A DNA stretch of 35,403 nt from an uncultured Thermotogaceae bacterium (GCA_965613295.1 CBFDVG010000001.1:1-35403), one strand, 5' to 3'; positions 1 through 35,403 are shown, numbered from the stretch's first letter. Made by a program: numbers and translations. Notes: generated from the letters alone by a model not told the origin.

Positions 1-27
1 GGGCTCGGAGATGTGTATAAGAGACAG
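1..27. other. Illumina Nextera adapter remnant (GGGCTCGG followed by the 19-nt Tn5 mosaic end AGATGTGTATAAGAGACAG at 9-27). Library artefact, not genomic sequence.
   Basis: Exact match to the 3' part of the Nextera read-2 transposase adapter. The reverse-complemented mosaic end is at the other contig end. Confidence 0.95.
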
Positions 28-32
28 GAATA

Positions 33-722
33 GTGGGTATATACAGAGTCAAAGAACCCGGAACCGCTGTCTTGGTCGGCCCCAACCGCGGCTCTGAGCT
101 GAAAACCCTGATCAACCAAATAGAAAGGTTTGAAGCAGAACTGTTAATGGTTGATGGAGCAATTAATAGAATGATTCCCTTTCAAAGTGTTGAAAACATC
201 ATAATCGCCACTGGAGCTTCCCGAAGCACAGAGGTGGAAACTCTTTTGACTGAAACGCTTGTCATGATCAAGTGCTTTAAGCTACCAACAATCGAGGCCG
301 ATGACTTTCACCGCGTTCAAAACTTAATAACAAAAGATGACATTGATGCTTTACACGGCAAAGACAAGATACTGGTGCAAGGTGTCGTAACCTCAGAAGC
401 ACTGAAACGCCTGTTGCTGCTCGAAAAGAAGGTAAAGCTGCTTTTCAGTTCACCCATGCACATTTTAATGATAGACAGTTACTCAGTTCTGTCAAAAGCA
501 CTTGAGAGCAAAACTGTGGACTTCGCGGTTTTGAAAAAACCCAAATTGCTGTGCGTTACTGTAAATCCGTGCTATCCTGAGCAAAGACAGCAGGGATACA
601 CATTATCGAAGGTGGATCTGAACCATATTATCAAAAACATCATGCCAAGAACCAGTACAGCGGTCGTCAACGTTGACAAAGAGGAAAGTACTCTTTGCCA
701 GGTACTGGAGGCGAGCTTATGA
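33..722 (+). CDS. Hypothetical protein, 5'-truncated by the contig/adapter boundary. The apparent GTG start at 33 is not a real start.
   Basis: The open frame runs from the adapter junction to TGA at 720-722. The stop overlaps the next ATG (ATGA at 719-722). I recognise no diagnostic motif. Confidence 0.5.
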   Translation: MGIYRVKEPGTAVLVGPNRGSELKTLINQIERFEAELLMVDGAINRMIPFQSVENIIIATGASRSTEVETLLTETLVMIKCFKLPTIEADDFHRVQNLITKDDIDALHGKDKILVQGVVTSEALKRLLLLEKKVKLLFSSPMHILMIDSYSVLSKALESKTVDFAVLKKPKLLCVTVNPCYPEQRQQGYTLSKVDLNHIIKNIMPRTSTAVVNVDKEESTLCQVLEASL

Positions 723-976
723 ACAAATATGTTCTGAGTATGGGGATCATAAGAATACTATTTGCCCTCTTCACTGGAACAATAGCGATCATCATGCTTG
801 TAAAAAACGATCCAAGAGTCGCTTTGAGACTCAACGCTGTAATAGGCCTTGTTGGACCTCTTGTACTAATGGTCACGAGTGCTTTGGGAATTGCAGGTAG
901 CCTCCGCTCGCTCAATTTTTGGAAAACTTTGTTGGTACTGATTGGCACGGCTTTGATATTCATCGGAACGAGGTGA
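719..976 (+). CDS. Small hydrophobic membrane protein (85 aa, 2-3 predicted TM segments)
   Basis: ATG at 719 overlaps the upstream stop. The sequence is strongly hydrophobic (GIIRILFALFTGTIAIIML, IGLVGPLVLMVTSALGIAG, LLVLIGTALIFIG). Its stop at 974-976 overlaps the candidate GTG of the ATPase. Confidence 0.55.
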   Translation: MNKYVLSMGIIRILFALFTGTIAIIMLVKNDPRVALRLNAVIGLVGPLVLMVTSALGIAGSLRSLNFWKTLLVLIGTALIFIGTR

Positions 977-3618
977 TTTTGTTGAAGAAAGCTTACAGAT
1001 ATAGTTGTGAAGATCTTTCAAAGAAATTGAAATCGAATTTAGTTTCAGGATTGAGCTCGGATGAAGCCCATAGAAGGCTTGAAGAATTTGGTCCAAACGA
1101 ACTACCAGAGAAGCGGCGCAAGACTATTTTTGAGATGTTCTTGGCACAGTTTAAGGACTTTCTAATACTCATACTGCTGGCTGCTGCGGGTATTTCAGTA
1201 GCCGTCGGCGAAATCACGGATGCGGTGCTGATACTGATCATAGTGATCATAAACGCCGTTCTAAGCACGATGCAGGAATCAAAAGCGGAAAAATCACTGG
1301 AGATGCTGAAAAAACTCTCTGCGCCAACGGCACGTGTGATCAGAGACGGCGTCGTGGTAACAGTGGCAAGCCGCGAGATAGTTCCCGGGGACATAGTGAT
1401 CCTCGAAGCTGGCAACTACATTCCTGCCGACGGAAGGCTCATCGAAGCCGTGAATTTATCAGTTTCAGAAGCCGCCCTCACTGGTGAATCGGAGCCCGTT
1501 GAAAAGAGCACACACGTGATTGAATCTGAAGATGTACCTATAGGTGATCGTCACAACATGGTCTTTTCTGGAACAGTTGCTGCAAGAGGCCGTGGGAAGT
1601 GCTTGGTAACAGCGACAGGCATAAACACTGAGATTGGCCACATAGCCCAGATGCTCTCCGAAATGGAGGAAACAGAAACTCCATTGCAGAGAAATTTGAA
1701 CAAACTCGGTAAGCAGATTGGAAATATCGTCTTAATCATATGTGGAATTGTTTTCCTGGCAGGATTGTTTCAAGGCAACCCCATTCTTGAAATGCTGCTC
1801 ACAGCTATAAGCTTGGCTGTCGCCGCTGTACCTGAGGGACTGCCGGCAGTGGTAACAATCGTACTGGCTCTTGGAATGTACAACATGGTCAAAAGGCATG
1901 TGATCATCAGAAAACTACAGGCTGTTGAAACTTTGGGATCTGTGAATGTCATATGCTCTGACAAGACAGGAACCCTGACAAAGAACGAAATGACAGTTGT
2001 CTCTTACTACATTCCCGAAAAAGGCTTTGTAGAAGATGGGCAACTTTCGGTTCAAGGTGAGCATTCACAAGAAGCTGAATTACTGAGAGGCGCAGCAATA
2101 TGCAACGACGCATTCCTGTCAATCAGAGATGGAGAGAGAATCACGTCTGGAGATCCAACAGAAATAGCCCTGGTTGTCGCGGCAGCAAAGCACAGTTTAA
2201 TCAAATCTGAGCTGGAAAAAGACTTTCAGAGAATACATGAAATTCCCTTCGACTCTTCCAGAAAGATGATGACCACAGTTCACAAGACAAAGGACGATCA
2301 AAAAATAGCATACACTAAGGGAGCTCCTGATGTTGTGTTGAATTCGTGTTCAAGTGTTTATCTATCAAATGGTTTAACAAAGCCAATGACCAATGAAGAG
2401 AGAAAAAACATAGAAGAGGCCAATAGCGCGATGGCTAAAAAAGGACTCAGGGTGCTGGCAGTCGCTATGAAAAGAGAATTACACGATGAATCAGAACCAC
2501 TTGAGAGCGATCTTACCTTTGTTGGTCTTGTGGGAATGATCGATCCACCCAGACCAGAAGTAATAGAGGCTCTGAAAAAATGTCATGCGGCGGGCATTCG
2601 TGTAGTCATGATAACTGGAGATCACAAAATAACCGCCGAAAGCATTGCGAAAGAGATCGGACTGGCAAAAGATGGTCACATAGCAATGACCGGAAACGAG
2701 CTTATTCACATGGAAGTCTCTGATCTTATGAACGTTGTCGAAGATGTTCAAGTCTATGCCCGTGTTTCACCTTCAGACAAACTTAAAATAGTTCAGGCGC
2801 TCAAAGAGAAAGGACACATAGTAGCCATGACCGGTGATGGTGTCAACGATGCTCCGGCACTAAAGAAGGCAGACATAGGTGTCGCAATGGGAATCGTAGG
2901 AACAGATGTTGCAAAAGACGCTTCGGAAATGGTATTAACTGACGATAATTTTGCAAGTATTGTCTCGGCAACTGAAGAGGGAAGGAGAATATTTGACAAC
3001 ATAAGAAAAGTGGTTTACTATCTGCTCTCATGCAACATCAGCGAAGTTGCAACGATATTCATATCTATCCTCTTCAAATTACCTCTACCGCTCATTCCAG
3101 TTCAGATATTGTGGATGAATTTGGTAACTGATGGCCTTCCTGCACTCGCCTTGGGAGTTGAGGCCGCAGAACCTGACATAATGAATCGTCCACCGCGTAA
3201 TCCGAAAGAAGGTATCATCAGCAAGCGGGTGATGCAAGATATCTTTCTCGGTGGAATATATTTGACAATCCTTTCAATGTTTGTCTATATATTTTCCTTG
3301 CTGGAACACGATTCCATAGAACTATCGAGAACCATGGTTTTCTTCACGATATGCACCGGCCAGCTCTTTCATGCTTTTAACTCTAAATCACTCAGGTTCT
3401 CTCTTTTTAAGATGGGATTGAAAAGCAATCCAAAACTCCTGTTGGCCAATTTCGTGTCTTTCATTCTTCTGATAAGTGTCATTTACATCCCCTTCCTGCA
3501 GAATATTTTTCACACGACGAGTCTCACAGGAATACAGCTCATTGTGTCCATTTTAGCCTCTGTACTGATAATTCCACTATTTGAACTCACGAAGTTCCTC
3601 AGATACAGAGACCGTTGA
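973..3618 (+). CDS. P-type cation-transporting ATPase, Ca2+-ATPase-like (P2-type)
   Basis: Motifs TGES, CSDKTGTLT (phosphorylation site), MITGDH, GDGVNDAPALKKADIGVAMG. The N-terminus GLSSDEAHRRLEEFGPNEL is typical of Ca2+-ATPases. The start is uncertain: GTG 973, or TTG 979/982 behind GAGGTG at 970-975. Confidence 0.9.
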   Translation: MILLKKAYRYSCEDLSKKLKSNLVSGLSSDEAHRRLEEFGPNELPEKRRKTIFEMFLAQFKDFLILILLAAAGISVAVGEITDAVLILIIVIINAVLSTMQESKAEKSLEMLKKLSAPTARVIRDGVVVTVASREIVPGDIVILEAGNYIPADGRLIEAVNLSVSEAALTGESEPVEKSTHVIESEDVPIGDRHNMVFSGTVAARGRGKCLVTATGINTEIGHIAQMLSEMEETETPLQRNLNKLGKQIGNIVLIICGIVFLAGLFQGNPILEMLLTAISLAVAAVPEGLPAVVTIVLALGMYNMVKRHVIIRKLQAVETLGSVNVICSDKTGTLTKNEMTVVSYYIPEKGFVEDGQLSVQGEHSQEAELLRGAAICNDAFLSIRDGERITSGDPTEIALVVAAAKHSLIKSELEKDFQRIHEIPFDSSRKMMTTVHKTKDDQKIAYTKGAPDVVLNSCSSVYLSNGLTKPMTNEERKNIEEANSAMAKKGLRVLAVAMKRELHDESEPLESDLTFVGLVGMIDPPRPEVIEALKKCHAAGIRVVMITGDHKITAESIAKEIGLAKDGHIAMTGNELIHMEVSDLMNVVEDVQVYARVSPSDKLKIVQALKEKGHIVAMTGDGVNDAPALKKADIGVAMGIVGTDVAKDASEMVLTDDNFASIVSATEEGRRIFDNIRKVVYYLLSCNISEVATIFISILFKLPLPLIPVQILWMNLVTDGLPALALGVEAAEPDIMNRPPRNPKEGIISKRVMQDIFLGGIYLTILSMFVYIFSLLEHDSIELSRTMVFFTICTGQLFHAFNSKSLRFSLFKMGLKSNPKLLLANFVSFILLISVIYIPFLQNIFHTTSLTGIQLIVSILASVLIIPLFELTKFLRYRDR

Positions 3619-3631
3619 TATCTTCCACTTA

Positions 3632-3660
3632 GGGCAGGACGAGATCCTGCCCATTTCCTG
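3632..3660 (+). terminator. Putative intrinsic terminator after the ATPase gene
   Basis: GGGCAGG (3632-3638) pairs with CCTGCCC (3646-3652) around a 7-nt loop. A moderately T-rich tail follows. Confidence 0.45.
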
Positions 3661-3686
3661 TATCATTGTTTCTGAGGTGTGAAGAT

Positions 3687-4475
3687 ATGAAAATAGCTGT
3701 ATGTGGATTTGTAATGGGCATAGCAAACCTCATACCCGGAGTTAGTGGAAGCACAATGGCCGTTATAATGAACATATATGAAAGGCTTCTGAATGCCATA
3801 TCTGCTTTTGCAAAATTGAAGCTAAGTAAAGAAGACACTACTTTTCTTTTCTATTTGGGTGTTGGCATCGTTACGGCAATTTTTGCTGGCTCACTGTTAG
3901 TGTCGTTGGCACTGAAAGCTATTCCTGTTGTTACCTACGCGTTGTTTCTTGGGTTAGTTTTGGGTTCTCTTTCCACAATCATTAAAAGAGTAAACAAAGT
4001 CAAACCTACCTACATAGCCGCAGGTGTGCTTCTCTTGCTTGCCATTGAGCTTCTTGGCCACATCAAGGCTCCAGGAGCAAAATCAAACGAGATACTGGCT
4101 TATATCCTGGGCGGCTTTTTTGCGGCTGGGGCAATGATTTTGCCAGGACTCAGTGGATCTTTAGTGCTGGTAATAATGGGAATTTACGAGCCCGTTGTTA
4201 ATTCTGTGGCTCACATGGATATCACAAGTATATTAATTTTTCTTGCTGGTGTACTGGCCGGAATCGTAGCTTTCACCCTGGCTGTGAGATTTTTCCTTAA
4301 CAAATACCGCACTCAGACTTACAATTTCATAGTAGGACTGATAATAGCATCATGCTACTATCTCTTCCCGTACAACAAGGGTACGGTTACTCCTGTGTCA
4401 ATGTTTCTCTCTGTAATAGCCCTCGGTGCCGGTATACTTCTTGCGCGAGCTGTCAAGACATCGGCTCGTTCGTAA
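3687..4475 (+). CDS. DUF368 family membrane protein (PopT-like polyprenyl-phosphate transporter family)
   Basis: N-terminal GIANLIPGVSGSTMA and a second LPGLSGS repeat are typical of DUF368. The protein is polytopic and hydrophobic. ATG 3687 lies behind GAGGTG. Confidence 0.8.
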   Translation: MKIAVCGFVMGIANLIPGVSGSTMAVIMNIYERLLNAISAFAKLKLSKEDTTFLFYLGVGIVTAIFAGSLLVSLALKAIPVVTYALFLGLVLGSLSTIIKRVNKVKPTYIAAGVLLLLAIELLGHIKAPGAKSNEILAYILGGFFAAGAMILPGLSGSLVLVIMGIYEPVVNSVAHMDITSILIFLAGVLAGIVAFTLAVRFFLNKYRTQTYNFIVGLIIASCYYLFPYNKGTVTPVSMFLSVIALGAGILLARAVKTSARS

Positions 4476-4556
4476 TGAATATTCTTTTACATCTTACTTA
4501 ATATCTACCCTGAATTCATTTTGTTAGCAATATAAGGATACAATATTTGTAAAAAA

Positions 4557-4724
4557 ATGAAATTATTGAAAATCGCGATAGAACTGGAAAAGGATTCTGT
4601 TATATACTATATGGGAATCAAGCAAGTCATTCCAGAATCATTTGGCAAGGAAAAGGTAGATTCAATCATAAAAGAGGAAATGTCTCACATAACGCTTTTG
4701 AACTCAAAATTGTCATCTCTGTGA
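4557..4724 (+). pseudogene. Ferritin-like/rubrerythrin-family fragment (55 codons, only the C-terminal helix pair)
   Basis: The translation is MKLLKIAIELEKDSVIYYMGIKQVIPESFGKEKVDSIIKEEMSHITLLNSKLSSL. It has the E...ExxH di-iron half-motif. There is no SD in front, and only about 80 nt of non-coding DNA lies upstream where the first helix pair would be. Confidence 0.45.
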
Positions 4725-4747
4725 GATGAGAAAGGAGAATCAATACC

Positions 4748-5047
4748 ATGGTGACAAAAGAAAAAGTTCTCAAAGCACTTTCCAAAGTGATAGATATGGA
4801 ACTGGGCTTAGATATAGTGAGCCTGGGATTCATTTACGGTGTAGATGTTGATTCAGAAAACAACGTGAAAGTAACGATGACAATGACGACTCCTTCGTGT
4901 CCCTTAGCAGGTTTGATAGTTCAAGATGCTGAAGACAAGGTCAGTCAAATCGAAGGTGTGAAGAGCGTAAAGATTGACCTGACCTTTGATCCACCGTGGA
5001 ATCCTGGAATGATGAGTGAGGAAGTGAGAAACAAGCTCGGTATATGA
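4748..5047 (+). CDS. DUF59/MIP18-family Fe-S cluster assembly protein (SufT/PaaD-like)
   Basis: LGLDIVSLGFIY and MTMTTPSCPLAG motifs. SD AAAGGAGA lies upstream. 99 aa. Confidence 0.8.
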   Translation: MVTKEKVLKALSKVIDMELGLDIVSLGFIYGVDVDSENNVKVTMTMTTPSCPLAGLIVQDAEDKVSQIEGVKSVKIDLTFDPPWNPGMMSEEVRNKLGI

Positions 5048-5868
5048 CTGTTGAAGAGTTGTATAGAAAAGGGATAGCAGCGTTGAAAGACATATCCAGT
5101 TCACCGCCAACAGAGTCCATGACTCTGTTGGCTTTTGTATTACACAAAAACAGAGAATGGATATTAGCACACATGAAAGACAGCGTTGATGAAATCACAC
5201 GTGAAAAATTCATGAACGTCACTGAAAAGAGGCAAACAGGTTATCCTTTGCAGTACATAGTTGGAAGATGCTTTTTCTTCGATCTCGAATTAATTGTAGA
5301 AGAAAGCGTGTTCATACCCCGTCCCGAAACCGAAGTTCTCGTTGAAACCGCCCTTAATCTCATTGAAAAAAACAACTTTAAAACAGTGATTGACATCGGT
5401 ACCGGAAGTGGGGCAATAGCTATAGCACTGGCAAGACATTCTTCCTGTCACATACTTGCCAATGACATTTCCGATGCTGCCCTATCGTGTGCACGAAGAA
5501 ACGCGACCAAATATGGCGTTCTGGAAAAAATTGAATTTCGAAAGGGCGCTTATTTGGAACCATTTCTGAGTTATGTTGAGAAAATTGATCTCATAGTCTC
5601 GAATCCCCCGTATGTCTCAACCTCTTACAATCCCCCGGTGGAACTTACCTATGAGCCAAAATCTGCCCTATACGCTGGAGAGGATGGAATGAATTTCTAT
5701 AAAACATTTTTCGCAAGATACGCTCCTATGCTGAAAAGTAAAGTTATTCTAATGGAAATGTCACCTGAACAGAAATCCGGCGTAAAAAGCCTGTTATCCG
5801 ATGCAAAAAAGATATCTTTCGTTGATGATCAGTTTGGCAGAATAAGATTTTTCATCGCGATGTTGTAA
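5044..5868 (+). CDS. prmC: Peptide chain release factor N5-glutamine methyltransferase
   Basis: SAM motif DIGTGSGAIAI and catalytic NPPY (VSNPPYV). ATGA overlap with the upstream gene. Confidence 0.85.
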   Translation: MTVEELYRKGIAALKDISSSPPTESMTLLAFVLHKNREWILAHMKDSVDEITREKFMNVTEKRQTGYPLQYIVGRCFFFDLELIVEESVFIPRPETEVLVETALNLIEKNNFKTVIDIGTGSGAIAIALARHSSCHILANDISDAALSCARRNATKYGVLEKIEFRKGAYLEPFLSYVEKIDLIVSNPPYVSTSYNPPVELTYEPKSALYAGEDGMNFYKTFFARYAPMLKSKVILMEMSPEQKSGVKSLLSDAKKISFVDDQFGRIRFFIAML

Positions 5869-5896
5869 AATACGGATAGCGAATCTTCTAAATGGG

Positions 5897-7642
5897 GTGT
5901 TTGTTGTGTCTCCAATGAGAAGACTTCTCTTTTACGCTAAACCATACACAGCCCTTTTTGTATTGGCAGTTTTTGTTGTACTCGTGAGCTCAATTGTTGA
6001 TCTCACACCTCCTCTTTTAGTGAGAAATGCAATAGATAAATACATGAATGATCAACAGCTCGGTGCTCAAGAACGCTTCTCGGGTTTGAGTCAAACTTCG
6101 CTGTTGCTCCTGGTCGTGTTTGCGGGGCAGTTTTTGCTCAACTATGGAAGCGTTTATTTAACAGCGTACTTGGGTAATAAGATTGTATACGATATAAGAA
6201 GCGATCTTTTTGGAAAGATTCTGAATCTCCCAATGTCTTTTTTCGACAAAACTCCTTCAGGAAGAATAACCACACGTGTCGTGAATGACACGGAAAATCT
6301 TCAGCAATTCTTTACAACGGCGGTAACCAGCATTATCAAGGATGTCTTCCTAATGGCCGGTGTGATTTTCTTCATGATCAGGCTGAATTTAGCCCTTTTC
6401 TTCAGAATCACCTATGTCTTCCCACTTGTGCTCGCAGGGGTACTGTTGTTCAGATACTTCGATAGAAGGGTGTACAGAGAGGTCAGAACAAATTTGGCGC
6501 GAGTTAACGCATATCTTGCTGAGCACATATCGGGCATCAGCGTTATAAAGCTCTTCAACGCAGAACAATTTAAGAACAAAGAGTTCGACGGCGTGAATAG
6601 AAATCTTTACCGCGCGCTGAAAAAGCAGCTTTACGTCTTCGGCGTGTTTCGACCTTTTATAGATCTTTCATATTTTCTCGCGTTATCGGGAATCATTTGG
6701 TTTGGCTCACGATACATAGCCGGAGGCACCATTCAATTTGGAGAGCTCTATGCATTCGTCGCGTACATTGATATATTCATGAGACCTCTTCAAGATATAG
6801 CTGAAAAATACGATGTAGTCCAGAATTCCTTTGCATCGTCGGAAAAGATTTTTTCCCTCATGGACGAGAAGCCCGAGAATCTCGGAAATCCAAGAAATAC
6901 CCTTGTAATCAAGCGCGGTAACTTAGAGTTTAGAAACGTGTGGTTCAGCTACGACTCAGAAAAATGGGTCCTCAAAGACGTAAATCTGAAGTTTACTCCA
7001 GGTGAGTTGACAGCAATTGTCGGTGAAACAGGCGCGGGTAAGACTTCTTTGATGAATCTCATCAACGGAATGTACGTTCCACAAAAGGGAGAGATAATTG
7101 CCGATGGCAAAAACATATTTGACTGTGATCTGCGGGCAATCAGAAAGCAGATATCAGCCGTTCCACAAGATGTAATCCTGTTCTCCGGCACGATTCTCGA
7201 CAATATCAGACTCTTCAACAACAACTATACAGAAAACGAGGTAGAAAACGCGCTCAAATCAGTTCATGCCCTGGAAGTAATTAACAGGCTTCCAAAGGGA
7301 GTACACACAAGGATTATTGAAAGAGGATCGACCCTTTCTGCGGGAGAACGGCAGTTGATCGCCCTTGCTCGCGCTGCGTTGTTTGATGCACAGATACTCA
7401 TTCTTGACGAAGCCACAAGCAATGTCGACGTGGAAACAGAATCCAGAATAGAACTCGCTGTAAGAGAGCTTTCCACATCTAAGACTGTCATAATGATAGC
7501 TCATCGCCTCTCAACAGTCAGAAATGCCGACAGAATCATCGTTATCCACAATGGGCGCGTTGTCGAAGAGGGAAAACACTCGGAACTCATGCAAAAAAGA
7601 GGCTTTTATTACAAACTCTATCAAATTCAGTTCGCCGTTTGA
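5897..7642 (+). CDS. ABC exporter, fused permease/ATPase (MsbA/multidrug-type)
   Basis: N-terminal 6-TM domain. Walker A GETGAGKTS, signature LSAGERQ, Walker B ILILDEATS. The start is uncertain (GTG 5897/5906 or ATG 5915). Confidence 0.9.
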   Translation: MFVVSPMRRLLFYAKPYTALFVLAVFVVLVSSIVDLTPPLLVRNAIDKYMNDQQLGAQERFSGLSQTSLLLLVVFAGQFLLNYGSVYLTAYLGNKIVYDIRSDLFGKILNLPMSFFDKTPSGRITTRVVNDTENLQQFFTTAVTSIIKDVFLMAGVIFFMIRLNLALFFRITYVFPLVLAGVLLFRYFDRRVYREVRTNLARVNAYLAEHISGISVIKLFNAEQFKNKEFDGVNRNLYRALKKQLYVFGVFRPFIDLSYFLALSGIIWFGSRYIAGGTIQFGELYAFVAYIDIFMRPLQDIAEKYDVVQNSFASSEKIFSLMDEKPENLGNPRNTLVIKRGNLEFRNVWFSYDSEKWVLKDVNLKFTPGELTAIVGETGAGKTSLMNLINGMYVPQKGEIIADGKNIFDCDLRAIRKQISAVPQDVILFSGTILDNIRLFNNNYTENEVENALKSVHALEVINRLPKGVHTRIIERGSTLSAGERQLIALARAALFDAQILILDEATSNVDVETESRIELAVRELSTSKTVIMIAHRLSTVRNADRIIVIHNGRVVEEGKHSELMQKRGFYYKLYQIQFAV

Positions 7643-7731
7643 GAACACCCGAATTCGCGTAAAATGAGTTAAAATACAATTAGGAGCTTACAAGCTTTGG
7701 GGTGTGTTATGACAAATCGGAGGTGTCTCTT

Positions 7732-9612
7732 TTGCCAGAAAAATTTTACATTACAACGCCTATCTACTATGTCAATTCAGATCCCCACATCGGCAGCGCC
7801 TATACCACAATTGTTGCCGATGTGATCGCAAGGTATAAGCGCATCATGGGTTACGATGTCTTCTTTCTAACTGGAACGGATGAACATGGCCAGAAGATTT
7901 TACAGGCCGCAACTCAGAATGGGGAAGATCCGCAATCTTTCTGTGATAAATTGGCAGCGAAGTTCAAGAATCTCTGGAAAGATTTGAACATTACCAACGA
8001 TTACTTCATTCGTACAACAAATGAGGATCACATGCGTGTGGTCCAAAGTTTTGTTTCAAAGATGAAGGAAAATGGCGATGTATACAAAGGTAAATACCAG
8101 GGCTGGTACTGCATACCGTGTGAAACTTACTGGAGTGAGGAAGATCTCGATGAAAGCAAGATCTGTCCATCGTGTGGCAGAGAATTGAAATTCATCGCTG
8201 AAGACAACTACTTTTTCAGGCTCTCGAAGTACACTGATAAACTCCTAAAACACTACGAGGAAAATCCAGATTTCGTGCAGCCCGACTTTCGAAGAAACGA
8301 GATGCTGAAGATTTTGCAAAGCGGTCTGAAGGATTTGAGCATCACCCGAACAACTTTTAGCTGGGGAGTCCCCATGCCGGATGATCTTCAGCACGTCATT
8401 TACGTCTGGGTGGATGCGCTCATAAATTACATTTCAGCGGTGGGTTTCATGAAGGATGAATCCAGATTTTCATATTACTGGCCCGCAGATTTACACCTGA
8501 TAGGTAAAGAGATAAATCGCTTTCACTCGATCGTGTGGCCCGCTATGCTCATGTCCGTGGGATTACCACTCCCTAAGAAAGTCTTCGCACATGGTTGGCT
8601 CACCGTAAATGGTCAGAAAATATCGAAATCTTTGGGGAATGCCATTGATCCGCGCTTTCTTGCCGACAAATACGGCAACGATGTTGTAAGATTCTATCTT
8701 CTCCGTGATATTGTGTTTGGAAAAGATGGCGATTTCTCGGAACAAAACCTCGTCAATCGCCTCAATGCCGACTTAGCAAACAACTATGGAAATCTTCTGC
8801 ATCGCACCACGGCAATGATAAAGAAACACTTTAACTCCAAACTTCCAGAAAGGGATCTTTCCGACTCAAAATTAGTAGAAGAAGTAATGACTGCAGTTAA
8901 AAGCTTCACGCATCTCATGGATACATTGCAGATTACGCAAGCCCTTGATAAAGCGATGGAACTGCTGACTTTGGCAAACAAGTACTTTGACGAGAAGAAA
9001 CCTTGGATCTTGGCAAAAGACGAAAACAAGAAGCCTCTGGGCAGCGTTCTTTACAACGTGTGTGAAATCCTGCTGAAGGTAGCGGTGATGCTAGCACCTA
9101 TCATGCCTGAAACTTCCCTTGATGTCATGAATCGATTGGGATTCAATGGAGACATATCAGAGCAACTTCTCTCGACTTGGGGAGTTCTTAAATCGAAAGA
9201 TACAGTGAAACACGGAAAACCCCTTTTCACAAAGATACAAGAAAAGCAAACAAAGCCAGTCGTCAATACTCAGCTTCAAGAAGATAATCTGATATCAATA
9301 GACGAATTCAAAAAGATCCAGCTTAAGGTGGGAAAAGTACTCAGAGCAGAGAAGATCCCGAAATCAAAGAAGCTGTTAAAACTAATAGTGGATCTGGGTC
9401 CACTGGGGCAAAGGCAGATAATAGCCGGAATTGCAAACTACTATGAACCTCAGGGCCTCTTGGGCAAGAGTATCGTCGTTGTGATCAATCTTAAACCGGT
9501 GAAACTGATGGGATTAGAATCACAGGGCATGTTACTGGCAGCCAAAAGCGATGCGGAGCTCAAGATACTAACAGTGGACGGAAGTATCGAACCCGGATCA
9601 GCGATTTCATAG
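7732..9612 (+). CDS. metG: Methionine--tRNA ligase with C-terminal EMAP/Trbp111-like tRNA-binding domain
   Basis: HIGH-type PHIGSAY, KMSKS-type KISKS, Zn knuckles CIPC...CPSC, and a C-terminal LKVGKV...IAGI OB-fold domain. TTG 7732 lies behind GGAGGTG. Confidence 0.95.
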
Positions 9613-9623
9613 GAGGGAATTTT

Positions 9624-12047
9624 GTGGAAAACATACTTTCAAAACCAATAGAAGACGAACTTGTTGAATCGTACATGAACTACTCAATGAGCGTCATCAT
9701 TGGCAGAGCGATTCCTGATGTTCGTGATGGTTTGAAACCGGTTCAGCGCAGAATTTTGTACGCGATGCGAGAACTCGGCTTGACACACAATTCACAGTCC
9801 AAGAAATCCGCAAGAATTGTGGGGGAAGTTTTGGGTAAATACCATCCCCATGGTGACTTGGCAGTTTACGATGCCTTGGTACGAATGGCACAAAATTTCA
9901 ACATGAGGTACCCTTTGATCATAGGGCAGGGTAACTTTGGTTCCATTGACAGAGATCCTCCAGCCGCGATGCGATACACAGAGGCGAAAATGTCCCGAAT
10001 ATCAGAAGAGATGCTTCAAGACATAGAGAAAGATACTGTCCAGATGGCGCCTAACTTCGATGAAACTTTAAAGGAACCGTCAGTGTTACCAGGCAAAGTA
10101 CCAAATCTTTTACTAAACGGCAGTACTGGCATCGCCGTGGGCATGGCTACGAGCATTCCTCCTCACAACTTGAATGAGATCGTAGATGCAATCCAGTTAC
10201 TGATAAGAAATCCTAACGCTTCTCATGAGGAAATAATGAAGTTTGTGAAGGGTCCTGACTTTCCAACTGGAGCAACGATAATGAACGGCAGCGAGTTGAT
10301 AGAAGCGTACAGAACCGGAAGAGGAAGAGCGGTTGTAAGAGGCACAGCTGAACTTGAGGAAACAGAAAAGAGTAGCAGAATAGTTATTTCCGAGATTCCA
10401 TACTCTGTGAGTAAAGCTGGTCTGATCAAAGAAATTGCTTCTTATGCGGAACGAAATCCCAAGATGTACATAAAGGATATCCGTGACGAATCAGATCGCT
10501 CGGGAATGCGCATAGTTATAGAGCTCTCAAGAAATGCAAAACCGAGTGTAGTAATAAACAACCTCTATAAACACACGTCTTTACAAACGACTTTCAGTAT
10601 TCAAATGCTGGTCATAGATCACAACAAGCCAAAACTGATGGGTATTCGGGAACTACTTCTTGCGTTCATTGCTCACAGATTTGAAGTGATAAGAAGAAGA
10701 TCGGAGTACGACTTGAAAGTCCTCTCCAGAAGGGCACACTTGCTGGAGGGTATCATGAAAGCCGCAAGAGCAATCGGTGTCGTTATAGATATCATCAGAA
10801 GCAGTAAAGATAACGAAGAGGCAACGAAAAATCTAATTGAGACTCTCGAGGTCACTGAAGAACAATCGAAGGCTATCCTCGAAATGAAATTGGGAAGACT
10901 CACGGGCTTAGAAACTGAGAAATTGCAATCAGAATACTCAGAACTGACAGAAAAACTGCGTGATATCAAAGATATATTAGTTCATGACGAAAGGGTATAC
11001 GAAATAATGTACTCAGAGCTCGAAGAACTAAAGAGCAAATACGGCGATGCAAGAAGGACTAAGATAGTCAACGGTGGTGAATTATCGTACAACCCAGAAG
11101 ATCTTATCGTAGACGAAGAAATCGTTGTGACACTGAGTGAAAAAGGATATATAAAGGCGACGAATTTGAACTCCTACAGGAGTCAGAGGCGTGGCGGAAA
11201 AGGTAAAATTGGGGCAAAGATAGCAGTTGGAGACGAGATATCAATAGTATGCATTTCTCGCCTTCTGGAGCGCAGCCTTTTTATATCTTCTAAGGGAAGA
11301 GCTTTTGTACTGAAGAACTACGAGCTTCAAACTTCTGGTAGGGATAGCAAAGGTAAACCTATACAAGCTTATCTGAATCTTGAAGAAGACGAGCAAGTTC
11401 TGACAATGATACCGTTTTCCGAATGGAAAGGAGACCTAATTTTAGTAACTCGTAAGGGCAGGATAAAGAGAACTCCTCTTGAGGAATTCCAAAACGCCGG
11501 AAGCAGAGGCATAAGAGCGATCACATTTGTAAACAACGATTCTGTGGTCACAGCAACACTATCCCGTTCTGTTGACGAAAACATAATGATAGCCACGAGA
11601 AATGGAATGGTAATCAAGTTCCCACTTCGAAGCGTTAGAAGAATGGGACGAACCGCAATGGGTGTGATTGGAATAAGGTTGAGAGATAATGACGAAGTCG
11701 TTGGAATGGTGACTATCCAGGATGATTCTCTCGAACTTCTAAGCATAACAAGCAAAGGCTTTGGAAAAAGAACATCGCTAGCAGAGTATCGAGTTCAAAG
11801 TAGAGGCGGAATGGGTGTAAAAAATTTACCCAGCGTCGCAAAGGCGGGGCACATTAGTGGCGTTGAAGTGGTACAGGACCTCGATTCGGATGTCATAGTT
11901 ATGACAAAAAACGGTGTTTCCATAAGGTTTCATATCTCCACTGTCAGCGTTCTAAGCCGAACCGCACGAGGTGTTAAAATAGTCAATCTGTCCAAAGACG
12001 ACGAAGTTTCCCATTTCGCTATTGTCGAGCAATGTATAGACAGTTAG
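9624..12047 (+). CDS. gyrA: DNA gyrase subunit A
   Basis: [31 protein letters not shown], active-site AAMRYTEAK, and C-terminal beta-pinwheel repeats. GTG start behind GGAGGG. Confidence 0.95.
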
Positions 12048-12415
12048 AACACAGCGCAGATTTGAGGTTTGAACTCGAAAGCGACTCATTTGAAGGTGTT
12101 TTTCAGGACTTTGCCGATTTGCTCTTTGATTTGTGCCAACCAACGTTGGCGGACGAAATCTTCGTCAAGACATATGAAGTCACAAGCGAAAGCTTTGATG
12201 ATACCGTTTTCGACGTGGTTAATGACTGGATTTACACAATTTACGGGCAGAGATTTTTCCCATTCAGATGTTACCTGAATAGCGGTATTTTACGTTGCAC
12301 CTTTAAGAGAATATCTGTGATGAATGGCATAGAAATTAAAGCTCTAACATATCACGACTTGAGGTTCAAAGAAGAAGCTGGTAAGATCAAAGCAAAGGTG
12401 GTGTTTGACGTTTGA
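12032..12415 (+). CDS. Archease family protein
   Basis: The N-terminal [10 protein letters not shown] motif (EH[ST]AD) and a size of about 127 aa fit archease. The ATG lies 16 nt inside the gyrA 3' end. Confidence 0.7.
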
Positions 12416-13011
12416 AAGGACTTACCAAGAGGCAAAGGGATGTTTTGAATTTTATAAACGCCTACATCAGTAAGTATGGATTCTCTCCGAGTATAAGAGA
12501 CATTGCTCGAGAGTTCAGGATAACGCCTCGCGGAGCTTCGATACACTTAATTGCGCTTGAAAAGAAAGGGTACATAACCCGATCGAAAAAAGCGAGAAGT
12601 GTGAGGGTTGTCAACCGAATCGAAGGAATAAAGCTCCCACTTGTTGGAACGATAGCCGCGGGAAACGCCATCGAGGCCCTGGAAAACCAAACTGAGCTCA
12701 TTGAGGTACCGATGAGTATGGTTAAATCAGGATATGAGCACTTCCTGCTGCGAGTAAAGGGAACGAGCATGATCGAAGAACATATAATAGACAGAGACTT
12801 AGTTGTTATAAGAAAACAAAACACAGCTTCCAATGGCGATATTGTGGCTGTACTCGTAGACAATGCCGATGCAACCTTGAAAAAGTTTTACGCGAAATCT
12901 GACAAAGTGATCCTTAAACCAGCAAACAGAGAACTGAAACCTTTAGAACTGGAAAGTAGCAGAGTGAAAATCTTAGGAAAACTGGTTGGAGTGATAAGAA
13001 CTTATGAATGA
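12412..13011 (+). CDS. lexA: LexA repressor (S24 self-cleaving transcriptional repressor)
   Basis: N-terminal LTKRQRDVL...GFSPSIRDIA wHTH, AAG cleavage site, catalytic GTSM Ser and downstream TLKKF Lys. The TTG start overlaps the archease stop. Confidence 0.9.
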   Translation: MKGLTKRQRDVLNFINAYISKYGFSPSIRDIAREFRITPRGASIHLIALEKKGYITRSKKARSVRVVNRIEGIKLPLVGTIAAGNAIEALENQTELIEVPMSMVKSGYEHFLLRVKGTSMIEEHIIDRDLVVIRKQNTASNGDIVAVLVDNADATLKKFYAKSDKVILKPANRELKPLELESSRVKILGKLVGVIRTYE

Positions 13012-13369
13012 AGAACGCAGAAGCCATCTCGCTGATATAGTTTCTCATGGTGATATCCACATCGTCAAACTCTTATCAGAGCTGGACCTCAATACGGCCC
13101 CATTTTTCAAGAAAATGGTAAAAGAAGAGCTTATCGCAAAGGGTAAGAAGAAAGTTATTATTGATTTTTCAGAGTGCAAATATTTGGACAGCTACGCTCT
13201 GGGAGTTTTGATGAGTCTTGACAAACATTTCAAACTCAGTGGCGGAATAATGGTTCTTTGCAACCTTGACTCAAACCTGAAGAGAATATTCAACTTAACT
13301 TTACTGAACACTATTCTTTCGATTCGTGAAAACCTGAATGACGCTTTACAAGCACTGGGAGCCTTCTGA
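13004..13369 (+). CDS. STAS-domain protein (anti-sigma-factor antagonist, SpoIIAA/RsbV-like)
   Basis: IIDFSECKYLDSYALGVLMSL carries the conserved D-S phospho-site context. 121 aa. 8-nt overlap with lexA. Confidence 0.75.
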   Translation: MNEERRSHLADIVSHGDIHIVKLLSELDLNTAPFFKKMVKEELIAKGKKKVIIDFSECKYLDSYALGVLMSLDKHFKLSGGIMVLCNLDSNLKRIFNLTLLNTILSIRENLNDALQALGAF

Positions 13370-13405
13370 TATTTGTTTCAAACTCATTCAAGGTGTTTTT
13401 TTATA

Positions 13406-13655
13406 TCACTCATAAAAGGGAGAAAGCAGGAAAAGTAGAACTCTCCCTCTTTTCCCGTTTTGGATCGGTAATAAAGCTCATCTACACCCATCCTGAAAAG
13501 GAAAATTTTTGAAGATGGACTTAGCTTTTGAATTTTATTTGCTATGTGTTTTACTATATGATGTTAAATGATAAAACCCCCGCTGTGAAAATTGATTTTG
13601 GAAAAAAGCGACAAGATTATAATTTGCATTCCTTATGATCAAGAGTTAATGAGGT
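13406..13655. repeat. Direct repeat copy 1 (250 bp), left boundary of the R-M island
   Basis: Identical to 17186-17439 except for a 4-nt CATA indel. A degraded extension of similarity reaches back to about 13390 (versus about 17170). It contains a hairpin-plus-T-run (AGGGAGA...TCTCCCT CTTTTCCCGTTTT). Confidence 0.95.
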
Positions 13656-13780
13656 ATAACCAGGAACTTTTAGGTCATAGAAGCTCAAAAACAACAGGAA
13701 TTTATAACCATGTAAGTACAAGGAACCTTTCTGAAATAAAGAGTCCACTCGATAGCTTTTTAAAAGGAAGCAAAACATGA
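13656..13780 (+). pseudogene. Tyrosine recombinase/integrase 3' remnant (about 40 C-terminal codons)
   Basis: QELLGHRSSKTTGIYNHVSTRNLSEIKSPLD matches the LLGH-x5-T-x-IY-x-HV box II region containing the catalytic Tyr. Recognisable homology begins at the direct-repeat junction, and upstream catalytic boxes are absent. Confidence 0.75.
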
Positions 13781-13892
13781 GCGAAAAGACAAAAAAGCAA
13801 AGTTCATCCAGAGAAAGGTATATGTGAATTGTTCGCATATGAACAAGTTGTCCGAAATTGCGGGCTTCTATATCTCTGGAGGTGAATGAAGA

Positions 13893-14579
13893 ATGGGTGA
13901 CATAACAAGAGAAATAACCTACTTTGAATATTGTGGTGAAATAAATACCGAAAAAGTTTTGTCCCTTGCTAGAAAGAGATGCGAAAAACTAGGAATTAAG
14001 AAAGTAGTTGTCGCCTCAGAAACGGGTAGAAGCGCACTCAAAGCCCTCGAAATCTTTCATGGGATGAATATAAAAATGATTGTTGTTACCCACTACCCTG
14101 CGAGTACATGGGGACCGAAAGGTGACATCCCTATCGGACTTATGAGAAAAGAATACTCTAAAATACGGGAGAAATTACTAAAAAGAAGTGTCAAAATTAT
14201 TCAGGGCACAAGACCTTTTGCCCCTCCATCCAGGCACATTAACTGGGAATATCCAACACCTGAAGGTATTATAAATAAGACACTTGAAATTTTCGGTGCA
14301 GGTACAAAAATAGCTATTGAAGTGGCTGTTATGGCCACAGATGCTGGGGAAGTAGATGAAGGCGAAGAAATCATATCCTGCGCAGGTACATACAAAGGTT
14401 TGGATACGGCGCTGGTTGTAAAAACGGCGTATAGTATGAACTTCTTTAAGAACTTTGAGGTTAAAGAAATAATCGCCAAGCCCAGATGCAGAGTGAAAGA
14501 ACTCCCCGAATACAAATTTAAAAACTGGAAAGGTGACTTGAATAAATACTATGAATGGAAGGTGGAGAGATCTGAATGA
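13893..14579 (+). CDS. Pyruvate kinase C-terminal (alpha/beta) domain-like protein of unknown function
   Basis: YFEYCGEINTEKVLSLARKRCEKLGIKKVVVASETGRSALKALE and FGAGTKIAIEVAVMATDAG resemble the stand-alone PK_C-like family. SD GGAGGTGA lies upstream. Confidence 0.55.
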   Translation: MGDITREITYFEYCGEINTEKVLSLARKRCEKLGIKKVVVASETGRSALKALEIFHGMNIKMIVVTHYPASTWGPKGDIPIGLMRKEYSKIREKLLKRSVKIIQGTRPFAPPSRHINWEYPTPEGIINKTLEIFGAGTKIAIEVAVMATDAGEVDEGEEIISCAGTYKGLDTALVVKTAYSMNFFKNFEVKEIIAKPRCRVKELPEYKFKNWKGDLNKYYEWKVERSE

Positions 14580-14621
14580 TTCCCTGTAGATTTAGATATG
14601 ATCTCTTTCCGGAGCCCGCAA

Positions 14622-14750
14622 CTCTCCGCTCGCTGTCGCTCGCTTCGGTGCTGACGCACTCGGACAACAGGCGGGTATCTGGCTTCGCTACGCTTCGCCC
14701 AAATCCTTCGCTATCGCTCAGGACTTCAGATACCCGCCAAACGTTGTCTG
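14622..14750 (+). repeat. GC-rich island element A with a long hairpin, immediately 3' of the PK_C-like ORF
   Basis: Perfect 12-bp stem GGCGGGTATCTG (14670-14681) / CAGATACCCGCC (14727-14738), plus an outer stem GACAAC (14663-14668) / GTTGTC (14743-14748). The 45-nt loop is rich in TCGCT motifs. Homologous to element B. Confidence 0.8.
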
Positions 14751-14802
14751 AAATCGCCCGAAGTCTCAGTAAAATGTATAAGATTAAAAAGGAGTGGTGA
14801 AT

Positions 14803-16077
14803 ATGGAAAACTGGGCTAGAATAATAATCGGTGATAGTCGTAAAATGGTTGAAATCAAAGATAATTCCGTTCATATGGTGGTTACTTCTCCACCGTATTG
14901 GTCTATAAAGAACTACGGTATCAAAAATCAAATCGGATATGGTCAGAGTCTCCATGATTATCTAAAAGATCTCTATCTGGTTTGGAAAGAATCATATAGA
15001 GTCTTGGACCCTGGACGAAGACTAATTGTTAATATAGGAGATCAATTTGCAAGATCAATAATTTATGGAAGATACAAAATTATACCACTCCACGCGGAAA
15101 TAATTGCACAATGCGAAGATATTGGTTTTGATTACATGGGCTCAATTATATGGCAGAAAAAAACTACAATGAATACGACAGGTGGGGCAAATGTGATGGG
15201 ATCTTATCCTTATCCACCCAATGGAATGATTGAAATAGATTATGAGCATATTCTTATCTTTAAAAAACCGGGGAAAAGTAAGAAAATTTCCAAAGAACTT
15301 AAAGAAAGCTCCAAACTCACTAAAGAAGAATGGAAAGAATATTTTTATGGGCACTGGTATTTCAGAGGTGCAAGACAAATAGATCATGAGGCCATGTTTC
15401 CTGATGAACTACCAAAAAGATTAATAAAGATGTTCACATTTACTGGTGAAACTATACTAGATCCGTTTTTGGGAAGTGGGACAACAGCAAAAGTTGCATT
15501 GGAATTAAATAGAAATGCTATTGGATATGAAATAAATGAGAAATTCTTAGAAAGTATAAAGAAAAAGGTTAAAATTAATGGCTTAAATCTGTTCAATAAA
15601 AAAATTGAAATTATAAAAAGAGATGAAACAATTATTACTGATAGCATAGATTATATTCCCAGAATAAAAGATGCAAAACCAGTTATAGACCCTGATAAGT
15701 TAAAATTTGGAAAGAACGAATTTTATAAGGTTGTTGATATATTAGATGATGGAAGCTTAAGAGTGGATACCGGCGTTATTGTAAAATTTAGAGGAATTCT
15801 AATAACTGATTTGAAGAGTGCAAGATCATATTTAGAACGATATGTTTTAAAAAAGAAAGTATATCTCAAATTTGACAAAGGGTATGTGGCTAATGAACAT
15901 TCTATGGAAGCATATGTATATCTCAAAAACAAAATATTTATTAACGCATATCTAATAAAAAATGGGCTGGCTGTTACAAACAAAAACGGTGATTTTGATT
16001 TAAAAAAACGGTTTATAGAATTAGAGGTAGATTCCCAAAATATTACAGAACGTGGTAGCTCTAAGGTTGTGCAATAG
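14803..16077 (+). CDS. Type II DNA methyltransferase, beta-class N4/N6 family (SPPY motif suggests m4C), fused to a C-terminal degenerate staphylococcal-nuclease-like domain
   Basis: Motif IV TSPPYW precedes motif I DPFLGSGTT (beta permutation). The C-terminal roughly 100 aa align by eye to the SNase fold (FRGILITD, YLKFDKG, EAYVYL, INAYLIKNGLA). ATG 14803 lies behind GGAG. Confidence 0.85.
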   Translation: MENWARIIIGDSRKMVEIKDNSVHMVVTSPPYWSIKNYGIKNQIGYGQSLHDYLKDLYLVWKESYRVLDPGRRLIVNIGDQFARSIIYGRYKIIPLHAEIIAQCEDIGFDYMGSIIWQKKTTMNTTGGANVMGSYPYPPNGMIEIDYEHILIFKKPGKSKKISKELKESSKLTKEEWKEYFYGHWYFRGARQIDHEAMFPDELPKRLIKMFTFTGETILDPFLGSGTTAKVALELNRNAIGYEINEKFLESIKKKVKINGLNLFNKKIEIIKRDETIITDSIDYIPRIKDAKPVIDPDKLKFGKNEFYKVVDILDDGSLRVDTGVIVKFRGILITDLKSARSYLERYVLKKKVYLKFDKGYVANEHSMEAYVYLKNKIFINAYLIKNGLAVTNKNGDFDLKKRFIELEVDSQNITERGSSKVVQ

Positions 16078-16088
16078 GAGGCATATTC

Positions 16089-16706
16089 ATGGAATTTAAA
16101 ATAAAAGTTGAAGAAATACAGAGACTAATGGAAATAGAGAGCCCAGATTTCCCAAAATACACGACTCAAATACTTAATTTAGCCAATCAAAATGCTCAAG
16201 CTACGAGGCCTAAAGTTGTTGGACAAATGAGTGAACTTATAAAAGAATTTACCGGTAGAACCTTGGAAGAATGGGAAGAATGGTATCTAAAGCGCTATCC
16301 CGATTCAATTGATAAAGCAACTAAAAAAATATTAGAAATGATTGATAATTTTAGAGATGTTATAAACCAAATTGACGAGACTATGATTAGGCAATGGGTT
16401 AGAGATTTAGTAGTTGTAAAAACTTTTATTGGTTTGAGGTTCCAGAAAGCAGTTTTAAAAAAGATTGCAGAGAAATTTATGACTCATTATAAGCTATCAA
16501 CCCCTGAAGATGAAAGTAAAGGCATCGATGGTTACATAGAAAATATTCCTATTAGTCTAAAACCCACCACATATAAATATAAAAAAATGTTGGCAGAGAG
16601 TTTAGAGGGATATGTTATCCATTACGAAAAACAAAAAGATGGTTTAAGAATAATAGTTCCAGAAAAATTAGAAAATCAATTAAAATCTATTAATAAAGAC
16701 GATTAA
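16089..16706 (+). CDS. Candidate type II restriction endonuclease partner of the methyltransferase
   Basis: It starts 11 nt after the MTase stop, behind AGGAGG, on the same strand. Composition is AT-rich like the MTase gene. Possible PD-(D/E)xK-like GIDGYIENIPISLKP. The assignment rests mainly on context. Confidence 0.55.
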   Translation: MEFKIKVEEIQRLMEIESPDFPKYTTQILNLANQNAQATRPKVVGQMSELIKEFTGRTLEEWEEWYLKRYPDSIDKATKKILEMIDNFRDVINQIDETMIRQWVRDLVVVKTFIGLRFQKAVLKKIAEKFMTHYKLSTPEDESKGIDGYIENIPISLKPTTYKYKKMLAESLEGYVIHYEKQKDGLRIIVPEKLENQLKSINKDD

Positions 16707-16724
16707 AGTGAAACCTCAGACGAT

Positions 16725-16828
16725 TCTCCGCTTCATTCGGTGCTATCGCACTTGGACAACAGATAGATATGTGGCTCGCTACTACTCGTCCAAATTTGCC
16801 TACAGCAACTTTTTTATCCGCCAAACGT
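16725..16828 (+). repeat. Island element B, a diverged copy of element A, immediately 3' of the endonuclease ORF
   Basis: Shares the blocks CTCCGCT, TTCGGTGCT, CGCACT, GGACAACAG, GGCT(T)CGCTAC, CCAAAT and CCGCCAAACGT in the same order as element A. The 12-bp stem of A is not conserved. Confidence 0.7.
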
Positions 16829-16914
16829 ATGGTAACATTATTTCTCAAATAATGAATAAGTAAAGAATTTGGCTTAAAATACAGAGCAATTTTGGCTATC
16901 AAAGGAGGTATAAA

Positions 16915-17130
16915 GTGAATATATTACTAGGTATATTAATGTTAATGGTTGCCATAGGTTCATTTTTATCTTTTAGCGGTTTGACAAAAAGCAATTTCAT
17001 CGTCTACAAAATCCTTGTAGCTCGCTCAAGAATACTGTGGGGCAAAAGTGATAAAGTTCATGCCTTTTATTCAGTAATTGGAATTTTGATTATCATAATG
17101 GGATTATTGCTATCCATTGGTTTATTTTAA
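16915..17130 (+). CDS. Small membrane protein (71 aa, 2 TM)
   Basis: GTG start 7 nt after AAAGGAGG. Two hydrophobic segments (ILLGILMLMVAIGSFLSF, VIGILIIIMGLLLSIGLF). Confidence 0.5.
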   Translation: MNILLGILMLMVAIGSFLSFSGLTKSNFIVYKILVARSRILWGKSDKVHAFYSVIGILIIIMGLLLSIGLF

Positions 17131-17185
17131 AAGTAATAGTTTCACAAACTAATAAGGGCAAGAGATGCTAAGGTATCTTTCTGTT

Positions 17186-17439
17186 TCACTCATACATAAA
17201 AGGGAGAAAGCAGGAAAAGTAGAACTCTCCCTCTTTTCCCGTTTTGGATCGGTAATAAAGCTCATCTACACCCATCCTGAAAAGGAAAATTTTTGAAGAT
17301 GGACTTAGCTTTTGAATTTTATTTGCTATGTGTTTTACTATATGATGTTAAATGATAAAACCCCCGCTGTGAAAATTGATTTTGGAAAAAAGCGACAAGA
17401 TTATAATTTGCATTCCTTATGATCAAGAGTTAATGAGGT
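17186..17439. repeat. Direct repeat copy 2 (254 bp), right boundary of the R-M island
   Basis: See copy 1. It ends 16 nt from the stop of the minus-strand dehydrogenase gene. Confidence 0.95.
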
Positions 17440-17455
17440 GTAATTGCAATACCCT

Positions 17456-18412
17456 TTATGCCTGTGCCACCTTAAAGATAACTTTCAAAGCACCTGATGC
17501 CGCTCTTTCAAAGGCTTCTGAATAATCCTGCAAAGGATAAGCGTGTTCGATTAACTCTGAAACGGACAGTTTCTTTGATTCAAGAGCTTTCAGGGCTCGT
17601 TCAAACGACCCACAGCGGGAGCCTATGATCGAGATTTCATTCACCACCAGAATGCTTGAATCAATTCTGAGATCTTCGGCTGTCGTGCTCTTGAGTACCA
17701 CCTTACCCATCGGTTTCGTGATTTTGATAGCTATTGAAACTGCACGGGGATTCCCAGTTGCATCAATGGTGATATCAAAATATCGGTCAAAGCTCTCAAG
17801 TGTTTCTGCCATCTGCGTTGGAACTCCGTGTTTTTTTACAAGTGAAAGTTTCTCCTTGTGTTTGCCAAACACAACATGGTCTATATCCTCGAAGCTGAGC
17901 GCTTTGGAAATTAAGATGCCCAGCTTTCCATCACCCAAAACCGCCACTTTCAACCCCTTTTCAAAACGCACTTGTTCGGTAATTCGAAAAGCAGCTGCCA
18001 GGGGTTCAGTAAAAACTGCTTCTTCGTCACTTATGGTGTCATCAACTACGTGGAGATTTTCTTCAGGTAGAATCAGATACTCAGCAAACGCACCGTTCCA
18101 GCGATTTATTCCAAGAACTCTCATATTTCTGCAGTGCCTGCTGAGTCCTGCTTTGCAGAATTCACAGTTGTTACATGGCACGTTTATCTCACCCACAACT
18201 CTTTTGTTCAAAAGATCTGGAGATCCTTCTTTCACTGTTCCCACAAATTCATGCCCAGGTATTCCCGTGAACTTCATATACCCCTTCACTATCTCGAGGT
18301 CCGTGTTACAAATACCCGCAAGCCCCACCATCACAAGGGCATACCTTTTTCTTTCAGGCAGGCTGACATTTCTCAGGGAAAGACGGTTCCCATCAAACCA
18401 CAGAGCCTTCAC
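17456..18412 (-). CDS. Zinc-dependent alcohol/polyol dehydrogenase (MDR family)
   Basis: Catalytic Zn ligands GICNTDLE and GHEFVG, structural Zn CNNCEFCKAGLSRHC, and Rossmann VLGDGKLG. Confidence 0.85.
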   Translation of the reverse strand: MKALWFDGNRLSLRNVSLPERKRYALVMVGLAGICNTDLEIVKGYMKFTGIPGHEFVGTVKEGSPDLLNKRVVGEINVPCNNCEFCKAGLSRHCRNMRVLGINRWNGAFAEYLILPEENLHVVDDTISDEEAVFTEPLAAAFRITEQVRFEKGLKVAVLGDGKLGILISKALSFEDIDHVVFGKHKEKLSLVKKHGVPTQMAETLESFDRYFDITIDATGNPRAVSIAIKITKPMGKVVLKSTTAEDLRIDSSILVVNEISIIGSRCGSFERALKALESKKLSVSELIEHAYPLQDYSEAFERAASGALKVIFKVAQA

Positions 18413-18482
18413 ACGCTATCACTCCCATGATAGAATTTAAGCGGCAACTATAGTAATAGTATATGTTTTTGGAGGAGTGATT

Positions 18483-18779
18483 TTGAAGGTACGCTTTGGA
18501 GGTTCGGTGAGAAACCTTTTGGGTGTAAAAGAACTGGTTGTGACATCGACTTCGCTGAATGATATTTTCCGGGAGATTTCAGATAAGATCTCAAAAGAGG
18601 TTCAACTGGAACTGGATTATGAAGAGGAAAGCACCTATCTTGTGATACACAACAACGGCAAGGTGCTCAAGAGCTGGGTTGTTGCTCTTTACAACGGTGA
18701 CAGCATTTTGGCAAGTGGACAAACCAATTTTTCTCAAGATGGGGAGTTAAGCATTCTGATACCTGTTGGTGGTGGATAA
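18483..18779 (+). CDS. MoaD/ThiS-family ubiquitin-like sulfur-carrier protein
   Basis: The N-terminus KVRFGGSVRNLLG is MoaD-like, and the C-terminus is IPVGGG followed by stop. TTG 18483 lies 6 nt after GGAGGAG (the ORF-track GTG 18477 is too close to the SD). Confidence 0.65.
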   Translation: MKVRFGGSVRNLLGVKELVVTSTSLNDIFREISDKISKEVQLELDYEEESTYLVIHNNGKVLKSWVVALYNGDSILASGQTNFSQDGELSILIPVGGG

Positions 18780-19420
18780 TGTACGAGCGCCATGAGCAAC
18801 TGCTTTCGCAGTGCATGGAAAAGATTAAGAAAACAAAGGTGCTCGTTGCAGGTCTGGGGGGTCTTGGATCAACTGTTTTGAATTTATTGGCAAGAACGGG
18901 ATTTGAACATCTTTACGCTGTTGATCACAAGATTGTTGATGAACCAGACCTGAATAGACAGATCCTTTACGATCACGGTGATCTGGGAAGACGCAAAGTA
19001 GACGCGGCAGTTGAAAAGATTAAGAAAATCAACCCACAATGCTCACTGACAACTTTTGAAAAGCCTCTTCAAGAGGTGGACTTTCCCGAGATTGACATCG
19101 CAGTGGATTGCCTCGACAATTTCAAGTCCAGATTTGTTCTCGACGCTTTCTGTCAAAGAAAGCAGATTCCTCTTGTTCACGGAGGGGTATGCGAATTTCG
19201 CGGACAGATAGCCACAATCATCCCTGGACAAACTCACTCTTTGAGGGATCTTTACCATGGTGTGAAAGAGCAAACATCTTTCCAGGTATTTCCAGGAGCT
19301 GTTGTTCTTATCGCGTGTTTACAGGTAACGGAAGTTGTGAAACTCACATGTGGATCAGATCACTTGAACGGAAAAATTCTGCAGGTTAATTTGAAAGAGT
19401 ACAGTATGGAAATATTTTGA
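18779..19420 (+). CDS. ThiF/MoeB/HesA-family E1-like adenylyltransferase (short form)
   Basis: Nucleotide-binding VLVAGLGGLGS, and D..VDEPDLNRQ and DCLDNF motifs. The ATG overlaps the stop of the MoaD-like gene by 1 nt. Confidence 0.8.
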   Translation: MYERHEQLLSQCMEKIKKTKVLVAGLGGLGSTVLNLLARTGFEHLYAVDHKIVDEPDLNRQILYDHGDLGRRKVDAAVEKIKKINPQCSLTTFEKPLQEVDFPEIDIAVDCLDNFKSRFVLDAFCQRKQIPLVHGGVCEFRGQIATIIPGQTHSLRDLYHGVKEQTSFQVFPGAVVLIACLQVTEVVKLTCGSDHLNGKILQVNLKEYSMEIF

Positions 19421-19463
19421 GACTTGAAGAAGCGAAGTATTTCGTCTATAATGGTTCTTGCAT

Positions 19464-19539
19464 GGGGCCGTAGCTCAGCTGGGAGAGCGCTACCTTCGCA
19501 CGGTAGAGGTCGTGGGTTCAAGTCCCATCGGCTCCACCA
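19464..19539 (+). tRNA. tRNA-Ala (anticodon CGC), CCA encoded
   Basis: Cloverleaf GGGGCCG/CGGCTCC acceptor with the G3:U70 alanine identity pair, D-arm TAGCTCAGCTGGGAGAGC, anticodon loop TTCGCAC, T-arm GGTTCAAGTCC, and 3' ACCA. Confidence 0.95.
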
Positions 19540-19602
19540 GGCGGGGCTTTGGCTTCGTCTTTTTCTTTATGGTAAATTAGTATTAGTGCGGGGAGAGGTT
19601 AT

Positions 19603-20955
19603 ATGATTCAGAAAGTCCCTCCACACAATCTGGAGGCAGAGGAAGCTGTTCTCGGCAGTATATTCATCGACCCGGGTGTTGTGAACGATGTGATGGAGAT
19701 TTTGAGAAGTGATGATTTCTATCTGAAAAAGCATCAGCTCATCTTTTCGGCTATCGAAAAGCTCTACGATGCTGCTGAACCGATTGACGTTCTCTCGGTG
19801 TGCGAACAGTTGAAACAAAGTAAAAAGATGGCCGCCGTAGGAACAGAACTGGAGGTTGCACGGCTCGCTGAATCGGTCCCCACATCTGCTCATGCTCTTC
19901 ACTACGCACAGATTGTGCGAGATAAATCTATTCTCAGAAGCTTGATATCCACTGCGAGCGATATTGTTGAATCTGCATATAGTGAAGAAGAAGTGGATGA
20001 AATTTTGGACAGAGCAGAAAAGCAGGTATTCGAGATCGCTGAATCCAGAGCTTCGAAGACTTACCAGCATATCGGCGCCATAATGCACAACATTTTCGAA
20101 AAGCTGGAGTCAGTTCGCGAGAATCCCTCCTCTGTTGCGGAGCCAGGCGCTTTTGTAACCGGCATACCCACAGGCTTGAAGTCCCTGGATAAGCAAACAA
20201 CAGGTTTCCACGAATCAGATCTCGTCATAGTGGCGGCAAGACCTTCTATGGGAAAAACAGCGCTCGCGCTCACAATAGCCCGCAATATGGCCATACGCTT
20301 CAATATCGGAGTCGGACTATTCAGTCTTGAAATGTCAAAGGAACAACTGGCACACAGACTTCTGTGTGCTGAATCATTCGTCGATCTCCACAAGCTGAGG
20401 ACGGGCTTTCTTTCCGAGGAGGATTGGAAAAAACTGACCACGGGAGCTTCGATTCTCTACAAGGCAAATCTCATTGTTGATGACGAGCCCTCTCTCGATC
20501 CGAGAACACTCAGAGCAAAGGTCAGAAGAATGAAAAGAGAATACGGTGTGAGTGTGGTTTTCGTCGATTATCTTCAACTAATGCACGTGAAAAGATCCTC
20601 TGAGAGCAGACAGCAGGAGATCTCGGAGATATCACGCTCCTTGAAATTGCTTGCAAGAGAGCTTAACATTACGATAGTTGCACTTTCTCAGCTTTCACGT
20701 GCCGTAGAACAGCGTGAAGATAAAAGGCCAAGACTGAGTGATCTTAGAGAGTCAGGAGCCATCGAACAGGATGCCGACACTGTGATATTTATCTACAGAG
20801 ATGAGTATTATCGGAGAACCGAGAAACTCTATGAACCTCATGAAGCAGAAGTGATAATAGGAAAGCAGAGAAACGGCCCTGTGGGAACCGTGAAGCTGAT
20901 GTTTAATCCTAAGAACACCTCGTTTTTTGAGCAGGACTCAATAAGAGAGGTTTAA
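19603..20955 (+). CDS. dnaB: Replicative DNA helicase
   Basis: N-terminal PPHNLEAEEAVLGS, Walker A ARPSMGKTA, and RecA-like C-terminal domain motifs (SLEMS, VDYLQLM, ALSQLSR). Confidence 0.95.
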   Translation: MIQKVPPHNLEAEEAVLGSIFIDPGVVNDVMEILRSDDFYLKKHQLIFSAIEKLYDAAEPIDVLSVCEQLKQSKKMAAVGTELEVARLAESVPTSAHALHYAQIVRDKSILRSLISTASDIVESAYSEEEVDEILDRAEKQVFEIAESRASKTYQHIGAIMHNIFEKLESVRENPSSVAEPGAFVTGIPTGLKSLDKQTTGFHESDLVIVAARPSMGKTALALTIARNMAIRFNIGVGLFSLEMSKEQLAHRLLCAESFVDLHKLRTGFLSEEDWKKLTTGASILYKANLIVDDEPSLDPRTLRAKVRRMKREYGVSVVFVDYLQLMHVKRSSESRQQEISEISRSLKLLARELNITIVALSQLSRAVEQREDKRPRLSDLRESGAIEQDADTVIFIYRDEYYRRTEKLYEPHEAEVIIGKQRNGPVGTVKLMFNPKNTSFFEQDSIREV

Positions 20956-20959
20956 CAAT

Positions 20960-21427
20960 ATGCCTGAAACACGGGTGGGATTTGGAACAGACAGGCACAG
21001 GTTTGCAACAAATCGTCCGTTGATAATTGGAGGCGTGAGGATAAAATCCGATTTAGGACTTGACGGACATTCTGATGCAGATGTGCTCTGTCACGCGATA
21101 ATTGATGCTCTTATTGGGGCGTGCAAACTCGGTGATATCGGCGATTTCTTCCCAGAAACGGAAGAATACAAGGACGCTCAGAGTATTGCGCTTCTCAGAA
21201 AGACAGTCAATCTGGTCACAGATAAGGGTTGGAAAATCGTGAATATCGACGCGACGGTTGTCACAGGTTATGTAAAACTGTCTCCATATCGTCAGCAGAT
21301 AGAAGAATCTCTTTCTTCAATTTTGGGAATACCAGCGGTCAACGTGAAGTTCAAGAGCGGCAATACTCTGGGCTTCGAATACAAGGAAGGCATTTCCGCG
21401 TGGGCTATATGCTTACTTTCAAGGTAA
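20960..21427 (+). CDS. ispF: 2-C-methyl-D-erythritol 2,4-cyclodiphosphate synthase
   Basis: GFGTDRHRF and GHSDADVLCHAIIDALIGA motifs. 155 aa. Confidence 0.9.
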   Translation: MPETRVGFGTDRHRFATNRPLIIGGVRIKSDLGLDGHSDADVLCHAIIDALIGACKLGDIGDFFPETEEYKDAQSIALLRKTVNLVTDKGWKIVNIDATVVTGYVKLSPYRQQIEESLSSILGIPAVNVKFKSGNTLGFEYKEGISAWAICLLSR

Positions 21428-22162
21428 TCTGCCTGTTGGAACCTCTTTTCCATCAAGAACTCTGTAAGCCTTCTCTATGAGCCACTCTTCGTTTGAGAAC
21501 ACAAGAACTCCATCTTTAGAAAATGGATCATTCACGCTCACTGAACGCTTGTTTTTGTTTAATAAAACAACGGCACCTTCGAGTAGCTGGCGTCTCAAAG
21601 AGTCGATATCTATCGTCTCAATCGGAGGAGGATCTACCAGTCGAGGCAGTTTACCCCTGATAACTCCCTGAGGTGTCGCAAAAGTTGTTGCATATCCCAT
21701 TCTTTCTAATAGAAGAGCCTTACTCTCATCTTCTACATACGCTGGATACACCGCCTCTCTGCTGATCAACGATTTCACAATATTGGGATCTACTTCTCCT
21801 GTCGCATTCAAAAGAGGAACTACACCTCCACTGACTAACCCCTCTGCGAGATAGACGAGTACCTGAGCGGTAATGTAAGGTGACCTTGATATTTTTCCAA
21901 GAGGAGATTCATCATCTTGCTTCAATGTACTCATAGTACCAATCACACAGTACTCATATCCTCTGAGACGTGCAAGCATTGCGACTGCATATCCAACATC
22001 TCGAGCCAGTTCCAGATTTTGATTGCAACCCAAACTCAATAAAGAAACATCTTTCAGCAGTTGCTCCAGAGGTGCGGTCAAGATTTGAACATCTTCACTC
22101 AAAACTATCGAGCATATCAAGAACAAAGATACCAGGACCACCTTCAATATTCGACGGCACAA
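21419..22162 (-). CDS. Hypothetical secreted protein (N-terminal signal peptide)
   Basis: TTG start 10 nt after AAGGAGGTG (the SD lies inside the upstream HAD gene). Hydrophobic N-terminus ILKVVLVSLFLICSIVLS. I recognise no catalytic motif. Confidence 0.5.
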   Translation of the reverse strand: MCRRILKVVLVSLFLICSIVLSEDVQILTAPLEQLLKDVSLLSLGCNQNLELARDVGYAVAMLARLRGYEYCVIGTMSTLKQDDESPLGKISRSPYITAQVLVYLAEGLVSGGVVPLLNATGEVDPNIVKSLISREAVYPAYVEDESKALLLERMGYATTFATPQGVIRGKLPRLVDPPPIETIDIDSLRRQLLEGAVVLLNKNKRSVSVNDPFSKDGVLVFSNEEWLIEKAYRVLDGKEVPTGRLP

Positions 22163-22889
22163 TCTTGTCAGCCACCTCCTTCAACGCGTCTGTAGCGTTA
22201 TCAACAGCTACGCCAATTCCAGCTTCCTGAAGAAGCGGGATATCGTTGTCATTATCACCAAAAGCAACAATATCATTTGAATGCCAGCCATTATATCTTG
22301 AAAGCAGTTGAAGAGCCTTACCCTTATTGTATTCCTTTGGAACAAAGTCCAGATAAGTGTCAAAGGATTTGAAAATCGATAGATTGTGAAACTGTGATCT
22401 CATCTCCAAAGATATTTCGTTCAAAGTCCCAGGGTTGCCTATGGCCAGTATCTTGGTGGCACCGGTTTCAACTACCTTCAGCAGATCATCTACGAGCTTG
22501 AAAGGAACTTCAGAATGCTTAGCATAGCTTCTTATGTACTCGTTGTCTTCCTCGGAAATGAGCTCGTCGTTCACGTACACCTGGCGGTGAACGCCCTTTT
22601 CTCTTAACTTCAATATTACTCTCGAAGCTGTGGAGCAATCGATTTCCCCGTCGAGTATCTTACCCTTTTCAGGAATCCAGACTACACATCCATTGTACGC
22701 TATCAATGGGAAGTCCTTTTGAAAATATCGCTTTACCAGATTTTGTATGGAAACGAGCATGCGGCCACTCGCGAAAACGATTTCTTTTCCCAACAACAGC
22801 AATTTTTCTATGGCATCGATGTTCTTTGGATGAATGTTGTGATCGTCCACAAGAATTGTCTTATCAAGGTCAAAGACAAAAACCTTCAA
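22095..22889 (-). CDS. Cof-type HAD-IIB family phosphatase
   Basis: Motif I FDLDKTIL, motif II ASGR, motif IV GDNDNDIPLL. 264 aa. Confidence 0.85.
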   Translation of the reverse strand: MKVFVFDLDKTILVDDHNIHPKNIDAIEKLLLLGKEIVFASGRMLVSIQNLVKRYFQKDFPLIAYNGCVVWIPEKGKILDGEIDCSTASRVILKLREKGVHRQVYVNDELISEEDNEYIRSYAKHSEVPFKLVDDLLKVVETGATKILAIGNPGTLNEISLEMRSQFHNLSIFKSFDTYLDFVPKEYNKGKALQLLSRYNGWHSNDIVAFGDNDNDIPLLQEAGIGVAVDNATDALKEVADKIVPSNIEGGPGIFVLDMLDSFE

Positions 22890-23770
22890 AAGCTTTCTCC
22901 CTCCTTGAAGAGATGTTCAAAATAACTTATGTATTCGCTCACAACAGCTTCGTCGGTTATCACGACGGCGAGCTCTGCGTTTGAGTTATAACCACTTTTA
23001 GTCGCGTTTGCCGATCCTGTTATCACACATTCTCCATCAACTATTATAAGCTTACTGTGCAGAGTGCGGCTTTTGACAACACGAACTTCGAAGCTTTCGG
23101 ATGGTATTTGAGCTATAGGCGAATTCGCCAGAAACCATTTGTCTGTGACAACACGAACATTTACACCTCTACAATTTAGTATTTTCAAAATTGCCCACAG
23201 CTCTGGGTGAGTCAAAGCATACATGGCTATGCACACGCTTTTCTTCGCCTGAGAGATTCTGTTCAGTACTTCGTTTTCAATATCGTGGGTAAATGCCCGC
23301 AGGCCTTCAGCTTCGGCGTTCAGGGAGAAATCTCTACCAGCCCACATTTCAAGAAAGAATTGCTTTAGCTGTGAAGCGAATTTCTTGGAACTCACAATGA
23401 TTAGATCGTTGTAGGACTCTTTCAAGCTATGAACTGTGAAGTTGGCACTACTCAAAATCGCCGTGTGGTCATCTAAAATGATCGTTTTCATGTGAAACAA
23501 GGATTTCTCCGCATCTATCTTCATTTTGATGTTACCGGCGGCAAAGGGTGTTTCAATGATGGCACGAACATCAACACCTCTTGAAGCCAGATAATCAAGC
23601 AACTGAATTACCTCAGGATGATCAACAGAGTAACTCGTAACATAGACACTTTCCTCTGCTGATTCCACAACGGAAAGTATCTGCTCAACCGATTCCAAAG
23701 GTGTGAAGATGACATCAAATGCATATAGGAAGCATGTTATCATTGTAATGAAAAGTACGATTGTTCGCAC
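22886..23770 (-). CDS. Phospholipase D-family protein with two HKD motifs and an N-terminal membrane anchor/signal
   Basis: HKD1 FHMKTIILDDHTAILSSANFT and HKD2 LHSKLIIVDGECVITGSANAT. Hydrophobic N-terminus IVLFITMITCFLYAF. Confidence 0.85.
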   Translation of the reverse strand: MRTIVLFITMITCFLYAFDVIFTPLESVEQILSVVESAEESVYVTSYSVDHPEVIQLLDYLASRGVDVRAIIETPFAAGNIKMKIDAEKSLFHMKTIILDDHTAILSSANFTVHSLKESYNDLIIVSSKKFASQLKQFFLEMWAGRDFSLNAEAEGLRAFTHDIENEVLNRISQAKKSVCIAMYALTHPELWAILKILNCRGVNVRVVTDKWFLANSPIAQIPSESFEVRVVKSRTLHSKLIIVDGECVITGSANATKSGYNSNAELAVVITDEAVVSEYISYFEHLFKEGESF

Positions 23771-23815
23771 ATGGTTATTATACAGCTTCCAATTACTGAG
23801 AGGTGAGAGTTTTTC

Positions 23816-24427
23816 ATGCAGAAGGTGACGGACTACATCACGCGTGTTGTCACAGGACCCATTGAAACCAACACTTACATAATTGAAACTTCTCCACCAA
23901 TTGTTGTAGATCCCGGCACTGGGATCTCACAATATGTGAAAAAACCATGCGTTGTTCTCTTAACTCACACTCATTATGATCACATATGTGGCCTTGCAGA
24001 AATCAATGTGCAGAGAGTTTACGTTTCAAAGGAAGATCTTGCTGGTTTGAGAGATCCAAATATGAATCTTTCGCGAGCATTTGGTGTTGAGTTTTCGTGG
24101 GGCGGAGAATATCAACTCTTTGAAAGCGAGATGAGTATATCGGGATTGGAATTCCAGGTGTTAAGTACTCCAGGGCATACAGAGGGATCGGTCGTTCTCA
24201 TGTTAGAAAACGTTTTCTTCACGGGTGACACAGTTTTCTTGGATAGCATCGGTAGAGTTGATTTCCCTTCGTCCAGCAGAAAGAAAATGAAGGAAAGCAT
24301 AGCAAAGCTTTTAACCGTATTCAGAGGAGTTGATCCAGAGACTATCGTACTGCCCGGGCACATGGAATGGGGTTCGGTACATCAACTGTTAAGGTTGAAT
24401 CCATTCTTCAAGGTGGTGGAATCTTGA
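23816..24427 (+). CDS. MBL-fold metallo-hydrolase (glyoxalase II-like, 203 aa)
   Basis: HxHxDH motif LTHTHYDH, and downstream TPGHTEGS and GD motifs. Confidence 0.85.
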   Translation: MQKVTDYITRVVTGPIETNTYIIETSPPIVVDPGTGISQYVKKPCVVLLTHTHYDHICGLAEINVQRVYVSKEDLAGLRDPNMNLSRAFGVEFSWGGEYQLFESEMSISGLEFQVLSTPGHTEGSVVLMLENVFFTGDTVFLDSIGRVDFPSSSRKKMKESIAKLLTVFRGVDPETIVLPGHMEWGSVHQLLRLNPFFKVVES

Positions 24428-24909
24428 AAAAAGTACTGATTTGCTGTGTCGTGCTGTTGTTTTTAAACCTATGGGGATGCATGATGAGAAGCGTTAATGT
24501 TCCACCCAACAGCTATTCGCCAATATCGGCTATAAATATAGTTCAGAACAACTACCACTTGAATTTCACAGATGTTGTTGATAACGTTTACTCAGTTCGG
24601 GCGAAGGGAATGGTCGCGTCATTTGGAAAGGAAGAGAAAGCATATCTTCTGTATGTTTTCAAAGGCGATAGTTCTTCTGTAAAGGAACATTGGAAAGCAC
24701 TGGTCAAGGAGCTCGGTATATGGAAGGCAAGAACATATTTGGATTTTCCATCAAGTGGCTTGTACAGTATAAGTGTTAATGGAAAAAAGATCATCGCGTG
24801 GTGGAAAAAAGCATGGTTCTTTGTTGCGGAATCTTCTGCGGACACCGAGGAATTTGCGGATCACGTCATGGATGTCTACAAGCAGCTTGAAGAGGGCACA
24901 GCATGGTGA
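24424..24909 (+). CDS. Putative lipoprotein of unknown function
   Basis: TTG 24424 overlaps the MBL stop and lies behind AAGGTGGTGGA. The signal KKVLICCVVLLFLNLWGC has a lipobox-like LWGC. Confidence 0.55.
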   Translation: MKKVLICCVVLLFLNLWGCMMRSVNVPPNSYSPISAINIVQNNYHLNFTDVVDNVYSVRAKGMVASFGKEEKAYLLYVFKGDSSSVKEHWKALVKELGIWKARTYLDFPSSGLYSISVNGKKIIAWWKKAWFFVAESSADTEEFADHVMDVYKQLEEGTAW

Positions 24910-26330
24910 AAGAGGATGTAGCGAAACTGTTCTGCATTCTCGACGGAGCTGACTCCATAGGTGGGACAAAGCTCGTCATTCACACAGACGATGGAGATAT
25001 CATGATTGACTTTGGTCTCAACTACAAGAAAAAATCACAGTACTTCGATGAATTCCTATCTCAGAGATCTCAAGTCGGTTTGAAAGATTACTTCACAACA
25101 GGTCTTCTGCCAAGAGTTCACAACATTTACAGAGAAGATCTGCTGAAGCTCAGTCCAAAATATTCCTGGGAGTACTCGTTGAAGCTGAGCAAAGTTGTCA
25201 TAAGTCATGCACATCTTGATCACGCCGGTATGCTGCCCTTTCTCAGGCCCGACGTACCCGTGTTGTGTTCAGTTGAAAGCCATGCCATACTCTCATCTCT
25301 TCAAGAAACATCGGGAGGAAAAGTGGAAAGCGAGTTCATCAGGGTTTCAAAAAGAGAACTCCAAACTTCCAAAGCTCACAGAAGAACCGTAAAGGGCGCG
25401 CAGACATCGAGAGAGTTTTCTTACGAAGACGACCGAATACTAACGTTCAGCACAGATCATTCCATACCAGGGGCACAGATGTGCGCCGTAAAGGTGCAAG
25501 GAGTGTGGATTGTATACACCGGCGATTTCAGATTTGGTGGCCTGAGAGATGCCGAGACAAGGCAAGCCATGAGAAAGATCAGCTCCTTAGAGGGTGAAAA
25601 GGTCATTTTTGTGGAGGGTACAAGATTCAATTCCAAGAAGAAAAGTAAAAGAGCCACGGAAAGAGATGTCTTAGATGCTTTACGAGGATATATCAGTCAG
25701 TACCAAGGGAAACTGGTTGTTGTAGACTGCGGTTTGAGAAATATCGATCGTCTCTCCTCTGTTTTTGAAGTAAGCGGGAAGCTAAATAGAATCCCTGTTT
25801 TGATGCCGAAAACGTTTCATTTGATAGAGACACTGTTTGATTTCACAGATGAGGCGAGATACAAAAACATTTTGAATCAAGCACGTGTATACATCAGAAA
25901 GCGAAACACAAGAAAGTGGGAAAAAGAATTGCTTGAAAGATCTCGGACAGTCGATGAGAATGACATTAACAAAAGTCCAGGGTCATATGTGCTGTGTTTC
26001 AATTATTACGACATCTTGGAGCTTTCTGATATGAATACGACAAACGGCGGCTACATTTACAGCAACACAGAACCGTTCAACGAAGAAATGGAAATCGATC
26101 TGAATCGCCTAAGGAATTGGGTGTCTCGGCTCGGAATGACTTTTCATGGTTGGGAAGAAGAATCTCCTCTGCACGTTTCAGGGCACTTGAGCCCCAATGA
26201 GGTACTGGAATTCCTTGATTCTGTGCAACCAGTGTGCGTGATTCCTGTGCACTGCGAAGAACCTTTGGAATACTCGAGGTTCCTTCAAAAAAATGGATTC
26301 AGTGTTCTGAACCCGCTGTTTCCACAATGA
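24903..26330 (+). CDS. RNase J-like MBL/beta-CASP family hydrolase (divergent, short)
   Basis: GGTKLVIHTDDGDIMIDFGL, SHAHLDHAG, STDHSIPGA and YTGDFRF resemble RNase J motifs. At 475 aa it lacks a long C-terminal domain. 7-nt overlap with the lipoprotein gene. Confidence 0.6.
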   Translation: MVKEDVAKLFCILDGADSIGGTKLVIHTDDGDIMIDFGLNYKKKSQYFDEFLSQRSQVGLKDYFTTGLLPRVHNIYREDLLKLSPKYSWEYSLKLSKVVISHAHLDHAGMLPFLRPDVPVLCSVESHAILSSLQETSGGKVESEFIRVSKRELQTSKAHRRTVKGAQTSREFSYEDDRILTFSTDHSIPGAQMCAVKVQGVWIVYTGDFRFGGLRDAETRQAMRKISSLEGEKVIFVEGTRFNSKKKSKRATERDVLDALRGYISQYQGKLVVVDCGLRNIDRLSSVFEVSGKLNRIPVLMPKTFHLIETLFDFTDEARYKNILNQARVYIRKRNTRKWEKELLERSRTVDENDINKSPGSYVLCFNYYDILELSDMNTTNGGYIYSNTEPFNEEMEIDLNRLRNWVSRLGMTFHGWEEESPLHVSGHLSPNEVLEFLDSVQPVCVIPVHCEEPLEYSRFLQKNGFSVLNPLFPQ

Positions 26331-27861
26331 AGAAAAGGCCAAGTACAATCCATGCCAATATGGAGTTCATAGCCTGGGCTTCAGGAAGGTGTCGGGTACT
26401 GAGAAGTCGGTAAGTCAGCACAGACATAGTAGTAAATGGAGGTTCTGACAAGATTATCGTGGCTGTCATTTCTCCTATAGAGATCGCAGATGCAAAAGCC
26501 AAGCTTCCAAGAATTTCTTTTCTCATCATTGGAAAACGAATCTTAAATAACATAGAAAACAAACCCGCTCCATCCAAACTCGCTGCTTCTTCAATTTCCA
26601 CCGGTGTGTTTCGCCAAGCGTTTTCCATCATACCATGAACGATCGGAAGCGATATCAGGGTGTAGACAACGATCAGCAGGAATGGAATGGGAAGCGAAAC
26701 AACTCGAGAGAGCATTACGAGACCAAAGGCTATGGTTGCCGCTGAAACCGCGGTTGGCACAAAGCAAACAACACTGGAAAGCCTTTGTTTTTCTCTAACA
26801 CTACTGTAAGATGAAAAGAAAGCTATAGTCAGCGTTAAAATGGCAGTAAACAAAGCCAGAGCCATTGTGAAGACTATTGTGAACAGGGGCGTAACGCCCA
26901 GAACATATCTCAGTGCGCTTGAAAACAGGTTTCGAAAGTTGTTCAATGTGAAACCCCCACCATAATTCACAAATCCACCAACTATTGACATGGAAAGGGG
27001 CAGAAAGACAATAACAACTGCAACGAAGCTGTAGAGGTAACCCCACAGGGGAAATCTTTCTTTAACAGTTTTACCAGCGGACAACGTTGTTCTTGATGAG
27101 AAGATCCCCGTCAACAGCGAAACCGAAGATATAAACAGGATTTGTAAGATGGTTAACGACAAAGCACTGTCAAAGTCAAGGAGAACGCGCAAATACATGT
27201 ATATGCTGACTTCAAGAGTGGAATACCTGATTCCACCAAGGATTAGAACAACAGAAAAACTCGTGAAGCAGTAGACAAAACTCAATAGGAAAGACGTTAA
27301 GATAGAGGGAAATATGAGAGGCAATTCTACCTTCATGAACTTTTTCCAGCCATCACATCCATCTATACTTGCCGCTTCAAGAATATCACCATCAATTTTT
27401 GACCAGCTGTCTCCCACTATTCTCATGAAAAGAGGAAAGTTGTAGAAAACATGCCCCATAATGATAGCGGGGAATGTGTATAAAATGCTCAACTGAATTC
27501 CAAAACGTGAAAGTACTGCGTTGATCACACCGTTGTTTCCAAAAGTCAAAAGAAACCCAACTGCCATTGTAATGCCTGGAAGAACAAAGGGGACCATACT
27601 CGCGGCGTTCAGAAGTGATTTGAAAAGCTTGGGGAGCTTGGTTCGATTCATCAAGAACGCACCCGGTATTCCCAACAAAGCTGTGAAAACGGCAGATACT
27701 GTTGCCTGGAAAAATGTAAACTTGATTACATTTCCGTGCCTGGAAGCTGCCTGGAAAAGATCGATATCTGGGAACCTGAGAACAAGCAAATATATGGGAA
27801 AAAGCAAGAAGGCGCCGACAAAAATCGCCGGCACCAACCAATACAAGACACCTTTTCTCAT
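26299..27861 (-). CDS. thiP: ABC importer permease with duplicated MalFG-type domain (thiamine ThiP-like / FbpB-like)
   Basis: 520 aa with about 12 TM segments in two permease halves. It is co-transcribed with the ThiB-like binding protein behind a TPP riboswitch. Confidence 0.65.
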   Translation of the reverse strand: MRKGVLYWLVPAIFVGAFLLFPIYLLVLRFPDIDLFQAASRHGNVIKFTFFQATVSAVFTALLGIPGAFLMNRTKLPKLFKSLLNAASMVPFVLPGITMAVGFLLTFGNNGVINAVLSRFGIQLSILYTFPAIIMGHVFYNFPLFMRIVGDSWSKIDGDILEAASIDGCDGWKKFMKVELPLIFPSILTSFLLSFVYCFTSFSVVLILGGIRYSTLEVSIYMYLRVLLDFDSALSLTILQILFISSVSLLTGIFSSRTTLSAGKTVKERFPLWGYLYSFVAVVIVFLPLSMSIVGGFVNYGGGFTLNNFRNLFSSALRYVLGVTPLFTIVFTMALALFTAILTLTIAFFSSYSSVREKQRLSSVVCFVPTAVSAATIAFGLVMLSRVVSLPIPFLLIVVYTLISLPIVHGMMENAWRNTPVEIEEAASLDGAGLFSMLFKIRFPMMRKEILGSLAFASAISIGEMTATIILSEPPFTTMSVLTYRLLSTRHLPEAQAMNSILAWIVLGLFFIVETAGSEH

Positions 27862-28847
27862 CTCGCAGTCATCAGCTCAGCCCAACTGTCAAGCCACGAA
27901 TCCAGCTTCTTTAATACGACTTCATAATCGACGGGGACAACCTTATCAATCTTGAGTGCGTATTCAAAGGCTTCTGGCACTTCAACTTCAACAACGGGGT
28001 ACATCCACTGATTCAACGGTACCTCTCTTTGAAAGTGTTCACTGAGCAAGAAATCTATGAATTTCTCTGCTAAATCTCTGTTTGTGGCGCCCTTAACTAT
28101 AGAAGCATACTCCACCTGTACAAAGGCTCCCTCCTCCATGGCAATTGGCATGTACTTCAACGTGCCATACTCATGATAACTGTAGGCCCCATCTGTGGCA
28201 TAACTAACCATCATATCAGCTTCGCCGAGTTCGAGCAGATTGAATGCTTCATCCCACCCTGGCGTTACGGTGAGAATACTATCCTTGAGATGGGACCAAT
28301 AGTTTAAGAAGTTCTCTTCACCGTAAACTCCTATAGTCCACAGTAGAAAAGCAAGACCGGTGCTGGAAGTTCTCGGATCTTCCACTACAAGGCTTCTCTT
28401 CCATCTGCTGTTGAGGAGTTCTTCAAAGGAAGTCGGTGGCTCATCAATTAATTCCGTGTTATAGACAATGGCTATTGCACCGTAGTCGTAGGGTGTTCCG
28501 AAACCAGAAGGATCCTTCAGGGACTCGAGAACAATGTTTGATAACTTTGGAGACAGGTATTTCTCCAAAACCTGTTCGCTCACCGCTTTCTTCAAAAGGG
28601 CTTGATCCAGACCTACAATTACATCTGCCCTTGGTGATTCCTTTTCCAGAATGATTCTGGAAAGAACGGATCCTGCATCGCCAAAGGATAGAACTTTCAC
28701 TTTGACGTCGTACATCTTCTCAAAGATAGGTATAGTTTTAACCGCTATGGTCGACGCAAAGCTGTCGTAAGTGTACACAACTAAGTCTTCTGCGAGAAAC
28801 AGGACTCCTGCCAACAGTATAAGCACCAGAAGAGCGAGTTTTCTCAC
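27858..28847 (-). CDS. thiB: ABC importer periplasmic substrate-binding protein (thiamine ThiB/TbpA-like)
   Basis: Signal peptide, 329 aa, and first gene behind the TPP riboswitch. GTG start behind GAAGGAGGGA. Confidence 0.65.
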   Translation of the reverse strand: MRKLALLVLILLAGVLFLAEDLVVYTYDSFASTIAVKTIPIFEKMYDVKVKVLSFGDAGSVLSRIILEKESPRADVIVGLDQALLKKAVSEQVLEKYLSPKLSNIVLESLKDPSGFGTPYDYGAIAIVYNTELIDEPPTSFEELLNSRWKRSLVVEDPRTSSTGLAFLLWTIGVYGEENFLNYWSHLKDSILTVTPGWDEAFNLLELGEADMMVSYATDGAYSYHEYGTLKYMPIAMEEGAFVQVEYASIVKGATNRDLAEKFIDFLLSEHFQREVPLNQWMYPVVEVEVPEAFEYALKIDKVVPVDYEVVLKKLDSWLDSWAELMTAR

Positions 28848-28875
28848 TTTAATCCCTCCTTCTTAGTAAAGACAA

Positions 28876-28895
28876 ATCCCGCCAGCCGGCGGGAT
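28876..28895 (-). terminator. Riboswitch expression-platform hairpin / intrinsic terminator
   Basis: On the minus strand, AUCCCGCC-GGCU-GGCGGGAU is followed by UUUGUCUUU, between the aptamer and the SD of the thiB-like gene. Confidence 0.65.
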
Positions 28896-28904
28896 CAATT
28901 GCGT

Positions 28905-28997
28905 TCCGCTCCCTACGCCGGCATTACCCGGATCAGGTTCTCAGGGTCAAGGGTATCCACCCTCATCTCAGCCCCGGAGTAGGGGCTCCCCTGCGGA
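28905..28997 (-). promoter_or_regulatory. TPP (THI-box) riboswitch aptamer
   Basis: The minus strand reads TCCGC-AGGGGAGC...GGCTGAGA...ACCCTTGA...GAACCTGATCCGGGTAATGCCGGCGTAGGGA-GCGGA. The P1 helix TCCGC/GCGGA and the conserved CUGAGA and ACCUGAUC.GG.UAAUGCC.GCG blocks are present. Confidence 0.9.
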
Positions 28998-29013
28998 CTT
29001 GTTTTTCCATTCT

Positions 29014-29019
29014 ATTATA
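29014..29019 (-). promoter_or_regulatory. Candidate -10 box (TATAAT) for the riboswitch-thiBP transcript
   Basis: A perfect TATAAT on the minus strand lies about 17 nt upstream of the aptamer P1. I found no convincing -35. Confidence 0.35.
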
Positions 29020-29111
29020 CACCACAAGCTTGTTAAATCACCAAATTTGCTTTCAGATTGCTATTTCTGTAAAATAATATTCAGTGCGAACTAATTTTGG
29101 GAGGGATAACG

Positions 29112-30272
29112 GTGGAAATGCTCTTCAAAGGAGGAACAATTTTTCCCATAACTAAGAAACCTTTCAAAGGAGATCTCTTGGTAAAAGACGGTAAGATTCA
29201 CAGAATGGCTAAGAGCATCAAAAAGACGGAAAACTGCGAAGTAGTGGATGTTTCTGGTAAGTACTTATTCCCAGGTTTCATAGATGCCCATTGCCACATC
29301 GGATTGTATCCCGATGGGCTTGGAGGCACGGAATCTGAAGGTAATGAAATGACAGAACCAATAACAGCCGATCTCATGGCACTCGATGCTTTCTATCCGG
29401 ACGACACTGCTATTGGTAAAGCAATTTCAGGAGGCGTCACAACGGCTTTTGTCGTCATGGGAAGCGCTAACCCCGTAGGAGGACAGGGATTCATAGTGAA
29501 GTTTAACGCAACAACTGCAGACAAGATGAGTCTTGTCAATCCAGCTGGCGTTAAGATGGCAATGGGAGAAAACCCCAAACGTGTTTATGGTGAAAAACAC
29601 AAGCTTCCCTCAACGAGAATGGGAACAGCGTCGGCCATAAGGAATTTTCTGCTAAAATCGCAAAATTACATGAAAAAGAAACAACAAGTGATCTCTGAGG
29701 GTAAAGAGTTTGCAGAAATAGATCCCAAATACGAAGTGGGAGAAAAACTTCTAAAACGGGAACTACCTGCAAGAATTCACGCGCACAGATCGGATGATAT
29801 TCTCACGGCAATAAGGATAGCCGAAGAATTCAATTTGAAATTCGTTATTGAACACGGAACAGAAGCATACAAAATAGCTGACGTGCTCGCTGAGAAGAAA
29901 GTCCCGGTTGTGGCAGGACCACTCATGACCTTCAGCACGAAATTGGAACTAAGAGATATGACTATGGAAGCTCTACGCATACTACCTGAGAAAGGTGTTC
30001 TTGTTGCGCTGATGTGTGATCATCCAGTGATTCCCCTTCAATACGCTTCTGTCCAAGCAGCGGCGGCGATGAGGTTTGGTGCGAAAGAAGAAGAACTTTT
30101 GAAAATGCTCACTATTAACCCGGCGAAAATACTTAATCTTGACAACAGAATCGGATCAGTTGAACCCGGAAAAGATGCTGATCTTGTAATCTGGTCAGGA
30201 CACCCATTCGACATGAAAGCTGTGGTGGAACAAGTTTTCATTGATGGTGAGAGAATCTACCATCTGACATGA
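29112..30272 (+). CDS. Amidohydrolase-superfamily metal-dependent hydrolase
   Basis: GFIDAHCHIG (HxH), C-terminal GSVEPGKDADLVIW, and a TIM-barrel family size. The start is GTG 29112 or ATG 29118, behind GGGAGGG. Confidence 0.8.
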   Translation: MEMLFKGGTIFPITKKPFKGDLLVKDGKIHRMAKSIKKTENCEVVDVSGKYLFPGFIDAHCHIGLYPDGLGGTESEGNEMTEPITADLMALDAFYPDDTAIGKAISGGVTTAFVVMGSANPVGGQGFIVKFNATTADKMSLVNPAGVKMAMGENPKRVYGEKHKLPSTRMGTASAIRNFLLKSQNYMKKKQQVISEGKEFAEIDPKYEVGEKLLKRELPARIHAHRSDDILTAIRIAEEFNLKFVIEHGTEAYKIADVLAEKKVPVVAGPLMTFSTKLELRDMTMEALRILPEKGVLVALMCDHPVIPLQYASVQAAAAMRFGAKEEELLKMLTINPAKILNLDNRIGSVEPGKDADLVIWSGHPFDMKAVVEQVFIDGERIYHLT

Positions 30273-30321
30273 CTATCGTTTCAAAGATTCATACCTCAGC
30301 AGTTAAAAACAGTTATGTACT

Positions 30322-30345
30322 CAGGAGCCCGCGTAAGGGCTCCTG
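30322..30345 (+). terminator. Hairpin after the amidohydrolase gene (weak terminator candidate)
   Basis: CAGGAGCCC-GCGTAA-GGGCTCCTG 9-bp stem. The downstream tail is only weakly T-rich. Confidence 0.35.
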
Positions 30346-30433
30346 GCAGTTTCATGGTATAGTCATTTGACCCAAGATATCTGATATGAAGAATCGTCAG
30401 CTCGGAAGGTATTACCAAAAAGGAGTGATTCGC

Positions 30434-31156
30434 GTGGCAGTTGTTGAAATAAACAATCTGAAGAAATTCTACGGTACTTTAGAAGCGGTCAGGGGAATAA
30501 GTTTTGCGATTCAAAAAGGAGGAATATTTGGGCTTATTGGTCCAAATGGTGCTGGGAAAACAACAACATTAAGGGTAATATCTACCCTTCTGAAACCCAC
30601 TTCTGGAGATGTAAAAGTCTTTGGCTACAATGTCGTCACTGAGCCCGAGAAGATAAGAAGACTCATAAGCTATCTACCCGAAGACGCAGGAGCGTATAAG
30701 AACTTGACGGGAATGGGCTTTCTCACCTTCATAGGCAGATTCTTTGCAAACGGTGAGGAGTTGACAAAAATGGTCAATAAAGGCGTTGAAATAGCGAATC
30801 TTGGTGACAGAATAAAAGACAAGATAAGCTCCTACAGCAAAGGCATGATGAGAAGGCTCTTAGTGGCAAGAGCACTTATGACGGGACCAAGGCTGGCAAT
30901 TCTCGACGAACCAACATCTGGTTTAGACGTGTTGAATGCCCAGGAAGTCAGAAAGATCATAAAGGATTCGGTGAAATCAGGAGTTACGGTACTGCTTTCG
31001 TCTCACAACATGTTAGAAGTGGAGTTTCTATGCGACAAGATTGCGCTTATAAACAACGGAGTGATAGTGGAATCAGGTACACCAAGTGAACTCATGAAAA
31101 AATACAATTCCCAGAACATAGAAGAAGTGTTTACAGAGGTGATAAAATGTTCCTGA
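30434..31156 (+). CDS. ABC transporter ATP-binding protein (ABC-2/NatA-like exporter ATPase)
   Basis: Walker A GPNGAGKTT, signature YSKGMMRRL, Walker B LAILDEPTSGLD. GTG 30434 lies behind AAAGGAG. Confidence 0.9.
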   Translation: MAVVEINNLKKFYGTLEAVRGISFAIQKGGIFGLIGPNGAGKTTTLRVISTLLKPTSGDVKVFGYNVVTEPEKIRRLISYLPEDAGAYKNLTGMGFLTFIGRFFANGEELTKMVNKGVEIANLGDRIKDKISSYSKGMMRRLLVARALMTGPRLAILDEPTSGLDVLNAQEVRKIIKDSVKSGVTVLLSSHNMLEVEFLCDKIALINNGVIVESGTPSELMKKYNSQNIEEVFTEVIKCS

Positions 31157-32382
31157 ACCTTTTGAAGAAAGAACTTAAAGAAATACTGACCATTTCAAGC
31201 ATTGTACTGATAGCAGCTATGTCTCTTATGTATGCGCTAATAGGGCAGAGTATTGGAAATATTGAAGAAGAAATTACCAAGAAACCATCGATAGGAATCG
31301 TGAACCTTGATAGCGGTAGATTTGGGCTTCTGGTTACGGATATACTGAAACAGGTATCTACTGTTCTATACACGGGCACCAACATCGATGAGGGTATCAA
31401 GGCTGTTGCAGAGAGCGGAACCGCGCTTTTGACCATTCCAGAAGACTTTACCGAAAAGATGAGCAACGGTGTTCAAACCGATATAGAAGTCTATTGGATG
31501 TTGAAAGGCTTGGGGATCATGGACTCAGTCTCGTCGGGAGTCATACAGAATCTCATATACTATATGAGAAATGAGATCAGCAAAACATTGATGAAAGAAA
31601 ATGGGTTTGAACATACCGATTTTGTCCTCAACCCTGTAATCAGAAACGATGTAACCCTTCTGAAGGGCAAAGAACTTGGAAACGTTTCTCCCAATCAATT
31701 GCTGGACACGATTTTTCCGCAGTCAATGATGACTTCTGTGATCATAATGATGTTAATCATGACGGCCGGTGGTTCTGTGATATCTTCCATGGGACTTGAG
31801 AAAGAGAACAAAACACTTGAAACGCTTTTAACAATGCCGGTTAGGAGAAGCGAAATAGTCTTCTCAAAGATACTCGCAGCGGCTATAGCAGGCTTGATAA
31901 TGGCCTCTATATACATGGTTGGATTCAGCTTTTACATGGGATCATTCTCTATGTCCTCAGGAGGCACAATCATAGAAACCATAAAACTCACCGTAAACGA
32001 TTATTTCTTGGTGGGCATCTTAATCTTCACATCGTTGTTATGCGGAATTTCAATTTCAATGTTACTCGGTATATTCTCAAAAGACTACAAAAGCGCGCAA
32101 ACGATGAATTTCCCGCTAATCGCTCTCGCTGTTTTCAGCATGTTGGTGACACTGTTTAAAGACTTCAGTACACTTCCTTTAGCTCTGAAGATTGTAACTT
32201 TCGCAATTCCCTTCACGCACCCAATGCTTGCCATACGTAACTTGATGGTCCAGGATCACGGCATCATTTTGTGGAGCATACTGTACACGAGTTCATTTGC
32301 CATTGTTATGATCGCAGTGGTAAGCTGGTTTTTCAACTCTGATAGACTGATAATTGGCAGGGTGAAAACAAGAAGGCGATAA
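31147..32382 (+). CDS. ABC-2 type transporter permease (NatB-like)
   Basis: One N-terminal TM segment, a large extracytoplasmic loop, then 5 C-terminal TM segments. 10-nt overlap with the ATPase gene. Confidence 0.8.
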   Translation: MFLNLLKKELKEILTISSIVLIAAMSLMYALIGQSIGNIEEEITKKPSIGIVNLDSGRFGLLVTDILKQVSTVLYTGTNIDEGIKAVAESGTALLTIPEDFTEKMSNGVQTDIEVYWMLKGLGIMDSVSSGVIQNLIYYMRNEISKTLMKENGFEHTDFVLNPVIRNDVTLLKGKELGNVSPNQLLDTIFPQSMMTSVIIMMLIMTAGGSVISSMGLEKENKTLETLLTMPVRRSEIVFSKILAAAIAGLIMASIYMVGFSFYMGSFSMSSGGTIIETIKLTVNDYFLVGILIFTSLLCGISISMLLGIFSKDYKSAQTMNFPLIALAVFSMLVTLFKDFSTLPLALKIVTFAIPFTHPMLAIRNLMVQDHGIILWSILYTSSFAIVMIAVVSWFFNSDRLIIGRVKTRRR

Positions 32383-32478
32383 TCGCTTTCAGTCCATGAT
32401 AAATTCGACCAGTATAGATTCCCATACCACGCACATTCACATTTCTTCAGCGATGCAAATTCAAGGTTGATCACTTAC

Positions 32479-32520
32479 GAGCTGGCTCCGTTGTTTTCAG
32501 GAGCCAGCTCTTGGTTTCTG
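32479..32520. terminator. Intrinsic terminator between convergent genes
   Basis: 11-bp stem GAGCTGGCTCC / GGAGCCAGCTC with a 10-nt loop, followed by TTGGTTTCTG on the plus strand. Confidence 0.6.
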
Positions 32521-32521
32521 A

Positions 32522-32941
32522 CTAACCTGCTTGCAGTGTACTCAAAATTACTGGAAGAGCAATGCGAACGGCCTTTGGTTCATTCGGAAGACATATCAGT
32601 AGAGACTGCCCTCTCACACCAACAGTTGGTGAAGTGAGAAGACATCCTTTGCATTCTTCTGCAATTAGCCCACACAAATAGGTTTCAAGGGCATAGACGC
32701 GACTGTCCGCTATTCTTTTTATAGCCTGACTCGAAGGAGCTCCACTGTAAACCTCTGTACCGCCAATAAACAGCACCAATTTAACCTCTCTTTGAGTCAT
32801 ATGAAAAGCCATTTCAGAAAGGTTCTCAACATCACCAGAAACCCTCTCACTTGTCCACTTTGCTACTTCTTGACTCAGAACATGTTCAATTTCCTGTTGA
32901 ACATTGGTATCTGTTTCAACAAACAGCACCACCAAATTCAT
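32522..32941 (-). CDS. MoaB/MogA (MoCF_biosynth)-like domain protein, divergent
   Basis: LVLFIGGTEV (versus the canonical GGTG) and GVRGQSLLICLPNEPKAV (versus LPGxP). ATG 32941 lies 6 nt after GGGGTG. Confidence 0.5.
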   Translation of the reverse strand: MNLVVLFVETDTNVQQEIEHVLSQEVAKWTSERVSGDVENLSEMAFHMTQREVKLVLFIGGTEVYSGAPSSQAIKRIADSRVYALETYLCGLIAEECKGCLLTSPTVGVRGQSLLICLPNEPKAVRIALPVILSTLQAG

Positions 32942-32966
32942 AGCAAGCACCCCTTGCTTCAGTGAA

Positions 32967-34367
32967 TCATTTTTCTGAAAGGTATCGATCTATGGAAAGA
33001 GCCGCTCTCTTGCCAGCTCCCATCGCCTCGATCACCGTTGCCGCTCCTGTAACAATATCTCCACCGGCGTAAACACCTGGTATGTTTGTAGCACCGGTTT
33101 CAGGATTCGCGGCAACATAACCATATTTGTTCAACTCAAGACCTTCAAACTCACTCAAGAGAAAGCGATTTGCATTCGTGCCAATCGCTTCTATGACTGT
33201 ATCTGCTTCAATTCTAAAAACGCTGTCTTCAATTGGTATAGGACGCCGGCGTCCCGATTCGTCGGGTTCACCCAATTGCATGGTTATACATTCCACAGTG
33301 GTGATGTTTCCAAGATCATCACCAAGGTACCGAAGCGGCTGGGTGAGCCACCTGAAAGCCACTCCCTCTTCAACTGCATGGTGGTACTCCTCTCTTCGAG
33401 CCGGCATCTCGCGTTCAGTTCTTCTGTACAAAACGGTTACCGACTTGGCACCAAGTCTGAGTGCACTTCTTGCAGAATCCATCGCTACATTCCCGCCGCC
33501 GATGACTACAACTTTAATACCTCTTTTGACAGGAGTGTCGTGTTTCGGAAACATGTAAGCCTTCATCAAGTTAATACGTGTGAGAAATTCGTTGGCAGAA
33601 TAAACCCCGTTCAGGTTTGTACCAGGTATTCCCATAAATCTCGGTGTTCCTGCACCAACACTTATGAATACCGCATCGTACTTTTCAAGTACTTCAGAAA
33701 CTGGGATTGCTTTTCCAACAGGACTGTTGAGTCTTATCTCAACACCCAATCTCTTGACTTGTTCCACTTCTCTCTCAACGACAGATTTTGGAAGCCTGAA
33801 TTCCGGTATTCCGTAGACAAGAACGCCGCCAGGTTTGTGAAGAGTTTCAAAAAGAGTTACGCTGTAACCTATTTTTGCAAGATCCGCAGCCGCTGTCAAA
33901 CCCGCGGGACCTGAACCTATTATCGCCACCTTCTTGGTTCGTTTTCTGGTAATACGGACCTCCTTGCTGGACATATTTTCTGCTTCCCAATCAGCTACAA
34001 AACGTTCAAGGCGCCCAATTGCCACGGGTTCGCGCCCTGGAACTTTTCCAACAACACACCTCGCTTCACACTGCACTTCTTGAGGGCAAACCCTGCCACA
34101 AACAGCTGGTAGGCTGTTGTAACGCTTCAAAATCGTGGCCGCAGCTTCGAAATCTCTCTCACGAATCTTCTTGATAAAACCCGGAATATCAATGCCAACG
34201 GGACAACCGTCCACACACGGATGTGTGGGACATTGAAGGCACCTGAGTGATTCTTGAACGGCTTGCTCGGCACTGTACCCAAGGGCAACTTCATCGAAAT
34301 TCCTTATTCTCACATCAACTGGCTGCTCAGGCATCGGTATCTTATGTTTAGATGATTTCAGAGCCAC
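32967..34367 (-). CDS. nfnB: NADPH-dependent glutamate-synthase-beta-like oxidoreductase, NfnB/SudA-type large subunit
   Basis: Two Cys clusters (CLQCPTHPCVDGCP, CGRVCPQEVQCEARC), FAD site IIGSGPAGL and NADPH site VIGGGNVAMD. It is paired with a PyrK-like small subunit. Confidence 0.75.
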   Translation of the reverse strand: MALKSSKHKIPMPEQPVDVRIRNFDEVALGYSAEQAVQESLRCLQCPTHPCVDGCPVGIDIPGFIKKIRERDFEAAATILKRYNSLPAVCGRVCPQEVQCEARCVVGKVPGREPVAIGRLERFVADWEAENMSSKEVRITRKRTKKVAIIGSGPAGLTAAADLAKIGYSVTLFETLHKPGGVLVYGIPEFRLPKSVVEREVEQVKRLGVEIRLNSPVGKAIPVSEVLEKYDAVFISVGAGTPRFMGIPGTNLNGVYSANEFLTRINLMKAYMFPKHDTPVKRGIKVVVIGGGNVAMDSARSALRLGAKSVTVLYRRTEREMPARREEYHHAVEEGVAFRWLTQPLRYLGDDLGNITTVECITMQLGEPDESGRRRPIPIEDSVFRIEADTVIEAIGTNANRFLLSEFEGLELNKYGYVAANPETGATNIPGVYAGGDIVTGAATVIEAMGAGKRAALSIDRYLSEK

Positions 34368-35206
34368 GAAAGATCACCCACTTTCTTTTGAAAAAGCTCC
34401 ATGCTCACCTTTTCTTCTTCTCTGTATTGACTTAAGCGCTTGAGTAGCTCATCCCAGTCAACTCTTGTTCCATCAAACTCAGGTCCATCCACGCACGCGA
34501 ATTTGATTTCATCACCAACCGTTACTCGGCATGCGCCACACATGCCCGTTCCATCTACCATTATAGGATTCAAAGACACTAAAAGTGGTATTTTTAACTC
34601 TTTGGCTTTCATACTGCAAAATTTCATCATTACCGTTGGCCCTACAGCCCAAGCTTGATCGAACTTGTATCTGCTCGAAAGCTCGCCCACAGCATCAGTG
34701 ACAACACCTTTTATTCCCAACGATCCATCATCGGTCGTCACGACAACTTCGTCAACAATTTTCTTAAACTCATCGAGCATGATAACCTGTTCCTTACTCC
34801 GACCACCGAGTACAGCGATAACTGTATTCTGAAAAGATTTCAGAGCTTTAGCTATTGGCATTAGAGTTGCGATGCCGACTCCACCACCTATCAGCAGCAC
34901 ATTGCCATACTCACGTATTTCGCTCGGTTTTCCCAAGGGACCGACTATGTCTATAATTTCGTCTCCTTCCTGAAGAAGACAAAGTTGGTAAGTTGTCTTT
35001 CCAACAGCTTTGACTACCATTCTGAAACTGTTACCATCAGTGCCAGCAATGGTCAAAGGTATTCTCTCACCCTGCTCAGAAAGCCTTATCACAACGAACT
35101 GACCTGGTTTTGCATGTCGCGAAATGTACGGATGGTGAATAGTAAAATCATAAATTTGAGATGCCAATTTCTTTTTGGCTACAATCTTACCTTTCAGATC
35201 CAACAC
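34358..35206 (-). CDS. nfnA: PyrK/sulfide-dehydrogenase-like FAD + [2Fe-2S] subunit, NfnA/SudB-type
   Basis: Ferredoxin-reductase fold (RIPLTIAG, GGGVGIA) and a C-terminal cluster GTGMCGACRV...FACVDGPEF. 10-nt overlap with nfnB. The start is GTG 35206 or TTG 35203, right after GAGGAG. Confidence 0.75.
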   Translation of the reverse strand: MLDLKGKIVAKKKLASQIYDFTIHHPYISRHAKPGQFVVIRLSEQGERIPLTIAGTDGNSFRMVVKAVGKTTYQLCLLQEGDEIIDIVGPLGKPSEIREYGNVLLIGGGVGIATLMPIAKALKSFQNTVIAVLGGRSKEQVIMLDEFKKIVDEVVVTTDDGSLGIKGVVTDAVGELSSRYKFDQAWAVGPTVMMKFCSMKAKELKIPLLVSLNPIMVDGTGMCGACRVTVGDEIKFACVDGPEFDGTRVDWDELLKRLSQYREEEKVSMELFQKKVGDLSWL

Positions 35207-35338
35207 CTCCTCAACAGAACGTAAACCATAACGTTCGAGTGTTTTCAGAGTTGATTAATTGTAACGTAACACTACCCAGTTAACATCTCTATTGGACAGC
35301 GACCCCCCTATCCCCCCTTGGATGGAACAAAGCTGTTA

Positions 35339-35360
35339 AGGGACCTTCGGGTCCCTTTTT
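35339..35360 (+). terminator. Orphan terminator-like hairpin at the contig edge
   Basis: AGGGACC-TTCG-GGTCCCT followed by TTTTT on the plus strand. No plus-strand gene lies upstream of it. Confidence 0.45.
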
Positions 35361-35363
35361 CAT

Positions 35364-35403
35364 CTGTCTCTTATACACATCTGACGCTGCCGACGATATG
35401 CAG
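35364..35403. other. Illumina Nextera adapter read-through (mosaic end CTGTCTCTTATACACATCT + GACGCTGCCGACGA + start of the index)
   Basis: Exact reverse complement of the Nextera read-1 adapter TCGTCGGCAGCGTCAGATGTGTATAAGAGACAG. The trailing TATGCAG looks like the start of a reverse-complemented i5 index. Confidence 0.95.

What the first reader, a model, noticed from the sequence alone, without database searches (positions are those of the whole stretch)
14622..16828. Paired GC-rich elements placed directly 3' of consecutive ORF units: an attC/cassette-like architecture flanking the R-M pair
Element A (14622-14750) begins about 40 nt after the PK_C-like stop. Element B (16725-16828) begins about 20 nt after the endonuclease stop. 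The two share the same ordered blocks: CTCCGCT, TTCGGTGCT, CGCACT, GGACAACAG, GGCT(T)CGCTAC, CCAAAT and CCGCCAAACGT. By eye this is roughly 70 percent identity with indels. They stand out as GC-rich patches in an AT-rich island.

Element A folds into an 86-nt hairpin. The outer stem is GACAAC/GTTGTC, then an asymmetric internal loop (1 x 4 nt), then a perfect 12-bp stem GGCGGGTATCTG/CAGATACCCGCC, and a 45-nt TCGCT-rich terminal region. Several features match integron attC sites and cassette arrays: the order AAC...GTT on the ORF strand, the position right behind an ORF, the element length, the sequence similarity between copies, and a neighbouring tyrosine-recombinase remnant ending in KSPLD. 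Sedentary chromosomal integrons have homogeneous repeats of about 120 nt, and they often carry R-M or toxin cassettes.

There are caveats. GGACAAC/GTTGTCT keeps only the AAC/GTT invariants of RYYYAAC/GTTRRRY. The spacer geometry is not canonical. Element B has lost the stem and reads GTATGG instead of GTT. The recombinase remnant is co-oriented with the cassettes rather than divergent. Alternative explanations are a MITE/REP-like element or an RNA-stabilising or terminator structure. If the attC interpretation is real, this would be an integron-like or novel cassette-recombination system in a lineage where such systems are barely described.
Basis: partly seen in the sequence, partly recalled or inferred. 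Interest (0 to 1): 0.7.

Follow-up and report, generated by a model that had tools for sequence, protein, structure and literature searches.

The report
Integron-like gene cassette recombination sites
The two GC-rich elements are the recombination sites that end two mobile gene cassettes in a decayed integron-like array, and they belong to a large cassette system shared by archaea and bacteria that differs from classical integrons and that I could not find described.

Summary
Elements A (14611-14754) and B (16715-16833) are real, related, and far beyond chance.

The attC/cassette reading is supported. A 22-nt motif from A and B occurs in about 70 archaeal and bacterial MAG loci. There the elements form co-oriented arrays (56 of 57 neighbours, about 1.1 kb apart) lying 3' of co-oriented ORFs (54 of 59). 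The main stem covaries, and the bottom DNA strand folds better in 59 of 64 sites. Cassette ends map to G|TT. One natural cassette presence/absence polymorphism sits exactly at an attI site downstream of the recombinase gene.

The window holds a 44-aa recombinase remnant, an attI site (13820-13853), cassette 1 (PK_C-like), cassette 2 (MTase plus MjaI) and a truncated third unit. A looks intact. B is a chimeric, dead site.

The system is not a canonical integron:
- The associated recombinases lack the IntI-specific domain and carry an N-terminal HARP-like domain.
- The stems have no conserved extrahelical bases.
- Many sites, including A and B, have a 60-nt 5' extension whose arm pairs with the start of its own cassette.

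Verdict: a new variant of a known kind, pending an IntegronFinder check. The island is flanked by a 249-bp direct repeat.

The parts
13411..13659. Left copy of the 249-bp exact direct repeat that flanks the island. The repeat finder reports 254 bp at 99%, 13406-13659.
   Evidence: Independent assemblies break their contigs inside this repeat.
13646..13780 (+). C-terminal 44-codon remnant of the cassette recombinase (LMRYNQELLGHRSSKTTGIYNHVSTRNLSEIKSPLDSFLKGSKT*).
   Evidence: PF00589 C-terminus. TIGR02249 positions 280-314, E = 2.9e-7. 68% identical to the C-terminus of the intact L039 recombinase.
13820..13858 (+). attI-type site. It has an inverted repeat, ATATGTGAA (13820-13828) with TTCGCATAT (13832-13840), then GAACAA, then the R box GTTGTCC (13847-13853) with the crossover between G13847 and T13848, then GAAAT.
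   Evidence: It matches the attI consensus ...ATATGAAC(G/A)AGTTRNNNGAAAT found downstream of 8 intact recombinase genes and several remnants. The insertion point was shown empirically in L083 versus L085.
13848..14743 (+). Cassette 1 (896 bp). It holds the start arm TTGCGGGCTTC (13858-13868), the PK_C-like ORF (13893-14579) and element A up to G14743.
   Evidence: The start arm is complementary, with one G.T pair, to A's 5' arm GGAGCCCGCAA at 14611-14621 (direct reading). The rule is generalised. Pfam PK_C.
14611..14754 (+). Element A, an intact 'long' attC-type site. Parts in order:
- 5' arm, 14611-14621
- ACTCTCCGC, 14621-14629
- two small hairpins, up to 14660
- R'' GGACAAC, 14662-14668
- 12-bp stem, 14670-14681 with 14727-14738
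- spacer AAAC
- R' GTTGTCT, 14743-14749
- GAAAT
   Evidence: (nhmmer E = 8.8e-37).
14576..14800 (+). 74-codon ORF that runs through element A. Its ATG overlaps the PK_C-like stop (ATGA), and its stop lies 2 nt before the MTase ATG. It may serve translational coupling across the site.
   Evidence: This is inference only. Conservation in the family is at the nucleotide level and is not codon-like.
14744..16827 (+). Cassette 2 (2084 bp). It starts TTGTCTGAAATCGCCCGAAG and holds an N4/N6 DNA methyltransferase with a SNase-like C-terminus (14794-16077), a MjaI-family endonuclease (16089-16706) and element B.
   Evidence: Pfam. The same cassette type with the identical 20-nt start occurs in the archaeon locus L061, where homology begins at the G|TT. 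A homologous cassette sits behind an intact recombinase in Caldisericum locus L039.
16715..16833 (+). Element B, a decayed and chimeric long attC-type site. R'' GGACAAC is at 16754-16760. The 5' stem arm is of the GATATGTGG type and the 3' arm is of the TTTTATCCGCC type, so no stem forms. R' reads G|TATGG, which is probably GTTATGG minus one T.
   Evidence: (E = 2.5e-20). Subtype comparison with L039 and L070 sites.
16828..17189 (+). Truncated third unit. It holds a 71-aa predicted membrane ORF (16915-17130) and has no terminal attC. It abuts the right copy of the repeat.
17195..17443 (.). Right copy of the 249-bp exact direct repeat. It ends 12 nt before the stop of the convergent ADH gene (17456-18412, minus strand).

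Best explanation
What it is. A and B are attC-type recombination sites that close two gene cassettes of an integron-like array, now orphaned, in a Thermotogota chromosome. The array reads:
1. a recombinase 3' remnant;
2. an attI site;
3. cassette 1, the PK_C-like gene plus A;
4. cassette 2, the methyltransferase and MjaI endonuclease plus B;
5. a truncated third unit.

How it works. In intact relatives, a tyrosine recombinase gene lies immediately upstream and is co-oriented with the cassettes. Circular cassettes are inserted at the G|TT of the attI site. Cassettes are exchanged at the G|TT of each attC-type site, so each cassette starts with TTRNNNGAAAT and ends with ...AACG.

Anatomy of the site (shown):
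- inverse core boxes, RYYYAAC and GTTRRRY;
- a covarying 11-12-bp stem around a terminal region that contains CCCAAAT;
- greater stability of the bottom strand;
- in 'long' sites such as A and B, a 60-nt 5' extension (ACTCTCC plus two hairpins) whose outer arm is complementary to the first ~14 nt after GAAAT of the same cassette. That helix can flank the site only in an excised circle.

Inferred:
- The recombinase acts on the folded bottom strand, as IntI does.
- Its N-terminal HARP/XPB-DRD-like domain replaces the missing IntI insertion in reading DNA structure.
- In this window A is still competent, but only if a recombinase is supplied in trans. B is dead.
For: Family size and array behaviour:
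- There are about 70 true loci in the genome scan, and nhmmer gave 135 hits.
- 56 of 57 neighbouring elements lie on the same strand, with median spacing 1.1 kb.
- The longest ORF is co-oriented with the elements in 54 of 59 intervals.
- Cassette contents are typical of integron cassettes: methyltransferases, restriction endonucleases, HepT/MNT, HicAB, ParE and GNAT.

Structure:
- 9 of 12 stem pairs show compensatory changes, and 0 of 500 shuffles reach the observed score.
- The bottom strand is more stable in 59 of 64 sites (p = 4e-11), and the top-strand GC skew is -0.16. Canonical attC sites show the same bias (PMC5027507).

Crossover at G|TT:
- The variable bases of R' are perfectly complementary to the R'' of the next site in 9 of 21 cases. 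The figure is 3 of 21 for a site's own R'', and the background is 12%.
- In L083/L084 versus L085, a 579-bp cassette is present or absent exactly at the attI G|TT, with an identical recombinase and identical flanks.
- Homology between window cassette 2 and L061 starts at the G|TT.

Own-cassette arm pairing: the best helix scores 10.1 on average with the cassette's own start and 6.2 with the adjacent downstream sequence. Many are 14-bp perfect helices specific to one cassette. In the window, 13858-13868 pairs with 14611-14621.

Link to the recombinase:
- L039 and 7 of 7 recombinase-anchored loci that have enough downstream DNA carry co-oriented arrays. All 8 anchored loci, L096 included, have the attI consensus.
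- The window's attI matches that consensus.
Against: - There is no intact recombinase in the window, so activity here is not shown.
- No experiment or read-level evidence shows recombination by this recombinase clade.
- The curated attC covariance model could not be run.
- The stems lack the conserved extrahelical bases that IntI needs for strand choice.
- Wobble counts do not discriminate between strands: 23 bottom-strand G.T against 15 top-strand G.T.
- R'/next-R'' complementarity fails in 12 of 21 pairs, possibly because intermediate sites were missed.
- The HARP assignment is weak: it falls below Pfam's gathering score, the PDB sequence hit has E = 0.015, and the Foldseek E-values are about 0.06-0.14.
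- The role of the 5' extension and of the arm helix is unknown and could be at the RNA level.
Confidence: 0.85

Rival explanations
1. Ordinary integron remnant (CALIN). On this reading, A and B are canonical attC sites served by a standard IntI encoded elsewhere, and the neighbouring XerA-like recombinases are coincidental or are merely truncated IntIs.
For: - The core boxes match RYYYAAC/GTTRRRY in the short sites.
- Length, hairpin, bottom-strand bias and cassette contents are those of integrons.
- VchIntIA is the best PDB hit of the recombinase, and the ...SPLD tail is IntI-like.
- Archaeal integrons with attI downstream of intI are already published (PMC9668308).
Against: - All recombinases tested lack about 40 aa at the IntI additional domain. 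They score below the TIGR02249 cut-off (218-233 against 265) but above the cut-off for NF040815.
- No canonical IntI was found by tblastn in about 85 loci.
- The cassette indel sits at the attI of such a recombinase.
- The geometry differs: a 1 x 4-5 spacer, a perfect 11-12-bp stem, a conserved GAAAT, and the 5' extension.
- In a genome that Ghaly et al. screened (GCA_003336485.1), IntegronFinder reported a CALIN on another contig but not the two sites on QENH01000184.1.
Confidence: 0.08
2. Structured RNA element in the cassette mRNA. On this reading, the conserved 5' extension, the stem, and the pairing of the 5' arm with the cassette start act in the transcript. Possible roles are stabilisation, processing, or translational coupling through the small ORF. 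DNA recombination would be secondary or absent.
For: - As RNA, A folds with z = -3.1 on the top strand.
- The arm pairing would enclose each ORF in its own transcript.
- An in-frame ATG, often as ATGA overlapping the upstream stop and preceded by a Shine-Dalgarno-like sequence, precedes many long elements.
- In the window, the 74-codon ORF bridges the PK_C-like stop and the MTase start.
Against: - Rfam gives no match on A or B even at E <= 10.
- The antisense (bottom) strand folds better in 59 of 64 sites.
- Top-strand A.C mismatches (23) are not rarer than G.T pairs (15).
- RNA cannot explain the cassette indel at G|TT or the R'/next-R'' rule.
- About 13 of 71 elements have in-frame stops.
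- An RNA role could still coexist with the DNA role.
Confidence: 0.05
3. MITE/REP-like dispersed repeat, or an intrinsic terminator, that happens to lie after genes.
For: The elements are GC-rich hairpins in intergenic DNA after stop codons, and there are multiple copies per genome.
Against: - Only 1 of 57 neighbouring pairs is on opposite strands.
- The copies have a fixed polarity relative to ORFs.
- There are no terminal inverted repeats with target-site duplications around single copies.
- No T-run follows the hairpin.
- The sequence is conserved across two domains of life.
Confidence: 0.02

Closest known systems
Integrons (IntI / attI / attC), including sedentary chromosomal integrons and the archaeal integrons of Ghaly et al. 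2022 (PMC9668308)
   Same: - A tyrosine recombinase gene sits next to an attI insertion site, followed by an array of co-oriented, mostly promoterless cassettes.
- Each cassette ends in a hairpin site with RYYYAAC...GTTRRRY boxes.
- The crossover is at G|TT.
- The first bases of a cassette are complementary to its own R''.
- The bottom strand is more stable and G-rich.
- Cassettes carry R-M, toxin-antitoxin and GNAT genes.
- As in the archaeal integrons, attI lies immediately downstream of a co-oriented recombinase gene.
   Different: - The recombinase lacks the IntI-specific additional domain, which contacts extrahelical bases, and instead has a ~70-aa N-terminal HARP/XPB-DRD-like domain.
- The stems are perfect 11-12-bp helices without conserved extrahelical bases.
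- The spacer is 1 x 4-5 nt.
- Primary sequence is conserved across phyla (TTCNNATAY, CCCAAAT, GAAAT after R').
- The attI site consists of two inverted-repeat units.
- Many sites carry a 60-nt 5' extension and a cassette-specific outer helix.
- The nine attC sites that Ghaly et al. tested look quite different.
CALIN (cluster of attC sites lacking an integrase)
   Same: The window has attC-type sites and cassettes but no functional recombinase gene.
   Different: A recombinase remnant and an attI site are still present, so this is a decayed complete platform. The sites are of the non-canonical family.
Archaeal XerA / bacterial XerC-XerD chromosome dimer resolvases (NCBIfam NF040815; PDB 5HXY, 4A8E)
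   Same: The catalytic core aligns end to end with XerA and passes the NF040815 cut-off (242-250 bits against 220).
   Different: These proteins have an extra N-terminal domain and an IntI-like ...SPLD tail. They occur in bacteria as well as archaea. They sit at the head of variable cassette arrays rather than acting at a dif site.
Insertion of restriction-modification genes with long target duplication (Furuta et al. 2010, PMC2853133)
   Same: A 3.5-kb island carrying R and M genes is flanked by a long (249 bp) near-perfect direct repeat of local intergenic DNA, and no transposase is present.
   Different: The island here is an integron-like array fragment rather than a bare R-M pair. The empty site has not been observed.
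SMARCAL1 HARP domain / archaeal XPB damage-recognition domain (PDB 4O66, 5TNU)
   Same: The N-terminal domain of the recombinase family gives weak sequence matches and moderate fold matches to these structure-specific DNA-binding domains.
   Different: The domain is fused to a tyrosine recombinase rather than a helicase or translocase. The match is below curated thresholds.

Membership tests
Integron (sensu IntegronFinder / Mazel) | A tyrosine recombinase gene adjacent to the cassette array | tested here: met
   The window has a 44-aa C-terminal remnant at 13646-13780. Intact genes head the arrays in L039, L079, L081, L082, L083-85, L095 and L097.
Integron (sensu IntegronFinder / Mazel) | The IntI-specific additional domain (the insertion around patch III that binds extrahelical bases) | tested here: not met
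   - L039 recombinase: residues 237-252 correspond to VchIntIA 172-227.
- P0075: residues 232-257 correspond to VchIntIA 171-238.
- TIGR02249 scores 218-233 against a cut-off of 265 and matches in two stretches, for 5 proteins.
- This cannot be tested on the window's remnant, because that region is deleted.
Integron (sensu IntegronFinder / Mazel) | An attI site next to the recombinase gene, with cassette insertion at G|TT | tested here: met
   Empty versus filled attI in L085 versus L083/L084. The attI consensus was found in 10+ loci, and the window's 13820-13853 matches it.
Integron (sensu IntegronFinder / Mazel) | attC inverse core sites R'' RYYYAAC and R' GTTRRRY | tested here: inconclusive
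   Short sites are canonical (GTATAAC, GCCTAAC, ATATAAC paired with GTTATAC, GTTAGGC). A and B have GGACAAC with GTTGTCT, which keeps AAC/GTT and the mutual complementarity but not the Y positions.
Integron (sensu IntegronFinder / Mazel) | A conserved hairpin with the three unpaired features (extrahelical bases, unpaired central spacer, variable terminal structure) and a bias towards the bottom strand | tested here: inconclusive
   - Met: hairpin with covariation, a variable terminal structure, and bottom-strand stability with G skew.
- Variant: the spacer is an asymmetric 1 x 4-5 nt loop.
- Not met: no conserved extrahelical bases. A has a perfect 12-bp stem, and only one subtype has a single bulged A.
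Integron (sensu IntegronFinder / Mazel) | Arrays of co-oriented cassettes bounded at G|TT, with the cassette start complementary to its own R'' | tested here: met
   In the window, TTGTCC (13848-13853) pairs with GGACAA in A, and TTGTCT (14744-14749) pairs with GGACAA in B.
Integron (sensu IntegronFinder / Mazel) | Detection by the curated attC covariance model (IntegronFinder / HattCI) | not testable with these tools
   The model is not available, and Rfam has no attC family. There is an indirect negative: Ghaly et al.'s IntegronFinder table lists another contig of GCA_003336485.1 but not QENH01000184.1, which carries two sites. Eleven other WGS prefixes from my archaeal loci are absent from their tables. 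A proxy model built from their nine attC sites was abandoned because the alignment was not structure-consistent.
MITE / REP element | Dispersed copies in either orientation, terminal inverted repeats with target-site duplication, and no fixed relation to ORFs | tested here: not met
   56 of 57 neighbours lie on the same strand, and 54 of 59 intervals are co-oriented with the upstream ORF.
Rho-independent terminator | A short GC-rich hairpin followed directly by a T-run | tested here: not met
   A's hairpin is 86 nt long and is followed by GTTGTCTGAAATCGCCC, with no T-run.
Known RNA families (Rfam 15) | A covariance-model match | tested here: not met
   There is no hit on A or B at the gathering threshold or at E <= 10.
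R-M insertion with long target duplication (Furuta 2010) | R and M genes in an insert shorter than 20 kb, flanked by direct repeats longer than 30 bp that are single-copy at the empty site of a related genome | tested here: inconclusive
   The insert is 3.5 kb with M and R genes, and the repeat is 249 bp exact. No empty site was available for comparison. A related strain's contig (L001, 99.3% identical) also breaks inside the repeat.

The most novel reading that the evidence does not exclude
The window is a decayed member of a cross-domain cassette-capture system that has not been recognised, parallel to integrons. Its proposed features are:
- a recombinase clade (more than 7,800 relatives with E <= 1e-30 among the 8,000 candidates scored in the protein collection) that branches near IntI and XerA, lacks the IntI insertion, and uses an N-terminal HARP/XPB-DRD-like structure-specific DNA-binding domain;
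- a two-unit attI site;
- attC-type sites without extrahelical bases, which curated attC models apparently miss;
- cassette-specific terminal inverted repeats plus a conserved 60-nt module that complete the site only in the excised circle.

If this is right, surveys based on IntegronFinder substantially undercount cassette platforms in archaea and in anaerobic and thermophilic bacteria.
Probability: 0.45. Interest if true: 0.85.

Novelty: new variant of a known kind. Interest (0 to 1): 0.75.

Why it matters
Integrons are the textbook platform for capturing and shuffling genes. Their definition rests on the IntI insertion and on attC sites with extrahelical bases.

This finding points to a second solution to the same problem. 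It has a different structure-reading domain and a different site architecture. It is spread across many archaeal phyla and across Thermotogota, Caldisericota, Desulfobacterota and others from hydrothermal and anoxic sediments, and it is loaded with restriction-modification and toxin-antitoxin cassettes.

Three things follow:
- It gives a concrete vehicle for archaea-to-bacteria gene flow. In this window, an archaeal-type PK_C-like gene and a MjaI-type R-M system sit in a Thermotogota chromosome.
- It suggests that current surveys miss many cassette arrays.
- It offers a natural comparison for asking how tyrosine recombinases recognise folded single-stranded DNA.

Tried and rejected
- Rfam search of the region, at gathering thresholds and at E <= 10, gave nothing on A or B.
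- Coding hypothesis for the element. The frame with TCG GTG CTN is often open and has an in-frame ATG. However, conservation is uniform over all codon positions, variation sits in hairpin loops and covarying stems, and about 13 of 71 copies have in-frame stops. I rejected it as the primary constraint and kept it as a possible translational-coupling overlay.
- Strand assignment from wobble pairs gave 23 against 15, which is not significant.
- A proxy canonical-attC covariance model from the nine attC sites of Ghaly et al. was abandoned, because MAFFT could not align the L' arms consistently.
- Other contexts of cassette 1, searched through its protein in metagenomes: nine homologs (67-76% identity), all in ordinary, apparently archaeal, chromosomal contexts without attC sites. 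There is therefore no independent mobility evidence for cassette 1 itself.
- SSV-type split-integrase integration as the origin of the direct repeat was rejected, because no N-terminal integrase fragment lies next to the right repeat.
- Hammerhead or other ribozyme motifs suggested by ATGA/GAAA were rejected, because the core order does not fit and Rfam is negative.
- Literature searches for a description of this family found none. The library held is incomplete.
Full report
**1. The observation**

A and B align at 75% column identity. They share an exact 27-nt degenerate motif that no shuffle reproduces. They are GC-rich (59% and 46%) in an island that is 33.5% GC without them.

As DNA, the bottom strand of A is more stable than the top strand (-27.9 against -21.7 kcal/mol). 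B has no stem. The recombinase remnant ending in KSPLD is real.

I refine the boundaries to A = 14611-14754 and B = 16715-16833.

**2. The surroundings**

The host is a Thermotogota bacterium near Pseudothermotoga (DnaB 75% identical). The island lies between a STAS gene (13004-13369, plus strand) and a convergent ADH gene (17456-18412, minus strand). It is flanked by a 249-bp exact direct repeat, 13411-13659 and 17195-17443. An independent assembly reproduces the island without a single mismatch. Contigs from that assembly and from a MAG of a related strain end inside the repeat.

It is a small inverted repeat, ATATGTGAA/TTCGCATAT, followed by GAACAA, GTTGTCC and GAAAT (13820-13858).

**3. 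Relatives**

A scan of one genome per species with GGTGCTNNCGCACTNGGACAAC returned 75 loci, of which about 70 are true. Most are archaeal MAGs: ANME-1/Methanophagales, Alkanophaga, Bathyarchaeia, Aenigmatarchaeota, Thermoplasmata, Archaeoglobi, Altiarchaeales and Huberarchaeum. Bacterial MAGs include Caldisericia, Deltaproteobacteria, WOR-3 and Peptococcaceae.

A profile built from these sequences found 135 copies, in two forms:
- The 'short' form is RYYYAAC, then A, an 11-12-bp stem, a terminal region with two small hairpins and CCCAAAT, the return arm of the stem, NNAAC, GTTRRRY and GAAAT.
- The 'long' form, which includes A and B, has GGACAAC as R''. It adds a ~60-nt 5' extension: an arm, ACTCTCCGC, a first hairpin, and TTCGGTGCTNNCGCACTC.

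**4. The copies behave as cassette sites**

- Neighbouring copies lie on the same strand in 56 of 57 cases, with a median spacing of 1.1 kb.
- The longest ORF between copies is co-oriented with them in 54 of 59 intervals.
- The ORFs encode DNA methyltransferases, restriction enzymes, HepT/MNT, HicAB, ParE and GNAT proteins.
- In the main stem, 9 of 12 pairs have compensatory changes, and no shuffle out of 500 reaches the observed covariation.
- The bottom strand folds better in 59 of 64 sites, and the top strand is C-rich. These are properties described for canonical attC sites (PMC5027507).

**5. Where the crossover is**

Three lines of evidence place it at G|TT.

First, the four variable bases of R' are perfectly complementary to the R'' of the next site in 9 of 21 array neighbours. 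The figure is 3 of 21 for a site's own R'', and 12% for random pairs. This is the signature expected if each cassette begins with the TTRRRY that matches its own terminal site.

Second, three metagenomes carry the identical recombinase (P0075) and identical flanks. L085 reads ...CGGATATAACTTG|TTATGATAGGC. L083 and L084 carry a 579-bp insert, TTGTATGC...ORF...GCATACAAC-A-stem...GAACG, at exactly that point.

Third, homology between window cassette 2 and an archaeal locus (L061) starts at the G|TT, and the next 20 nt are identical.

**6. The recombinase**

Locus L039 (Caldisericum) has an intact 353-aa tyrosine recombinase. It is followed by an attI site, a cassette, and a methyltransferase/SNase/MjaI cassette homologous to window cassette 2 that ends in a long site.

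Eight further loci were chosen only by recombinase homology. All eight have the attI consensus (...ATATGAAC(G/A)AGTTRNNNGAAAT, usually preceded by a second inverted-repeat unit). All seven with enough downstream sequence have co-oriented arrays, many of them full of R-M systems. The window's site CGCATATGAACAAGTTGTCCGAAAT fits this consensus.

The recombinases pass NCBIfam NF040815 ('site-specific tyrosine recombinase/integron integrase') but fail TIGR02249. Their best PDB relative is VchIntIA, yet they lack about 40 residues exactly where IntI has its additional domain.

Instead they carry a conserved ~70-aa N-terminal domain:
- Pfam HARP matches 14 of 24 members, all below the gathering score.
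- The only PDB sequence hit is the SMARCAL1 HARP domain, at E = 0.015.
- A confident model (pLDDT 89.7) is closest to the archaeal XPB damage-recognition domain and to HARP, with TM about 0.5 and probability up to 0.99 but E-values of about 0.06-0.14.

**7. A feature I did not expect**

In extended sites, the ~14 nt just 5' of ACTCT are the reverse complement of the ~14 nt that follow TTRNNNGAAAT at the start of the same cassette. They do not match the DNA that abuts the site. Mean best helix is 10.1 against 6.2, and many helices are 14 bp, perfect, and different for every cassette. In the window, TTGCGGGCTTC (13858-13868) pairs with GGAGCCCGCAA (14611-14621).

These arms can flank the site only after excision and circularisation. 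Alternatively they could pair at the two ends of a cassette transcript. I cannot tell which applies.

**8. Reading of the window**

In order, the window holds:
- a recombinase remnant (13646-13780);
- the attI site, with the crossover between G13847 and T13848;
- cassette 1 (13848-14743), the PK_C-like gene plus A;
- cassette 2 (14744-16827), the methyltransferase and MjaI endonuclease plus B;
- a truncated unit with a 71-aa membrane ORF (16828-17189).

A has every feature of an intact long site. B combines a 5' stem arm of one subtype with a 3' arm of another, and its R' has lost a T. It looks like the product of a deletion between two sites, and it is dead.

The closest relatives of the PK_C-like protein (67-76% identity) sit in ordinary chromosomal contexts without attC sites. 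Some of these lie next to a sequence I read as a proteasome beta subunit, which suggests archaeal hosts. This fits capture of an archaeal gene.

**9. Comparison with what is known**

The system works like an integron, and in architecture it resembles the archaeal integrons of Ghaly et al. 2022, where attI lies immediately downstream of intI.

It fails the defining IntI-domain test, and it lacks conserved extrahelical bases. These two features work together in canonical integrons. The nine archaeal attC sites tested in that paper look different. One genome they screened carries two sites of this family on a contig that IntegronFinder did not flag.

Smyshlyaev et al. 2021 noted that the insertion 'is not fully conserved' in their integron-like recombinase subgroup. 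I found no paper that describes this site family, the attI, the arms or the N-terminal domain. The library is incomplete, so I rate this as a new variant of a known kind, with about even odds that it is truly undescribed.

**10. The direct repeat**

A 3.5-kb island that carries R and M genes and is flanked by a long duplication of local intergenic DNA matches 'insertion with long target duplication', as reported for R-M systems (PMC2853133). Short-read graphs cannot distinguish an integrated island from a 3,784-bp circle that shares the repeat. The island has no replication gene, which favours integration.

Noticed in passing
window 13411-13659 and 17195-17443: A 249-bp exact direct repeat flanks the whole island. 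About 25 nt of weaker similarity (~75%) continues to the left of both copies. The pattern resembles R-M 'insertion with long target duplication'. A circle that shares the repeat cannot be excluded from short-read assemblies.
   Followed up: partly
window 13655-13666: The junction between the left repeat and the recombinase remnant reads GAGGT|ATAACC. It therefore contains an R''-like box, GTATAAC. The equivalent point at the right repeat reads GGTGTAAT. This may be a trace of recombinase action at a secondary site, or it may be chance (roughly 2%).
   Followed up: partly
window 14576-14800: A 74-codon ORF runs through element A. Its ATG overlaps the PK_C-like stop (ATGA), and it ends 2 nt before the MTase ATG. 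Many long elements elsewhere have an in-frame ATG, often ATGA with a Shine-Dalgarno-like sequence. This suggests translation across the site to couple cassette expression.
   Followed up: partly
window 16762-16827: Element B is a chimera of two attC subtypes. The 5' arm is of the GATATGTGG type and the 3' arm is of the TTTTATCCGCC type. This is as expected from a deletion by homologous recombination across the conserved CCCAAAT region of two neighbouring sites.
   Followed up: partly
L005, L010, L014, L023, L025, L031, L040, L078 and window 13646-13780: Many arrays keep only a short C-terminal fragment of the recombinase gene next to attI, often starting near the ...ELLGH motif. The reason is unknown. 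Possibilities are a promoter inside the gene's 3' end, a deletion hot spot, or a detection limit.
   Followed up: partly
L086-L094 (metagenome loci): The cassette-borne PK_C-like protein has its closest relatives (67-76% identity) in ordinary chromosomal contexts. Some lie next to a sequence I read as a proteasome beta subunit, which suggests archaeal hosts. None has an attC site.
   Followed up: yes
L084 15764-17032 compared with L083: The same array in another metagenome carries an extra ~3-kb segment that includes a DDE transposase. The arrays therefore also accumulate insertion sequences.
   Followed up: no
recombinase family, residues 1-70 (L039 29-240; P0001-P0120): There is a conserved N-terminal domain (FPYNP..I.KIKTI.GYRWHPEEKYWS.P) with a HARP/XPB-DRD-like fold. 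It is absent from IntI and XerA.
   Followed up: yes
all sites, the 5 nt after R': GAAAT (or GACAT, GCAAT) follows GTTRNNN at attC-type and attI sites alike. The conserved core therefore extends beyond the classical 7-nt box.
   Followed up: partly
window 12412-13011: A LexA gene lies two genes upstream of the island. Canonical integron integrases are under SOS/LexA control. This is probably coincidence and I did not examine it.
   Followed up: no
window 28893-29002 (-) and 19464-19539 (+): There is a TPP riboswitch (83 bits) and a tRNA-Ala(CGC). Neither is related to the finding.
   Followed up: no
L097 4003-5043: A Cas12f1-like/TnpB gene lies a few kb upstream of a recombinase-headed array.
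   Followed up: no
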